Shown here piece by piece: positions 1 to 64,000 of a stretch of 64,000 bases of DNA. The stretch is from an uncultured Planctomycetaceae bacterium. GTDB taxonomy: Bacteria; Planctomycetota; Phycisphaerae; UBA1845; UTPLA1. A model generated the notes under the pieces. The model searched no databases. It was not told where the DNA came from and worked only from the letters and a program-made list of their open reading frames with translations. Location of the stretch: contig CAYPXR010000093.1 in NCBI GenBank assembly GCA_964414585.1, positions 10,279-74,278 of the forward strand. Reading direction: 5' to 3'. The number at the start of each line of letters is the position of its first letter. Position 1 is the first letter of the stretch. The translations under genes and the position numbers were made by a program.

Positions 1-140
1 CTTGTGAATCCCTCCGTGGAAGAGAGGTAGTATATCGAAGGGCCGGGCGACCACAAAGGGACAAACGGAAAACCGACCTCGATGTCTCGGCACGAAGCAA
101 CGCTGGGTACGTTCATGGGACGAACTTTGTTCGAGATCAT
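1..140 (-). CDS. possible 5' part of a hypothetical gene running off the left edge
   Basis: ATG at 140-138 preceded by GGAG (4-nt spacer). Frame stays open to position 1 (MISNKVRPMNVPSVASCRDIEVGF...). Third-position GC about two thirds by hand count. No family recognised. Confidence 0.2.
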   Translation of the reverse strand, partial: MISNKVRPMNVPSVASCRDIEVGFPFVPLWSPGPSIYYLSSTEGFT

Positions 141-250
141 GCTGCTCCAGGAATGGAAATCTGTGAGTTGTTCGACGCCGCGCGGTTAACGCCTTCGCTT
201 GGCACGGCTTAGGGGCCGCTCAGCACGATGTCGCTGATGAATTGACAGGC

Positions 251-769
251 CTACCATTTGTCCGGCGGCGTGCTTTGCTCCCAGGATCGAGTCCGTTGGG
301 GCGGTTCCACCGCGAAATCCGCAACGTTGAGATCACAACGGGGCACGACGGCGATGCAAAAGGGTGCTGCCATGGCAATCGGGACGCCCGGCGGGGGGGC
401 GGTCACCGTCACTTCGACCCGCAGCCTTCCGCCTTCGCGCCAGACGCGCGTGACATCCACGGAATATCGATCGGAAGTGACCCGACCGAGCGTGACGATC
501 AGCAACATCTCATCGGCGAAATTGACCGATACGTCCGCCAGGGGGATTCGAGCGAGCATTGCCGGATCGCGGACGACGACCTGCATGGCGCGTGTCTCAT
601 GGGAATGCGTTCCGGCGATGCGCCGCAGGATCGGCAGCTCCTCCCCATCGGCCGGAAGGGGATGAAAATTTCGCGCGGGCTCATGGCATCCGCCGGCGCC
701 GATCGCGCAGAGCGACGTCACCAATAGCGCGATCAATCGGGTTTGAAATTGAAAGCTCCGAAGCGGCAT
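251..769 (-). CDS. hypothetical lipoprotein
   Basis: 172-aa ORF with N-terminal signal peptide and lipobox-like LCAIGAGGC. Preferred over overlapping + strand ORFs 242..727 and 258..665, which are Arg/Gly-rich shadow-like. No catalytic motif recognised. Confidence 0.5.
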   Translation of the reverse strand: MPLRSFQFQTRLIALLVTSLCAIGAGGCHEPARNFHPLPADGEELPILRRIAGTHSHETRAMQVVVRDPAMLARIPLADVSVNFADEMLLIVTLGRVTSDRYSVDVTRVWREGGRLRVEVTVTAPPPGVPIAMAAPFCIAVVPRCDLNVADFAVEPPQRTRSWEQSTPPDKW

Positions 770-864
770 GGACCCATTATGGAGCGGAGCATGGGTCCGA
801 GGAAGCGCCGTCCCGACATCCTTGGTCGATTGCCTTTAACCCCTGCAGGCATTACGATTTTGTA

Positions 865-1437
865 GTGAAAAGCCGGCTTTTGAACTTATTGCTCGTGGGC
901 TTGGTGCCGGTGGCGGCGACGCGCGGCAGATTGCTGGATCCCCCCAAACATTCGTCCAGATCCGACAAGTCCACCCGCCAGACCAAGACTGCGTCCAGCG
1001 CGCCGGATTCGTTTCAAGGGACGTCCGAGCTTCAGCGGCGATTTCGATCGGCCATCTCCGCAAGAGAGTTGGACCGTGCGGCCGGGGTGCTGGCCGCGGC
1101 GAAGACCGCGCTGAACGCACAAAGAATCGGCGCATCCAGCGACGAGGCCGTGCGCTGGCGGCTATTGGAGTCTGAATTGGAACTCGCCAACGGTCGGCCC
1201 ACCAAGGCCGGTTTGGCGGCGATGGAGGTCGTCGTCCTAAGACCCACGAGCGAATGGGCCGGCGAAGGACTCTATTGGGCGGCCCGCGCCTACGAGAACT
1301 TGAACCGACCGGCGAAAGCGGCGGATCTCTATCGCGAATGCCTGGAGCGCAAAAAGCTTCCCGCTTCGATTCGCAAGGCCGCCGAGGAGCGGCAGGCGGC
1401 TCTGAACCCAAAGGCATCGCCGCGAGGGCGTCGATGA
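865..1437 (+). CDS. hypothetical secreted/membrane-anchored helical (TPR-like) protein
   Basis: In-frame GTG at 865 gives VKSRLLNLLLVGLVPVAATRG... (hydrophobic N-terminus) and removes the overlap with 251..769. C-terminal helical repeat GLYWAARAYENLNRPAKAADLYRECL. Stop overlaps the miaB start (ATGA at 1434-1437). Confidence 0.45.
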   Translation: MKSRLLNLLLVGLVPVAATRGRLLDPPKHSSRSDKSTRQTKTASSAPDSFQGTSELQRRFRSAISARELDRAAGVLAAAKTALNAQRIGASSDEAVRWRLLESELELANGRPTKAGLAAMEVVVLRPTSEWAGEGLYWAARAYENLNRPAKAADLYRECLERKKLPASIRKAAEERQAALNPKASPRGRR

Positions 1438-2960
1438 AAACCGTTTATCTCGAAACCATGGGCTGCCAGATGAACGCCTTGGACAGCGAGCTGGTCCTCG
1501 GCGAATTGCTGGCCGGGGGGTTTCGTCCGACCGACGATGCCATCGGCGCGTCACTCGTCGTCCTCAACACCTGCTCGGTGCGTCAGCACGCCGAAGACAA
1601 GGTTTATTCCCGCCTGGGCCAGCTCAAGCGGTCTCAGCGGAACAATCCGGATCAAATCGTCGCGGTCATCGGCTGCATGGCGGAGCGCGACGGCGACGGG
1701 CTCGTCGAAAAAATGCCCCATGTGGACATTCTGTGCGGTCCGAGCGAGTTGCATCGTCTCTCGGGGCTCATCGATGACGTCCGTACGAACCGAACTCGGG
1801 CCGTGGCCCTCTCCGGTCGTCTTCGGGATCATTCGACGCCGGTGGTTCAGACGGCGGCGCACGACGATCTCGAATCCCTCGATAGCGGGCGAGCCTTCGG
1901 CCTTTCCTCGCACGCCGCGACGCCGCGCGTCTTCGGACACCATCAGGTCTATGTGCGGATCACGCGGGGCTGCAACAAGTATTGTACGTTTTGCGTGGTA
2001 CCCTACACGCGCGGGCCGGAGGTCCATCGCCCGGCCGATCAAATTGTCGACGAAGTCCGCCGTCTGGCCGACGCCGGCGTTATGGAAGTGACGCTGCTTG
2101 GCCAGACCGTGAATCACTATGAATACCACCCCGAAGGCGGCGGCCCTGCGACGAGCTTCGCGGAGTTGCTTCGGCGCGTTCACGACGAGGTCCCGCATCT
2201 TCCGCGGCTTCGGTTCGTGACAAGTTTTCCGCGCGATTTCACCGACGAGGCGCTGGAGGTCATGGCCGCCAGCCCGCGGATCTGCCGGTATCTGCACATC
2301 CCGGCCCAGAGCGGGAGCAACGCCGTGCTCAAACGGATGAACCGCGGATACACCGTCGAGGAATACCGCGCACTACTGGATCGCGCGCGGGCATTGATGC
2401 CCGATCTTTCGATCGCCGGCGACATGATCGTCGGCTTCTGCGGCGAGACCGAGGAGGACTTTCAGGCAAGTGTCGAACTGTTGCGTGACGCGCGCTACAA
2501 GAGTTGCTACATCTTCAAGTATTCGCCCCGGCCCGGAACGACGGCGGAGACGCGCCTGGCCGACGACATTCCGGACGAGATCAAGCGCCGCCGGAATAAC
2601 GATCTGCTGGCCGTGCAGGCGGAAATCAGCCTGGCGCATCACCGGTCACTGCTGGAGCAATCCGTTGAAGTGCTGGTTGAAGGCTTCAGTAAGCGAGCAC
2701 TCAAGTCGCAGGAGTCCGAGCAGTCTCGCGGTGAGGAGATTGATCGGTCCGCCAGGGTGCGGGGACAATTGGTCGGTCGAACCAGCGGCGATCAAATCGT
2801 CGTATTCGATGGCGACGCGGATTTCATCGGCCGGTTGGTGACGGTCCGGGTCGTCGCGGCGACCCCCTATACGCTTCAGGGCGTGTTGGTCGAGGCGCCC
2901 AAGTTTTCGAGCCACGCACAATTGAGGGAAATGCCTTTGACCGTCCTGCCAACCTGTTGA
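1434..2960 (+). CDS. miaB: tRNA methylthiotransferase (MiaB family radical SAM enzyme)
   Basis: Start MKTVYLETMGCQMNALDSE (UPF0004 N-domain), radical-SAM CNKYCTFC (CxxxCxxC), and a C-terminal TRAM-like segment (GQLVGRTSGDQIVVFDG...VTVRV). ORF-track start 1254 is rejected as an upstream extension. Confidence 0.9.
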   Translation: MKTVYLETMGCQMNALDSELVLGELLAGGFRPTDDAIGASLVVLNTCSVRQHAEDKVYSRLGQLKRSQRNNPDQIVAVIGCMAERDGDGLVEKMPHVDILCGPSELHRLSGLIDDVRTNRTRAVALSGRLRDHSTPVVQTAAHDDLESLDSGRAFGLSSHAATPRVFGHHQVYVRITRGCNKYCTFCVVPYTRGPEVHRPADQIVDEVRRLADAGVMEVTLLGQTVNHYEYHPEGGGPATSFAELLRRVHDEVPHLPRLRFVTSFPRDFTDEALEVMAASPRICRYLHIPAQSGSNAVLKRMNRGYTVEEYRALLDRARALMPDLSIAGDMIVGFCGETEEDFQASVELLRDARYKSCYIFKYSPRPGTTAETRLADDIPDEIKRRRNNDLLAVQAEISLAHHRSLLEQSVEVLVEGFSKRALKSQESEQSRGEEIDRSARVRGQLVGRTSGDQIVVFDGDADFIGRLVTVRVVAATPYTLQGVLVEAPKFSSHAQLREMPLTVLPTC

Positions 2961-3005
2961 GCCCCTATCATTATTGACGGGCGAAAGGCCGATTAATGGC
3001 CATGG

Positions 3006-4136
3006 GTGTCATTCATGAGTGAAGCTGCAAAGACCAGAAAAATCGAACAACTTCTCGGGGCGATGAAGACCCACGGTGCGTCCGACCTTCATTTGAAAGC
3101 CGGGTCGCCGCCAAGCTATCGGGTCGGGGGGAATCTGCGAACCGTCAACGCGCCCGCCATGTCCGGCGAAGAGATCGAACGTTGTTTAACACCGATTATC
3201 CCGCCGGCTCGACGGGCCGAGTATGAAGCCAAGGGCGATCTGGACTTTGCCGCCGAGCTGCCCGACGGCGATCGTTTTCGGGTCAATATCTTCCGGGCCG
3301 GCGGAAAGATGAACTCCGCCATTCGTCGGCTCAATTCGGTCATTCCCACCTTTGAAGAATTGCACCTGCCGCCGATCTATCGAAAAATCGCCGACGCGAC
3401 GAACGAAGGGTTGATTCTCGTCTCCGGCGTCACCGGTTCGGGTAAGAGCACGACGCTGGCCGCATTTATCGAACACATTAACCTGAATTCTCACGACAAC
3501 ATCGTTACCATCGAAGACCCGGTCGAATTCTGTTTCAAGTCCAAGAAGTCGATCATCTCCCAGCGGGAAATCGGTATTGACATTCCCGACTACGGCGAGG
3601 GCCTCAAGTACGTCGTTCGCCAGGACCCGGATACGATCTTCATCGGCGAGATGCGCGACAGGTTCACGATGACCGCCGCGCTTCAGGCGGCCGAGACCGG
3701 CCACCTTGTTTTCGGCAGCCTGCACAGCGCCGATGCCGCGCAGAGCTTTGCGCGCATTCTCGAATTCTTTCCGCGAGAAGAACACGGATTCGTCCGGGGG
3801 GCGCTGGCCAGCAGTCTTCGGGCAATTTGCTCGCAGCGCCTGCTGCCGGGCGCGAAAGAAGAGGTGCCGCTGGTCCCGGCGACCGAAATTCTCATCAATA
3901 GCCCGACCTGCAAGGAACTGATCCGCAAGGAACAGGACGAGGGCATTTCCACTCTGATCGCCTCCAGCGAAAAAGAGGGGATGCACGACTTTACATCCTC
4001 ACTGGCCAGGCTCGTCGAGGAGGATTTCGTCTTCATGGACATCGCGCTTCAGTTCGCCCCCAACGCCGAAGGCCTGGCCAGCCGGCTTCGCGGCATCTCG
4101 ACGCAATCCCGCACCATGGTCCAGCGGGTCAGGTAA
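3006..4136 (+). CDS. pilT: type IV pilus twitching-motility ATPase, PilT/PilU family
   Basis: N-terminal ASDLHLKAGSPP, Walker A GVTGSGKST, Asp box GEMRD, His box AAETGHLVFGSLHS. Start is GTG 3006 or ATG 3015. Confidence 0.85.
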   Translation: MSFMSEAAKTRKIEQLLGAMKTHGASDLHLKAGSPPSYRVGGNLRTVNAPAMSGEEIERCLTPIIPPARRAEYEAKGDLDFAAELPDGDRFRVNIFRAGGKMNSAIRRLNSVIPTFEELHLPPIYRKIADATNEGLILVSGVTGSGKSTTLAAFIEHINLNSHDNIVTIEDPVEFCFKSKKSIISQREIGIDIPDYGEGLKYVVRQDPDTIFIGEMRDRFTMTAALQAAETGHLVFGSLHSADAAQSFARILEFFPREEHGFVRGALASSLRAICSQRLLPGAKEEVPLVPATEILINSPTCKELIRKEQDEGISTLIASSEKEGMHDFTSSLARLVEEDFVFMDIALQFAPNAEGLASRLRGISTQSRTMVQRVR

Positions 4137-4146
4137 CATCGCCTTC

Positions 4147-6867
4147 ATGAAGCTTTCGTCTGTCACGCCGTCGGACCCTCGGAGATGGGCGGTCCCCGCG
4201 TGCGTGGCCTTCGTCTTGTGGGGTTGCACCATTCTGTTGTGCGACGTTTCCGGCGCGAAGCCGGGCGAACGTTGGCCATCCTGGGTCGATCGCATTTTGG
4301 CCGTTCCGGTCGAAATGACGGACATTTCCGACCTGCGCTATTACGCCCTGCCGGTGGGGTGGGCGATACTGCTGGCCATCTGCGCATGGCAAAGGCAAGG
4401 CGTTGGCCTGGCGCCGACGCGGTCATTTCGCCAATGGTGGTTTGAAGGGTTGGCGGCGGCGACCGTGTGCTGGGCCTGCGCCTCGGCGTGGAGAAACGAG
4501 TCATGGATGCCTTCGAGGGGTTGGATCTTTGGGTTGTTCTGTGGCGTCGGATGGGCCGCGACACTGGGCCGGTGGTGTTCGCCACGGCAGGCTTTACGAG
4601 CCGTGGTGGTCGGTTCGGTGATCGCCGCCCTCGCTTCGCTTTTGTCCATGGCGCATCGCCAGTTCCTCGGTGAACGATTTTTTCAATTGCCGGTGGGACC
4701 GGTGACGCTGACGGCTTCGCTCGGCGCGTTGTGGGCCTCCATCGCCACCGTCTGGCTGGCCGGCGCGCTGGCGCAGAAAGGGTCCACGCCCTCCCTGCCA
4801 AACCGAGGAAAAAAAACACCGTCGACCAAGGCGAACGCTCCAGCTCCTCAAGAACTCGCTTCGTCATCGCCCGTTGCGTTTTTGTGGGGCATCTTCGTGG
4901 CGATCCTTTCGATCGTCATGCTGGCGGCCGCGGGCCGTCGAGGCGCGACGCTCGGCCTCCTGGCGGCATGGGCCGTCGTGGGCGGTTTTGTGGGATGGAA
5001 TCGATTTCGTTCAAAGGGCATGCGGGCGCTGCTGATCGCCGGTGCATTGGTCGTTTTGAGCGCAGCCGGTTGGTACGTCAGGGGTCAGGCGCAAAGTACC
5101 GTCGAGACGACGAGTCTCCCGCTGAAGGTTCGGTCCATTTATTGGGAGACGATGCTGCAACGAATTCCCGATTCGCCCGTCTGGGGTTTCGGTCCGGATC
5201 AGTTCGTCATGAAGGCGACGACGGCGCTCGCCCACCGCCGTGCGGAAGAGCCGAGGGTTTTGCACGGAATCGTCGACTTCGACGGCCACAACGAATGGCT
5301 CCAGGAGACCTTCGAGTTGGGCATTCCGGGCGCCTTGTTGTACATGTCCCTTCCGCTGGGGGCCTTGATTGTGGCGTGGCGGCGATGGCGTCATGCGGAG
5401 GGCGCCCGGCGCGTGTGGTTGCTCGCCCTGATGGCGGGACTGGTGGAACTTTGCGTGTCCGAACTCAGCAGCATCAACCTGCGTCATCCGATTCTCCAGG
5501 GATGGTATTGGACGCTGTTGGGATTGACGGTGGCGCTGGGACGGCACGATGGCGCTGACGCCGTCGCCCGTGAAGGATGGACTCCACGAATGGGCACAGG
5601 GCGAATCGCCCGACGGACCCTTTGCGGCGTGGCGTCGCTGTTGCTCCTGGCCGTGGTGGGAATGGATCTCCGCGCGGCGCTTCATCATGCCAGGGGCCGC
5701 GCGCTGCTGACTCACGACGACGCCCAGGCCACGAGCGAACTTGAAAAGGCCACGGGCCGCTTCGGAGTGTCGCGATGGCTGTCCACGCGAAACTATCTTG
5801 GAAATTCGATTTCGAGCCGCCTGCGCGCCGAATTCAACGCGGACGCAAACGGATCGGCCTCAAGCAGACCGGCATCGTCCATGACGGAATCGGATGCGCT
5901 GCGCCGCCGCGCGCTCGAAGTCTGGGGCGAACTCTACCGGGCATGCCCCGGTTACCTGGATAACGGCTTTCGTTTTGCCGAAGCGCAGGTGATGGCCGGA
6001 GATCGCGCGAACGCCAGGAATACATTGCAAAAATGCCTGAAAGAATTGGACCCCTACGATCGAAACACCAACGTCCTCCTGATTCAGATCGGTGAACTCG
6101 ATTCTGCGTCGAAGCTGGAGTGTGTTCGCCGGGCGCTTCGCCAGGAGATGTGGGAGCCGGTGTTGCTTTCGACGGCGACGGACGCCTTGCGGGACCCCGA
6201 GGTGGCCGCGATGTGGCCGCGGCGCGTGGAGCAGGCGCTGAGTGATGTGGCACGGACCACTGAAACGGACTGGCAAGACCCGTTGGCGCCGGAAACGCTG
6301 CGCATCGAAGCCCTTCGATTGCTCGGTGTGGGCGATCGCGCGGGGGCCGACCGCGTCGAGCGGGCAGCGGCCTTGGCCTACGATCGGCTCGCGCGGAGCC
6401 ACTCCACCGTCCGCCGAAAATGGCCCGCCGAGGCGGACGCCTGGTTCTGGTCGGCGAAGCTCCTTTTCGATCTTGATCCGGCAAGATATCAGGAAATTTT
6501 CTCTCGAATCGAAAAAGCGGAATTCTTTGTCGCCGACGGACTGCCGACCAGCGCGGTTCCTGATGCGAAACCGATGGCGGAACTCGTCGGTGGACGGGTG
6601 ATCCCGATGGAGTTTCCCGAAAAGCTCTCGCCGCTTTGGCGATTCTCGGCCATGATGCACATGGCCATGAAAAAGGAAGAAGGCCAGATCAGCCTGCGGG
6701 TCACCTGGAGTCTCCCGGAGGACCAACGATCGTCGAATCAGTCCTTCGCCGAGCTGGGAAGACTGGCGATGGAGCTGGTGCAGGTATATCAACTACTACC
6801 TGAATCGAGCCGGCCCCCGAGCTATCCGGAACTAATCAGACTGGCGAATCAATTCGCCCCACGCTAG
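4147..6867 (+). CDS. large polytopic membrane protein with O-antigen ligase/polymerase-like (Wzy_C) core and C-terminal helical-repeat domain
   Basis: 906 aa with many TM segments. GFGPDQF and DGHNEWLQETFELGIPG (HNxxLQ motif typical of WaaL/PilO/PglL-type Wzy_C proteins). About 400 aa of TPR-like C-terminus. Starts 10 nt after pilT. Confidence 0.7.
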   Translation: MKLSSVTPSDPRRWAVPACVAFVLWGCTILLCDVSGAKPGERWPSWVDRILAVPVEMTDISDLRYYALPVGWAILLAICAWQRQGVGLAPTRSFRQWWFEGLAAATVCWACASAWRNESWMPSRGWIFGLFCGVGWAATLGRWCSPRQALRAVVVGSVIAALASLLSMAHRQFLGERFFQLPVGPVTLTASLGALWASIATVWLAGALAQKGSTPSLPNRGKKTPSTKANAPAPQELASSSPVAFLWGIFVAILSIVMLAAAGRRGATLGLLAAWAVVGGFVGWNRFRSKGMRALLIAGALVVLSAAGWYVRGQAQSTVETTSLPLKVRSIYWETMLQRIPDSPVWGFGPDQFVMKATTALAHRRAEEPRVLHGIVDFDGHNEWLQETFELGIPGALLYMSLPLGALIVAWRRWRHAEGARRVWLLALMAGLVELCVSELSSINLRHPILQGWYWTLLGLTVALGRHDGADAVAREGWTPRMGTGRIARRTLCGVASLLLLAVVGMDLRAALHHARGRALLTHDDAQATSELEKATGRFGVSRWLSTRNYLGNSISSRLRAEFNADANGSASSRPASSMTESDALRRRALEVWGELYRACPGYLDNGFRFAEAQVMAGDRANARNTLQKCLKELDPYDRNTNVLLIQIGELDSASKLECVRRALRQEMWEPVLLSTATDALRDPEVAAMWPRRVEQALSDVARTTETDWQDPLAPETLRIEALRLLGVGDRAGADRVERAAALAYDRLARSHSTVRRKWPAEADAWFWSAKLLFDLDPARYQEIFSRIEKAEFFVADGLPTSAVPDAKPMAELVGGRVIPMEFPEKLSPLWRFSAMMHMAMKKEEGQISLRVTWSLPEDQRSSNQSFAELGRLAMELVQVYQLLPESSRPPSYPELIRLANQFAPR

Positions 6868-6873
6868 AGGCTG

Positions 6874-9576
6874 GTGTCACGCTTCATGCGAAAACGATCG
6901 AATGCCAACAAGCCGGTTCCCAGGCCGGCCGCGAAATCAGCACCGATCACCGGTGGCATGGGATTCGTGCCGATCCTCGTCGGCCTGGTACTCTTCGCCG
7001 GCACACTGCTGCTGTGCGACGTGTATTCCCCCGGCGTCGCGGCGCCGGACCGCTGGCCTTGGTGGATCGATCGAATTCTGGCGTTGCCGATCCCGCTGAC
7101 CGCGCCGTCGGATTTGCGGACCTATTCAATTCCGGTCGGACTGGCCACGCTACTGATTTGTTTTGTGTTCCGGCGCCAACGAATCCGGACCGGCGGGCTC
7201 CCGCGAACGTGGTGGTTTGAAACGGTCGCGGCGGCGACGGTGCTCTGGGCCTGTGTATCGGCGTGGAGGAATGACGTCTGGGATCGAACCGGCGGATGGA
7301 TCTTCGCTCTGGCGTGCGGCGCGGCGTGGGCGGCGGTGCTGGCACGGGCCTTCAAACCCCGCGTCGTGGGTTGGACGCTGATTCTCGGTTCCATCGTCGC
7401 AGTGCTCGGAGCAGGCTTGTCGCTGCTTCATCGAAATGTCCTGGGAGCGCCTTACTTTCAACTTCCCGTGGGGCCAATTACGCTGACGGCATCTCTGGGA
7501 GCCCTGTGGAGCGCAATGGCCCTGGCGTGGCTCGTTGCCGCTCTATTGGACAAGCCGGTAGCGACTCCGCCCGGCGTCAAGGTTGATAACGTCGATCGAA
7601 AATCGGGGCCATCCATCACCGGGCTCATCTTTGCCTTGATAACGGCCCTCATCTCGCTGACGCTTTTTTGGGCGGCGGGTCGTCGCGGCGCAGGGCTGGG
7701 TTTGGCGGCGGGGCTTGGCGTAGTGACCTTCGCTGCTTGTTGGAGGCGATTCACAAGTTCCAAAGTTCGTGCACTTCTCATCGCGATGACCGCAACGTCT
7801 CTGGTGGCGGTCGCCGTTTTCGTCCGATCGCAGATTCAAAGCACCGAGCGGGTCGTGAGCGGGCCTTTGAAAATACGGTTGATCTATTGGGAAAAGATGC
7901 TGGAGACGATCCGCCAGGCTCCGGTGTTCGGCGTCGGACCGGACCAATTTGTCACAACGATGACGACCGCCCTCGCGCGCCGACGGGCCGAAGAGCCCCG
8001 AGTGGTTCATGGCGTTGTGGACTACGAAGGACACAACGAATGGCTTCAGGCGGTCTATGAATTGGGCGTTCCCGGTGGCTTGTTGTATCTCACATTGCCG
8101 GTCGGTGTGGTCATTCTTGGATGGCGCGCCTGGCGCCGAGCCCGGGGAATCCATCGCCTTGTGCTTCCCGCGTTGTTGGCGGGGATCGTGACCGTCATCG
8201 TTGCTGAAGCGAGCAGCATCAACTTGCGGCATCCGATCCTTCAGGCCTGGTATTGGACGTTGCTCGGGCTGACGCTCGCGGCGAGTCGCGAGGAGCGAGA
8301 AGATGCGCCGCCCATCTCCTCGACAAGGACGGCGTGGCTTCGCGTGGCCGGTGTCCTGGCGGCTTTGTTCGTACTGTTCGTCGTCGCCGTGGATGTTCGG
8401 GCGGCGCTGCACCATGCCAGGGGTCGGAGCCTGATGAATCGCGATGACATCGAGGCTTCGAAGGAGCTGATCCAGGCCAGGGGAAGGCTCGGCACCGCGC
8501 AATGGTTGGCGACCAGGTCCGACCTGGGAACCTCGCAGGCCAACGTCCTGCGCCAATACCGGAAGCCGTTAACCTCTCAGCCGGCCCAGTCGCCGGCGGA
8601 TGTCGACATGCGCAACCGTTGGGGCGAGAAGGCGATGATGACTTGGTGGGAAATTCTGTCGGCCAGCCCTGGATATTCGGATACGGGATTCCGACTGGCT
8701 GAAGCCCAGACCAATGCCAACGACATCCCCAGCGCGTTGGTGACGCTCGAAATCTATCTCCGCGACGCCAATCCTTACGATGTTCAGGCCAACGTCCTGT
8801 GGGCCAGTATTGCCAACCGCCCGCCCATGGAAAACCTCGAAGCGGTCTGTCGTGGGCTTCGCAGCGGGGCGCTCAACAAGTGGCTCGGCTATCACGCCGC
8901 GCGATCCCTGGGAACGGCCCAGGCCATCGATCAATGGCCCGCGCGCGTCGAGGACGCGCGGAAAGACGTTGCCCGGCCGTCGGAAACCGATTGGAAAAAC
9001 CCGCTCGCGCCGGAGGTGCTTCGGCTGGAGGCCTTCCGATTGGCGTCGTTGAAGCAATTTGCCGAGGCGGCTGAGGTACAGATGTTGGCGGCCGAGGCTT
9101 ATCGTCAATTGGACGCGTCGCGCTCTCCCGTCGCGAGAATCATGCCGGCCATGGCCGACGCCTGGTACCTGGCGGCGTGGGCGACCTTCGTTTCCGATCC
9201 GACCAGGTTCGACGCCGCTTTCAAGATGATGCTCGAAGCGGAGCGGTCGGTACAACTGGGGATGGCCGGCGACGACGACGGGAACAAGAAGGCGGAGTTG
9301 AAGGATGTCGTCCTGGCCGAGCGGACGGACGAACTCCTTCAGTTGATGCGCTTTTCAGCGAAGATGCACCTGATGGCGCAGCGTGATCTGCGCCCGGTCG
9401 TAAACCGAATCGTCTGGAGCCTGGGACAACCGTCCCCGTCGCAGGCGACGATCGACGCCGAGTTGGGACGTATCGCCGCCGAGTTGGTCAAGACCATGGG
9501 CGAATTGCCGATGGAACGACGGCCCTCAGAGTTTGCCAGGATCGTGGATGTGGCGCGGCGCTATTTGCCTCAATGA
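6874..9576 (+). CDS. paralog of 4147..6867 (O-antigen ligase-like membrane protein with helical C-terminal domain)
   Basis: 900 aa, collinear with the upstream gene. Shared blocks include LLLCDV...DRWPWWIDRILA, WACxSAWRN, FQLPVGPxTLTASLGALW, GxGPDQFV, EGHNEWLQ and RAALHHARGR. Start is GTG 6874 or ATG 6886. Confidence 0.7.
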   Translation: MSRFMRKRSNANKPVPRPAAKSAPITGGMGFVPILVGLVLFAGTLLLCDVYSPGVAAPDRWPWWIDRILALPIPLTAPSDLRTYSIPVGLATLLICFVFRRQRIRTGGLPRTWWFETVAAATVLWACVSAWRNDVWDRTGGWIFALACGAAWAAVLARAFKPRVVGWTLILGSIVAVLGAGLSLLHRNVLGAPYFQLPVGPITLTASLGALWSAMALAWLVAALLDKPVATPPGVKVDNVDRKSGPSITGLIFALITALISLTLFWAAGRRGAGLGLAAGLGVVTFAACWRRFTSSKVRALLIAMTATSLVAVAVFVRSQIQSTERVVSGPLKIRLIYWEKMLETIRQAPVFGVGPDQFVTTMTTALARRRAEEPRVVHGVVDYEGHNEWLQAVYELGVPGGLLYLTLPVGVVILGWRAWRRARGIHRLVLPALLAGIVTVIVAEASSINLRHPILQAWYWTLLGLTLAASREEREDAPPISSTRTAWLRVAGVLAALFVLFVVAVDVRAALHHARGRSLMNRDDIEASKELIQARGRLGTAQWLATRSDLGTSQANVLRQYRKPLTSQPAQSPADVDMRNRWGEKAMMTWWEILSASPGYSDTGFRLAEAQTNANDIPSALVTLEIYLRDANPYDVQANVLWASIANRPPMENLEAVCRGLRSGALNKWLGYHAARSLGTAQAIDQWPARVEDARKDVARPSETDWKNPLAPEVLRLEAFRLASLKQFAEAAEVQMLAAEAYRQLDASRSPVARIMPAMADAWYLAAWATFVSDPTRFDAAFKMMLEAERSVQLGMAGDDDGNKKAELKDVVLAERTDELLQLMRFSAKMHLMAQRDLRPVVNRIVWSLGQPSPSQATIDAELGRIAAELVKTMGELPMERRPSEFARIVDVARRYLPQ

Positions 9577-11111
9577 TGGGAGAAACTAACGTGACCAAAC
9601 GAGGGCTCCTGGGATTCCTGCTGTTGGCTTGGCCGATCGCGGCCCTGGGCGCGGACCCGCCATCGACTCCGCTTGAATTCGCCGTCCGCTTCGATCCCGC
9701 GGTTCGCAGCGAACCTTTCACCGGCCGGATCATCTTTTTTCTTTCCAGCAAGACCGGCAACGAACCGCGAGTGTCGCACTCGTGGCTCAGCCGCCAGCCG
9801 GTTTTCGGTCAGGACGTGCGCGATTGGAAACCCGGCGAGGAGATTCGAATCACCACGCCCGCCGGCTATCCCTACACCCTGAACAAACTGCCGAAGAAAA
9901 AGTACGCCATTCAGGCCGTCATGCACACCAACCCCGACGAGCCGCACTCTGGCACCGCCGAGGGCAATCTGTACAGCAAACCGATCACGATGGAAATCGA
10001 CCCCGAAACCACCGGCGTCATCCAACTCAAGATCGATCAGGTCGCAGGGCCCGCCAAGCCGAAGATGAGCATACCGCGGACGAAGGAGATCAAGTTGAAA
10101 AGCGAACTCCTTTCGCGCTTTCACGGCCGCGATATCTTTCTCCGGGCGATCGTCCTCCTGCCGGAGGCCTATGAAAAGGAACCGGACCGCAAGTTCAATG
10201 CCCTCTATGTCATTCCCGGTTTCGGCGGCGACGAGCGCGAAGCCGCGATGTACGCGGCGTTTCTGGGAAAGTCGGAGGAGCCCTTCGTGCGCATCGGGCT
10301 CGCCGGCATGTGCGCCCTGGGTCATCACGTCTACGCGGATTCGGATAACAACGGGCCGTGGGGCGCCGCGCTCGTCGAGGAATTGATCCCACATCTGGAG
10401 AAGGAATTCCGCCTGATTCCCGAGCCGAAGGCACGCCTCCTGACCGGTCATTCCTCCGGCGGATGGAGCAGCTTGTGGGTGCAGATCACTCACCCGGACT
10501 ACTTCGGCGGCGTTTGGTCGACGTCGCCGGACTCGGTCGATTTCCACGATTTCTCGGGGATCGATCTCTACAACCCCAAGTCGAATTTCTTCAAGGAAGC
10601 CGATGGCGAGAAATGGCCGATCATGCGCGACGGCGGGAACATAAGGCTGCGGCTCAAGGACTTCGCAAAGATGGAGGACGTGATCGGCCCCGGCGGACAG
10701 ATGCACTCGTTCGAGGCCGTTTTCGGACCGCGCGGAAAGGACGGCAAGCCCGTGCCGCTCTGGGACCGCAAGACGGGCAAGATCGACGCCGACGTGATGA
10801 AGGTCTGGCGGCGCTACGACATCGTCGACAAACTCCAGCGCGAATGGCCCACGCTCGGTCCGAAGCTCAAAGGCAAGATCACCGTCATCATGGGCGACGA
10901 GGACAACTTCTACCTCAACGGCGCGGTCCACCGCCTCAGGGACGCCCTCGCCAAACTCGGCAGCGACGCCCGCGTCTTCATCGAGCCGGGCAAGGACCAC
11001 GGCTCGATCATGTTCTCGAAGCCCTTTCGAATGATGATGGACGAGATGAGCGAACGGGTCTCGAAAGATCAATCGACGGGACGTCCCCCAACGACTTCCA
11101 CGGATAAATGA
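9573..11111 (+). CDS. secreted alpha/beta-hydrolase, putative esterase family
   Basis: Signal peptide LLGFLLLAWPIAALGA. Nucleophile elbow GHSSGG within LTGHSSGGWSSLWVQITHPDYFGGVWSTSPD (enterochelin-esterase-like 'putative esterase' pattern). Start overlaps the upstream stop (ATGA). Alternative GTG at 9591 lies behind GGGAGA. Confidence 0.7.
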   Translation: MMGETNVTKRGLLGFLLLAWPIAALGADPPSTPLEFAVRFDPAVRSEPFTGRIIFFLSSKTGNEPRVSHSWLSRQPVFGQDVRDWKPGEEIRITTPAGYPYTLNKLPKKKYAIQAVMHTNPDEPHSGTAEGNLYSKPITMEIDPETTGVIQLKIDQVAGPAKPKMSIPRTKEIKLKSELLSRFHGRDIFLRAIVLLPEAYEKEPDRKFNALYVIPGFGGDEREAAMYAAFLGKSEEPFVRIGLAGMCALGHHVYADSDNNGPWGAALVEELIPHLEKEFRLIPEPKARLLTGHSSGGWSSLWVQITHPDYFGGVWSTSPDSVDFHDFSGIDLYNPKSNFFKEADGEKWPIMRDGGNIRLRLKDFAKMEDVIGPGGQMHSFEAVFGPRGKDGKPVPLWDRKTGKIDADVMKVWRRYDIVDKLQREWPTLGPKLKGKITVIMGDEDNFYLNGAVHRLRDALAKLGSDARVFIEPGKDHGSIMFSKPFRMMMDEMSERVSKDQSTGRPPTTSTDK

Positions 11112-11157
11112 GAAGAATGACTCCGCCTTTTGAGTAGCCATTTGCGGAAACAAAATA

Positions 11158-11203
11158 AGAGTACCCCGTTCGCGCGGGGCTCCGCGTCGGCACGGGGTAC
11201 TCT
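11158..11203. terminator. hairpin between convergent genes (candidate bidirectional terminator)
   Basis: AGAGTACCCCG (11158-11168) pairs perfectly with CGGGGTACTCT (11193-11203). An inner GC-rich sub-hairpin is present. A-run upstream and T-poor downstream. Lies 47 nt after the esterase stop. Confidence 0.45.
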
Positions 11204-11286
11204 CTTAGCCGCCACGCCATGGCGACGGTCGCTCTTGCGAATTTGACCCAAAAGTCTGGGGCAGACTTCAGGTCCATTGTCAATCC

Positions 11287-11397
11287 CTACAGCGGATTCA
11301 CGGTCGGGAGGCGAAAGAACGCGACCTGAAACAGCCAGGTGACCGCCGCGATCGGCCAGAGGAAGAGCGTTCCAAGCAACAAGAACCATTCTGACAT
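11287..11397 (-). CDS. 36-aa hydrophobic small protein (below ORF-track cutoff)
   Basis: AGGAGA, 6 nt, then ATG. Peptide MSEWFLLLGTLFLWPIAAVTWLFQVAFFRLPTVNPL has one predicted TM helix. Own promoter-like element upstream and hairpins downstream. Confidence 0.4.
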   Translation of the reverse strand: MSEWFLLLGTLFLWPIAAVTWLFQVAFFRLPTVNPL

Positions 11398-11461
11398 CGA
11401 AGTTCTCCTAACATGAGCAGATTCGCTCGGCCCACATGAACCGGGGCCTGCACGCCCGAAC

Positions 11462-11490
11462 TATATACAGAGCGCGTCATCAACAGTCAA
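11462..11490 (-). promoter_or_regulatory. sigma70-like promoter (TTGACT-N17-TATATA) on minus strand
   Basis: Reverse complement reads TTGACTgttgatgacgcgctctgTATATA. It lies between the E2 stop (11523) and the small ORF start (11397). Confidence 0.4.
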
Positions 11491-11522
11491 TAGACAAAAT
11501 AGTCCGAAATTGGGGAAATGGA

Positions 11523-12908
11523 TCAGGACACCAGCAGCAGATTCAATGGATTTTCCATGTAGGCCATGACGCTGCGGACAAACCGCGCGCCGTCCGCCCC
11601 GTCGATCACGCGATGATCGAAGGACAGAAACAGCGGCAACATCTTTCGGGCGACGATCTGCCCGTCGCGAACGACGGGCTTCAACTCCAGCTTGCCCATG
11701 CCGAGGATGGCGACTTCCGGCCAGTTGATGATCGGCGTGGCCATGGTCCCGCCAAGCGCGCCGACGTTGGTGATGGTGAACGAGCCGCCCCGCATGTCGG
11801 CGATGTCCAGTTTGAAGTCGCGGGCCTTCTCGCCCATCTCCTTCAGCTCCTTGGAAATCGTCAACAGCCCCTTGCGGTCGGCATCGCGAAGCACCGGCAC
11901 CATGAGCCCCTTGGGCGAATCCACGGCAATGCCGATGTGGACATAATCCTTGAAGATCATTTCCGACCGCGCGTCGTCGAAGGAAGCGTTGAGCTGCGGG
12001 AATTGTCTCAGCGCCCCCGCGACCGCCTTCACGACGAAGGCGGTGAGCGTCAGCTTCGCCCCTTTATCGGCGAAGATCTCGCTCTGTTCCTTGCGGAAGG
12101 CCTCCAGGTCCGTCACGTCCACTTCGTCGCAATGTGTGACGTGCGGAATCGTCGTGACCGAACGCACCATGGCTCGCGCGATGGTCTTGCGAATCTGCGG
12201 GATCGCCTCGCGGCGGACCGGTCCCCACTGCGCGAAATCCGGAAGCGGCTCGGCACTGACCGGCGCGGACGGCGCGGCCATCGGACGCGGCGGTGCGGCG
12301 GCCGGGGCGGCCGGTCTGGCGGTTGAAGCCGCGGGCTTGGTGACGGGCGGCGCGCCATGTCCGGTCGGGCCGGCGAGCTGGTAGCGTTCCAGGTCCTCGC
12401 GGACGATTCGGCCGCCGGGGCCGGTGCCGTGGACCTGCCGCAAGTCGATTCCAGACTCACGGGCTTGTCGGCGGATGGCGGGCGCGGCGGGGATCGGACC
12501 GCCGTAATCGGGAACCGGCGCCTCGGCAATTTGCGCGGGTTGTTGAACGGCCGCGGGATGCGCGGCCGGGGCCTGCCGTGGGGCGGGAGCGCGAGGTGCG
12601 TCGTCTTCCTCGCTCGCGGCCGGTTTCTGCGGGGCGGCGGATTTTCTTTCGGCGGATGAGGCGGCGCCACCGCCGTCATCGACCGTCAGCAGCACCGAGC
12701 CGACTTTGACGGTGTCACCTTTCTTCACGTTTAGACTGGTGATCTTGCCTCCGAACGGCACCGGCAACTCTACGGCCGCCTTGTCCGTCTCGACCTCCAT
12801 GACCATCTGGTCGGCCTTGACGGTGTCGCCCTCGGCGACGCTGACGTTGACGATCGCCGCTTCGTGAATGCCTTCGCCCAGGTCCGGTAGCTTGAATTCC
12901 TTCGCCAT
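11523..12908 (-). CDS. dihydrolipoamide acyltransferase, E2 component of a 2-oxoacid dehydrogenase complex
   Basis: Lipoyl domain with METDKAAVE, Ala/Pro linkers, E3/E1-binding segment (PAIRRQARESGIDLRQVHGTGPGGRI), catalytic DHRVIDGA. Confidence 0.9.
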   Translation of the reverse strand: MAKEFKLPDLGEGIHEAAIVNVSVAEGDTVKADQMVMEVETDKAAVELPVPFGGKITSLNVKKGDTVKVGSVLLTVDDGGGAASSAERKSAAPQKPAASEEDDAPRAPAPRQAPAAHPAAVQQPAQIAEAPVPDYGGPIPAAPAIRRQARESGIDLRQVHGTGPGGRIVREDLERYQLAGPTGHGAPPVTKPAASTARPAAPAAAPPRPMAAPSAPVSAEPLPDFAQWGPVRREAIPQIRKTIARAMVRSVTTIPHVTHCDEVDVTDLEAFRKEQSEIFADKGAKLTLTAFVVKAVAGALRQFPQLNASFDDARSEMIFKDYVHIGIAVDSPKGLMVPVLRDADRKGLLTISKELKEMGEKARDFKLDIADMRGGSFTITNVGALGGTMATPIINWPEVAILGMGKLELKPVVRDGQIVARKMLPLFLSFDHRVIDGADGARFVRSVMAYMENPLNLLLVS

Positions 12909-12962
12909 CGTTACGCTTTCACTTCCTGTGGATGAATGTTGACCGCGCCAATTCCCACGACG

Positions 12963-13943
12963 TTAGTACCCGACCACTTCCCGCGCGGCCGTGACGACTT
13001 TTTTCGCGTCGGGCAGATACGGCCGCTCCTGATTGAAAAAGGGCAGTACCAGATCGTACCCCGTCACGCGCTGGATCGGCGCTTCCAGGAACATCATCGC
13101 ATTTTCGACGATCCGAGCGATGATCTCGGCGGCGGGACCGCAATTTCGAGGCGCCTCGTGAACCACGACGCATCGGCCCGTTTTTTTGACGGACTCGGTG
13201 ATCGTTTGCGTATCCATCGGGACCAGCGAGAGCAAATCGATCAATTCGGCGTTGATCTGATGCTCCTCTTCCAGTTCCTCGGCGGCCTCCAGGACCGGCC
13301 GCATCGACGCGCCGTAAGAGATGATCGTGACGTCGCGACCCTCGCGGACCACGTTCGCCTTGCCGATCTCCATTGCCTCCGGTTCGTCCGGCACTTCCTC
13401 TTTGAACGCGCGGTAAGAGGCCTTCGGTTCGTAAAAGATCACCGGATCGGGATCGAGAATCGACGCCCGCAGGAGCGCCCGCGCATTGCGCGGTCCCGAC
13501 GGGATCACGACTTTGAGTCCCGGCAGGTGCGCCCAGATCGCCTCGCGGCTTTCGCTGTGATGCTCGATCGCCCGGATGCCGCCGCCGTAAGGCATGCGGA
13601 TGACCATGGGGCAGGTGTATCGACCGCGCGTCCGGTTGCGAAACCGGCTGGCATGATTTTCGATCTGGTGAAAAGCGTGGTAGCCGAATCCGGAAAACTG
13701 CATCTCCGCAATCGGTCGAAATCCGGCGAAGCACAGGCCGACCGCGACCCCGGCGATCGCCGATTCGGCGACGGGAAAATCGATGACGCGATCGGGACCG
13801 AAGTCCTTGAGCAGTCCTTCGGTGATGCGAAAGACCCCCTCGTCCTGCCCGACATCCTGACCCAGGATGATCGTCATGGGGTCTTCCTTCATCGCCTCGT
13901 GCAGGGCGAGGTTGAGCGCCTTTGCCATCGTCAGTTGAGCCAT
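12963..13943 (-). CDS. 2-oxoacid dehydrogenase E1 component, beta subunit
   Basis: 326 aa; MAQLTMAKALNLALHEAMKEDP...GQDVG..GGVF-type N-terminus and transketolase-like pyrimidine-binding and C-terminal domains. Sits between the E1alpha and E2 genes. Confidence 0.9.
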   Translation of the reverse strand: MAQLTMAKALNLALHEAMKEDPMTIILGQDVGQDEGVFRITEGLLKDFGPDRVIDFPVAESAIAGVAVGLCFAGFRPIAEMQFSGFGYHAFHQIENHASRFRNRTRGRYTCPMVIRMPYGGGIRAIEHHSESREAIWAHLPGLKVVIPSGPRNARALLRASILDPDPVIFYEPKASYRAFKEEVPDEPEAMEIGKANVVREGRDVTIISYGASMRPVLEAAEELEEEHQINAELIDLLSLVPMDTQTITESVKKTGRCVVVHEAPRNCGPAAEIIARIVENAMMFLEAPIQRVTGYDLVLPFFNQERPYLPDAKKVVTAAREVVGY

Positions 13944-14002
13944 CGACTACTCCGGTCTTGTTTCTTTCTACCGCAATCTCTGCGTCTCGGTGGGAGACAC
14001 TC

Positions 14003-15136
14003 CTAATGAACGCTTCGATACACCTGCGAATCCTGGCTCTCCGAGTTGCCCTCGCCGTTCGACGCCGAATTCAGGTAAGCCTGGAACTCGGCATATTGTA
14101 ATTCCAGATGGTTGGGCATCGTCGCGAAGCAATGATGGAACGGTTCCGTCACGCTCGGCTCGAATTTCTCCGCCTTGTCGATCGCTTCGCTGATCTCCCG
14201 GGTGACCTCTTCCTCCAGGACATCGCGGGCCTTGTCATCCATGATCTGATGTTTCTTGAGATACTTGTAGAACCGGGCGAGCGGGTCGCGGACCTTCCAC
14301 TGTTCGACCTCGTCCTCGGTGCGATACTTCTTGGGGTCGTCGGCCGTCGTATGCACGCCGAGCCGATAGGTCACCGCCTCAATGAGCGTCGGTCCGCCGC
14401 CGCTCTTCGCACGGGCCACCGCCTCGCCCGCGGCGACGATCATCGCCAGGATGTCGTTGCCGTCGGCCTGGATGCCGTCGAAGCCGTAACCCAGGCACTT
14501 TTGCGCGAGCGTCGGCGACGCGCACTGCTTGGCTCGCGGCAGCGAAATCGCCCATTGGTTGTTCTGAATGATGAAAACCAGCGGAAGTTTGAACGCCCCG
14601 GCGACGTTCATCGCCTCATGAAAATCGCCTTCGCTCGTTCCGCCGTCGCCGAGGAAACAGAGGACCGCCGCGCCGTCTTTCTTGATCTTGCAGCCCCAGG
14701 CGATCCCCGCGGCATAAAGACACTGGCTCGAGACCGGAACGCAAATCGGCAGGTCGCGCACATCCTTGGGCGTTTGTGCCCCGACCTCGTTGCCACCCCA
14801 CCAGAGAATCAGCCTTTCAATCGGCCAGCCGCGATGGATCATCGCCGCCGGCTCGCGGAACGAGGGCACCAGCCAGTCCGTCTTTGCCAGGACATACGCC
14901 GGTCCGAGCGACGCCGCTTCCTGACCCAGGGCAGGTCCATACGTCCCTATTCGCCCCTGACGCTGAAGTTTAAGCATCCGCTCGTCATAGCGCCGGGCCA
15001 TCAGCAGCCCCCGAAGAAGCTTGCGAAGCTCTTGCGCGTCCAGCTTCGGGTCGAGCGCCGGATCGGCGTTCCCCTCGGGATCGAGGATGGAAAGCGATTC
15101 GACCTTGTTCGCGAGTTCGATCTTGCCTCGGGGCAC
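14003..15136 (-). CDS. 2-oxoacid dehydrogenase E1 component, alpha subunit (TPP-dependent; PDH/BCKDH type)
   Basis: TPP-binding GDGGTSEGDFHEAMNVA...NNQWAIS and YRLGVHTTADDPKKYR. GTG start (VPRGKIEL...). I cannot separate pyruvate from branched-chain specificity by eye. Confidence 0.9.
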   Translation of the reverse strand: MPRGKIELANKVESLSILDPEGNADPALDPKLDAQELRKLLRGLLMARRYDERMLKLQRQGRIGTYGPALGQEAASLGPAYVLAKTDWLVPSFREPAAMIHRGWPIERLILWWGGNEVGAQTPKDVRDLPICVPVSSQCLYAAGIAWGCKIKKDGAAVLCFLGDGGTSEGDFHEAMNVAGAFKLPLVFIIQNNQWAISLPRAKQCASPTLAQKCLGYGFDGIQADGNDILAMIVAAGEAVARAKSGGGPTLIEAVTYRLGVHTTADDPKKYRTEDEVEQWKVRDPLARFYKYLKKHQIMDDKARDVLEEEVTREISEAIDKAEKFEPSVTEPFHHCFATMPNHLELQYAEFQAYLNSASNGEGNSESQDSQVYRSVH

Positions 15137-15347
15137 GCGCGTCCTCCCGTATTTTTCCCCTCATTCTTCAAGGGAAAGGGTTGGCTGAGGGTCCGACCGT
15201 CAAGTTATCTACGGCATGCCATTGTAGCCGATAGGCCCGCGTTGCCAAATCAATCGAATAGGACGGGCTCATGTTGTGAATTTAGACGCCTCTGGGTCAA
15301 GAGAGTGGAGCGGTTATAATGGGCGCTGCGGACAGGAGACTTACGGC

Positions 15348-18209
15348 GTGGAGGCCGCTTCGGGCATTCCGACTATTCCGGGCTATCGCCTAATCAAAAA
15401 GATCGGGCAGGGTGCGTCCGGAACTGTATGGCTTGCTGAAGAGCCGCTCTCCAGCCGTAAAGTTGCCGTAAAAATCTTGCCCAAATCAGCCGAAGGCAAG
15501 CAGAACATTGGCCGCGAACTCAACGGCATCCGCCAATTCCAACAAATCGCGCGCGGGCATCACGATATCGTTCAAATACTCAAGTTGGACGAAACCGAGG
15601 ATTGCTGCTACTACTCGATGGAGTTGGCGGACGATGCCGCCACGTCGAAGCCGCTGACATCTTCCGATGGAGACGCTTCCACGTATGTTCCGTTGACGTT
15701 GAAACACGTCATCAGCGCTGAAGCCCCCCTCGATCCGGAACGCGCCCTGGACATTATCACGCACATTCTCCGTGGGCTGGATCACCTTCACGCCAGGAAA
15801 CTGATTCATCGTGACGTAAAGCCTGCCAATATCCTCTTCGTGAACGAACGGCCCGAGCTCGGCGATTTGGGCTTGGTCACGCCATCGGATCGAGAAGTGA
15901 CACAAGTCGGCACCCCCGGTTACATGCCGCCGGGCGCTAAAGTGGATAAAACGTCCGATCTCTACGCCGCCGGAATCGTCCTTTATGAAATGATTACGGG
16001 ATTACGGGGCAGCGACTTTCCTACGTTGTCGGGCCGCCGTTTCAAGACCGATGCAAAAACGCGAGCGTTTCAAATTGCGAACGATACGGTCAAGCGGTCT
16101 GTCCGTCCGCTTGCCGGCGATCGCTTTCAATCGGCGCGGGACATGCTCGAACATATCGAAAACGCTCGGTCGGGCACTGCCCGCAATCGCAAACTACTGA
16201 TAACAGCATCACTCGTCGTCATCCTGGGCTTGCTAATCGCAGTGGGCGGCGCGCAAGCCCGAAAGTACTTTGTTGCAAACCGACCGGAATCATCTCCTTC
16301 AATCCCTCGTGCCATAACATCGCGGCAATTGTCCTACGAAGAAGGCGGAGCAGCGGGCACGATCCAAGTCGGTTATTCAGACGGCGCCGCGAAAAATCAC
16401 AAATTTCCGACCCCAACGAAAGGTGTTGTCGTCGGAGAGTTTTCACCAGGTAAAACTTCTATTGCCGTAGGCTTCGAAGGGAAAGGCCCTGATTCGGGAA
16501 AACTAGAAATCTTTGATGCGGCTGATTTCCGTGCGACCGATAACCCCATGCCCATCTTCGAAGAGACATTTTGTGACAATCCACCCGCCGCCTGGGACTT
16601 TCAAGATCACCCACTGATCTGTGCCATCAAGCCCCAATTGGCGGTAGACCTCGATGGGATCCCCGGCGACGAATTAGTGATCGCGGCGCTTCATGATGAC
16701 GGTCCTTGCGAAGTTATTATCATGAAGCCTAACGGCCGGAAGATCGGAAGCTTCTGGCACTATGGATGGCTTACGGCTGTGCGGGCCGACGATTTAGACA
16801 GCGATGGAAAGAGAGAACTAATTTGCTCCGGAGTTGCGAACTGGCGAGAATCTCCAACGCCATTTGGCAGGCGGAGCGAGGTGCTGCATAGTTGCATTAT
16901 GGTCTTACGACCAGAATCCCTGGAATCGACGATCGGCTATTGGGGCCCCTTTGCTTGGATGTGCAAGGATTCCAAAGTCGCCCCGAGCGCGTACGGCTAT
17001 CTCTTGCCCGGACAATCGCGTGACGATCGTTGGGATATGAAGAGCTGTGATGTTTTTCATGGACCCAATGGACCGACAATTCGAGCAAGGCTTAGCTTTG
17101 ATCTGTTTCTGGACCTGAACGCCGATTTAACGCCAATTCGGGCCTTATTTGAAGCGTACGGCGGCCAACGAAATGCCACGCCACCGCCGGTTGACGAAAT
17201 CTGGAAGAGAACTTGGCCGTCTGACAATTCCAGAAAAACTTTACCACCGCACTCTCACATAAGTGCTATCTCAGCGCGGATTCTCCCTCGCGCGAGTGGT
17301 CAAAAATCGAGCGAGCCTTCGCCGCTCAATGTGCTATTCGACAACGGCCGCGAAAAGTTGACAATGTTCTCGACTCCGCCTACTGCGGCCTTGGTTGGAA
17401 GATATCAGACAAATGAATCATTCGTTGCCGTCGGATTCGGTTCCTTAGGACCACTAAGCGGATCGATCGCGATCTACGACGCCAACGAGTTATGGGAGTC
17501 CCTTTCGCCAAAGGCTACCACTGAGCAACGGGTATGCGAGCCGCCACCTGCACAATGGGGGGTTGGGAAGGAGGCGCTGCATTGTGCGCTCGCGCCCCTG
17601 CTTGCCGTCGACCTCGACGGTATTCCAGGAGATGAATTGTGCCTGACCTCCAACCACGATAACGGCTGTTCAGAGTTGATCATTATGAAGCCGGGCGGCG
17701 AGATACTTGGTAGATTTTGGCATCACGGTTGGATTGACGATGTTCGCGCTGCTGACCTCGATGGTGACGACCAGCCCGAGTTAGTCTGCAGGGCGTGGGC
17801 CACTCGGCGATCAAGTCCGCCTCCAGGAGACTCATCATCTCGACCCGACGCAAAAAGTTTGTTCACACTGAGTCCTCGCGAGGTCATGGGTGGGACTGGC
17901 CATTGGGGTCTGAATGAGTGGATGAAAAAGGATTCAAGAGTCACACCGCGTGCGTATGGGTATTTCGCGGAATACTCGGATTACAGCTTGGAAATTGTTG
18001 GGGGCCAGGGTGCCCCCATTATTCGGGTAACTCTTGGAAACAGCAATTCTTACATTGATTTGCGATGGAACCTCTCCCCAATCAAGGTCGGCTATTTCTC
18101 AGGATCGGCTGACAGGAGCAAGCCCCTTAGGTCAGCCGCCGAAATCTGGACTCGAACCTGGCCGCCCGACCCGGATTCCGCAAAAGATTCCTCCGCGAAC
18201 GGGGAATAG
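15348..18209 (+). CDS. membrane-anchored Ser/Thr protein kinase with duplicated extracytoplasmic FG-GAP/VCBS-like modules
   Basis: GQGASGTVW P-loop, VAVK, HRDVKPANILF catalytic loop, GTPGYMPPG. TM helix LLITASLVVILGLLIAVGG. GTG 15348 follows AGGAGA (8 nt); the ORF-track start 15276 is also possible. Confidence 0.8.
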   Translation: MEAASGIPTIPGYRLIKKIGQGASGTVWLAEEPLSSRKVAVKILPKSAEGKQNIGRELNGIRQFQQIARGHHDIVQILKLDETEDCCYYSMELADDAATSKPLTSSDGDASTYVPLTLKHVISAEAPLDPERALDIITHILRGLDHLHARKLIHRDVKPANILFVNERPELGDLGLVTPSDREVTQVGTPGYMPPGAKVDKTSDLYAAGIVLYEMITGLRGSDFPTLSGRRFKTDAKTRAFQIANDTVKRSVRPLAGDRFQSARDMLEHIENARSGTARNRKLLITASLVVILGLLIAVGGAQARKYFVANRPESSPSIPRAITSRQLSYEEGGAAGTIQVGYSDGAAKNHKFPTPTKGVVVGEFSPGKTSIAVGFEGKGPDSGKLEIFDAADFRATDNPMPIFEETFCDNPPAAWDFQDHPLICAIKPQLAVDLDGIPGDELVIAALHDDGPCEVIIMKPNGRKIGSFWHYGWLTAVRADDLDSDGKRELICSGVANWRESPTPFGRRSEVLHSCIMVLRPESLESTIGYWGPFAWMCKDSKVAPSAYGYLLPGQSRDDRWDMKSCDVFHGPNGPTIRARLSFDLFLDLNADLTPIRALFEAYGGQRNATPPPVDEIWKRTWPSDNSRKTLPPHSHISAISARILPRASGQKSSEPSPLNVLFDNGREKLTMFSTPPTAALVGRYQTNESFVAVGFGSLGPLSGSIAIYDANELWESLSPKATTEQRVCEPPPAQWGVGKEALHCALAPLLAVDLDGIPGDELCLTSNHDNGCSELIIMKPGGEILGRFWHHGWIDDVRAADLDGDDQPELVCRAWATRRSSPPPGDSSSRPDAKSLFTLSPREVMGGTGHWGLNEWMKKDSRVTPRAYGYFAEYSDYSLEIVGGQGAPIIRVTLGNSNSYIDLRWNLSPIKVGYFSGSADRSKPLRSAAEIWTRTWPPDPDSAKDSSANGE
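16420..17220 (+). repeat. internal protein-level repeat, module 1 of kinase ectodomain
   Basis: GVVVGEFSPGKTSIAVGF...LAVDLDGIPGDELVIA...IIMKPNGRKIGSFWHYGW...ADDLDSDGKRELIC...SAYGY...EIWKRTWP. Confidence 0.7.
17388..18166 (+). repeat. internal protein-level repeat, module 2 of kinase ectodomain
   Basis: ALVGRYQTNESFVAVGF...LAVDLDGIPGDELCLT...IIMKPGGEILGRFWHHGW...AADLDGDDQPELVC...RAYGY...EIWTRTWP. Collinear with module 1, roughly one third identical by eye. Confidence 0.7.
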
Positions 18210-18226
18210 TAGGGCCGAGGGCAATC

Positions 18227-18805
18227 ATGGACCTGACCGCCTCTCAAACCTCAACGACCCTCCTTCGACAGGTGGCCGAAGGCGTAAGTCCGGCGGCGGA
18301 AGCGATCTTCTACGATCGCTACAGCCGCATGGCCCGCACGGTCATCCTTGGTTCCGGCATCCGCGCCCAGGATTGCGACGATGTGGTACAGGAAGCGATG
18401 ATCGTCGCGGTCGAACGCCTCCGCGACGGCGGCTACCAGCGCGACAAGGGCGGCTTCAGGGCATGGTTCAAAGGCGTTCTGCGGCACAAAATCGCTCACG
18501 CCTGGCGCGACGCCTCCCGCACGGTGACCCCGGCGGCGAGCCTTCCGGACAAGGCCGACTCGGCCCCCACCCCCGCCGAAGCCTTCGAAGCCGTCTTCGA
18601 CGCCGAAGCGCAGGCCGTCGCCATCGAAGAAGCGTTGGATGAGATCAAGTCCGAAGTCGAGCCGACGACTTGGCAGGCGTTCGACCTGATCACGCGCAAG
18701 GGCTGGACGCCAAAAGAAGTAGCGCGACACCTAGGAAAAACCCGTAGCGCAATCGACCAGGCCCTCAAGCGCGTCAAGGATCGCCTGATCGACATGCTAA
18801 AGTAG
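18227..18805 (+). CDS. ECF-type RNA polymerase sigma factor
   Basis: Region 2-like DVVQEAMIVAVERL...FRAWFKGVLRHKIAHAWRD. Region 4 HTH TPKEVARHLGKTRSAIDQALKRVKDRL. Starts 18 nt after the kinase stop. No anti-sigma gene is adjacent. Confidence 0.8.
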   Translation: MDLTASQTSTTLLRQVAEGVSPAAEAIFYDRYSRMARTVILGSGIRAQDCDDVVQEAMIVAVERLRDGGYQRDKGGFRAWFKGVLRHKIAHAWRDASRTVTPAASLPDKADSAPTPAEAFEAVFDAEAQAVAIEEALDEIKSEVEPTTWQAFDLITRKGWTPKEVARHLGKTRSAIDQALKRVKDRLIDMLK

Positions 18806-18941
18806 CGGCCGCGCGCCCCCGCCGGCTCGCCGCACTTTCCACTGCTCCAAGAAAAAATCACCAGGAGAATTCGATTTCGCAAAAGAACCCCTTTGCCGGT
18901 GGGAACTGTTTGGAAAGAACACTTAGGAAAGGATCCCCAAA

Positions 18942-21002
18942 ATGCAATTCCCCCCGCGTAAAAATTATTTTTTGTTGAAAAACCTGTCTTTGCTTCTTAC
19001 TGGCTTGGTGGTCATCGGCGGGTGTCCCACTCAGCTTCCGGAGGGACTCACTCTACCTCCGAGTGAGGGACCCTATTCTGACACAACTCCAACTGGTGCA
19101 GATATCCAAATCGATGGAGTTGGCGGGGGCGGCTTCCCCAATTTGAAATTACCGTTTTCGAGTGGCGCGACATGGTCGGTGACGCGTGGATATAACACGC
19201 CACCAACCCATGTTAATGGCGATGTTTATGCGTTGGACTTCACAATCGGCGGATGTGATTCCTACGGCAAATCCATACTTGCTGCTGCTGGCGGCGTGGC
19301 GCGAATCAGACCGGAACCCTCCGATAGAAACTTCTGTGGATCGGGCAGCTACGGCTCCTATGTCTCGATCGATCACGGCGGTGGCTACACTACTCTTTAC
19401 GCGCACTTGTTATCGATTTCTGTTTCGGACGGCGCGCGCGTCGTCCAGGGACAGGAAGTTGGAAAATGTGGCAACTCAGGAGGCACCTGCGGCATCGCGT
19501 GCTCTGAACATCCCGGCACGCACTTGCATTTCCGGCTACAGTATTTCGATGGTTCAACAGTTACGGCGATCAAACCCGAGCCCATGTCCGGCTATCAAAC
19601 ATTCACGACCGGTCAACTTTATACCTCGGATAATGCGTTCACGCCTACACCTGCGGAAAACTACACGATAAAAACGAGTACGTCCCCGGCCGTTGGGGGC
19701 ACGACCAACGGCAACGGATCCTACGCAAGCGGTTCAACGCGAACCGTAATTGCAACGCCCAACGCGAATTACGCCTTCGTGAATTGGACAGAAGGCGGGA
19801 GCCCGGTCAGCACGTCGGCCAGCTATCATTTCACGCTCAACTCTAACCGAACTCTCGTCGCGAATTTCGCGCAGATCTCAATTTCAGGCAACTGGACTGC
19901 CGTAGGCGGGGGCCTGAATAGTCCAACGGTTTACGCGCTAAGTGCTGATAATAGCGGTGCTCTGATGGCCGCTGGTTGGCCCAATCCCTCGACGGCCACC
20001 CGAATCGCTCGGTTCAACGGAGCGACTTGGAGTGCGCTTGATGGAAGCAACTCGTGGGGCGGCGTCTTTGCGACCGCAAACTATTATGTTGCCGAGGACT
20101 CCGCAATGGAACTCTTTGCTGGCGGCTGGCTGTCGCTTGACCCCTCATGTGGCGGCGGGGCGCAGCAACCAGTCTCGGTTTGTCGACTGCGTTCGTGCTC
20201 CGGCAGCAAGTGGGACTGGCTCCCCAACGGGTGCGCTGGCGGCGGCGTGAACGCTGGTAACTGTAGCAATTACGGAACGGTCCAAGCGCTGTTGAACATG
20301 GGACAGAAGCTCATAATCGCCGGTCAATTTGACCGGGCCGGGAGCAACGCCTCTGCCAGAAACATCGTCCAATGGGATGGCACAAATACCTACGCGCCGA
20401 GTTCTTGGTCTGCTCTCGGTAGCGGACTCGGTGATGGAACCGATGACAAGATTTGGGCCCTAGTACCGTATAACGGCCAGGTGCACGCCGGCGGCAAGTT
20501 CGTGCGCAGTGGTGATGGCCAAACGGTCCTAAACAACATTGCGCGTTGGGACGGCAGCACGTGGCGCCCGCTCATTGATGGCGGCCTGATCGGATTGGAC
20601 GGCAACATAAACTCCATGACCTCATATGGCGGAATGCTCGTTGCAGCAGGCAACTTTGCCCACGCGGGACCTGCTACAACTAACAAAGGGGTGGCCATGT
20701 GGAATGGAAGCGCCTGGCAACCGTTGGACGCAGGATGGGGCGATGGATCGAATGACAAGGCGGCGTACCTCGGGGTGTTCCAAGGTCACTTCGTTGCAGG
20801 CGGAGTCCGACAGGGCGGGTCCATGGCATACATCGTCGCCCAGTGGAACGGCTCCTCCTGGGTCCAGATGGGGCCTAAGCTCAATGGTCTTCCACTTTGC
20901 TTTTTCGAACTCAACGGTGCCTTGTACGTCGGCGGACAATTCACCAGCGCGGAAGATGGCACGACTCTCAACCACATCGCCAAGTGGACACCGTCGCCTT
21001 AA
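18942..21002 (+). CDS. lipoprotein with M23 (LytM) peptidase domain, InlB-B-repeat-like domain and C-terminal beta-propeller-like repeats
   Basis: Lipobox LVVIGGC. M23 motifs YALDF, IDHGGGYTTLYAHL and GTHLHFRL. YTIKTSTSPAVGGTTNGNGSY...ANYAFVNWTEGG...TLVANF resembles the divergent InlB B-repeat. Repeated W(D/N)G..W..L units follow. Confidence 0.8.
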   Translation: MQFPPRKNYFLLKNLSLLLTGLVVIGGCPTQLPEGLTLPPSEGPYSDTTPTGADIQIDGVGGGGFPNLKLPFSSGATWSVTRGYNTPPTHVNGDVYALDFTIGGCDSYGKSILAAAGGVARIRPEPSDRNFCGSGSYGSYVSIDHGGGYTTLYAHLLSISVSDGARVVQGQEVGKCGNSGGTCGIACSEHPGTHLHFRLQYFDGSTVTAIKPEPMSGYQTFTTGQLYTSDNAFTPTPAENYTIKTSTSPAVGGTTNGNGSYASGSTRTVIATPNANYAFVNWTEGGSPVSTSASYHFTLNSNRTLVANFAQISISGNWTAVGGGLNSPTVYALSADNSGALMAAGWPNPSTATRIARFNGATWSALDGSNSWGGVFATANYYVAEDSAMELFAGGWLSLDPSCGGGAQQPVSVCRLRSCSGSKWDWLPNGCAGGGVNAGNCSNYGTVQALLNMGQKLIIAGQFDRAGSNASARNIVQWDGTNTYAPSSWSALGSGLGDGTDDKIWALVPYNGQVHAGGKFVRSGDGQTVLNNIARWDGSTWRPLIDGGLIGLDGNINSMTSYGGMLVAAGNFAHAGPATTNKGVAMWNGSAWQPLDAGWGDGSNDKAAYLGVFQGHFVAGGVRQGGSMAYIVAQWNGSSWVQMGPKLNGLPLCFFELNGALYVGGQFTSAEDGTTLNHIAKWTPSP

Positions 21003-21158
21003 ATCAAGTTTGATACCCAGACCCAACTGCGAACCGCTTTGCGGCATCTGCCTCGTTCCCGCGGGCTTCGCAACAGCGATCGGCCTCATCAGCATGAAAT
21101 CGAGCATCCGCCGCCGCAATAGAGATTTGAGCCGTGAACGACAAATCAGGAGGAGCCA

Positions 21159-21668
21159 ATGATCTGTCAAAAATGCGAAAAAGAAATCGCTCCCGATTCG
21201 TTTTTCTGCCAATGGTGCGGGTCATTCCTGTCTGACCCCGGACGCGGAAAGAAGGCGAGCCTTTTTCGGCGATGGCTGGCATTGACGATTGACCCCCTCC
21301 TGGCCGTGCTCATGTATTTCGCGGCAATGCTGCTTTCGACCCTTCTCGGAAACGCGGCAGCCGGAGAATCCGGCGCGGGCTCGACAGGATTCTTGATGGT
21401 GGTTCTTTTTCCCATTATCTATTTCCTCTGGTTTCTCACTTTGCTCCCGAAAGGCCTCACCCCTGGTAAAAAACTGCTGGGCTTGCGAGTCATCGATCAT
21501 CAGACAGGTGCGGTGCCGGGTTTCGGACGGATGTTCATTCGTGAAATCCCCGGTCGCATTCTAAGCGGTCTCTTTCTCTCTCTTGGGTATTTCTGGGCAC
21601 TTTGGGATAAGAATGCCCAGGCTTGGCATGACAAGCTCGCCGGCACAGTCGTCGTCAAGACACTATGA
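21159..21668 (+). CDS. RDD-family membrane protein with N-terminal zinc ribbon
   Basis: CQKCEKEIAPDSFFCQWCG (CxxC-x11-CxxC), then RRWLALTIDPLL..., TM segments and WHDKLAGTVVV, typical of RDD domains. Confidence 0.7.
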   Translation: MICQKCEKEIAPDSFFCQWCGSFLSDPGRGKKASLFRRWLALTIDPLLAVLMYFAAMLLSTLLGNAAAGESGAGSTGFLMVVLFPIIYFLWFLTLLPKGLTPGKKLLGLRVIDHQTGAVPGFGRMFIREIPGRILSGLFLSLGYFWALWDKNAQAWHDKLAGTVVVKTL

Positions 21669-21688
21669 GGATAAGGAGAGAATACACG

Positions 21689-22222
21689 ATGGGAAAATTA
21701 CCGCGGTTTGTTCGCATCGCCAGTCAATTTACGGCAATGCTTATGGGCGTCGTCGGCTGCTCTCAACCCGAACCGGTCGGTGCGGGCGGCGTGGTCTCCG
21801 TCGTACAGCAGAAGTGCATCGAGACGGCCTGCGAGCGCGCCATGCAGGAAGCCTCGCTGGGTTCGGATCGCCTCGCCAAGCGGCGTGTTTACATGCGTTT
21901 TGATGGAAACACCACCACCGATCCCGGCGCGGATCGCGCCTGCGAAACGGTCAAGAGCCGAATTCGCAAGACTGCTGCCCTTGTGGTGGACGACGCCTCA
22001 GCCGCCGACGAATCGGTCACCTTCCGCGTTCAGCGCGCTGGTGTCGACGTAGCGCACAGCAGTATTTTCGGTTTCTCGAAGGTCACCACGACCGCCGAGG
22101 TCAAAATCGGCCTCACTTTCCAGAAGAACGGCGGTTCCCCTATCGAAAAAGACGGAATCGGCGTTGCCCGCCACAAGCTCTCAAAGTGGATCGGAATCCC
22201 CATCGGCGAAAAGTGGGAATAA
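21689..22222 (+). CDS. hypothetical lipoprotein
   Basis: AAGGAGAG 8 nt before ATG 21689. MGKLPRFVRIASQFTAMLMGVVGC lipobox. No family recognised. Confidence 0.5.
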   Translation: MGKLPRFVRIASQFTAMLMGVVGCSQPEPVGAGGVVSVVQQKCIETACERAMQEASLGSDRLAKRRVYMRFDGNTTTDPGADRACETVKSRIRKTAALVVDDASAADESVTFRVQRAGVDVAHSSIFGFSKVTTTAEVKIGLTFQKNGGSPIEKDGIGVARHKLSKWIGIPIGEKWE

Positions 22223-22245
22223 TGTCGGTATAGCGTGTTTGTCGC

Positions 22246-23493
22246 TTACTTCGGCTTGTTCTGCTTCCACCAGAGCCGCCATGCATTCTCGTCGAAGCCG
22301 AAGTTCTGGCCGGTGATCTTAATGAGCGCTTCCTGGACCTCCGTGCGGTAGATCGAGACCAGGTGAACCTCCGTCCAGTAGGTGGTGCCAATCAGCGAGC
22401 CGGGCCCCAGGCAACCGATGCCGTCGGGCTGATACCAGAGGAAATCTCCGCCGCATCGGTATCGGGCACATCCGCCAAACGCGTACCGAATGTCGTCGAG
22501 ATAGACCGGCCCGGAGACCACGACGCTTTTCCGGGTCTCGATGGAGAGCTTACCGATGAGATCGTCGACGGCGTCTACGGCCTTGAGCAGCCCCAGCGCT
22601 GTCGCGGCATTGCGAAGCACGGGCTCTTCGCCGCCGAGAAGGGCGTCGCGGAGCGTCTCCACAATTCGCGGGTCCTTTCGCCCGACGAGTTCGACCGTGG
22701 CGGCCTGGCGGATGACGGCCGAAGGATCCAGCAGCGCGGCGACGACGATATTCATCGTCGCCTCGTCCTCTTTGAACTGCGCGAGCGATTCGATCATCAA
22801 ACGCCGCACCAGTTCCGTGCCGGTGCTGAGAATGCTGGTGATGGCGGGGATGGCCAGCGGCTCGCGAATCGCAAGGATCTGCTCGCGGCCGTCGAGAAAG
22901 CGCTTGGACGTCGGGTCGCTCTCACCGTCCAGTCGGCCGCGGAATATCGCCTTGACCTGCACGAACCACTCGGTCACGACTTTGCGAACCTTGTCGTTGG
23001 CTGCCTTGGCCTGTTTCTTCGCCTGTTTCGCGGCGGGATCGACCGGCGGCCGCTTCGACGGCTTGACCCATTGTCCGTTTTCATGGACGAACCCCAGCGC
23101 GGCGCGGGCGCCGGCATGGTCTGGATCGAGCTTAATCGTCTCGCGAAGGTGCTCTAGTTCCTCGGTTCGCAGGCCGTTCTTCGCGCACCATTGCGCCAAG
23201 GCGAACTGGTCGGCGGCCGTTTGCTTGTACTTCCGTTTTTCGTGCTGGTATCGATCCCACGGCGACGGCGCCGCCACCTGACGTTCAATCTGCGTGCGTT
23301 CGATGTCGACGGTACCGATGGGAGTTCGAATCCTCAGTGTATCTCCATGATCGGCGAGCACCTCCCCTTCGATCTCGCCGCCGCCCTTGAGAATGAAGAG
23401 ATCGCCGCGCGCAAGGGGAGCGGATGCCGAAAGGAGCAAAGTTCCGAAGGCTCCCCAACAGAACCCATTAAGCAGCATCCGCGACATCGTCAC
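22246..23493 (-). CDS. secreted HEAT-repeat protein
   Basis: Signal peptide ...LLLSASAPLARG. HEAT/PBS-lyase-like repeats (DPSAVIRQAATVELVGRKDPRIVETLRDALLGGEEPVLRNAATALGLL). Confidence 0.65.
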   Translation of the reverse strand: MTMSRMLLNGFCWGAFGTLLLSASAPLARGDLFILKGGGEIEGEVLADHGDTLRIRTPIGTVDIERTQIERQVAAPSPWDRYQHEKRKYKQTAADQFALAQWCAKNGLRTEELEHLRETIKLDPDHAGARAALGFVHENGQWVKPSKRPPVDPAAKQAKKQAKAANDKVRKVVTEWFVQVKAIFRGRLDGESDPTSKRFLDGREQILAIREPLAIPAITSILSTGTELVRRLMIESLAQFKEDEATMNIVVAALLDPSAVIRQAATVELVGRKDPRIVETLRDALLGGEEPVLRNAATALGLLKAVDAVDDLIGKLSIETRKSVVVSGPVYLDDIRYAFGGCARYRCGGDFLWYQPDGIGCLGPGSLIGTTYWTEVHLVSIYRTEVQEALIKITGQNFGFDENAWRLWWKQNKPK

Positions 23494-23524
23494 TAATTAT
23501 ATGACTGACAGGGCAGCAGGGGGG

Positions 23525-24985
23525 TTAGGTCCCTCGGGTGTCTTTTCCGCGATGGCCGATCCACAAATAGGTCATCAGTACGGTTCCGAGGATGCCGAAA
23601 GGAAGCATCGAGGCAAACCAAACAGTGGGGTTCATCACCGTATGAGGGGCCGACGTCGCCGTGTTGGCGGGAGCCGACGATGCAACGGAACGGATGATGG
23701 CGAAATGATCCAGGAGCGTCCCCAGGCCGTAGCCGGATATCAAAGCCCCGTAGTACTGAAAGGAATCGATAATTCCCGATGAGCAACCGGCCATTTTTCG
23801 CCCGCCCAGATCCATCGCCGCCGCCGTCCCCAGGATGGAGTGCGTTGAATTGCACATCATGCTCATGAGGATAATGACGCCGACCGCCAGCCAGGCGGCG
23901 GATGCCGATCCATGGCTTGGCAGAAAAATTGCAACCAGCGTCAAGACGGCCTGAGCGCAATATAACACGGCGGCGACGGGAGCGCGCCGGCCCTTGAACC
24001 ACAAGTCCGAAATATAGCCCGAAGCCATCGAGCCCACCGTGGCCGTCACCGGTAGACCGATGACCAGTGCCGTGAAAAGCCACGAGGTTCGATCCGCGCC
24101 CCAGACCTCCTTTAGATATACGGCAAACCAGGATTCAATCGCGCGCCGCACAAAACCCGTGCAAAAATAAGCGCCGGCGACAATCCACACCACGGGATTG
24201 GAGGAAATCTTCCGCCATACGTCTCGGAGTCGGATTTTTTCGTTGGGATCGCCCGGAGAATCATCGTCATGCTCGATGTGATATCCCGCTTCCTCGGGAT
24301 TGTTTTTCACCGTCAGGTTCATCAGCACGATGATGATGGCGACGACCATCGGCGGAATGAAAAACATGTATCGCCAGTCCAGCTTCGGAATGGTGATTGT
24401 TGCAATCAGGAGCGGAATGGCGACGCCCGTCGCCAGAATCGTTCCGAGTTGCCCCGCACCGATCGCCCCGAGGTTGATCATCGCCCCGAAAATCCCGGCA
24501 AACGCGCCACGTTCGCGTCGGCGAAACCAGGCGGTGTTAATCTTGATCATGCCGGGCGCGCCGAAGGCCTGCATGTATCCATCAGCGGAGCGAATGAGCA
24601 CCAGGACCGGGAGTAGTAAGGTGATACTCGACCAGGTGGTGAATCCAAACGCCAGGTTAAGGATGATCGTCGAGACCGCACCGATGGTCATCGCCTTCTT
24701 TCCGCCCAGGCGGTCGGTAAAGAGGCCGTTGATCATCTGACCGACGGCATAGGCGCCATCTCGTCCCGAGTTGATCAGGCCATATTGAGCATTGCTCAGT
24801 CCCAGCCCCGCTTTGACCTCGTTGGCGATCGGGCTCAGGTTGTAGCGACACAAGTAATACGATGCGTACGTGAGACCGAGGAAGAACCAGTTTCGCCCTC
24901 GGCGTCGTCGAAATCCCGGCGGGTTCTTGTATTGTTCAGAGGTTGAGAAGCTCGTCGTGGCAGGCTGCGACATCATGACCACCAT
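23525..24985 (-). CDS. MFS transporter, organophosphate:Pi antiporter (GlpT/UhpC-like) family
   Basis: LGLTYASYYLCRYNLSPIANEV...GQMINGLFTDRLGGKK and about 12 TM segments. Start uncertain (Met at 24985, 24976 or 24973). ORF-track start 25099 would leave only 26 bp to the divergent fdx. Confidence 0.8.
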   Translation of the reverse strand: MVVMMSQPATTSFSTSEQYKNPPGFRRRRGRNWFFLGLTYASYYLCRYNLSPIANEVKAGLGLSNAQYGLINSGRDGAYAVGQMINGLFTDRLGGKKAMTIGAVSTIILNLAFGFTTWSSITLLLPVLVLIRSADGYMQAFGAPGMIKINTAWFRRRERGAFAGIFGAMINLGAIGAGQLGTILATGVAIPLLIATITIPKLDWRYMFFIPPMVVAIIIVLMNLTVKNNPEEAGYHIEHDDDSPGDPNEKIRLRDVWRKISSNPVVWIVAGAYFCTGFVRRAIESWFAVYLKEVWGADRTSWLFTALVIGLPVTATVGSMASGYISDLWFKGRRAPVAAVLYCAQAVLTLVAIFLPSHGSASAAWLAVGVIILMSMMCNSTHSILGTAAAMDLGGRKMAGCSSGIIDSFQYYGALISGYGLGTLLDHFAIIRSVASSAPANTATSAPHTVMNPTVWFASMLPFGILGTVLMTYLWIGHRGKDTRGT

Positions 24986-25125
24986 GAGGCGACCGTGACA
25001 GTCGCCGGAAACAAGAACGGGATGGTATAACGGCATCGTCGGATGCTGGCAATCGCATTTGCCGTCCATCGTTGCGATCGGCACGGTCGCCGTTATCATC
25101 TTCTTAACAAATCACAAGGTGAAAC

Positions 25126-25506
25126 ATGCCCGCGTTTGAGAAACACGTCTTCGTCTGCACCAACACCCGCGCGGAGGGGCATGTGCGAGGTTGTTGTTCG
25201 GCCAAAGACTCCGTCGCCATCCGCGAGCGGCTCAAGGAACTCGTCGAACAACGCGGCCTCAAGCGAAGGATCCGCGTGAACACTGCCGGTTGCCTCGATC
25301 AGTGCGAGCACGGCACGACGATCGTCGTTTATCCCGAGGCCGTCTGGTACGGCTTCGTGAAGATGGAGGACGTGGACGAAATCCTCGACTCCCACCTCGT
25401 CGGCAACAAGCCCGTCGAGCGACTTCGCCTTCCGCCGGAGTGCATCAACACGGAGCGTTGCCGCCACAAAGGCGGCGGGGCGGTGCAACTCGGTCTCTCA
25501 GGTTAG
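25126..25506 (+). CDS. thioredoxin-like [2Fe-2S] ferredoxin
   Basis: HVFVCTN...RGCC...AGCLDQCEHGTTIVVYPEAVWYG matches the (2Fe-2S) ferredoxin / NuoE-like fold pattern. 126 aa. Confidence 0.85.
   Translation: MPAFEKHVFVCTNTRAEGHVRGCCSAKDSVAIRERLKELVEQRGLKRRIRVNTAGCLDQCEHGTTIVVYPEAVWYGFVKMEDVDEILDSHLVGNKPVERLRLPPECINTERCRHKGGGAVQLGLSG
25308..25506 (+). repeat. direct repeat copy 1 (3' part of ferredoxin gene)
   Basis: Aligns with 26751..26949 at a constant offset of 1443 bp. 3 mismatches in the first 168 nt by hand alignment. The last ~30 nt are diverged. Confidence 0.85.
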
Positions 25507-25518
25507 CCCTTCTTAAGG

Positions 25519-25968
25519 ATGTCTCGAACTTTCATTCGCCGCCACAAGTTTCACGTTATCCTAGTGGTGTTCGCAATACTAATCGCGTTTGCCTGGATCG
25601 CGAGTTTGGGCCGTCGAATTGGTACTTCGTCGATATTCCTTTATGATGGATTTGTCATGGCGTACTGGAACCCGAATGATATATGGTTCCAAGTAGCGCC
25701 ACAGCGGAAACATGGACTCGACGGGCCCCGCGCGATCCTCCTGATCAATCCTGGAGGAGTGAATCAAGTCTCACTGGTCCTGCCGTGCTGGTTTCTAATA
25801 TTGCTGATTAACTTAGCGATTGTATCGTCGCATTTTTTGGCGAGGCGAATACCCATGCCAGGAAAGTGTAAGCGGTGGGGGTACGATCTCACCGCTAATA
25901 CGAGCGGACGATGCCCGGAGTGCGGAAAGACGGTTCAAGTCTTGGATGAATGCGTCGGCCCAAAATGA
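25519..25968 (+). CDS. hypothetical membrane protein with degenerate C-terminal zinc-ribbon tail
   Basis: Two or three TM helices. Tail GKCKRWGYDLTANTSGRCPECGKTV resembles the CxxCGYDL-x(n)-CPxCG motif, but the second Cys is replaced by Trp. Lower GC than the flanks. Confidence 0.5.
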   Translation: MSRTFIRRHKFHVILVVFAILIAFAWIASLGRRIGTSSIFLYDGFVMAYWNPNDIWFQVAPQRKHGLDGPRAILLINPGGVNQVSLVLPCWFLILLINLAIVSSHFLARRIPMPGKCKRWGYDLTANTSGRCPECGKTVQVLDECVGPK

Positions 25969-26174
25969 TCTCGTGTCGCCGGATTCAATCCATGTCCTAT
26001 CTCGTAGCGGCGAAGTTCTTCGAAAAGCTGGTTGGTATAGGTCCGCAAAGAGCTACGAGAGGCGGCAGCGCCCGCGGATTCGTCGTCTTGTGCTTCGAGA
26101 CGGACCAGCATTCGCCGCGCGCCTTCGAGCTTGGAGCATGTCAGTTCGTATTCTTCGGCGGATGAAATGCTCAT
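25935..26174 (-). CDS. small helical protein, partner of the upstream nucleotidyltransferase-fold protein
   Basis: 79 aa. ATGA overlap with 26171..26578. Contains RYEIGH (R-x4-H). No family recognised. Confidence 0.45.
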   Translation of the reverse strand: MSISSAEEYELTCSKLEGARRMLVRLEAQDDESAGAAASRSSLRTYTNQLFEELRRYEIGHGLNPATRDHFGPTHSSKT

Positions 26175-26578
26175 AGCTGCAACTCCACTAAACCGCGAGG
26201 GCGACCCTTGCGGTCCGTCATGAATTCTAGCCGAAGGAACTCTTCCAAGTCATCATTTTCCCTAAAAAGAATTGACTGAACAAAAGGGATTCCCTCCTCG
26301 ATCACCCTCGCTGCCGCCGGGTCGCATGGATAGTCCGGGGCCAATAACAACACGCAATCGACATCGTTGGGTTCGGGTTTGTCGTCCACGAAACTACCGT
26401 CGATGATGAAACGAAGTGTTCCCATTCGTCGTGCCGCGTCGATTGCCCAGCCCAGTGATTCGGCTATGGCGCTTCGCGTTGCCGTGCTGGAACCAAACCG
26501 TTCCATCACCTCTTCGAGGGTCGCATGGTGTATCCCGGGAGGAAGCAAACCTTCCTCTGAAAAAGGCGGAATTGCCAT
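26171..26578 (-). CDS. minimal nucleotidyltransferase (Pol-beta superfamily)-like protein
   Basis: IDGSFVDDKPEPNDVDCVLL fits the GS-x(10-12)-DxD NTase signature. 135 aa, lower-GC patch. Confidence 0.55.
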   Translation of the reverse strand: MAIPPFSEEGLLPPGIHHATLEEVMERFGSSTATRSAIAESLGWAIDAARRMGTLRFIIDGSFVDDKPEPNDVDCVLLLAPDYPCDPAAARVIEEGIPFVQSILFRENDDLEEFLRLEFMTDRKGRPRGLVELQL

Positions 26579-26688
26579 GTTGGAACTCTACTCTTCGCCT
26601 GAACGGGCTGCAAAGTGTAAATTGCTAACCGTTCTCGCGGTCCAGGCCAGGGCAAGGACCCAAGTCCGAACCAAGCAAGGATTATGAC

Positions 26689-26949
26689 ATGCTCGACCCC
26701 CGTATCACCAAACTCGCCGATGTGCTCGTCAACTACTCCTGCGCCGTCAGGCACGGCACGACGATCGTCGTTTATCTCGAGGCCGTCTGGTACGGCTTCG
26801 TGAAGTTGGAGGATGTGGACGAAATCCTCGACTCCCACCTCGTCGGCAACAAGCCCGTCGAGCGACTTCGCCTTCCGCCGGAGTGCATCAACACGGAGCG
26901 TTGCCGCCACAAAGGCGGGGGAACGGTGCAGATCGGGCTGGGGCGCTGA
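26689..26949 (+). pseudogene. chimeric ORF: 20 codons of M29 aminopeptidase start fused to ferredoxin C-terminal half
   Basis: MLDPRITKLADVLVNYSCAV is identical to aa 1-20 of 29364..30482. HGTTIVVYLEAVWYGFVKLEDVDEILDSHLVGNKPVERLRLPPECINTERCRHKGGG is almost identical to the ferredoxin C-terminus. It lacks all Fe-S Cys ligands. Confidence 0.7.
26751..26949 (+). repeat. direct repeat copy 2 (ferredoxin 3' part)
   Basis: See 25308..25506. Confidence 0.85.
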
Positions 26950-27032
26950 GCGCAATGGTATTTGTTAATACGCAGCCGAACACGAATTCGCTCTCAGGCA
27001 ACCCAGCTTCATTTCGCCTGCGCCGCCGGCAA

Positions 27033-28931
27033 TCAGAAGAACGTCATCAGGAAAATGATCAGCCGCACCTGGTCGGCCAGGGCCGTCTTCACTGGTGACG
27101 AGCTCATCCAATCCGGCGGTGGCATCTCATCGTCGATCTTGTCGAGCAGGCTGCTCAGGGCCGCGGTCGCGCCGGCGTAATGGCCCTGGGCGATCAGGTT
27201 TGCGGCTTCGCTGGCACGGTTGGCCAGTGCGGTTCGGCGACCCGAATTGGCGTTGTTATTCGGGCCGTTGAACTGGTTCAGGTTGAGCGAGAGGATCGCG
27301 GAAGCCAACTGACGCGTGGCGTTCTCGAGGAAACCGCTGGTGACACCAGGCTGATTGGGGATCGGGTCGATAGCGTCATTCACGCCGTCGCCGTCGGAGT
27401 CGGGATTGCACGGCGATGTACCGAGGGTCATCGCCTCGAACCCATCCGAAAGGCCATCATCGTCCGAATCCACATCAAGCGGGTTCGGGCAGCTGCCACC
27501 CATGGCCATGTCAATTTCTGTGCCGTCGAGCAGACCGTCGCCGTCGGTGTCCGGATTGTGGGGGTTGGTACCGGCGGCCGTCTCGTCCGTGTCGGAAAGC
27601 CCGTCGTTGTCGTCATCCGGGTCGCAGACGTCGCCCAGGCCATCGCCGTCGAAGTCGGCCTGATCGGCATTAGCAATGCTCGGGCAATTGTCGACATCCC
27701 CGCAAACGCCGTCCGCGTCGGCGTCATTGCCGGCATCGTTTGGACACGCGTCGCAGACGTTTCCGAGGCCGTCGCCATCGGCGTCGGCTTGATCGCTGTT
27801 CGCATCGGCCGGACAGTTGTCGACATTTCCGCAAATGCCGTCGCCGTCGGCGTCGTCATTCGGATCGAGCGGACAGATGTCGCAGGCGTCGCCGTTCGCG
27901 TCGCCGTCCGCGTTTTCCTGGCCGGCGTTGGCGATGGCAGGGCAGTTATCGATGCAGTCGGCGATGCCGTCGCTGTCACCGTCGGAATCGGGCTGACCGC
28001 AGCCGCAGACGCCGGGACCGGTCTTATTTGGATCGGTCGGACAAGCGTCGTTGCAATCCGCTACGCCGTCATTGTCACCGTCGGCGTCGGGAGTGCCGCA
28101 GCCGCAGGCGCCGGGCGCCGTCTTGGCAGGGTCGTTCGGGCATCCATCGATGCAATCGGGCGTGCCGTCGGTGTCGGAGTCGGTGTCCGCCACGCCGCAG
28201 CCGCAGACGCCAGGCGCCGTCTTGGCCGCGTCGTATGGGCAGCCGTCGCAGGCATCGCCGACGCCATCGCTGTCGGCATCAGCCTGATCGGCATTGGACG
28301 TGGTCACGCAATTGTCGGTCGCGTCGGGAACGCCATCGGAGTCGGCATCCAACAGGGCAAATCTCAAGTTGTCGATGATGCCGGAGAAAGCCGCGACATC
28401 CACGCGCGCAATCGGTGTCGCCGAGGTAATACCGATGAAGCCGTATTCAAGGAAGCCGCAGCCCGTGCCGTCGATGAAGGCGCCGGTGAACTCGGCGGTC
28501 TCAATGAAGTTGCCGTTGATATCTCGAGCGGTGAAGGTGGCGTTTTGAAAGGCAATGGCCACGAACACGCAGCCGAAGGCGCTGACCGGCGGATTGAACA
28601 CCATGGACTGGGTCTGGGAGGCGACCAGGCCGTAGGGCGTGGAACCCCCGGCGATGTTCTGAACGATGCGAAAACAGGAATCACTGTCCTGCGTAAGGCG
28701 TGTGTTGGGGAGAAAAGAGACACCCAAGCCCGCATATTCAGTGCTGGGCAGGGTTTGGCCCGATGTTACGGGTAGGGTATTGCCGGAACCGTCCTGCTCG
28801 AAGGTGATCTGAGTGTGTGAGATGGAAGTGAAAAAACTGGAGTCCGTGATCGGCGCTGCCTGCGCCAGGCTCGCGCCGACGATCAAACAGAACGCACCCG
28901 TGAGCGAAATCCGAACAAGGCTGGTTTTCAT
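27033..28931 (-). CDS. secreted protein with long array of thrombospondin type-3 (Ca-binding) repeats
   Basis: Signal peptide MKTSLVRISLTGAFCLIVGASLAQA. More than 15 units of the D-x-D-x-DG-x-x-D-x-C-D/P type (DADSDGVPDATDNC, DSDGDSDGIADCIDNCP, ...). Helical C-terminus. Confidence 0.8.
   Translation of the reverse strand: MKTSLVRISLTGAFCLIVGASLAQAAPITDSSFFTSISHTQITFEQDGSGNTLPVTSGQTLPSTEYAGLGVSFLPNTRLTQDSDSCFRIVQNIAGGSTPYGLVASQTQSMVFNPPVSAFGCVFVAIAFQNATFTARDINGNFIETAEFTGAFIDGTGCGFLEYGFIGITSATPIARVDVAAFSGIIDNLRFALLDADSDGVPDATDNCVTTSNADQADADSDGVGDACDGCPYDAAKTAPGVCGCGVADTDSDTDGTPDCIDGCPNDPAKTAPGACGCGTPDADGDNDGVADCNDACPTDPNKTGPGVCGCGQPDSDGDSDGIADCIDNCPAIANAGQENADGDANGDACDICPLDPNDDADGDGICGNVDNCPADANSDQADADGDGLGNVCDACPNDAGNDADADGVCGDVDNCPSIANADQADFDGDGLGDVCDPDDDNDGLSDTDETAAGTNPHNPDTDGDGLLDGTEIDMAMGGSCPNPLDVDSDDDGLSDGFEAMTLGTSPCNPDSDGDGVNDAIDPIPNQPGVTSGFLENATRQLASAILSLNLNQFNGPNNNANSGRRTALANRASEAANLIAQGHYAGATAALSSLLDKIDDEMPPPDWMSSSPVKTALADQVRLIIFLMTFF
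27400..28330 (-). repeat. degenerate tandem coding repeats (TSP3 units)
   Basis: Recurrent gacgccgacggcgac / gtcgccgtcgg-type units on both strands. These generate the many shadow ORFs in the track here. Confidence 0.7.
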
Positions 28932-29363
28932 GTTTAGCTCCCAGTGAAGTTGGAGGTAATTCAGCGATCCCCATTGATGATTGATTCATCGGTCATTGCA
29001 TACGGCGAACCCGACCCATACGGTCGCTGGCAGAATCTGCGGTGTCGAACGCCCCCGATTCTCGATGGGCGACCAGGCGACACGACTCGAATTCCCCTCA
29101 AGAGTCACTCACAAACCCGCGAGAATCTCTTGAATGTGGCCAGCTAATCAAAATATCGAGAAATACCCGCGGCGCGCTCGTCCGATTTTTCGCTAAAATT
29201 TTTTGAGATCGCGGTCGTGGCCGCTTGTCGGTGACGCCGCCTCGATCCAGACCCGCCCGAAACGACTTCCTGGAATAACGAATGTTGAAGAGTTGCCCTT
29301 TGGAGCCCGGATCGCGATGATTACGGCGAATGACGATAAAGTGATTCCTGCTAAGGGTTAACA

Positions 29364-30482
29364 ATGCTCGATCCCCGCATCACCAAGCTCGCCGACGTCC
29401 TCGTGAACTACTCCTGTGCCGTCAAGCCCGGTGAGACGATCCTGATCGAGGCGATTGACGTCCCGCACGAGTTTACCTGCGAGCTGGTCCGTGTCGCGCG
29501 GGAGGCCGGCGCGGTTCCGGTCACCAGGCTGCAATCCAACCAGGTCCGGCGGGCCATGATGCTCGCCGGGTGCATGGAGGGCTGGGAGATCGTCGCCGAC
29601 AACGAGGCGGCGTTGATGCAGAACATGAAGTGCTACATCGGCGCGCGGGGCAACCCGAACGTGAGCGAGCTGTCCGATGTTCCGTCGGACGCGCAGGGGA
29701 TGTACGAAAAGACGGTCTGGCAGCGCGTGCATACCCAGATTCGCGTGAAGAAAACGCGCTGGGTCGTCATTCGCTGGCCGAGCCCGTCGATGGCGCAGAT
29801 GGCGGAAATGTCCACGGAGGCCTTCGAGGATTTCTACTTCAACGTCTGCACGATGGACTACCGCCGGATGTCCGCCGCGATGAAGCCGCTGGCCGAGCGA
29901 ATGATGAAGACCGACGTCGTGCGGCTCGTCGGCCCGCGCGATACCGATCTGACCTTCAGCATCAAGGACATTCCGGCCATCCCGTGCGACGGCGAGCGAA
30001 ACATCCCAGACGGCGAGGTCTTCACCGCGCCGGTGCGGGAATCCATCAACGGCATTATCCATTTCAACTCACCGACGCTCTACCGCGGCGAGACACACAA
30101 CGACGTCCGGCTCGTTTTCAAGAACGGCAAGATCATCGAGGCTACCAGCACCAATACGACCAAGCTCAATGAAGTACTCGATGCCGACGAGGGGGCCCGC
30201 TACGTCGGCGAATTCGCCATCGGTTTCAATCCTTACTGCACGAAACCGATGAAGGACATCCTTTTCGACGAGAAGATCGCCGGGTCGATTCACCTCACCC
30301 CCGGCAACTGTTACGACGAGGCCAGCAACGGCAACCGGAGCACGATTCACTGGGACATGGTCTTGCGACAGACGCCGGACGTCGGCGGTGGTGAGATGTA
30401 TTTTGACGGCAAGCTCGTCCGCAAAGACGGCCGATTCGTCAGCGATGAATTGAAGCCGCTCAATCCTGAAAATCTCAAATAG
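29364..30482 (+). CDS. aminopeptidase, M29 (AmpS/PepS, aminopeptidase T-like) family
   Basis: 372 aa. N-terminus MLDPRITKLADVLVNYSCAVKPGETILIEA and C-terminal GxHxAxG-like IAGSIHLTPG fit the thermophilic metalloprotease M29 pattern. Confidence 0.85.
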   Translation: MLDPRITKLADVLVNYSCAVKPGETILIEAIDVPHEFTCELVRVAREAGAVPVTRLQSNQVRRAMMLAGCMEGWEIVADNEAALMQNMKCYIGARGNPNVSELSDVPSDAQGMYEKTVWQRVHTQIRVKKTRWVVIRWPSPSMAQMAEMSTEAFEDFYFNVCTMDYRRMSAAMKPLAERMMKTDVVRLVGPRDTDLTFSIKDIPAIPCDGERNIPDGEVFTAPVRESINGIIHFNSPTLYRGETHNDVRLVFKNGKIIEATSTNTTKLNEVLDADEGARYVGEFAIGFNPYCTKPMKDILFDEKIAGSIHLTPGNCYDEASNGNRSTIHWDMVLRQTPDVGGGEMYFDGKLVRKDGRFVSDELKPLNPENLK

Positions 30483-30501
30483 CACGAATCAAGCGTGGGA
30501 G

Positions 30502-31404
30502 TCAATCCGTCATTGCCTCTTCACGACTGACCTCGGTCGGCTGCGATCGCGCGGAGACGAAGATCCCGGCGAGGATGAGCCCGCCGCCGACGGCCTGCAA
30601 TCCCGCGATGGGCTCGTGAAGAAAGAAGTAGGCAAAGAGCGTCGCGCCGACCGGCTCGCCGAGAATGCAGACGGCGATCAGCGTCGCGGTGACGTGTTTC
30701 AAGGCATAGTTCAGGACACCATGCCCGATGAGTTGGGGGACAATGCCGAGCAGAAGGAAGCAAACGTACGTCGAAGTCTGATAGCCCCGTGGTGACTGGC
30801 CCATGACCGCGACGGCCGCGCAGAGCAGGACCGCGGCGACTCCGTTGACTGAAAGCAAATAGGAAAACGCGTCGACGTCCCGTCTCACCCGTCGTCCGAT
30901 CATCAGATACCCGGACATCATGATGGCGCCGCCAAGCGATAGCAGGTTTCCATAGACGGAACCCGGTGCGCCGCGCGCATCGGAAAAGGTGATCAGCACG
31001 CCGCCGGCCGCGCCGAGCAGAATGCCAAGGACGAGTCCCTGGCTGACGCGCTCCTTGAAGAACAAATACGAGCCGATGCCCACGAAAAGCGGATTGGTGG
31101 TGACGAGGACGACGGAACTGAGAACCGACGTGTGCTTGAGTGACGTAATCCAAAAAGCGAAATGCGCGGCGATCATGATTCCGGCCAGCGCGACAAACTT
31201 TCTCTGCGCGGAGGGTACCTTCAGGAGTTTTCCGCCGCGCGTCGCGGTCATAATCGGCAGCAGGACGAGCGTGGCGATCGCCATCCGCGCCGCGGCGATG
31301 ACCAGCGGCGGCGCGTCGATGGAGAGTTTGATAAAGATCGAGGCCGAAGAAATCGAAAGGACGCCCACCACGAGCGCCAGCGGCATGGGGAGGCTTCGTT
31401 TCAT
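30502..31404 (-). CDS. EamA/DMT-superfamily transporter
   Basis: 300 aa, about 10 TM segments, two EamA-like halves. Confidence 0.85.
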   Translation of the reverse strand: MKRSLPMPLALVVGVLSISSASIFIKLSIDAPPLVIAAARMAIATLVLLPIMTATRGGKLLKVPSAQRKFVALAGIMIAAHFAFWITSLKHTSVLSSVVLVTTNPLFVGIGSYLFFKERVSQGLVLGILLGAAGGVLITFSDARGAPGSVYGNLLSLGGAIMMSGYLMIGRRVRRDVDAFSYLLSVNGVAAVLLCAAVAVMGQSPRGYQTSTYVCFLLLGIVPQLIGHGVLNYALKHVTATLIAVCILGEPVGATLFAYFFLHEPIAGLQAVGGGLILAGIFVSARSQPTEVSREEAMTD

Positions 31405-31676
31405 GGGGCGAATTCTTCCATAATTTTCAGGTGTGGTCTAACGCCCGATGCCGCGCAATTTTAGGGTAGTATTACCCGTTTTATATTTTTGTCGAAAACA
31501 CCAAATCATATCGGTCCATGGCTGCGAGGCCATAACTTGTTGTCAGATATGTCTTAATGAATTCAACTGCGGAAATCAGTTTCTCGCAACGCGTTGGCAT
31601 ATGTTGTGTCTAATGACAGGTGGGGGCTCGACGTCTTGAGTTCATGCCTGTGTCGCGCAACCCGAGGAGGTATCGC

Positions 31677-32066
31677 GTGTCGGAGACGTGTGAGGAAACT
31701 GAGATCGAGTCTGCCCTGGGGGAGACCCGGTATCTGCTGGAGCGATGGAGAATCTCGGTCTCCACTTCGGGATTTCTCTGGATCGAACCGTTGGGAAAAA
31801 CCGTAAGCCCGGAGGAGCTGGCAGGTCTGCTCTCTTTGCTGGCGCGCGGGTGCGATGCGGAGTATCCCAAAGTCATCAAACTCGATTTCAGCTCTGCCAG
31901 GATCGTCGGCGAGCAGTGGACCATGGTGGAGTCGCTACTGACCGATTTCGCCGCGCGCGTCGCCGGAACGCTGCGTTTCGTAAGATCGACGGCTCGTCCG
32001 GCCGCGGCGGTCCTCATCATTCGCAGCAGCGATGCTGATACGACGCACCAGCGCAATGATCCTTGA
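31677..32066 (+). CDS. hypothetical small protein (weak STAS-like resemblance)
   Basis: GAGGAGG 6 nt before GTG 31677. VIKLDFSSARIVGEQWTMVESLLTDFAARV loosely resembles an anti-sigma antagonist fold. Low-GC gap. The antisense ORF 31610..32104 is rejected. Confidence 0.35.
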   Translation: MSETCEETEIESALGETRYLLERWRISVSTSGFLWIEPLGKTVSPEELAGLLSLLARGCDAEYPKVIKLDFSSARIVGEQWTMVESLLTDFAARVAGTLRFVRSTARPAAAVLIIRSSDADTTHQRNDP

Positions 32067-32422
32067 TGAGGAATTGACAACCACTCAATTCTTTCTGGGC
32101 CCAATTTTTCGCAATGTGGGCAATATCACCAGCTTTATCTTCGGTCTTACCGTTACATGGATAAGGTAAAACCCTTATCCCAAAAAATCGCTGCAATTTG
32201 TTGACATCGTTGCGCCAGAAGCGGACAATGCGCGCAGTAGCTGATTCCTCGGGTTGAGCAACAACATCAAGTCTCAACGCTTCAACGGCGCTCGCCCAAA
32301 AATCTAATTTGATCAAGGGACGGTCGTCCCTTCGCAGAAAACCGTACCGGCTTGACCGACTCGTCGAGCTATTTGCGCGTTGGATCGGGGTACGAAACTG
32401 CTCAAATTGGAGGTTAAGTAAG

Positions 32423-35290
32423 ATGGCTACTCATTCAAAATCTGGTCGAGCGTTGGGAAGATGGCCTGGACTCCTCGGTAGCGTGGCCACGATGTGCTTC
32501 GTGTATTGCGAGCAGTCACATGCCGTTGTTTATCAGTTTGCGGCGACGTTCGGACAAGAGTGCCCGCCCTGCCCCGCGGTCGGCTCGCCCGGCGCCGGTG
32601 GCGCGTCGTTCCTCCTCGACAGCACGACGAGCATCGCATCATACAACATAACATTCGGCGGCCTGTCGAGCCCAGAGACGGCTGCCCACGTTCATGGGCC
32701 CGCGAACCCATGCGGCGGATCACCTCCCGTTACAGGTCCCATCATCTATCCCTTGCCGTTGGGGAGCCCAAAAATCGGCAGTTCACCGGCCCTCTCAGCG
32801 GCACAAGTCGCTGATATGATTGCGGGCCGACATTACGTCAACATCCATTCGCAAAACTGCGGCGCCGGAGAAATCCGCGCCCAGATTGTCGAAATCCCGC
32901 AAGCCTGCTGTTTGCCGGGCGGCGGCTGCGCGATGTTGTTGGTCGACCCCTGTCGCGCTCAAGGCGGCACGCCTCAAGGCCCCAACACGACTTGCAGTCC
33001 GGCGCTCGAAGCCTGCTGTCTGCCGAATGGCGGTTGCATGACGATCGATCCGATCTGTTGCGACGATGCCGGCGGGACCTCCAAGGGTCCGGGTTCGGCC
33101 TGTCAAGGAGACAACAACGGAAACCAGATCGATGATGCCTGCGAATACAGGAATTGGGTCATTGCGGACGACTTTAATTACACGCAGCAGTGTCCGGAGT
33201 GTAAATGTGATTTCGATGGCGATGGCCAATGCACGACGTTCGGCGACTTCCAAATGCTCCAGAACTGTTTCGGCCCGGTCGCTCCGGGCTGTGAATTCGC
33301 CGACTTGAACTGCGACGGAGTTGTCAATAACCTGGACGCCAGCATCTGGACCTGCTTGGCTGGCGGAGGATTGAACTGCTGCCCGATTGTCACGCCGCCT
33401 CCGCCGCCGCCCATCACCGATGTGAAGTGGTGCGGCTCGTGGCTCGACCCGTCTTTCGATCCCAAGCTTACCCCCCAGCCCCGAAAAGCGGACACGTGGC
33501 TGGTCGCGCTTCATCGAGATATTCCGGCTCAGCCCTGTCCGACCGGCGCCGATTACGACGCCTGCGGAATCGTCGATCCGAGTTCACCCTGCCCGACCTT
33601 TACTCCTGACGGCTCCGCGACGCCGATTCCACTCGCGACCGCCGCCTGTGGTGTACCGGGTTGCCTGATTCCGCCCGCCGGGTATTGGCGAATCTGTGCG
33701 CGTTATCTGCCCAACTGCACTTCCGGTTGTGCGCCTGCACCGGGCGCGCTTTGCATACTTCAATTTCTGCCCTGCGACACCGGGATCAGTCGACCGTCCG
33801 ACTTGATCGCCCAGTGGGTTTTCAACGAAACCGACGTGCCGTGGATCAACGCCGGCAAGGCCGGTTGCGATCAGCACAATATTTTCTGCTGGGGGCCCGT
33901 GCCGCTGAGTCGGGCCTGTCTCGTTCATAACTGCGCCGGCCCGGATGAAATCGATCCGCTCAATCCCGGCGTCTTTCACCCGCGTCCGAACGCGACGTAC
34001 TGGATCAGCTTCCAGGCGGCGGTCGGTCATCTCATCATTCATACGCCGCAACCGTGCTGCATTCCTGGCGCGGGTTGCCTGATGTTGATCCACGCGGATT
34101 GTCTCGCGCAAGGCGGCATTCCCCAGGCCGGCGCCGCCTGCAACGCAACCACATGCAGTCCGCCGGGTCCGCCGGCGCCGCCGTTGCCGTGTGGAGAGAT
34201 TCAATCCCCTCAATTCGTCGATCGTGATTTCTGGGGATGGCACACAACGCCCCCCGGCTATCATCACTTGGACGACGCCTACATGGGGATGTTGTCCATG
34301 AGCTGCCGTATGGAGTGGATCTATCACTGGATGAACCATCTCCATTGGAGTCAGCCGCCTTATTATCCGTGCGCCGACGATCCGACCAAATCCATCGACA
34401 TGGCGTTCTGCCTCTATGACAACAGCCAGGGGACCGGACAAGTCCTCTGGTATCAGCCCACCAATCCCGGACCGCCGCCTCCGCCGATCCCGCCGATCGT
34501 TCCCCACCTGCCGCCCATTGGGGGAATCGATGAACTGAAAAACACGATCGCTCAAGCTCAGTTAAATCTCTTTAGTTTCGGGACCGGCACGGTCGTTGCC
34601 CAGGGGCCGACGATTATCGAACGGAGCAACCCCATGACAGGGCCGCCGGACGTCATCGACACGGAAATCATCGCAATGAACTTGACGGGCAACTCGCCCT
34701 TCGGTCCTGCCATTGTGATCGAGCGGCCGGATGCCCATAGCCTGGGCAAGACCTTGATGCCAGGTCCGGGTGTTGCGCTGGACAGCTTCTTCGACGTATT
34801 TGTCGAGATTCAGATACCGTCTGCGCCACCGGGCTTTCAAAACCTGATTACCCAGGTCCCGGTTCACGTACAAGCCGTTGGCGGAATTTGGGAGGTTCCG
34901 CCCTCGCAGGCCGACTACCAGGGCCCCTCCAGCGGCCCCGTGCTCCTCTTTGATCGCAGCAACCTGACCCAGGCCGTCGGCGAGCTGATCTTCGTCAGCC
35001 ATCGCGTGATCTATCGCGGTGGTGTCGATATCCACAGCGACATCGACTGGGGCCGCGCCCCGATGGAGTGTACCTGCAAAGGCGACATGAATGCGGACGG
35101 CCTGCTCAACGGAGGCGACATCAAGCTCTTCGTAAACTGCATGCTGGCTCCGCCAATTCCATTGGGTTGCCCGTGCGATTGTGCGGACATGGACGGCAAC
35201 GGCGCGCTCAATCAGTTCGACATCGCGCCGTTTGTGAACCAGATGTTGCAGAATCCCAAGGCGGTGTGTCCGCCGCTGATTTGTCCGTAG
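32423..35290 (+). CDS. large secreted protein: CHRD domain, three Cys-rich CC(L/I)PxGGC modules, dockerin/EF-hand-like repeats
   Basis: GGAGG before ATG 32423, then a signal peptide. CHRD-like ...ETAAHVHGPANPCG...GRHYVNIHS. ACCLPGGGCAML..., ACCLPNGGCMTI..., PCCIPGAGCLML.... C-terminal GDMNADGLLNGGDIKLFVNCML and DMDGNGALNQFDIAPFVNQML. Confidence 0.8.
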   Translation: MATHSKSGRALGRWPGLLGSVATMCFVYCEQSHAVVYQFAATFGQECPPCPAVGSPGAGGASFLLDSTTSIASYNITFGGLSSPETAAHVHGPANPCGGSPPVTGPIIYPLPLGSPKIGSSPALSAAQVADMIAGRHYVNIHSQNCGAGEIRAQIVEIPQACCLPGGGCAMLLVDPCRAQGGTPQGPNTTCSPALEACCLPNGGCMTIDPICCDDAGGTSKGPGSACQGDNNGNQIDDACEYRNWVIADDFNYTQQCPECKCDFDGDGQCTTFGDFQMLQNCFGPVAPGCEFADLNCDGVVNNLDASIWTCLAGGGLNCCPIVTPPPPPPITDVKWCGSWLDPSFDPKLTPQPRKADTWLVALHRDIPAQPCPTGADYDACGIVDPSSPCPTFTPDGSATPIPLATAACGVPGCLIPPAGYWRICARYLPNCTSGCAPAPGALCILQFLPCDTGISRPSDLIAQWVFNETDVPWINAGKAGCDQHNIFCWGPVPLSRACLVHNCAGPDEIDPLNPGVFHPRPNATYWISFQAAVGHLIIHTPQPCCIPGAGCLMLIHADCLAQGGIPQAGAACNATTCSPPGPPAPPLPCGEIQSPQFVDRDFWGWHTTPPGYHHLDDAYMGMLSMSCRMEWIYHWMNHLHWSQPPYYPCADDPTKSIDMAFCLYDNSQGTGQVLWYQPTNPGPPPPPIPPIVPHLPPIGGIDELKNTIAQAQLNLFSFGTGTVVAQGPTIIERSNPMTGPPDVIDTEIIAMNLTGNSPFGPAIVIERPDAHSLGKTLMPGPGVALDSFFDVFVEIQIPSAPPGFQNLITQVPVHVQAVGGIWEVPPSQADYQGPSSGPVLLFDRSNLTQAVGELIFVSHRVIYRGGVDIHSDIDWGRAPMECTCKGDMNADGLLNGGDIKLFVNCMLAPPIPLGCPCDCADMDGNGALNQFDIAPFVNQMLQNPKAVCPPLICP

Positions 35291-35320
35291 TCCGGACCTC
35301 ATTGGCACACGTTGATCATC

Positions 35321-35355
35321 AAAGCCCCCGGCAAGCGTGCCGGGGGCTTTTCTTT
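35321..35355. terminator. perfect 14-bp-stem palindrome plus T-run (REP-like copy 1 / bidirectional terminator)
   Basis: AAAGCCCCCGGCAAGCGTGCCGGGGGCTTTTCTTT between convergent genes (32423..35290 + and 35354..38191 -). Differs from 63644..63673 at 1 of 30 positions. Confidence 0.7.
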
Positions 35356-38191
35356 ACCAGTACACGAAACGCCGGAACAGAATCTGTTGCCGCCGAGGAA
35401 GGGCATCCACGTCCGGCACCAGGTAGCGATTTTCGTCCACGTCCGTCAGAATTTTGCCGGACTGACCGTGGTCCGCCGCCTGGCTTTGGTTCCAGCGCAT
35501 CATGAATTGTTCGTCGCCGCGGTTCGTCCGAACTTTGAAGATCAGATAGCCGAACTTCAACTCGATCCCATCGATGTCCTGAATCACGTGGATGAAGTAT
35601 CGCCGCGTCAGTGCGTCCTTGAGCAATTCCTGGGATTCCGTAGGCCACGCCTTGGGCTCCCGGACAACTCCCGCCTCATGCTCCCGGCCTTCGCTGTCGC
35701 AATAACGCAAGCTGACGTATTCGTGAGGCCGCGTCGCCGGGAAGGCCAGGACGGCAAAGATTCCGCCATAGATTCGATCGTCTTTTACCGTGACATGCAG
35801 TGTATCGTGATTGCCCAGGTGGATATTCGCCGATTCCGGCGTCAGCCAGCGCGGTTCAAACGCCGGCGGCTCTTGCGATTCAGGAGCAGCGCTCTCGGGC
35901 GGCGGGACGGCCTGCTGCTCGACGACGAGCCGCTCGACCGTCGGCGCGGCCGTCAACCGCGTCTGCATTTTGACCAGCCGGGCATAGGCCCCGTTCGCCG
36001 CGAGCAGTTCTTCGTGCGTCCCCTGTTCGGTCAACTTGCCATGATCGAACACGAGGACGCGGTCGGCGTGGCGTAGCGTCGAAAGGCGGTGGGCGATGGC
36101 GATCGTCGTCCGTCCCTTGGTCAGCACCGTCAGCGCATCCTGGATCGCTTTCTCCGACTCGCTGTCGAGATTGCTCGTCGCCTCGTCGAGGATCAGGATC
36201 GCCGGGTCGTACAGCAGCGCCCGGGCGATGGAGATGCGCTGCTTTTCGCCGCCGGAGAGCCCCGCGCCGCGCTCGCCGAGCGGCGTGTCGTAAGCAAATG
36301 GCATCTTCATGACGAAGTCGTGGGCATTCGCGGCCTTTGATGCGGTGATGACCTGTTCGGGGGTCGCACCGGGCTGGCCGTAAATGAGGTTTTCCCAGAT
36401 CGTGCCGCGAAAAAGGAACGATTCCTGCAATACCAAACCGACGTGCCGCCGCAAATCGCGCCGATCCAACTCGCGTACATCGCAACCGTCAATCGTGACG
36501 CGGCCCTCGTCCACGTCGTAAAAGCGGGAAATCAGATTGACCAGCGTCGTCTTGCCCGATCCGCTGCGGCCGACGATGCCGATCATCTTGCCGGCGGGAA
36601 TTTCGAAGGACACATCTTCCAGCACGGGGTGGTGCCGGTCATAGCCGAACGTGACGTTTTCAAAGCGGATGTTTCCCGCCGCGCGCGGCAGGGCCAGCGG
36701 CTTGTCCGGATCCATGACACGAACCGGCGTATCGAGCAGTTCGAAAATCCGCTGGCTGGCCGTCATGAAGCTCGTCAGCCAAGTCGTAAGCTGTGCGAGC
36801 GTCGAAAGGGGGGCATAGAACATCGCCAGGTACGCAAGAAACGCCATCAGCGAGCCGAGCGTCATGCGATCGGCCAGCACGTCACGGCCGCCGACGAACC
36901 AGACGATGAGCCCGCCGAGACTGAAGATCATCTGCATGACGGCGGAAAAGGTCGTCGCCGAATGTTCGACGCCCAGCCGCGAATTCCGCAGATAGCCGCT
37001 CGATTCATTGAACCGGGCGAACTCGCGATCCTCCTGCCCGAACGCCTTCACGACGCGAATGCCGGAGAGCATGCCGGCGAGGGCGCCCGTCTGCTTGCTC
37101 GACGCATCCCAATAGCGGTAATACTTGGGATAGACGTATCGCCAGAAGAACCAGCTCCCCGCGAGGACGAGGGGCATGGGGATGAGCGTGTACAGCGCGA
37201 GCGTCGCGTTAAGTGTGAAAAGCATGATGCCGACGCCGACGAGTTGCAGGACCTGCATCAGGAATCCGCCGGTAATCTGCTGAATCAGGCCGTGCAGCAC
37301 CTCGGTGTCATAGGCGACGCGGCTGGTCAGCACACCGACCTGGTGCCGGTCATAAAACCCGACTGACAGGTCGTGCAGCTTCTGTACCATCTTCGCGCGG
37401 AGTTCGGAAGTCAGCGCGGTGCCGACGCGGTTGGATAGCCGCCCTTTGAACTGCGAGACGAGCGACGTGACGACGCGCGTCACCGCAAGGAATAGAACAA
37501 TGATCAGCAGCGTGGCGACGAAGTCTTCCATTCGCCCGTTGTGGTGGTCCGCCCGCAGGACGTGGTCGACGAGGTATTGCTGCAACTTGGGCGGCGCAAG
37601 TTCCGCCAGCACTCCAAGGACGAGCAGGGCACACATCCCCAGTGCCGCCGCGCGATGCGGTTTGACAAGGTCCCACACCCGTGAAAGCACCGCCTTGCGA
37701 TCGATGCACTGCGGGCAGACGTCGCCGACAAATCGCAGCGTCATCCCGCAGGTCGGGCAGCGCCGTTGATCGACGTTGTCCGCGGCGTGGATTTCGAGCT
37801 TGCCCTGCGTGCGAAGTTGCTCCAGCTTGCGGGCGACCTTCACGAACCGGTCGGAGAGGCTGTTGGAATAGCGCAGGAGATCGACCCAGATCCCCTCGAC
37901 CTGGGCCTGGAGGAAGCCGGAGCCGACGACGCTGTGGGCCCGGAAGGAGGCGACCTTATCAAGCGGGAGGCGCCGGAGGAGTTGGGGGGCGTGACCGTCC
38001 GTGCAGACGGCCAGCCCGTCCAGCGTGACGACGAGCCACTGCTCTTGCTCCACGCCGGGCAGGGCGATGTCGGTGCTGGTGGCAAGAAGGATCGACTGAT
38101 GGTTGAGCCCATGCTCTCGCATCAACCGCAGAACCGATTCGGGGGCGTTTTGCTGCAACATTTGAGGATGGAGCCCCTTGGGGCGGGGCAT
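35354..38191 (-). CDS. ABC exporter (TMD+NBD) with N-terminal PH-like/zinc-ribbon extension and C-terminal DUF1854-like domain
   Basis: CPTCGMTLRFVGDVCPQC. 6-TM ABC exporter domain. Walker A GRSGSGKTT, signature LSGGEKQR, Walker B ILILDEATS. About 200-aa C-terminal tail ...LRYCDSEGREHEAGVV...RRYFIHVIQDI... Confidence 0.85.
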   Translation of the reverse strand: MPRPKGLHPQMLQQNAPESVLRLMREHGLNHQSILLATSTDIALPGVEQEQWLVVTLDGLAVCTDGHAPQLLRRLPLDKVASFRAHSVVGSGFLQAQVEGIWVDLLRYSNSLSDRFVKVARKLEQLRTQGKLEIHAADNVDQRRCPTCGMTLRFVGDVCPQCIDRKAVLSRVWDLVKPHRAAALGMCALLVLGVLAELAPPKLQQYLVDHVLRADHHNGRMEDFVATLLIIVLFLAVTRVVTSLVSQFKGRLSNRVGTALTSELRAKMVQKLHDLSVGFYDRHQVGVLTSRVAYDTEVLHGLIQQITGGFLMQVLQLVGVGIMLFTLNATLALYTLIPMPLVLAGSWFFWRYVYPKYYRYWDASSKQTGALAGMLSGIRVVKAFGQEDREFARFNESSGYLRNSRLGVEHSATTFSAVMQMIFSLGGLIVWFVGGRDVLADRMTLGSLMAFLAYLAMFYAPLSTLAQLTTWLTSFMTASQRIFELLDTPVRVMDPDKPLALPRAAGNIRFENVTFGYDRHHPVLEDVSFEIPAGKMIGIVGRSGSGKTTLVNLISRFYDVDEGRVTIDGCDVRELDRRDLRRHVGLVLQESFLFRGTIWENLIYGQPGATPEQVITASKAANAHDFVMKMPFAYDTPLGERGAGLSGGEKQRISIARALLYDPAILILDEATSNLDSESEKAIQDALTVLTKGRTTIAIAHRLSTLRHADRVLVFDHGKLTEQGTHEELLAANGAYARLVKMQTRLTAAPTVERLVVEQQAVPPPESAAPESQEPPAFEPRWLTPESANIHLGNHDTLHVTVKDDRIYGGIFAVLAFPATRPHEYVSLRYCDSEGREHEAGVVREPKAWPTESQELLKDALTRRYFIHVIQDIDGIELKFGYLIFKVRTNRGDEQFMMRWNQSQAADHGQSGKILTDVDENRYLVPDVDALPRRQQILFRRFVYW

Positions 38192-38237
38192 AGCATTAGT
38201 AGTATATCGCGCGGGTCAAAAAACCGGGCCGAGTCGA

Positions 38238-38264
38238 GAACCAAACCGGCCTAACCCCGGTCTA
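38238..38264 (+). promoter_or_regulatory. possible ECF-type autoregulated promoter (GAAC-N17/18-GTCTA)
   Basis: gaGAACCaaaccggcctaaccccgGTCTAa, about 25 nt upstream of the sigma-factor start. Spacer is slightly long. Confidence 0.25.
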
Positions 38265-38288
38265 ATAGGCGACTGGAAGCGGTGAACG

Positions 38289-38837
38289 ATGCCCCGTCAA
38301 AAGGCGGATGAGCAGCTCCTGGCGGAATTCGTGAAAGGCGACCGGGCCGCGTTGGGGGAGCTTGCGCGCCGGTATGAAGCGCCGTTGTTGGGTCTCGCGA
38401 GCGGGTTGGTCGGCGGGCAGCCGGAGATGGCCTGCGACGCGGTGCAGGAAACGTGGGTGCGGGTGATTCGCTTTTCGGATCGGTTTGACGGACGCAGCAG
38501 CTTCAGGACGTGGGTGTATCGGATCGCGATCAATCAGTGCAGGAACTTCCATTCGGTGCGACAGATGGAGGGAACGGGCGAGTCTGTGTCAGCCGCCTCG
38601 AACGACGACAGACCTGACCGTGCCGCCGAGAAGGCAGAACAGAATCACACCCTACGACGAGCGGTGGACGATTTGGACGAGGATCGTAGGCTCGTGATCT
38701 TGCTGTGTTATCACGAAGGCATGACGCACGAGGCGGCGTCGGAAATCTTGGGCATTCCGCTGGGAACGCTCAAGTCCCGATTGCACGCGGCGCTGGAGGA
38801 ATTGCGGACGAAGCTCCCAGCGGAGGATCGAACATGA
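38289..38837 (+). CDS. ECF-family RNA polymerase sigma factor
   Basis: Region 2 [37 protein letters not shown]. Region 4 [28 protein letters not shown]. Confidence 0.85.
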
Positions 38838-39982
38838 CGCAGGCAAATGGCGAGTCTCTGGAGCGTCAACTCTCGGCGCTGACGCACTGGGAGGGCGGGA
38901 GTACGTCGCTGTGGCGCACGGCAATGGCTTCGACAAGTCATCGAAAAGCCTGGCGATGGCTTTATCGTCCGATCTCGGGACGACTCGTTGCCGCAATCCT
39001 TTTGATTATGTTTCCCATAGGTGTCGTTCTCTCGGTCGGCATTCCTCATCTGGGTCGTGATCGATCAAGTTCAAGCGCGAGTACAAGTGGAATCGGGCAG
39101 GGGACGTACATCCATGCGGAGGACGATCCTGGCATGGTTGCGCGCGATGCGTCAGATCGTTGGGCGGAAATTCGGCAAAGCAACGAGACGCCGAAGCAAT
39201 TCATTTGCCCGTCCACGATGGTACCACTCGCCTATCAATACCAAGCGAATCTGCCTTCGCAGGTGGGCGCGTCTTCCGTGCGGATGGTCGCCCGGAAAGC
39301 AACGATGGAGCTTGCCGCGTTCGACGTCCGCGCCACGTTCCATAAGACGATGTACCTCATTCGAGAAGTGGGCGGAGAATACATTCAGGATTCAAGCCTT
39401 TCGGGCGATGAAAAGAATCTCTGCGCCCAGGTTACGCTGCGCGTCGCGGCAGACCGGCTGAGCGATGTGCTCAATGCACTCCGTCAACTCGGTACCGTCC
39501 GATCCGAAAATACAGAAGGGCAAGACGTGACCGCGCAGGTTGTCGACCTCGACGGCCAGCTTCGCAACGAGCGGCGCGTCGAGACGGAGATGCTGGAACT
39601 TCTGGACAAACGGCACGACGCGCCGCTCAAGGACATCCTGGACGTGCGCGAGAAGCTTCACGACGTCCGGCGCGAGATCGAGAAACTGACCGCTCAAAAG
39701 GAGCAATTGAGCCGCCTCGTTTCGCTCGCCAGCGTGCTCGTGCTCATTCGCAATAGCGCGTCGGAAACGACCCCGCCGTCGAAGGGCATCGCTTTGTATT
39801 TCAAGGAATCGTGCAGTGCGGCCTGGAGCCGGGGATTGACTTTCCTGGCGGATACCGTCGGCTTCATCGTCGGCATTGCCGTCGGCGGCACGATTTTGTG
39901 GGTGCTCGCGCTCGTCATCGGCCTATGGGTCTGGCGATGGCGGCGCCAACTAAGCCGCGATCGGCGAGGAAGCGACCGCTAG
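38834..39982 (+). CDS. membrane protein with DUF4349-like domain (candidate anti-sigma partner)
   Basis: ATGA overlap with the sigma gene. N-terminal TM ([18 protein letters not shown]). DUF4349-like core (...[49 protein letters not shown]...). C-terminal TM helices. Confidence 0.7.
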
Positions 39983-40218
39983 GTTCGTTCGTAGGCCCCG
40001 AGAAAGTCGATCCGTGAGATTCCCGATTGCGTGCAAATCGTTCTGAGGGTTGATCCCTTGAGGGTTCGATGGTTGGGTAGAGTCAGAGGCGTGCGCGACC
40101 CGTCCGCATTGAGTCTAACCATCGCAATGTGTTCGGCTTCGCGAACGATTTGAAACCCGAGCGTTTGCAGCGCCTTCACGACCCGCTGTTTGGGCGCGTC
40201 GCTGGGGAACTTGGTCAT
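39979..40218 (-). CDS. hicA: HicA-family toxin (mRNA interferase)
   Basis: 79 aa. [25 protein letters not shown]...[22 protein letters not shown] fits the YcfA/HicA pattern. Immediately downstream of hicB. Confidence 0.7.
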
Positions 40219-40220
40219 GC

Positions 40221-40442
40221 TCAGGCCACCTGGGCTTCCGTGAGAAACGCTTCCAGGATGGGCGGATCGCCGTCCAGTTCGTCAAGCCCAAACGTCTCGA
40301 CATGGAATTTGATCGCGGAGGTCACGTCGGCAAGCGCTTCGTCGTAGGTGTCGCCCTGGCCGATGACGACCCCTTTGAGTCCCAAGGGATAGGCGACGTA
40401 TCCGTCGGGGTGCTTTTCGACGATGATTTTGATCGGCTTCAT
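40221..40442 (-). CDS. hicB: HicB-family antitoxin (UPF0150 fold, no obvious DNA-binding tail)
   Basis: [49 protein letters not shown]. The ORF-track start 40472 is also possible. Confidence 0.7.
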
Positions 40443-40603
40443 GCCATTATTATAGCCGCGCGGATCGATCATCTACAAATGTGAATAGGTTATCGTCCCA
40501 TCGATTTCCAGGCCGGAAAAGCAGGAGAAAAGGACCGGCTAAAACCTGACCGGCTCGTTTTAGCGGTGTGGTGAGTATGTCAGCGCTCTGATATATTCAA
40601 CGG

Positions 40604-42154
40604 ATGGCCCGACAGACCATCGCCATTCTGGACTTCGGCGCGCAGTACGTTCAGCTCATCGCCCGGCGGGTGCGCGAGAACCAGGTCCACTCGCTGATTT
40701 TCGCGCCGGACGTGTCGCCGGATCAACTCAAGAAGGAGCGCGTCGTCGGCATCATCCTCAGCGGCGGGCCGGCCAGCTCGTACGCGGCGCAAGCGCCCAA
40801 ACCGAACAGCGGCATCTTTGAACTGGGCCTGCCGGTCCTCGGAATCTGCTATGGCATGCAGGTCGCTTGCCAGCAACTAGGGGCGAAGATCGTTGCCGCC
40901 GGTCATCGCGAGTTCGGCCGGACGAAACTGGAAGTCACCGCCGACGATCCGCTTTTGGCGCATATTCCCAAGGCGACGACCGTCTGGATGTCGCACGGCG
41001 ATATTGTCAGCGGCTTCGGCGAAGCCTTCATCACGCTCGCCAAGACGACGAACTGTCCCCATGCGATCGTTCGCCATCGCCAGCGGCCGCTGTGGGGCGT
41101 GCAGTTCCACCCCGAAGTGACGCATACGCCCGAGGGCGGGCAGATCCTCCGCAACTTTCTCTACGACATCTGCAAGGCCGACGGGTCATGGAACGCCGGT
41201 TCGATCATCGACCAATCCGTGGAAAACATCCGCACGAAGGTCCGCCCCGGTTCGCAGGTCATTTGCGGCCTCTCCGGCGGCGTGGACTCGGCGGTGACGG
41301 CGGCGCTCGTCCATCGTGCCGTGCCCGAGCGACTCATCTGCATCTTTGTCGATAACGGCCTATTGAGAGCCAACGAGCGGGATCGCGTCGAGGCGATCTT
41401 CCGTGGTCATTTCAAACTGGAGCTTCGCGTCGCCGACGCCGCCGAACGATTCCTGAAAAGGCTTGCCGGTGTGACCGACCCGCAGGAAAAGCGGATTCGC
41501 ATCGGCCACGAATTCATCGAGGTCTTCAAGGAGGAGGCCAAGCGAATCCCCAACGCGCATTATCTTGCGCAGGGCACGCTCTATCCGGACGTGATCGAAT
41601 CCGGCCATTCCGTCGGCGGGACGACCGCCAACATCAAGCTGCATCACAACGTCGGCGGCCTTCCGGCGGAACTCGGCTTTGAATTGATTGAGCCGCTGCG
41701 AGACTTGTTCAAGGACGAGGCCCGCGTCATTGGCGAAGTCCTCGGTCTTCCCGAAGAAATGATCTGGCGGCACCCATTCCCCGGGCCAGGTCTGGCCGTG
41801 CGGATCATCGGCGAGGTGACGCACGAGCGGTGTAACCTATTGCGTCAGGCCGATCAGATTATCACGGAAGAAATCATCGCGTCTGGTTGGCATCGCAAGG
41901 TCGCGCAGGCCTTCGGCGTCCTGATGCCCGTCTCCAGCGTCGGCGTCATGGGCGACGGCCGGGCCTACGCCGGTCAGCAGGCCATCGCCGTCCGGCTCGT
42001 CGAATCGACCGATTTCATGACCGCCGATTGGGTGCACATCGATCCCGGCATTCTCTCGCGCGTCTCAACTCGAATTACCAACGAAGTGCCCGGCATCAAT
42101 CGCGTGGTCTACGACATCACCAGCAAGCCCCCCGGCACGATCGAGTGGGAATGA
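40604..42154 (+). CDS. guaA: GMP synthase (glutamine-hydrolysing)
   Basis: GATase domain ILDFGAQY...GICYGMQ...HPE. PP-loop GLSGGVDS. C-terminal dimerisation domain ending PPGTIEWE. Confidence 0.95.
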   Translation: MARQTIAILDFGAQYVQLIARRVRENQVHSLIFAPDVSPDQLKKERVVGIILSGGPASSYAAQAPKPNSGIFELGLPVLGICYGMQVACQQLGAKIVAAGHREFGRTKLEVTADDPLLAHIPKATTVWMSHGDIVSGFGEAFITLAKTTNCPHAIVRHRQRPLWGVQFHPEVTHTPEGGQILRNFLYDICKADGSWNAGSIIDQSVENIRTKVRPGSQVICGLSGGVDSAVTAALVHRAVPERLICIFVDNGLLRANERDRVEAIFRGHFKLELRVADAAERFLKRLAGVTDPQEKRIRIGHEFIEVFKEEAKRIPNAHYLAQGTLYPDVIESGHSVGGTTANIKLHHNVGGLPAELGFELIEPLRDLFKDEARVIGEVLGLPEEMIWRHPFPGPGLAVRIIGEVTHERCNLLRQADQIITEEIIASGWHRKVAQAFGVLMPVSSVGVMGDGRAYAGQQAIAVRLVESTDFMTADWVHIDPGILSRVSTRITNEVPGINRVVYDITSKPPGTIEWE

Positions 42155-42157
42155 ATC

Positions 42158-42613
42158 ATGATCTACTCGGCAGGCTGCGAATACGGCATTCTCGCCCTGA
42201 TGAGCATCGCTCGACAGGCGCCGGCCGGAAAGTTTCTACTCTTGAAAAAAATCGTTGGAGGCGACGACCTTCCGTCTCAATATGTTGGGAAGATCCTGCA
42301 AACGCTCGTGCGGGAGGGGATTCTGATGTCCGCCAAGGGCCGCGGCGGCGGCTTTGCCCTTCAGCGTCCGCCGGAAAAAACCCTCTTGCGGGAAATTGTT
42401 GACGCCATAGACGGACCGCAGCGGATCAAGCGGTGCATTCTCGGTTTTTCTCCCTGCGAGAGCTCGCAGCCCTGCCCCCAACACGACGACTGGATGCAGG
42501 TCCGCGAGCAGATCGAACGCCTGCTGGACCGCACGACGCTGGCCGATCTGGTCCGGGCTCAAAATCACAAACTCGCCCGTGCCGGTCGGTCCTTGCCGCG
42601 CCGCAAGCGATGA
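42158..42613 (+). CDS. Rrf2-family transcriptional regulator (IscR/NsrR-like, 3-Cys cluster)
   Basis: wHTH SQYVGKILQTLVREGILMSAKGRGGGFAL. Cys triad CILGFSPCESSQPCP. Confidence 0.85.
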   Translation: MIYSAGCEYGILALMSIARQAPAGKFLLLKKIVGGDDLPSQYVGKILQTLVREGILMSAKGRGGGFALQRPPEKTLLREIVDAIDGPQRIKRCILGFSPCESSQPCPQHDDWMQVREQIERLLDRTTLADLVRAQNHKLARAGRSLPRRKR

Positions 42614-42661
42614 TTGTTCGCCGCGCTTGAAGAACGGCGATTCCCCGAGCATCATGCCCGC

Positions 42662-44323
42662 ATGACCGGCGAAAAAGTCATCCGAGCGCGCTTCGCCCCG
42701 TCGCCGACCGGCTATCTGCACGTCGGTGGGGCGAGGACGGCGCTGTTCAATTGGCTCTTCTGCCGGCGGAATGGCGGCAAGTTCATCCTGCGCATCGAAG
42801 ACACGGACATCCTCCGCAACATCGAGGGCGCGGAGCAAAAACTGATCGAGGACCTCCGCTGGCTGAACATCGATTACGACGAAGGACCGGACATCGGCGG
42901 GCCGCTCGGGCCGTATCGCCAAAGCGAGCGGCGCGATCTGTATGACGCCGCGGCGAAAAAGCTGCTCGACTCTGGCGACGCCTACTACGCCTTCGACACG
43001 CCCGAGGAACTGGAGGCGATGCGCCGCGAGGCGACCGCGAAGAAGGAATCCTTCAAATATCCCCGGCCCGATCCGCTGCCAACCGAGGCCGACGCCGGGC
43101 GCGCCCGGAAGGAAGGCCGTCCCGTCGTCGTCCGCTTCAAGACGCCCAACGAACCGATCACCGTCCGCGACGAAATCCTCGGCGACGTCACCTTCGGGGC
43201 CGGGGAGATCGAAGACCTCGTCATCGTGAAATCCAACGGCTGGCCGACCTATCACTTCGCCGTGGTCGTGGACGACGCGGGCATGCAGATCACCCACGTC
43301 CTTCGCGCACAGGAGCACCTGATGAACACGCCCAAGCACGTGTTCATGCAACGGGCCCTCGGCTACGCGCCGCCGCGCTACGCGCACCTGCCGCTCGTCT
43401 TCAACATCGACGGTACGAAGATGTCCAAACGCGACAAGCACAAGGTGGTGCGGACCGCCGCGAAGAATCTCATCAAGCAGAACAAATGGACGGCCGACGA
43501 TGTCGCCCGCATCGCGGAGTGCAAGGAGGCATCCGCCAAGGCCTGGCTCGACAAGGCCGACACCGAGCTGGACATGACGCAGGTGGGGCGGCTCGCGACG
43601 TCCGCCGGCGTCGAGATTCCCGAAATCGACGTTCACGATTTTCGGGTCTCCGGCTACCTGTCCGATGCCTTGGTGAACTTCATAGCGCTAATCGGTTGGT
43701 CGCCGAAAGACAACCGAGAGATGTTGACTCGTGACGAGATGATCGCCGCTTTCAGTCTGGAGGGCATTAACAAGACGGCAGGCCGCTTCGACCGAGATAA
43801 GCTCAAAGCGATGAATAAAGACTATGTTGCGAGTAGAAAACCGGAGGAACTGGTGCCGCCATTCGTTGATTGGTCGGTCCTCAATGATTCGGTAATGAAA
43901 AACAATTCTTCTGGAATAAATTCAGCAGTGATCAGTTCTTGTTTTGGGTTCCGCACTTTTCAAGATATCGATGAAAAAGCCGGAGTGCTTTTCAGGCCAG
44001 ATGACAAAGTGCAATACGACCCCAAGTCGGTCAAGGACGTGCTTGAGAAGAAGGAGGGGTCCGGCTACGCGATGCTGGAGCGGCTGCTGCCATTGCTCGA
44101 GTCGCTGGAGCCGTGGTCCGTGGAGCGGATCGACGCGCTGGTCAAGGAAATCTGCGAACAAACCGGTGCCAAGACGAACGACGTCGCCCAACCCCTTCGC
44201 GTCGCCCTGACCGGTCGGACGATCAGCCCGGGGATCGGGGAGACGTTGGCCCTTTTGGGCAAGACCAGGACCGCTAATCGGATTCGTCGGTGTCTGCAAC
44301 TACGCGCGGGTCTTTCCGATTGA
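42662..44323 (+). CDS. gltX: glutamate--tRNA ligase
   Basis: RFAPSPTGYLHVGGARTALFNW (HIGH-type) and KMSKRD. Contains an AT-rich in-frame patch at 43861..43980. Confidence 0.95.
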   Translation: MTGEKVIRARFAPSPTGYLHVGGARTALFNWLFCRRNGGKFILRIEDTDILRNIEGAEQKLIEDLRWLNIDYDEGPDIGGPLGPYRQSERRDLYDAAAKKLLDSGDAYYAFDTPEELEAMRREATAKKESFKYPRPDPLPTEADAGRARKEGRPVVVRFKTPNEPITVRDEILGDVTFGAGEIEDLVIVKSNGWPTYHFAVVVDDAGMQITHVLRAQEHLMNTPKHVFMQRALGYAPPRYAHLPLVFNIDGTKMSKRDKHKVVRTAAKNLIKQNKWTADDVARIAECKEASAKAWLDKADTELDMTQVGRLATSAGVEIPEIDVHDFRVSGYLSDALVNFIALIGWSPKDNREMLTRDEMIAAFSLEGINKTAGRFDRDKLKAMNKDYVASRKPEELVPPFVDWSVLNDSVMKNNSSGINSAVISSCFGFRTFQDIDEKAGVLFRPDDKVQYDPKSVKDVLEKKEGSGYAMLERLLPLLESLEPWSVERIDALVKEICEQTGAKTNDVAQPLRVALTGRTISPGIGETLALLGKTRTANRIRRCLQLRAGLSD

Positions 44324-44329
44324 TATAAT
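44321..44329 (+). promoter_or_regulatory. extended -10-like element TGaTATAAT overlapping the gltX stop
   Basis: Perfect TATAAT (44324-44329) with TG one base upstream. Only 16 nt before ATG 44346, so the leader would be very short. Confidence 0.25.
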
Positions 44330-44345
44330 CAGGGGGGAGCGAGCT

Positions 44346-44600
44346 ATGACTCTGACCATTCCCAACGAGATTCTCGAACGATCGGGGTTGACCGAGCGCG
44401 AGGTGGTTATCGAGGTTGCCTGCCGGATGTTTGACGCAGGGAAGCTGACGCAGTTTTTCGCGGCCAAGCTTGCCGGATTGACGCGGGTCGAGTTTGAAGA
44501 GGAGTGCTTCGAGCGGAAGATCCCGCTCTATCGGATTGACGAAAAGTATCTCGATCAAGAATTTGAATCGGCCAAGAATCTCAAGGTCCGTTCGTCTTGA
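44346..44600 (+). CDS. UPF0175-family antitoxin-like protein
   Basis: EVACRMFDAGKLTQFFAAKLAGLTRVEFEEECFERKIP matches the UPF0175 pattern, which usually pairs with DUF3368/PIN-like toxins. Confidence 0.7.
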   Translation: MTLTIPNEILERSGLTEREVVIEVACRMFDAGKLTQFFAAKLAGLTRVEFEEECFERKIPLYRIDEKYLDQEFESAKNLKVRSS

Positions 44601-44716
44601 TTATTGTTGTCAGCGACACATTTCCAATTCGGGCGCTTGCCCACTTGATTCCGAGGATACAGGACGCTGGCAGTCGCCTACGGCAATGTGGTAGGATGGC
44701 CCCAGCAAAGTCGTGA
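44597..44716 (+). pseudogene. truncated DUF3368/PIN-like toxin remnant
   Basis: TTG overlapping the antitoxin stop (cTTGA). LIIVVSDTFPIRALAHL resembles the conserved N-terminus (VVSDTSPL..L) of about 150-aa DUF3368 proteins. The frame stops after 39 codons. Confidence 0.5.
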
Positions 44717-44790
44717 ATGAGGCTTTTGCTTGCCGGGGACCAGCAGGAACCCGCGAAGTTGGTATTCTCGGTTTTGTGGGAGGCATAACA

Positions 44791-45066
44791 ATGAGGAGAC
44801 TATTGGCCGGAGTGTTAATCAGCGTGGGGATGGCTGCCGGATGCCAGGACCGACTGGCCCCAAACGATGCGCTGAGGCGGGCTTGTCCGTATGAGACTGA
44901 ACAGAGCCTTTCAAGCATACTCTCCCTCGCCGAAACATACCGGATGTCGGGATGGACCAAACTGGATTACCTCCAAGGCGTGTTTTCTGAGTGTAAGAAC
45001 ACCGCCGACGAGCAATCATGTCAGGTGTGCGCGGTTGCGATCATCGACCAAGTATTCGGGAAGTAG
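44791..45066 (+). CDS. small hypothetical lipoprotein
   Basis: GGGAGG before ATG 44791. MRRLLAGVLISVGMAAGC lipobox. 4 further Cys residues. Confidence 0.5.
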   Translation: MRRLLAGVLISVGMAAGCQDRLAPNDALRRACPYETEQSLSSILSLAETYRMSGWTKLDYLQGVFSECKNTADEQSCQVCAVAIIDQVFGK

Positions 45067-45123
45067 CCCGAGGTCCGGTCTCTTCCGTAGTCTGGTGAGT
45101 CCTCTAAGCATGATTATGTTGCG

Positions 45124-45756
45124 TCATTCGTATTGACGCAGGAGATGGCGACCGCTCGGGGTTACTGAGTAAAGAAGTGTTACCCCTTCCCACGGGTCAT
45201 CGTCAAAATCAATGGGTTGGCCGTCAACTTCCCCTTTGTGGACGGGGAAAGGCTCATCGGCCAGCCAAACATGGGCGCGCTTGCCATCGTGCCGTATAAA
45301 CTCCAAATCTTCGGCGTCGATATCAGAAGGCCATGCGCCGGACTCTTTGACAACGTAACCCAGCGTCGTGAGATCGTGCATCGCTTGTACAGTTATTTCC
45401 ACCAACCCGGAGGTAGCAGCGATGAGCAGGGGAAGCGGAACAGCGGGAGCCGGCATTAGCTGTGCTTCGGAACCAACAAAGTCCTCGATTGCCCCATCGT
45501 GCAGGTGGCTCAGGGCTTTTAGAATTTCGATGTCCGATGCCGTTGGTACAAAATCTGATGATATTCTTGACCAAAGGCGGTTGTTCCATATCCAGTATGC
45601 GGGGTATGACAAGACCGCCATAACCCCCATAAAAAATAACGGGCTGGGCAATAGCTTTCCAGAAACTTGTAGAATGTTCGCAATAACGCCGGTGAGGCCG
45701 CAATACATAGCGATGACTCCTACAGTGGTTTTTAACTTTGGGTGTCTGGCGGCCAT
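45124..45756 (-). CDS. hypothetical membrane-anchored protein
   Basis: 210 aa, two N-terminal TM helices and a soluble C-terminal domain. Lower GC. No family recognised. Confidence 0.45.
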   Translation of the reverse strand: MAARHPKLKTTVGVIAMYCGLTGVIANILQVSGKLLPSPLFFMGVMAVLSYPAYWIWNNRLWSRISSDFVPTASDIEILKALSHLHDGAIEDFVGSEAQLMPAPAVPLPLLIAATSGLVEITVQAMHDLTTLGYVVKESGAWPSDIDAEDLEFIRHDGKRAHVWLADEPFPVHKGEVDGQPIDFDDDPWEGVTLLYSVTPSGRHLLRQYE

Positions 45757-45890
45757 TCCTGCATAATACCGGATGGCTGTTAGGGACGCTTGAAATTAGG
45801 ACAGTATCGAAATGGCCGTCCCCCGTAGAGGACCGCCATTCGTTACGCTATAGTGGCTCCATGATTGAGCCTTTCAGGCGGGATTGAGAT

Positions 45891-46562
45891 ATGGGTAAAT
45901 TTACTGGCACGGCGCTCGTCATTTTATTGACCTTCGGCTGTTCATCGCGAGACCAGATGAACATGTTCATGCGGCAGGTCGATGCCGCGCCTCCTGAAAA
46001 GCGCCCGCCGAATTGGGAACACACCAAAAAATTAATGCAACGGACCGCCCCGGCCGTCGGGCAAGCGGCCCCGGACTTCAGCCTGGCCGCCGTTGATGGA
46101 AAATCATCGCTGACGATGAGCCGGCACCACGGCGATCGGCCGCTCGTGCTCATCTTCGGCAGCTTCACCTGACCGCCTTTTCGGCGCCAGTCTGGCGCCC
46201 TCGAGCAGATGTACCAGACCTATCGCGACAAAGCGGCCTTTCTCTTCGTGTACGTCCGCGAGGCCCATCCCAGCGACGAGTGGCAGATGGGCAGCAACGT
46301 GAAGGAGGGCGTCGTCTTCGCACAGCCGAAGACCGCCGAGGCCCGCCGCGATGTGGCTCGGCAATGTTGCACGAAGCTCTCGTTGACGATGCCGAGCGTC
46401 GTCGATGGCATCGACAATCATGTGGACGATCTTTACGCCGCCTGGCCCGAGCGAATCTTCATCGTCGGCAAGGACGGCCGCATCGCCTACGCCGGCGAGC
46501 AGGGACCCTTCGGTTTCGCGCCAAAGGAGGCGGAGGCCTGGTTAAAAAAGAATACGCGTTGA
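45891..46562 (+). CDS. iodothyronine-deiodinase-like thioredoxin-fold protein, probable selenoprotein (TGA 46170-46172 read as Sec)
   Basis: Two same-frame ORFs joined across a single TGA: ...IFGSFT-U-PPFRRQ...FLFVYVREAHPSDEWQ...YAAWPERIFIVGKDGRIAYAGEQGPFGF. Signal peptide MGKFTGTALVILLTFGC. Confidence 0.75.
46183..46199 (+). promoter_or_regulatory. SECIS-like hairpin downstream of in-frame UGA
   Basis: GGCGCC-AGUCU-GGCGCC, a perfect 6-bp stem starting 10 nt after the UGA. The apical loop lies 17-21 nt from the UGA and contains GU. Confidence 0.5.
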
Positions 46563-46575
46563 TCGGAGGTGTGCT

Positions 46576-46934
46576 ATGCGACTCCACATTCCCGCGTACA
46601 TCGTGTTGACGATCGCGGCGGCCTCGGCATGGGGCCAGTCCTTCAACCTTGCTGTCGGGCCACCCGCAAACCAGCCCTCGTCGAGCAAAGGCGCTGATGC
46701 CAGGCCAACCGGCCGTCAAGAGCTGCGCGAGCAGCGATGAAGAGCCTGGCCACCCGCATTACATCATCGGCGGGGCTTGGCCCGGCCATCGGCCCTTTCG
46801 TGAACGCCCTGGTCAATGCCCCGGCCTACTACACGTCGGAACCGACGTGCCGCATCGATAATGCCGCCATCAACGGCGACATTCAAATCACCAACGCCGA
46901 TGTCCCCGGCTTCATTGCCTTGCTCGGGCTTTAG
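46576..46934 (+). pseudogene. possible frameshifted remnant of a small secreted dockerin-tail protein (or two coupled mini-ORFs)
   Basis: Frame A: MRLHIPAYIVLTIAAASAWGQSFNLAVGPP... (signal peptide), stopping at 46738. Frame B, 46737..46934, ends ...CRIDNAAINGDIQITNADVPGFIALLGL (dockerin-like). ATGA junction. Confidence 0.3.
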
Positions 46935-47074
46935 CCTCCGGCCATTTTCCACAATGCGCAGCCCTATTATCATGATTTCACCACGCGGTCTGGAATCCGC
47001 CGGAAATCCAATATGGGCGGATTTGAATCGATGCCGGTTAGACCTGTCAGATGAAGAAGGATAGAATAATTGTT

Positions 47075-47296
47075 ATGACGCGACTTGAATCCATCTACCA
47101 CGACGCCTTGGCGCTTCCTAAATCGGAGCGTGAGGAGCTCGTGCGCTTGCTTCTCTCGCAACTGCCGGCCACAGAGAACGATGACGCCGGAGTTAGTGAT
47201 CGGGGTCTCGCGGCGTGGACGGAATCATCGCAAGGTGAGGATTGGACGGAGTTTTATCCGGCAGAACTCGTTAACGGCCGAAAGGGCAAGCCGTGA
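47075..47296 (+). CDS. addiction-module antitoxin-like protein (TIGR02574-type N-terminus)
   Basis: MTRLESIYHDALALPKSEREELVRLLLSQL. TAGAAT lies 7 nt upstream of ATG 47075, so the mRNA may be leaderless. ORF-track start 47051 is also possible. Stop overlaps the toxin start (GTGA). Confidence 0.6.
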   Translation: MTRLESIYHDALALPKSEREELVRLLLSQLPATENDDAGVSDRGLAAWTESSQGEDWTEFYPAELVNGRKGKP

Positions 47297-47610
47297 CGCG
47301 CGGCGAAGTCTGGTGGGCGGAATTGGCGGGTGCGGCGGGATTTCGTCCTGTTGTCGTCATTTCGCGCGGGGAAAACCTCGACCGACGAAAGAACATCACG
47401 ATCGCGGAGATTACCCGCGTGGTAAGATCATTGCCGAGCGAGGTGCCGCTTTCGATGGCCGAGGGCATGCCCGCCGATTGCGTCATTAACACAGATAACA
47501 TACACACCATCCCCCGAGAGCGATTCCGGCAATACATTTTAGGTTTATCTACTGAACAAGTATTTTCGCTTGAGCGTGCCCTACGCCATTCGCTGGGTTT
47601 GGAATGGTGA
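47293..47610 (+). CDS. MazF/PemK-family toxin (endoribonuclease)
   Basis: RGEVWWAEL...RPVVVIS...ITIAEITRVVRSLPSEVPL...ADCVINTDNIHTIPRERF fits the PemK/MazF pattern. Confidence 0.8.
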   Translation: MTRGEVWWAELAGAAGFRPVVVISRGENLDRRKNITIAEITRVVRSLPSEVPLSMAEGMPADCVINTDNIHTIPRERFRQYILGLSTEQVFSLERALRHSLGLEW

Positions 47611-47635
47611 TGGCGCCGAGGCCACGGACTGACGG

Positions 47636-48463
47636 TTAGAGGCCGGGAGGTTCCGGTGGAATCAGACGACTTCCATCGGGCTGAACGTAATAAAGGAATC
47701 CCATGAACCTTCCACCGCCCGGACGCGATTTGCTCGAATCAGGCTCTTCAAGATAAATCCGCGCGAAGTGTTGACCGTCTCGACATCGAACGAACAAAAT
47801 TCGTCTCGTCGACCCCAGCCGAACCTCTTTGACGTACCCCTCGGCCGGTGCCTCGAGCATTTGTAAGAACTCCGCATAAGGGCTCGAAGTGGTTTTTGGG
47901 ATAAAAGGAAAAAGCCCGCCGTTGCCGCAGGCCACGACGATTACGGCGTGATGATCCGATTCATCAGGACGAATCACGATATCGGCCTTGTCCGGAGTAA
48001 CCTTTTTGCCGTTCAGGAGGTCAAAGCCTTTTTCTGCGGCTTTTCCATCGTGAACAAGAACGCCGACCTTCATCTTTAGCACGCCTTTGGGAACGCGTGT
48101 CAGTTTGATGATCCCGGGGCCGCCGTATTTCGAGTCATCGTTTGGAAAATAACCCGGCATGCGTGCCTGAACGCGACTAAACAAACCGAAGAGCCAGAAA
48201 AAACAATACCGTCCTTCCGCATCGGTGCGAGCATCGTGTTCAACATCGTATGTGCCGTAGAACGGGTAGTAGTAGGTCGTATATAGACAAACAGTCGCCT
48301 CCGAGATGGGTCGTGATGTATCGACGGAAATTATTGTGCCTACTTTTGCGCACCCCGAAATCAAAGTGATCAGCGAATAGGCAGACAACATGGCGAAAGC
48401 AAGAGACCGTTCGGAGGCCGGATCGGTCCGATTCGAGATCCTACTGGCCGAAAATTGATTCAT
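47636..48463 (-). CDS. hypothetical lipoprotein (carboxypeptidase-regulatory-like N-domain?)
   Basis: LITLISGC lipobox and TDAEGRYCF motif. Lower GC. ORF-track start 48550 would overlap glnS, so Met 48463 (or 48487) is preferred. Confidence 0.45.
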   Translation of the reverse strand: MNQFSASRISNRTDPASERSLAFAMLSAYSLITLISGCAKVGTIISVDTSRPISEATVCLYTTYYYPFYGTYDVEHDARTDAEGRYCFFWLFGLFSRVQARMPGYFPNDDSKYGGPGIIKLTRVPKGVLKMKVGVLVHDGKAAEKGFDLLNGKKVTPDKADIVIRPDESDHHAVIVVACGNGGLFPFIPKTTSSPYAEFLQMLEAPAEGYVKEVRLGSTRRILFVRCRDGQHFARIYLEEPDSSKSRPGGGRFMGFLYYVQPDGSRLIPPEPPGL

Positions 48464-48538
48464 CGTGGCTTTGTCCGATTCTCCCATTATAATCCAAATC
48501 CCCAATAGCATGACAACGGTGGCAGGGAATCGACCGAT

Positions 48539-50269
48539 ATGAACGACCAAGATACAAAGCCTTCAACGCACTTCATCCAGGAAATCATCGACGCCGACCG
48601 TCAGGCGGGGAAGTGGGGCGGCCGCGTCCACACGCGCTTTCCCCCGGAGCCCAATGGCTACCTGCACATCGGACATGCCAAGAGCATCAATCTGAACTTC
48701 GGGCTCGCCCAGGAGTTCGGCGGAAAGTTCAACCTCCGCTTCGACGACACCAACCCGGAGAAGGAAGAGCACGAGTACGTGCAGTCGATAATCGAGGATG
48801 CCCGCTGGCTGGGGGCGGATTGGGGCGACCGGCTGCTCTATGCCAGCGACTACTTCCAACAGATGTACGACTGGGCTGTCGAGCTGATCAAGAAGGGCAA
48901 GGCCTACGTTTGCGACCTGACCGGCGATCAGGCGCGTGAATATCGCGGCGCGCTGACCAGGCCGGGCAAGAACAGCCCCTTCCGCGATCGGTCTGTCGAG
49001 GAGAATCTCGATCTTTTCGACCGCATGCGCAAGGGCGAGTTTCCCGATGGCTCGCGGACGCTCCGGGCCAAGATCGACATGGCCAGCGCCAATTTCAATC
49101 TGCGCGATCCGATCATGTACCGCATCGTCCACGCCGAGCACCATCGCCAGGGCAATAAGTGGTGCATCTACCCGATGTACGACTGGGCCCACGGCAACGA
49201 GGATGCGATCGAGGGACTTACGCATTCTATTTGCACGCTGGAGTTCGAGAACCATCGACCGCTGTACGACTGGTTCATCGACGCGATCAACGAAGGGCGG
49301 ACCGACGATGGCAGCGGCCCGTGGGGCAAGAAGATTCCACATTCGCAGCAAATCGAATTCGCGCGACTGGCGTTGACGTATACGCTGATGAGCAAGCGAA
49401 AGTTGCTGGAACTCGTCAAAGGCAACCATGTCCGCGGCTGGGATGACCCGCGGCTGCCGACGATCTGCGGCCTGCGTCGGCGCGGTTATACGCCGGAGGC
49501 CATACGGGCGTTTTGCGTCGATATCGGCGTGGCGAAGTTCAACAGCATGATCGACATGGTTCGTCTGGAAAACGCCGTCCGCAACGATTTGAACAAGACC
49601 GCTCCGCGCGTCATGGGCGTCCTCCGCCCGCTTAAGCTCGTCATTGAGAATTACGACGAAGGCAAGACGGACGAGCTTGATGCCGTGAATAATCCCGAGG
49701 ACGCGTCCGCCGGGACGCGCAAGGTTCCGTTCTCCCGCGTGCTTTACGTCGAGCGCGACGATTTTCGCGAAGAGCCGCCCAAGGGCTTCTTCCGACTCTT
49801 CCCCGGCAACGAGGTGCGGCTGCGCTACGCCTACTACGTCAAATGCACCGGCGTCGTGAAGGACCCGGCGACCGGCGAGGTAACGGAGATTCGCTGCACG
49901 TACGACCCGGCGACGCGCGGCGGCGATTCGCCCGATCATCGCAAGGTCAAATCGACGCTGCACTGGGTCTCGGCGGCGCACGCGATCGACGCGGAGGTAC
50001 GGCTCTACGATCACCTTTTCAGCACGCCTGACCCGAGCGACGTGCCCGAGGGCGTCGATTACAAAACTAACTTGAATCCCAACTCGCTGGAGACGCTGAC
50101 GGGCTGCAAGCTAGAGCCGAGCATCGCATCGGCCCAGCCCGGCCATCGCTGCCAGTTCGAGCGCCACGGCTACTTCTGTGTCGACCCTGATTCCAAACCC
50201 GGCGCGCTCGTCTTCAATCGCACGGTGTCGCTGAAGGACACGTGGGCGAAGATGGAAAAGAAGAAGTGA
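48539..50269 (+). CDS. glnS: glutamine--tRNA ligase
   Basis: [16 protein letters not shown] (HIGH), LMSKRK (KMSKS) and a C-terminal anticodon-binding beta-barrel region. 576 aa. Confidence 0.95.
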
Positions 50270-50427
50270 TTCTTGGGATTTGAGGGCGATGCAACCAACA
50301 TGCGTCTAATCTGGGATGCCCGCCCCCATTTTAGGTTTCGGTCCCCATCGTAGCCCTGCCCATTCGCACTGACCCGCCCCGCGCGTTATAATATCTCCCC
50401 GCAATTAACCCATTGGAGGAAAGACCC

Positions 50428-53268
50428 ATGAATTCGATTAACCGTCTATTGGTCGTCGCCCTTCTTGCCACGGCGTTCCTGGCGCCTCGATCCATCGCCT
50501 CGGACGCCCCGGCGCCCAAGAAGATCACCACCGTCGAAGGCATCACCGAGTACCAACTCGGCAACGGCCTCAAGGTGCTGCTCTTCCCCGATCCGTCCAA
50601 GCCGACCGTGACCGTCAACGTCACCTATTTCGTCGGTTCGCGACACGAAGGCTACGGCGAGACCGGCATGGCCCACCTCCTGGAACATATGGTCTTCAAG
50701 GGCACGCCCAACCATCCGACGGTCTGGAAAGACCTCCAGGACCACGGCGCGAACTTCAACGGCACGACCTCATTCGATCGTACGAATTATTTCGAGACGA
50801 TGCCGGCGACGGCGGAGAATCTCGAGTTCGGCCTGTCGCTGGAATCCGACCGCATGGTCAACAGCAACATCGCCAAGAAAGACCTGGACTCGGAGTTCAG
50901 CGTCGTCCGCAACGAATTCGAGATGGGCGAAAACAATCCCCTGGCCGTCCTCGAAGAGCGAATCTGGTCGACCGCCTTCCTCTGGCACAACTACGGCAAG
51001 AGCACGATCGGCTCGCGCGAGGACATCGAGCGGGTACCGATTAACCGTCTGAAGGCGTTTTACCAGAAGTACTATCAACCCGATAACGCGATGCTCGTGG
51101 TCGCCGGTCAGTTCGATGCCGACAAAACGCTCGCGCGGATCAACGAACTTTTCGGCAGCATCCCACGGCCGACGCGTGTCCTCGATGCGACCTATACAGT
51201 CGAGCCGCCGCAGGACGGCGAGCGAGAGGTGACGCTGCGCCGCGTGGGCGATATCCAGGCGATCGGCGTGGCCTATCACATCTGCGCCGGCTCGCACGAG
51301 GACATGCCCGCGTTGGAAGTCCTGGCCGACATCATGGACGCGACCCAGACGGGCCGACTTTACAAGGCCCTCGTCGAGACGCAGATGGCCACGCGGGTCA
51401 GCGCCTCGGCCGAAGACCTCTTCGATCCCGGTCTGATGACCTTCGACGCCGAAGTAGAGGCGAAAAAGCCCCTCGAGCCGGTCCGCAAGACGCTCCTGGA
51501 GACCATCGACGGCATGGCGTCGAGCGACATCAGCAAGGAGGAAGTCGAACGGGCCAAGAACTCGTTTCTCAAGCGCTTCGAGACGCTCATGGGCGACAGC
51601 GGCCGCGTCGGCGTGGTTATTTCCAACTGGGCGGCGCAAGGCGACTGGCGCTTGATGTTCCTGCACCGCGATCGGATGAAGAAGGTGACGCCGGAAGACG
51701 TGAAGCGCGTCGCCGAATTGTACCTGAAGCCGAGCAATCGCACCGTCGGTGTGTTCGTCCCGACGAAAGACCCGGAGCGGACGAAAGTTCCCCCGACGCC
51801 GGATATCCCGGCGCTGGTCGAAAATTACAAAGGCCAGACGGCCGTCGCCGTCGGCGAAGCGATCGAAGCCGACCCCATGGCCATCGAGGCCCGCACCCTG
51901 CGAGGCGAACTGGCCACCGGCATCAAGACGGCCCTGCTCCCGAAGAAGACCCGCGGCGGCCGCGTCTATGTGGACCTGACGCTCCGCTACGGCAGCGAGT
52001 CAACCCTCAAGGGTCGCACGGACGCCGCCGAGTTTCTCGCCCCCATGCTGGAACGCGGAACGGCCAAACACACCCGCCGGGAAATTGAAGACGAGTTCGA
52101 CAAGCTCAAGGCCAATGTCAACATCGGCGCCGGCGGCGGCGGCATGGGTCGGCGCGGTCGGATGTTCGGCGGCGGCGGCGGGTCGTTGGGCGCCCTCTCG
52201 GTGTCCATCGAAGCCCCAAAGGAAAACCTTCCCAAGGTCATCGCCCTCGTCGGCGAGATGCTCCGCGAGCCGGCCTTCCCGCAAAAGGAATTCGACAAGC
52301 TCAAGAAGCAGCGCGTCAGCGGCATCGAACAGCGCCGCTCCGAACCGGCCATGCAGGCGATGAATGCGCTACGGCGCAAGACGTCGCCCTATTCTTCCGA
52401 CGACGTCCGCTATGTCCCTTCGATCGACGAGGACCTGGAGCGCACCAAGGCGGTGAAGCTCGACGAAGTCAAGAAGGTCTACACCGACCTGGTCGGGGCG
52501 AACTTCGGTGAACTGGCCGCCGTCGGCGACTTCGACCCCGCAGACCTCACGAAGCAGTTCGAGAAGATTCTGGGCGACTGGAAGAGTCCGAAGCCCTACG
52601 AACGTGTGGCGATGACCTTTCACGAGATTTCCCCCGAGGACATCATTTTGAAGACCCCCGACAAGGCCATGGCCCTCATCCTGATGGGCACCACCCTCAA
52701 TCTGCGCGACGACGACGCCGATTACCCTGCCGCCCAGATGGGCAACATGATCCTCGGCCTCGGCGGAAACTCCCGGCTCATCAACCGCCTGCGGCAAAAA
52801 GAGGGCTTTTCCTACTCGGTCGCCTCAATGCTCAGCGCCCCGTCGGAAGACCGCGCGGGCAGTCTGACGGTCTTCGCCAACTGCGCCCCCGACAACGCCG
52901 CCAAGTGCGCGACCGCCGCCCAGGAGGAGATTGCCAAGTTCCTCAAGGACGGCGTGACACAAAAGGAACTCGACGACGCGAAGAAGGGCTACGCGCAGCA
53001 GGTCCAGGTCCAGCTTTCCCAGGACGGGGCCCTCGCCGGCATCCTCGCCCGCCAGGCCAACGTCGGACGGACGATGAAATTCACCAAAGAGCAGATGGAC
53101 AAGATTGAAAAGCTCACGGTGGACGACATCAACTCGACCGCCCGCAAACATTTGAGCGCGGACAAATTCGTCAACATCCAGGCCGGCGATTTGAAGAGCC
53201 CGTCGCCCAAGGAGCCGACCAAAGTCCCGGGCAAGACCGAGGGTCAGGAACCCGCCGAACGAAGCTGA
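50428..53268 (+). CDS. secreted M16 (pitrilysin/insulinase) family zinc peptidase, double-unit
   Basis: GGAGGA before ATG 50428. Signal peptide. HxxEH as HLLEHMVFKG. The second, inactive-type M16 half follows a Gly-rich linker. Confidence 0.9.
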   Translation: MNSINRLLVVALLATAFLAPRSIASDAPAPKKITTVEGITEYQLGNGLKVLLFPDPSKPTVTVNVTYFVGSRHEGYGETGMAHLLEHMVFKGTPNHPTVWKDLQDHGANFNGTTSFDRTNYFETMPATAENLEFGLSLESDRMVNSNIAKKDLDSEFSVVRNEFEMGENNPLAVLEERIWSTAFLWHNYGKSTIGSREDIERVPINRLKAFYQKYYQPDNAMLVVAGQFDADKTLARINELFGSIPRPTRVLDATYTVEPPQDGEREVTLRRVGDIQAIGVAYHICAGSHEDMPALEVLADIMDATQTGRLYKALVETQMATRVSASAEDLFDPGLMTFDAEVEAKKPLEPVRKTLLETIDGMASSDISKEEVERAKNSFLKRFETLMGDSGRVGVVISNWAAQGDWRLMFLHRDRMKKVTPEDVKRVAELYLKPSNRTVGVFVPTKDPERTKVPPTPDIPALVENYKGQTAVAVGEAIEADPMAIEARTLRGELATGIKTALLPKKTRGGRVYVDLTLRYGSESTLKGRTDAAEFLAPMLERGTAKHTRREIEDEFDKLKANVNIGAGGGGMGRRGRMFGGGGGSLGALSVSIEAPKENLPKVIALVGEMLREPAFPQKEFDKLKKQRVSGIEQRRSEPAMQAMNALRRKTSPYSSDDVRYVPSIDEDLERTKAVKLDEVKKVYTDLVGANFGELAAVGDFDPADLTKQFEKILGDWKSPKPYERVAMTFHEISPEDIILKTPDKAMALILMGTTLNLRDDDADYPAAQMGNMILGLGGNSRLINRLRQKEGFSYSVASMLSAPSEDRAGSLTVFANCAPDNAAKCATAAQEEIAKFLKDGVTQKELDDAKKGYAQQVQVQLSQDGALAGILARQANVGRTMKFTKEQMDKIEKLTVDDINSTARKHLSADKFVNIQAGDLKSPSPKEPTKVPGKTEGQEPAERS

Positions 53269-53385
53269 GCCGATCGGTCTGCGTCGATGGACGAGATAGC
53301 GTTGCCCTCCGAGCCGCGCGGCGCAAGCCCGCGGCCGACCGCGAGCGACACTTGTCTTTTTGCGCGCTGCCTTGGCCGCTGACCA

Positions 53386-54450
53386 CTACTTCCCAAACTC
53401 CTCCGGATCCTTCGCAAAGGCCCGGGCGGTCTCCATCGTGATTTTGCCTTCGAGCAGCAGCCGCTTGAGGTCCGCGTCGAGCGACCACATGCCCTCGCGC
53501 CGGCCGCTTTGGATCGCGGTGTCCAGGCTCTCGATCTTGCCGACGCGGATGGCGCTGCGCACGCCGAAGCTTGCGGACATCACCTCCATCGCCAGGACCC
53601 GTCGCCCGCCGGCGTCCGTGGGTAGCAGATGCTGCGCAATGACGTAGCGCAGGCTCATGGAAAGCTGCGTTCGGATGTCGTCGTGCTGCTCCGACGGGAA
53701 CAAATCGATGAGCCGGGTGACCGCCCCCTTGGCGTCCGGCGTGTGCAGCGTCGCGAAAATCAGATGCCCCGTCTCCGCCGCGGAAAGCGCGAGTTGCGCC
53801 GTCTCTCGGTCGCGAATCTCTCCGACGAGCAGAACGTCCGGATCCTGTCGCAGCCCATAGCGCAGACCGTCGTAAAAGCTGGCCACGTCCGCGCCGACTT
53901 CGCGCTGCGTGACGAGACTGCCGGGGGAGGGAGGGTAGAGATATTCGATCGGCTCCTCGATGGTGATGATCCGCGACCCGCCGCGCGAATTGAGCAGTTG
54001 TATGAGCGCGGCGATGCTCGTCGTCTTCCCGCTGCCGGTGATGCCGGTCACCAGGACCAGCCCACTGGTCAGCGCCGCGATCCGCTCGGCCAGTTCGGCG
54101 GGAATGCCCAAGGCGGCCGGCGAAGGAATCTCGCTGGGAATCGCGCGGATACAGGCCCCGGCCTCGCCCCGCGCGAAAAAGACGTTGACGCGAAAGCGAT
54201 GCGCCGCCGGACCTTCGCCGACCTGAAGGGCGAAATCAAGATCGGTCCCCGCGCTCAATCGCGCCTTGACCTCCGCCGGGGCCACGGCGCCGATCAGCGG
54301 CAACACGCCGCCCTCGCCAATCGCCCCGCCCTCCGCGGCCGACAGCACGCCGTGAATCCGGTACATCGGCGGATTCCCCGCGACCAGGTGCAGGTCCGAC
54401 GCCTGCCGGGTGTGCATGTCGGTGAGGAGGTTTTTGAGATCAGTCGTCAT
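53386..54450 (-). CDS. pilT: type IV pilus retraction ATPase, PilT family (second copy)
   Basis: ASDLHLVAGNPP, GITGSGKTT, GEIRD, AAETGHLIFATLHT. 354 aa. Confidence 0.85.
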   Translation of the reverse strand: MTTDLKNLLTDMHTRQASDLHLVAGNPPMYRIHGVLSAAEGGAIGEGGVLPLIGAVAPAEVKARLSAGTDLDFALQVGEGPAAHRFRVNVFFARGEAGACIRAIPSEIPSPAALGIPAELAERIAALTSGLVLVTGITGSGKTTSIAALIQLLNSRGGSRIITIEEPIEYLYPPSPGSLVTQREVGADVASFYDGLRYGLRQDPDVLLVGEIRDRETAQLALSAAETGHLIFATLHTPDAKGAVTRLIDLFPSEQHDDIRTQLSMSLRYVIAQHLLPTDAGGRRVLAMEVMSASFGVRSAIRVGKIESLDTAIQSGRREGMWSLDADLKRLLLEGKITMETARAFAKDPEEFGK

Positions 54451-54618
54451 TTTGAGGCTGTTCGGTACTGATACACGCGATATTAGCCGCTGGTTGCGGG
54501 TGCGTCATGGCGTCGCGGGTCCGGTCCGGACGATAGAAATTTAGGCAGTTGACCTGAAAAAATAGGGATGTCTGGCTTGCGTTGGGCTAAATGTTAGGTT
54601 ATAGTTAGGAGTAATACC

Positions 54619-55401
54619 ATGGCGGTTGATTCTTCCATCGAGTGGACCGAGGCAACGTGGAACCCGGTCACGGGTTGCACGAAGATCAGCCCCGGCTGTA
54701 AGCACTGCTACGCCGAGCGGATGGCGGAGCGGCTCAAGGCGATGGGCGTGCCGCAATATCGCAACGGCTTTGATCTGACGCTACAGCCCGACGCGTTGGA
54801 TATTCCGCTCAAATGGAAGCGACCTCGATTGATTTTCGTTAATTCGATGAGCGATTTGTTCCACAAAGATGTTCCACTCGAGTTCATCCAACGCGTTTTC
54901 GAGGTCATGGAGAAAGCGTCGCAACATCAATTTCAGGTTCTTACAAAGCGGCCGGAGATCGCTCTGCAATACGCCGAACATCTCCCATGGCCGACGAACG
55001 TCTGGTTGGGAACAAGTATTGAAAGCGCGTTGTATGTTCATCGCGTCGAAACGCTCCGCGCGATACCGGCGAAGATACGGTTTCTTTCCGTCGAGCCTCT
55101 GTTGGGGCCGATTCCTCAGTTGCCGTTGGAAGAAATTCAGTGGGTCATCGTCGGCGGCGAATCGGGACCGGGCGCAAGACCGATGGAAAAGGAGTGGGTG
55201 ACACAGATTCGTGATCGCTGCATCGATCATGATGTACCGTTTTTCTTCAAGCAATGGGGCGGGGTAAACAAGAAAAAAACAGGTAGAATTGTAGGGGGCC
55301 GGACATGGGATCAACTACCTAGGTATCCAAGGATTTCGGAGGCATACCTTGGCGAGATTCGAATTACCAAACCCGATGGACGACGGATTGCTTACGCCTG
55401 A
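54619..55401 (+). CDS. phage Gp37/Gp68-family (DUF5131) three-Cys-motif protein
   Basis: [28 protein letters not shown] (C-x7-C-x2-C), ...[10 protein letters not shown]..., [26 protein letters not shown]. Low-GC islet. Confidence 0.8.
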
Positions 55402-56200
55402 AGTCGGTGAGCACTCCTTCAACAAGCACTATTTTCTCGCTCGGTACATCTATGCCTTCACTACGGGCATGAAAAATGCTCTGAAAGGCGGAAAGTGGAG
55501 TGGCCTGCATTACATCGATCTATTCGCTGGAGCAGGCTTGGAGCGACTTCGCGATTCAAAACAACTGAGCTGGGGGTCACCCTTGATTGCTGCACAGTCG
55601 CAAATTTCATTTCAAGGCTTGTACTTCTGTGAAATCGATCAAGACAAGATCGATGCGCTTAGGAAGAGACTTGCACCTTTTGAACATCGTGCTGACATTC
55701 ATGTTGTTCTTGGAGATGCGAACGAAAAGGTCGGGGAGCTTATTCAGAAGATTCCCGCTCGAAGTTTGTCCCTCGCGTTTTTAGATCCGTATGGGTTGCA
55801 TCTCGATTATGAAACGCTGGTCGTATTGGCGAAAAGCAGATGTGATTTGATAATTTTTTTCCCTGACAGGGTAGATGTTCTGCGAAATTGGAAACTAAAT
55901 TACCGGGATGATCCAGCCTCGAATCTCGATAGGGTGCTTGGTCCCTCAGCTAACTGGAGATCAATTTTCGACAAGCAGCCAGCATCTCGATGGGCTCATG
56001 AACTTCGAGAGCTTTATGTTCGGCAAATCAAGGCACTCGGCTATGAGTGTTTCGAGTATGAGAGGATCATGGCGAAAGGGGTACCAATTTACCAACTGAT
56101 TTTTTGCTCCAAACATAAGCTCGGTGGGAGATATTGGCGCGGCGTTTCCAAGAAAAAGCCAGGCCAGCAAGACACTTTTGATTTCGGTAGTCCTGATTGA
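55376..56200 (+). CDS. three-Cys-motif partner protein TcmP-like (methyltransferase-fold-like)
   Basis: [16 protein letters not shown]...[10 protein letters not shown]...FLDPYG pattern as in TIGR04474. Overlaps the upstream gene (ATG 55376 or TTG 55349). Confidence 0.7.
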
Positions 56201-56216
56201 ATCTCGGAATGCCGGC

Positions 56217-57470
56217 CTAGAGCTTGTGCATCTTCTCAATCAAAATCCGCGCCGTCTCCGGTCGCATGATCCGGGCGTCGGGCTCTTTTCCGGCGATGAG
56301 TTGCTCGCGAATCTCCCGGCCGCTGATGGAGACCGGCTTCTCGTCGGGGTGCTTCTCCACCAGATCAACGCGGCCGACGGACTCGTAATACGCCGCGAAG
56401 CCGACTTTGACCGGCTTGATGGCCAGATGCCCCGGCAGGCTGTCAAAAATTCGTTGAGCCGCGAGGCCGTCCCAGATGTCCTTGCCGTCGTCGTAGGGCG
56501 CGTCGGCGTGTTTGCGGCCGATGATGATGTCGGTGAAGCCGAAGTTCTGGCGATAGACGCCGTGCATGACCGCCTCCTTGGGGCCGGCGTAGAACATCTT
56601 GATGTCCAGGCCGAGCAGGAGCACGCGATCGTGCAGCGTGTACTTCTTCGACTTCCACAGCGACTCGTCGGAGTCGCCCTGGCCGAGCGCATTCTGGTCG
56701 ATCAACGCCTTGTAGGTGCGCATCCGCGTTGCCGCGTCCACGTCGTCGGACTTCGTCTCGCCGATGAGCGGGTTCAGCACCGCTCCGGCCGTGTCGCACG
56801 TCCGGCAAAGCGTCTCCAACCCATAGACCAGCGCGTACTCGTGCGCCCGGTGCAGCGGGTTTCGCGTCTGAAAGGCAACGACGCGCGACCACCCTTTCTC
56901 CGCGAAGAGCTTCCGCGTTTCGGTCGGCCGCAGGACATATTGCCCATATTCCGGGTGCTTCGGCTGCGGCAGCACTTCGACCTCGCCGCCCAGCAGCATC
57001 TCGCGCGAGTCGTTCATCGTCATCTTCCCGCCGGGATGGTCCGTCCGCTCGGTCTGATAGACGCCCTTGATGTACTTCGCCTTGTCGTAGGGGAAGATGT
57101 CGTTGATCTTGAGCGTGCCGACCGTCTTGCCCGCCGTGTTCGTCAACCGTACTGACTGCCCGGCCTTAAGCGACTTCGCCTGATCGGCCGCGACCGGGAA
57201 CGAAATCGGGATCGTCCACGCATAGGCCTTGCCGTTGTGCTGGAGCACGCCTTCATCGAGACTGCGATGCCACTGTTCCTTGTTCATCGGCCCGGTCAGC
57301 GGGCTTAAGCCGCCGTCGCCGAAGCGATACAAGCTCGACAGATCGGCGTCATCGATGACGATGGCCGGCAGCGCCGCCGCCTGCTTTTCAAATTCGTTGA
57401 CGCGATCGGCCTTGACCGTGCGATCGACCGGTGCGGAGAGTCCGCCGTGAACGGGAACAAGATCAGCCAT
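56217..57470 (-). CDS. sat: sulfate adenylyltransferase (ATP sulfurylase)
   Basis: [11 protein letters not shown] and IIGRKHAD motifs. PUA-like N-domain. Start [10 protein letters not shown] follows GAGGTG. The ORF-track 5' extension to 57770 is rejected. Confidence 0.85.
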
Positions 57471-57708
57471 GGAACTTTCACCTCTCGTGTAGGACGGGCA
57501 CAGCCCGCCGTGATTAACAGGGGGGAACAACGCCCCGGAGATTTTCCATGATAGAGCGTCGGCGATCCGCATACAACCGCTTCCGCTGCTTGACCCATCC
57601 CCATCCGCCGATAATAATTGTGACGCTGCTCTCGCATCTTTCGGCACGGCTCTGGCGCGGTCGGCCGGCGACGTGGAGGAATCCGTGACGACGACGAATG
57701 CGAACTCC

Positions 57709-58809
57709 ATGACGATCGCGGCGCTCGATTCCTCAACGGCCCTGCCCCGGCCTTTGTGGGACACCCTCACCTTTCGAAACTGGATGCGAACGCTCGGCTG
57801 GACGCTCGCGGCCGTCGCCGTCTGCGGTTTGTTCTATATTTTTGACAAGTACCAGGGCTTCTTCGAGTTTGCCCATCGCCGCGATGCTGATTTTCGCATG
57901 TTCAAGAGCCCGTCCGAGTTGCCGATGCGCATCTTCGGTCTGCCGCATTTCATCATCGCCACCATGTTCGCCTGCTCGTCGCGGCGGATGCAGGCGACGA
58001 AGAACAAGCTGATCTTCGGCGGGCTCTTCCTGATCGGGGCGGCCTTCTGCATCGGTTTCTACAAGATGGGGGCGCACGCCAATCCCCTCGCGATCATCTG
58101 CTTTTACTTCTACTTTCTGATCCACGGCCTCCGCGACGACGCTTTTTTCTACAAGGCCTACGGCGATATGCCCGCCGAGGCGATGCGAACGCACGAACGG
58201 ATCATGATCGTCCTACAGCTTCTCATGCTGGGCCTGCTCTTTTCCCTGATCTGGCCGACCTACATTCAAATGGGCGACCTGAACTATCGGCGCGCGAATC
58301 CGATCCTGGATAATTTCTTCCCGGCGAACTGGCCCTTCACGAAGCGCCTCGCGTCGATGTTTTTGCCGATGCTCGCCATCGCGATCGTCGCCCTGTCGCG
58401 GATCGCCCGCCAATTCCCCGATGGTCTCGCCGGTCTTTGGAGAGTCCATCGCCCCATCCTCGCGGTCTATTGCATCTCCCTCTCCGTCATCCTCATCGCG
58501 CTCGTCGGCGGCGCGTGGACCTTCAACATCGTCGTCCTCGGTCACTTTGTGGGATGGTATTTCTTCGCCCTCTACCTGATCAACAAGCACCCGCCGAAGG
58601 AGCCTCCGAAGTCCTGGTTCGCCTGGATGCGGACGACCCGCAAGGGCTTCATGACACTGCACCTCGGCCTCGCCGCCGTCGTCACCGTGCTCATCGCCGT
58701 CAGCGTCTACAGCTTCGGCAAGGACGGCCTCCTCGAAGACATTGTCGGGTCCAAGAGCTTTTACTACTGGACCGTCATGCACGTCACGCTGAGCTTCCTG
58801 CCGAGATAA
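57709..58809 (+). CDS. hypothetical polytopic membrane protein
   Basis: About 9 TM segments. No family recognised. Start uncertain (GTG 57673 or ATG 57709). Confidence 0.5.
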
Positions 58810-58872
58810 CGGCGCCGGTCTTTCGCGCTCGCGCCCTTTCCCACGTCAATGCTCGTCCCCTATCATGGCCCC

Positions 58873-59997
58873 ATGGCCGACGAGAGCATCCGAGTTCAAA
58901 CCGTCCGCGTCGATCTGCCGGGCCGCGCGTATTCCGTTCAGATCGGCCCGAGCCTGCTTTCATCGCTCGGCGCGCTCTTGCAAAGCCGCTGCCGCGCGAC
59001 AAAAGCGACGATCGTCACCGACAACGGCGTCGGCCCGCTCTACCTCGACAAGGCCTGCGAGGGTTTGCGCGCGGCGAATATCGAACCGCGGACAATCACC
59101 GTTCCCGCGGGCGAATCCTCGAAATCGCTGGACCAGCTCTCGGCCGTCTACGACCAGCTCGCAGCTAATCATCACGGTCGCGACGAACCGATCATCGCCC
59201 TCGGTGGCGGCGTCGTCGGGGATCTAACAGGCTTGGCGGCGGCGACATGGCTGCGCGGCGTGGCCTTCGTGCAATGCCCCACGACGCTCGAAGCCGATAT
59301 CGATGCCTCCATCGGCGGCAAGTCCGCCGTCAATCATCCGGCCGGCAAGAATCTGATCGGCGCCTTTCACCAGCCGCTGCTCGTCTGCATCGACATCGAT
59401 TGCCTGGCCTCGTTACCGGCGCGCGACCTGACGGCCGGGCTCGCCGAATCCGTCAAACACGCCGTGATTCTCGATCCCGAACTCTTCGATTGGCACTGTC
59501 ACGTCGCCCCGAAGATTCTCGGCCGCGAGCCGCAAACGCTCTGCGATCTGATCCGCCGCAACTGCGCGCTCAAGGCGGCTATCGTCGTCGCCGATGAGCG
59601 AGAGTTGGAAGGCGCCGGTATCGGACGCGCAGTCCTCAACTTCGGCCACACCATCGGCCACGCCCTGGAAGCGATGTCCGGATTCGACCTTCGTCATGGC
59701 GAAGCCGTCGCCCTGGGCATGGTCGGAGAGATGGAACTCGCCGTCCGAAAATGCGGCTTCGACGACGCCATCCGCGGCCGAGTGGAACGTCTACTGAAGA
59801 ATCTCGGCCTGCGGGTCCGCCTGGATCGCCCGCCCGATCTATCGGACCTCCTCGCGCGCATGGGAATGGACAAAAAGGCCCGAGGCGGCACGGTCCGCTT
59901 CATCGTGCCCCGGTCGCTCGGCCAGGCGCAATGGATCGAAAATGTGGACGAGGCCGATATGGCTCTGGCCATCGCGCGGCTGACGTCGGCCTCATAA
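58873..59997 (+). CDS. aroB: 3-dehydroquinate synthase
   Basis: GGGVVGDLTGLAAATWLRGVAFVQCPTTLEADIDASIGGKSAVN...GHTIGHALE. Confidence 0.9.
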   Translation: MADESIRVQTVRVDLPGRAYSVQIGPSLLSSLGALLQSRCRATKATIVTDNGVGPLYLDKACEGLRAANIEPRTITVPAGESSKSLDQLSAVYDQLAANHHGRDEPIIALGGGVVGDLTGLAAATWLRGVAFVQCPTTLEADIDASIGGKSAVNHPAGKNLIGAFHQPLLVCIDIDCLASLPARDLTAGLAESVKHAVILDPELFDWHCHVAPKILGREPQTLCDLIRRNCALKAAIVVADERELEGAGIGRAVLNFGHTIGHALEAMSGFDLRHGEAVALGMVGEMELAVRKCGFDDAIRGRVERLLKNLGLRVRLDRPPDLSDLLARMGMDKKARGGTVRFIVPRSLGQAQWIENVDEADMALAIARLTSAS

Positions 59998-60414
59998 TTC
60001 CCGTCATGGGCGATGCATTTCGTTTCAACATCGCCGGCCACCGTTGCAGGGATGATCGCCGCGCATCGTCACACGCAAGCCCATAATCGCCGCGCCGGCG
60101 AATCCCAATCGGCCGCTTAATCGGACGGCGGCTCCCGTGCCGCATGACCGCCCATGGCCGCGATGACTTTCAATTCATCGGCGGCGCATTCTTTCTCATC
60201 CGCACAGTCCGCACGGTTTCACATCGCCGCGTTGGCGCAACTCAGCGCCGTCTTTTATCGACCAAACATTCTCTGGCACGACCCAGACCTCCCGAGGCGC
60301 GCACCTTGCCTAATTTCACTCTCATACACGACAGCCCGCAGGTTCACGCCGGTGTTCGACGCGAACCTATGGGCTGGGCGACGGGGGACGAGAGGCTTTA
60401 ACGCAGGGGGCAGA

Positions 60415-61053
60415 ATGATGAACAAGGCGAAGACATTCGGAGCACTCATGATCATGTTGGCGACCGCCACGGGCGCACGAGCTTCCGTGGCGACCTTTAC
60501 CTCGCTGGGTCATGAAGACACGGTGAGCTTCAAACATAATGGTTCGACGATGACAGTGCCGGCCGGGGAGATTCTCATCAACTTCAACAGCCAGGACCTG
60601 ACCGCTTATTGCGTGGATCTGGACCACACGCTCAAGGGCATGTGGAACGCGGATATTGCTCCCGTGACCGACGTCAACGGCGGCAAGGCCGTCGCCTTCC
60701 TCTACGACACCTTCCATGGCGGCGTGGTCAACGACATTCAGGCGGCGGCCCTCCAGGTCGCCATCTGGGAAGTCGTCGACGACTTCGGCGGCATGCTCAA
60801 TCTCACCAGCGGAAACTTCAGGCTCCTGACCACGGGGGACATCCTGACGACGGCGCAATCCTACCTGGCGGCTTTGCCGGTGGACGTCACCGGTTACATG
60901 ACCTCGTCCTACCTCGTCAAGAGCGGCGACGCTCCGAGGAGCCAGAACCTGATCGTTCCCGAGCCCGCGGTCGTCGCGCTGTTGACCGTCCTGGCTCCAC
61001 TGCTCCTTGTGAAGGGGCGATCGAAAAGAATTACCAACGCCTGGGCCGCGTGA
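60415..61053 (+). CDS. PEP-CTERM-anchored surface protein with thioester-domain-like motifs
   Basis: Signal peptide MMNKAKTFGALMIMLATATGARA. YCVDLDH and QAAALQVAIWE (TQxA(I/V)W-like). C-terminal VPEPAVVALLTVLAPLLLVKGRSKR is PEP-CTERM. Confidence 0.75.
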   Translation: MMNKAKTFGALMIMLATATGARASVATFTSLGHEDTVSFKHNGSTMTVPAGEILINFNSQDLTAYCVDLDHTLKGMWNADIAPVTDVNGGKAVAFLYDTFHGGVVNDIQAAALQVAIWEVVDDFGGMLNLTSGNFRLLTTGDILTTAQSYLAALPVDVTGYMTSSYLVKSGDAPRSQNLIVPEPAVVALLTVLAPLLLVKGRSKRITNAWAA

Positions 61054-61482
61054 TCGACCCGGAGCGGAATACAAGACTCTTCTTCCTCACCATCACCATC
61101 TCCTGCGACATCGGCAGCCGTCCCACCGCGGCTGCCGGTGCCGTTTTTACGGGAATGGTCAATGACGAATAGCGAATAGCGAATGAGGAAATGATCAGAG
61201 CAGCGACCGTAAGGGAGTGCCATGTGGTTCTCGACGCCAGGCATTTCGCCAGGATTGGAACGTGTCACTGATCGAGATGGGCACCCGTTCGCAATCACCG
61301 CGGCGCTCCCTTACGGTTCCACCACAGCGGATCTTTGACGCAGCTCTGATCGGGCTGCCAACCGCCATCGCAGCATGTCAGACTGGCAGCGCCGGGCACT
61401 GCCGAGCGGTCGACTTGATTTCATTCCCGGCCTAACTTCCGTATACATAACAGGTTAAAAATAGGACATTTCTGGCTGTTCG

Positions 61483-61498
61483 TGGCACCGCCCTTGCT
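61483..61498 (+). promoter_or_regulatory. sigma54-type -24/-12 element TGGCAC-N5-TTGCT
   Basis: TGGCACcgcccTTGCT with exact GG-N10-GC spacing, about 96 nt upstream of the dnaK ATG on the same strand. Confidence 0.35.
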
Positions 61499-61593
61499 AA
61501 ACAGTCGGGCGGTCGGGTCTGCGCGTTGCCTTAATCCCGGGGGAGTCGGCGGCGCGTACGACCCTTTAGGCGAAGAAACAAAGAGGTACACCA

Positions 61594-63516
61594 ATGTCAA
61601 AGATCATCGGAATTGACCTGGGAACGACGAACTCGGTCGTGGCCGTCATGGAAGGCGGGCAGCCCAAGGTACTGACCAACGCCATGGGCGCGCGGACCAC
61701 GCCGTCCGTCGTCGGCTTCACGGATAAAGGCGAGCGGCTCGTCGGCCAGATCGCCAAGCACCAGCAAGTCACCAACCCGCGCAACACCGTCTTCTCCATC
61801 AAGCGCTTCATGGGCCGCCGCCACAGCGAAGTCGGCTCGGAAGAAAAGCTCGTTCCCTACGAAGTCGTCGGCGGCTCCGAAGAACTCGTCAAGGTCAAGG
61901 TTCGCGACAAGGAATTCACCCCGCCGGAAGTCTCCGCGATGGTCCTCCAGGATCTCAAGAAGACCGCGGAAGACTATCTTGGCGAGAAAGTCACCGCGGC
62001 GGTCATCACCGTCCCGGCCTACTTCAACGACTCGCAGCGCAAGGCGACGCAGGAAGCGGGCATCATCGCCGGCTTCGACGTTAAGCGCGTCCTGCCCGAG
62101 CCGACGGCCGCGGCCCTCGCCTACGGCATGGACAAGAAAAAGGGCGGCAAGATCGCCGTCTTCGACCTGGGCGGCGGCACCTTCGACATCTCCATCCTCG
62201 ACGTCGGTGAAGGCGTCTTCGAAACGCTTTCCATCAACGGCGACACCCATCTGGGCGGTGATGATTATGACCAGGTGCTCATCGATTACGTCGCCGAGGA
62301 GTTTCGCAAGCAGTACGGCGTCGATCTCCGCAAGGACCCCATGGCCCATCAGCGCCTCAAGGAAGGCTGCGAAAAGGCCAAGTGCGAACTCTCCACCTCG
62401 ATGGAGGCGACGATCAATCTGCCGTTCATCACCGCCGACGCGAGCGGCCCCAAGCACCTGAACCAGACGATCACCCGCGCAAAGTTCGAGCAGGTCACCG
62501 AGAAGCTGACCGAACGCTGCCGAGGACCGGTGCTTAAGGCGCTGTCCGACGCGAAGCTCTCGCCCAAGGACATCAACGAGTGCATTCTGGTCGGCGGTTC
62601 GACGCGCATGCCCGCCGTGCAGCGGATGTGCCAGGAAATCTTCGGCAAGGAGCCGAACAAGAGCGTCAACCCGGACGAGGCCGTCGGCATCGGCGCGGCC
62701 ATCCAGGCCGGCATCATCGGCGGCGACGTGAAGGACATCCTCGTCCTCGACGTCACGCCGCTGTCGCTGGGCGTCGAGACGCTCGGCGGCGTCATGACGA
62801 CGATGATTCCGCGCAACACGACGATCCCCACGAGCAAGAAAGAGGTCTATTCGACCGCCGCCGACAGCCAGAGCGAAGTGACGATCCACGTCCTGCAAGG
62901 CGAGCGGCAGATGGCCGTCGACAACCGCACGCTCGGCCGCTTCAACCTCGCCGGCATCCCGCCGGCCCCGCGCGGCGTGCCGCAGATCGAAGTGACCTTC
63001 GACATCGACGCCAACGGCATCCTCCACGTCTCCGCCAAGGACATGGGCACCGGAAAAGAGCAGAAGATCAAGATCGAAGGCTCGTCCGGTCTCTCCGAGG
63101 CGGAAGTCGAGAAGATGCGCAAGGAAGCCGAGTCCCACGCCGAGGACGACAAGAAGAAGCGCGAGCTGATCGACGCCAAGAACCAGGCCGATCAGGTCGT
63201 CTACCAGACCGAAAAGACGCTCAAGGAGCACGGCGACAAGGTCCCGGCCGACGAGCGCGGCAAAGTGGAGCTGGCGATCAGCAACCTCAAGGATCGCATG
63301 AAGACCGACGACGGCCCGGCGATCAAGAAGGCGATCGAAAACGTAATGACGGCGAGCCAGGCCCTCGGCAAGATCATCTACGAAGAGGCCGCCAAAGCCG
63401 GCGGCGCCAGTGGTGCCGCACCCGGCGGCCCCGGTCCGACGCCCGGCCCCGGCGCAGCGCCGGCCGGCAAGAAGGACGATGACGTGATCGATGCTGAGTT
63501 TGAGGTGAAGAAATAG
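61594..63516 (+). CDS. dnaK: molecular chaperone DnaK (Hsp70)
   Basis: [26 protein letters not shown] and an EEVD-less C-terminus [11 protein letters not shown]. 640 aa. Confidence 0.97.
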
Positions 63517-63643
63517 CGCCGCAATCAGAGCCGCGCGGCGCGAGCCCGCGGACATGAATGTGGGTGCTCCATGAGATCGGGAATTGCCGCAGGTCCATTG
63601 GGCCGGGTCTTCAGCATTTGCGGCGTCACACTATGCTCGCGCT

Positions 63644-63678
63644 AAAGCCCCCGGCAAGCTTGCCGGGGGCTTTATTTT
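63644..63678. terminator. perfect palindrome plus T-run (REP-like copy 2 / terminator)
   Basis: AAAGCCCCCGGCAAGCTTGCCGGGGGCTTTATTTT, downstream of dnaK and overlapping the 3' end of the RAYT-like ORF. Confidence 0.7.
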
Positions 63679-64000
63679 GACGGCGATCGTGTGCACTGCG
63701 GAATCGGATCGCGAAACGTCCATACCGCGGCGCCTTTCTTTCCATGTTTGACGATGTAGTTGAACGCGTTCATTTGATGCGCCCGATCGCGGATCGGCCA
63801 GGCGCGGCAGCCGGAAGCCCACACCCGCGCGTGCGGTTTGTCGCCGCGAAGGATCATCGACGAATGAAATTTGGCACGGCCCACCCAATGGCGGGGCCGA
63901 TGATCGAGGAATCGGGCCACGAGATGGTAATGATGATCGTCAACCGCCAGAACGATCAATTCAATCTCTTCAGCAATCAGCTTCGCCGCCATTTCCCGGC
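63672..64000 (-). mobile_element. IS200/IS605-type Y1 (HUH) transposase / RAYT-like gene, 5'-truncated by window edge
   Basis: ...IELIVLAVDDHHYHLVARF... (HUH as HYH). C-terminal ...AFNYIVKHGKK is compatible with the Y1 region. The frame is open to the window end. Confidence 0.6.

Follow-up and report, generated by a model that had tools for sequence, protein, structure and literature searches.

Deiodinase-like selenoproteins of prokaryotes were first described in 2005, when four selenocysteine (Sec) and six cysteine (Cys) sequences were reported from marine metagenomes of the Sargasso Sea (Zhang, Fomenko & Gladyshev 2005; PMC1088965), and they are included in current reviews (PMC9312934, PMC13188914). 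Their described features are a PF00837 domain, an in-frame UGA with Cys-containing homologs, a bacterial-type SECIS immediately 3′ of the UGA with a G in the small apical loop, and a presumed redox function, and the locus analysed here resembles them in each of these respects. A literature search for a characterised bacterial deiodinase homolog returned no report of biochemical function for any bacterial family member. The locus is a new member of this prokaryotic family, resolved from a Phycisphaerae (Planctomycetota) metagenome-assembled genome (MAG) rather than from the marine metagenomes of the original sequences; because the family and its use of Sec have been in the literature since 2005, it does not overturn current knowledge. 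A GuaA that clusters with the window's own copy at 90% identity or more is listed at NCBI under the name Phycisphaerae bacterium. The redox motif of the prokaryotic proteins has been tabulated as UxxC (PMC9312934, PMC13188914), whereas our gene and its 64 Sec homologs, compared by the published motif, carry U-[P/G]-P-[F/Y] without a Cys at +3.

In the window, the whole 64-kb stretch of DNA that was analysed, the reading frame starts at ATG 45891 on the + strand, as do all features described below, and direct reading of the sequence shows that the first in-frame stop codon is the TGA at 46170–46172. Twelve sense codons (46173–46208) separate it from ATG 46209, the start of a second ORF that ends at TGA 46560–46562. 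The two ORFs (45891–46172 and 46209–46562), which the earlier note had placed in one frame and split by a UGA, have exactly the coordinates it gave. Reading through UGA codon 94, the predicted Sec codon, yields a complete CDS (45891–46562) of 93 residues, U and a further 129 residues, that is 223 aa, containing the motifs FGSFT-U-PPF, EAHPSDEW, WPERIFIV and GEQGPFGF; the same architecture was found in 64 other species. The active-site motif F-G-S-F-T-U-P-P-F (residues 89–97, 46155–46181) is identical with the SxTUPPF motif found in mouse Dio2 and Dio3. On these and the following grounds, it is very likely that 45891–46562 is a single gene for a deiodinase-like thioredoxin-fold selenoprotein. 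The expectation that gene callers would split such a gene was borne out among the relatives, in which N-terminal fragments ending in ...FGSWT and C-terminal fragments of ~125 aa, beginning at the first Met 3′ of the UGA, are annotated, and the split annotation is present in every assembly of the locus.

The joined product matched Pfam PF00837 (T4_deiodinase) with 121.9 bits against a gathering cutoff of 27 (E = 3.3e-35), which places it in the deiodinase family, as had been proposed. The match extends over residues 54–221 (46050–46553) and profile positions 73–236 of 237, and it runs across the UGA as a single stretch; the two listed ORFs are thus one homologous unit, in agreement with the earlier proposal that they form one gene, and the homology across the UGA is far beyond chance. 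The best matches among solved structures were mouse Dio2 (9H48, E = 2.9e-25) and mouse Dio3 (4TR3, E = 2.5e-22). Both alignments are almost without gaps and take in the Dio-specific insertion, and this homology establishes the fold. Weaker yet significant Pfam matches were obtained to PF00578 (5.6e-9) and PF08534 (1.7e-6). Peroxidases of the peroxiredoxin/AhpC-TSA/Redoxin type likewise have the nucleophile at the N-terminus of helix alpha1 with a Thr before it, and deiodinase catalysis itself has been described as peroxiredoxin-like (PMC11592359); however, the deiodinase family fits better by ~26 orders of magnitude in E-value, the window protein carries the Dio insertion, and the PxxxTxxC context of peroxiredoxins is replaced by FGSxTUPPF. 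The product also reached 222.8 bits with NCBIfam NF038285 (deiodinase_rel), below its curated cutoff of 250, with only positions 174–338 of 347 matched; the first half, left unmatched, is probably equivalent to the EF-hand half in the long Cys forms of Planctomycetaceae.

Related loci were gathered from species-representative genomes with a tight alignment of homologs. At the exactly homologous codon, 64 of the 80 loci have TGA and 16 have TGC or TGT; the window gene together with the 64 TGA loci makes up the 65 Sec forms referred to below, alongside which the 16 Cys forms were compared. UGA94 aligns with Sec170 of Dio3 and, in the full-length homologs P0001–P0005, with a Cys (FGSFTCPPFR), the replacement anticipated by the earlier note. 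Thus, the UGA occupies the position of the catalytic Sec of animal deiodinases and of the Cys of bacterial homologs, and it is both reproducible and kept in 64 further species belonging to several phyla.

A hairpin with the sequence GGCGCC/AGUCU/GGCGCC lies inside the CDS at 46183–46199, where it encodes R98-R99-Q100-S101-G102-A103. It begins 10 nt past the UGA, occupying +14 to +30 counted from the U of that codon, and can be read either as the perfect 6-bp stem with a 5-nt loop that was described previously or as a 7-bp stem closed by an A-U pair with a GUC triloop. The previously suggested bacterial SECIS geometry holds for all four published features (PMC13188914), namely: (i) the loop of 3–9 nt and upper stem of 4–16 bp (Fig. 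2 therein); (ii) the distance of 16–37 nt from UGA to apical loop, which is here 16 nt (46173–46188), or 17 nt with the triloop, and so at the lower bound; (iii) the energy of −7.5 kcal/mol or below, which is here −13.1 kcal/mol, though 41% of in-frame TGA sites in the window pass −9; (iv) the loop N1-G-[G/U]-N-N2 with N1 and N2 paired, which A-G-U-C-U fits with its pairable A and U. Its location within the CDS, its start 10 nt past the UGA and its 6–7-bp stem are also those of the E. coli fdhF-type SECIS and the bacterial consensus (PMC13188914), whereas the SECIS of vertebrate DIO is a kink-turn element in the 3′-UTR.

Taken singly, the hairpin carries little weight: the 71-nt region folds no better than its shuffles (z = 0.04), and in this window, with its 60% GC, a scan of 251 in-frame TGA sites gave 103 that are followed by a hairpin of −9 kcal/mol or below, so that a single-sequence hairpin criterion does not discriminate in such GC-rich DNA. 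No other of these 251 sites, including the 103 with hairpins, lies in a credible gene, and an apparent double-TGA read-through ORF at 40604–44323 resolved into guaA, the gene of an Rrf2-family regulator and gltX, all three being ordinary genes that share a frame. The comparative evidence, by contrast, is far beyond chance. Hairpin energies were −11.9 kcal/mol for Sec forms versus −4.4 kcal/mol for Cys forms (Mann–Whitney p = 1.1e-9), and resampling of synonymous codons gave mean z values of −1.84 and +0.24 for the two groups. All 65 Sec forms place the hairpin 10–16 nt after the UGA with a G in the first two loop positions, and a sister clade carries the loop GGUC. Within the aligned stems, 93.4% of cells are paired, compared with 30–51% in slid controls; compensatory changes were found in six of the seven stem pairs, some of them altering the encoded amino acids, and none of 500 shuffles was as good. 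A leave-one-out model built without the window scored 46170–46211 at 64.7 bits, the only site that it found in the window. The element was left unmatched by Rfam, which gave nothing relevant in the whole window (gathering mode) or in 45800–46700 (E-value mode). Combined with the above analysis, the hairpin conforms to the bacterial consensus for SECIS elements, has been preserved through compensatory changes and is missing from Cys forms. The E. coli fdhF element has a bulged U in its upper stem; in the window hairpin, by comparison, neither a bulged U in the upper stem nor a conserved extended lower helix was identified.

The strongest competing reading takes the TGA as a genuine stop, leaving a pseudogene or two small genes, one for a lipoprotein fragment of 93 aa and one for a C-terminal fragment of 117 aa, and no full-length protein. 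It agrees with the callers, which annotate two ORFs in every assembly, with the use of TGA as a normal stop in this genome, and with the fact that the 64-kb window contains no Sec machinery. Nevertheless, it is very unlikely. The same TGA codon is kept in 64 species of several phyla with both halves of the gene conserved, as a decaying pseudogene would not be, and the earlier note had made conservation of this kind downstream of the UGA a deciding point. The 12 codons that link the TGA to the following ATG belong to the best-conserved part of the protein: PPFRR, directly 3′ of the UGA, is kept at the amino-acid level in 59 of the 65 Sec forms, which shows that the stretch is translated, and the whole C-terminal half is conserved across all 65. 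Moreover, a 117-aa product would be missing beta1/alpha1 of the fold together with the catalytic residue, and the co-varying hairpin occurs only where the codon is TGA.

A read-through product made without Sec would require that UGA94 be read by a near-cognate Trp or Cys tRNA, by Cys-tRNA(Sec) via SelB, or under a lineage-specific reassignment of UGA. Under selenium limitation, the Sec pathway can place Cys at UGA. Neither selA, selB, selD nor tRNA-Sec was found within the 64-kb window by Pfam scans of 30 large ORFs, Rfam and ARAGORN, the last of which reported no tRNA of any kind, which leaves some room for such a route. Four ORFs of sel-like length (461, 632, 652 and 354 aa) were not SelA, SelB or SelD by Pfam scan; they were identified as a 2-oxoacid dehydrogenase E2 subunit, a TSP3-repeat protein, an ORF antisense to a probable dnaK and a PilT-like ATPase. 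For the ORFs at 1254–2960 and 61594–63516, exact look-ups of the encoded products gave no entry. On the other hand, TGA is the ordinary stop of guaA, the Rrf2-family gene, gltX and many other genes here, and therefore the genetic code is not reassigned. In addition, the residue aligned with the site is Sec in the animal enzymes and Cys in homologs, rather than Trp or Gly, and the hairpin fits the SelB-type SECIS consensus (PMC13188914). Decoding of UGA94 by a non-Sec route is consequently very unlikely, and from the features of the gene we infer Sec decoding in the host organism. That the TGA is a TGC or TGT misread in sequencing or assembly, with a Cys form as the real protein, is extremely unlikely despite the existence of Cys forms in the family (16/80 loci plus P0001–P0005) and the single base change that would suffice, since the identical TGA and flanks are present in three independently assembled metagenomic read sets (SRR30163053, SRR30163055 and SRR13076500), the nearest homologs from other genomes have TGA in 29 of 29 cases, and the window carries a SECIS hairpin while the Cys forms lack one.

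Returning to the Sec-containing protein, its homology with vertebrate DIO2 and DIO3 (PDB 9H48, 4TR3/4TR4) covers the whole catalytic domain. The catalytic core residues S91, T93, U94, P95, P96, F97, Y121, E124, H126 and W131 are all present and are 88–100% conserved in the clade; among the 65 Sec forms, S91 and P96 occur in 65 each, T93 in 64 and F97 in 62. The stretch E-A-H-P-S-D-E-W (residues 124–131, 46260–46283) lies at the edge of the Dio insertion loop, with E124, H126 and W131 corresponding to Glu200, His202 and Trp207 of Dio3 and conserved in 64, 65 and 57 of the 65 Sec forms; the roles of these loop-edge Glu, His and Trp residues in Dio2 and Dio3 have been described (PMC11592359). Together with Tyr197, the whole loop-D edge network of DIO3 is kept, as are Glu259/Arg260 and GxGPxG[Y/F]. 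The residues that serve the thyronine substrate, however, are replaced: the proton-relay His219 of DIO3 (His182 in Dio2) is Pro146 in the window protein and Pro in 63/65 Sec forms; Phe258, the gate of the thyronine cleft, is Pro186 and Pro in 65/65; and the substrate clamp Arg275 (Lys in Dio2) is Gln at position 204, with Pro or Gln across the clade. Cys168 and Cys239 of DIO3 are not present either. Conversely, of the Cys159-Cys160 pair (46365–46370), Cys159 is family-specific and a candidate resolving thiol. It occurs in 47/65 Sec forms and 12/16 Cys forms and is invariant among the closest homologs, while mouse Dio2 and Dio3 have Leu at this position.

The N-terminus, MGKFTGTALVILLTFGC, fits a bacterial lipoprotein signal, for which we required a positive N-region, a hydrophobic core and a lipobox [LVI..][ASTG..][GAS]-C within the first 15–35 residues. 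By pattern match only, K3, the hydrophobic residues 4–13 and L13-T14-F15-G16-C17 follow this scheme, and the lipobox regex matches TFGC at residue 14. A signal peptide ending in the lipobox L-T-F-G-C is therefore predicted at 45891–45941, with Cys17 (45939–45941) as the putative lipidated first mature residue, consistent with the signal or lipobox-like sequence suggested before. Equivalent [LVAIM][AGS]GC boxes are found in ~19 of the closest Planctomycetota homologs, and the family may usually be secreted or membrane-tethered. An N-terminal membrane tether would thus be common to the window protein and vertebrate DIO2/DIO3, in the form of a predicted lipoprotein anchor in the former and a transmembrane helix in the latter.

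On this basis, a mechanism can be proposed. SelB·GTP·Sec-tRNA(Sec) would bind the hairpin at 46183–46199 and, taking the place of release factor 2, bring Sec to UGA94. The pre-protein would be exported, cleaved and lipidated at Cys17, leaving the enzyme tethered to the membrane and facing the periplasm. There, Sec94, which sits where helix alpha1 begins, would act as the nucleophile in its selenolate form, assisted by the Ser91, Thr93, Tyr121, Glu124, His126 and Trp131 network as in animal deiodinases, and the enzyme could reduce a substrate outside the cytoplasm by two electrons. The selenium, oxidised to Se-X or Se-OH, might then be resolved through a selenenyl-sulfide, plausibly with Cys159, and be reduced by a thiol partner. 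As Cys159 is missing in 18/65 Sec forms, such a resolving step would not be universal.

Judged by sequence, thyroid hormones are not an expected substrate. The reaction could be reductive dehalogenation of a halogenated phenolic compound or the reduction of a peroxide or disulfide. We lean towards a substrate other than a thyronine, on which the enzyme would have a redox or dehalogenating role, because the thyronine-specific Dio3 residues His219, Phe258 and Arg275 are replaced. Across the gene neighbourhoods of the 80 loci, no neighbour family occurred in more than five loci and none pointed to a substrate or redox partner; an apparent neighbour cluster at 24 loci was a spurious antisense ORF over the deiodinase-like gene itself. 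The family keeps the catalytic network of animal deiodinases without their thyronine-binding residues, which makes it a reasonable target for studying ancestral deiodinase chemistry. A bolder suggestion, which we regard as doubtful, is that the U-P-P-F Sec clade represents a selenium-dependent reductive dehalogenase acting on natural halogenated phenolics by the selenium–halogen chemistry of thyroid-hormone deiodinases. If true, it would provide a bacterial functional ancestor of animal deiodinases and give bacteria a second route of reductive dehalogenation, one that does not depend on cobalamin.

For annotation, the locus is a clean case of a selenoprotein gene split into two "hypothetical" ORFs, a split that recurs in dozens of MAGs, and joining the halves gives back an enzyme with its catalytic residue. 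The Sec form is predominant among the species-representative genomes (64/80). Going by how the MAG records are named, at least seven higher taxa contain Sec forms, and the relatives of the window gene are from MAGs of Planctomycetota, Acidobacteriota, Thermoanaerobaculia, Armatimonadota, Gaiellales, Anaerolineae, Verrucomicrobiia and Alphaproteobacteria, which suggests that deiodinase-like selenoproteins also occur outside marine metagenomes. The U-P-P-F Sec clade has a wide distribution among Planctomycetota and Acidobacteriota of soil and freshwater, where its members are predicted to be tethered outside the cytoplasm.

The two ORFs listed at 45891..46172 and 46209..46562 (plus strand) share one reading frame, which runs from the ATG at 45891 to a TGA at 46170-46172 (codon 94), then passes the ATG at 46209 after 12 further sense codons and closes with the TGA at 46560-46562. 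Read-through gives a product of 223 aa (...DRPLVLIFGSFT-U-PPFRRQSGALEQMYQTYRDKAAFLFVYVREAHPSDEWQ...WPERIFIVGKDGRIAYAGEQGPFGF...). The joined protein matched PF00837 (T4_deiodinase) in a single stretch covering residues 54-221 (E=3.3e-35), with AhpC-TSA and Redoxin as far weaker secondary Pfam matches. Its top matches among solved structures were the mouse iodothyronine deiodinases Dio2 (9H48, E=2.9e-25) and Dio3 (4TR3, E=2.5e-22), in nearly gap-free alignments that also covered the Dio-specific insertion. Judged from these alignments, the homology spanning the UGA is far beyond chance. The shared frame and the PF00837 match across the UGA bear out the proposal of the earlier note that the two ORFs are one gene, and the Pfam, Dio2 and Dio3 matches agree with the deiodinase-family hallmarks it had recognized. 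Thus, 45891-46562 can be assigned as a single gene with a UGA at the catalytic position, and its product is very probably a selenoprotein.

A protein search recovered 95 homologs in two classes, one of fragments and one of full-length proteins that have Cys in place of U (FGSFTCPPFR). The N-terminal fragments terminate exactly at ...FGSWT, the C-terminal ones (~125 aa) start from the first Met past the U position, and the homolog P0085 is directly followed by a PF00837 ORF called as a gene of its own. Such fragments are what gene callers would be expected to produce from a Sec gene, in line with the earlier remark that ordinary gene callers would split this one or call it a pseudogene. A scan of species-representative genomes found 80 related loci, in which the homologous codon is TGA in 64 and TGC or TGT in 16, the Cys codon aligning with the UGA. 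The TGA forms closest to the window gene belong to Phycisphaerae and other Planctomycetota (identity up to 66%), and others to Acidobacteriota, Thermoanaerobaculia, Armatimonadota, Gaiellales, Anaerolineae, Verrucomicrobiia and Alphaproteobacteria MAGs. PPFRR, just 3′ of the UGA codon, is among the best-conserved residues of the protein; such conservation is not expected downstream of a stop and therefore indicates that translation continues past the TGA. At 24 of the 80 loci, a long minus-strand ORF lies antisense to the deiodinase-like gene and clusters as a 'family'; this ORF is most likely no gene but a side effect of codon bias and high GC content.

A sequencing error at the TGA, an explanation that the earlier note had itself raised, is very unlikely, because a search for exact copies of the downstream 117-aa ORF retrieved the locus from three Logan assemblies, independent of one another (SRR30163053, SRR30163055 and SRR13076500), all with identical TGA and flanks. 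A reassigned genetic code is excluded, because TGA serves as the ordinary stop of guaA (40604-42154), an Rrf2-family gene (42158-42613) and gltX (42614-44323). These three ORFs lie in a common frame with spacings of 0-1 codons and hence mimic a double read-through gene at 40604-44323 (+); this candidate was rejected, its translation being GMP synthase, an Rrf2-family regulator and glutamyl-tRNA synthetase.

The hairpin described in the earlier note, a perfect 6-bp stem GGCGCC/GGCGCC with loop AGUCU, was found at 46183-46199 (+), 10 nt past the UGA; its stem is palindromic, and local folding gives it as the centroid structure. Taken alone, it is not beyond chance: the fold of the 71-nt region is no more stable than that of its dinucleotide shuffles (z=0.04), and the window (60% GC) has 251 sites at which a TGA interrupts a frame that stays open beyond it, 103 of them followed by a hairpin of -9 kcal/mol or better. 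Among the 65 Sec forms (the 64 TGA loci and the window), RNAfold placed a hairpin starting 10-16 nt past the UGA in every one, with loops of GUC, GGC, GGUC, GGU, AGGUG or similar and a G at position 1 or 2 in 65/65. The mean energy of the 30-nt segment was -11.9 kcal/mol in Sec forms versus -4.4 in the 16 Cys forms (Mann-Whitney p=1.1e-9). When synonymous codons were resampled with the protein sequence fixed, a control for coding constraint, mean z was -1.84 for Sec forms (33/65 within the 5% tail) and +0.24 for Cys forms (1/16), and the window hairpin had -13.1 observed versus -7.9 expected (z=-1.8). In the 37 sequences sharing the window's register, 93.4% of the cells of a 7-bp helix are paired, versus 30-51% with the 3′ arm slid; two-sided changes occur at 6/7 pairs, and none of 500 shuffles matched any observed measure. 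Some compensations pair an amino-acid change with a synonymous one, as where Gly102 to Asp (GGC to GAC) accompanies synonymous Arg99 CGC to CGU, and in the Acidobacteria-type clade the segment is re-encoded as RRSVER with the 3′ arm shifted one base (GGCGCUC-GGUC-GAGCGCC). With the window sequence left out of its construction, a covariance model gave 46170-46211 as the only strong match in the 64 kb (64.7 bits, E about 1e-17). The window element agrees with all four published bSECIS criteria (PMC13188914), which are a loop of 3-9 nt on a stem of 4-16 bp, a G early in the loop, a spacing of 16-37 nt and an MFE of -7.5 kcal/mol or lower; its own spacing is 16-17 nt, and its A-G-U-C-U loop fits N1-G-[G/U]-N-N2. 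Together with the covariation, this upholds the suggested bacterial SECIS geometry. Across the aligned loci, a UGA with a co-varying, SECIS-type hairpin is conserved, and the hairpin is specific to the UGA forms; we judge both the observation and the interpretation of the earlier note to be right.

Bacterial deiodinase-like selenoproteins have been known since 2005, when Sec (4) and Cys (6) sequences with bacterial SECIS elements and a suggested redox function were reported from the Sargasso Sea (PMC1088965), and they are included in the prokaryotic selenoprotein family lists of 2022 and 2026 (PMC9312934, PMC13188914); the window gene adds a member. Those lists tabulate the redox motif as UxxC, whereas Cys at +3 from U occurs in 0/65 Sec forms, all of which have U-[P/G]-P-[F/Y] as in animals (46170-46181 in the window; related loci L006-L083), a small discrepancy. 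The tables either refer to another subfamily or are imprecise in this entry. The window protein matches only the C-terminal half of the NCBI model NF038285 ("deiodinase family protein"), below cutoff, and no functional study of any bacterial member turned up in a literature search. The gene is of use for correcting annotation and as a way into a widespread, uncharacterised enzyme family.

Alignment with mouse Dio2 and Dio3, with residue roles taken from PMC11592359, shows a deiodinase-type active-site network. Ser91, Thr93 and Sec94 correspond to Ser167, Thr169 and Sec170 of Dio3, followed by Pro-Pro-Phe; Tyr121, Glu124, His126, Asp129 and Trp131 to Tyr197, Glu200, His202, Asp205 and Trp207; and Glu187-Arg188 to Glu259-Arg260, and the GxGPxG[F/Y] motif is also shared. 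These common residues are 88-100% conserved among the 65 Sec forms. In contrast, the Dio3 relay His219 is replaced by Pro146 (Pro in 63/65 Sec forms), the cleft gate Phe258 by Pro186 (65/65) and the substrate clamp Arg275 by Gln or Pro, and Dio3 Cys168 and Cys239 are absent. A family-specific Cys159 (47/65 Sec forms) is a candidate resolving thiol. The N-terminus (MGKFTGTALVILLTFGC) combines a basic residue and a hydrophobic core with an L-T-F-G-C lipobox, as the lipobox-like signal noted earlier had implied. An extracytoplasmic, membrane-tethered location is probably the family rule, because the closest (Planctomycetota) homologs mostly have lipoboxes (e.g. LAGC, VAGC, ALGC), a hydrophobic anchor occupies the N-terminus in the Acidobacteria clade, and other relatives have cleavable-looking signal peptides. 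In separate lineages, including both Cys and Sec forms, calcium-binding EF-hand (DxDxDG) modules are fused to the deiodinase-like domain, N-terminally in loci L055-L066 and L076/L077 and C-terminally in L045/L053/L054, which suggests calcium-dependent regulation or anchoring outside the cell.

We propose that Sec would be inserted at UGA94 by SelB, and that the protein would then be exported and lipidated at Cys17. The Sec94 selenolate could attack an extracytoplasmic oxidant or organohalide, with subsequent thiol-dependent recycling, possibly via Cys159. A role specifically as a dehalogenase is unlikely. No Sec machinery gene or tRNA was found within the 64-kb window.

The window is ordinary chromosome of a Phycisphaerae MAG, and a GuaA that shares a cluster with the window's copy at 90% identity or more bears the name Phycisphaerae bacterium. 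Its identified genes include those for a MiaB-like radical SAM enzyme, PilT-like ATPases, O-antigen-ligase-like proteins, a Ser/Thr kinase, guaA, gltX, a GlnRS-type synthetase, an M16 peptidase and aroB. Profile scans assigned no family to the immediate neighbours of the selenoprotein gene and the 80 loci share no conserved neighbour; therefore, the gene stands alone, and its context gives no pointer to substrate or reductant. The SRR30163053 contig (L001:147-230 versus window 45850-45930) is nearly identical from about codon 13 on, with two A/G differences, and unrelated over the 5′ flank and first 12 codons, a pattern that resembles a recombination breakpoint or a strain variant within the predicted signal peptide. 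Directly past the selenoprotein stop (46563-46934, +), a GGAGG box lies 6 nt before ATG 46576, the start of a 54-aa ORF whose first residues resemble a signal peptide (MRLHIPAYIVLTIAAASAWGQ...); a 65-aa ORF annotated by gene callers follows in a different frame (46737-46934, +), and the two may represent a frameshifted or small secreted protein. Just downstream, the overlapping 81-aa and 105-aa ORFs at 47051-47610 (+) are a MazEF/PemIK-type toxin-antitoxin pair, because the second is annotated as PF02452 PemK toxin on the identical Logan contig; neither had an NCBIfam match. The minus-strand ORF 61597-63555 matched PF10712 ('NAD-specific glutamate dehydrogenase', E=2.7e-158), an artefact family of antisense translations of Hsp70 genes; thus, the true gene is probably dnaK, in the exactly antisense 640-aa plus-strand ORF of dnaK size at 61594-63516. 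At 4147-6867 and 6874-9576 (+), two paralogous ORFs of about 900 aa lie in tandem, each with a Wzy_C (O-antigen ligase) domain at an equal relative position.
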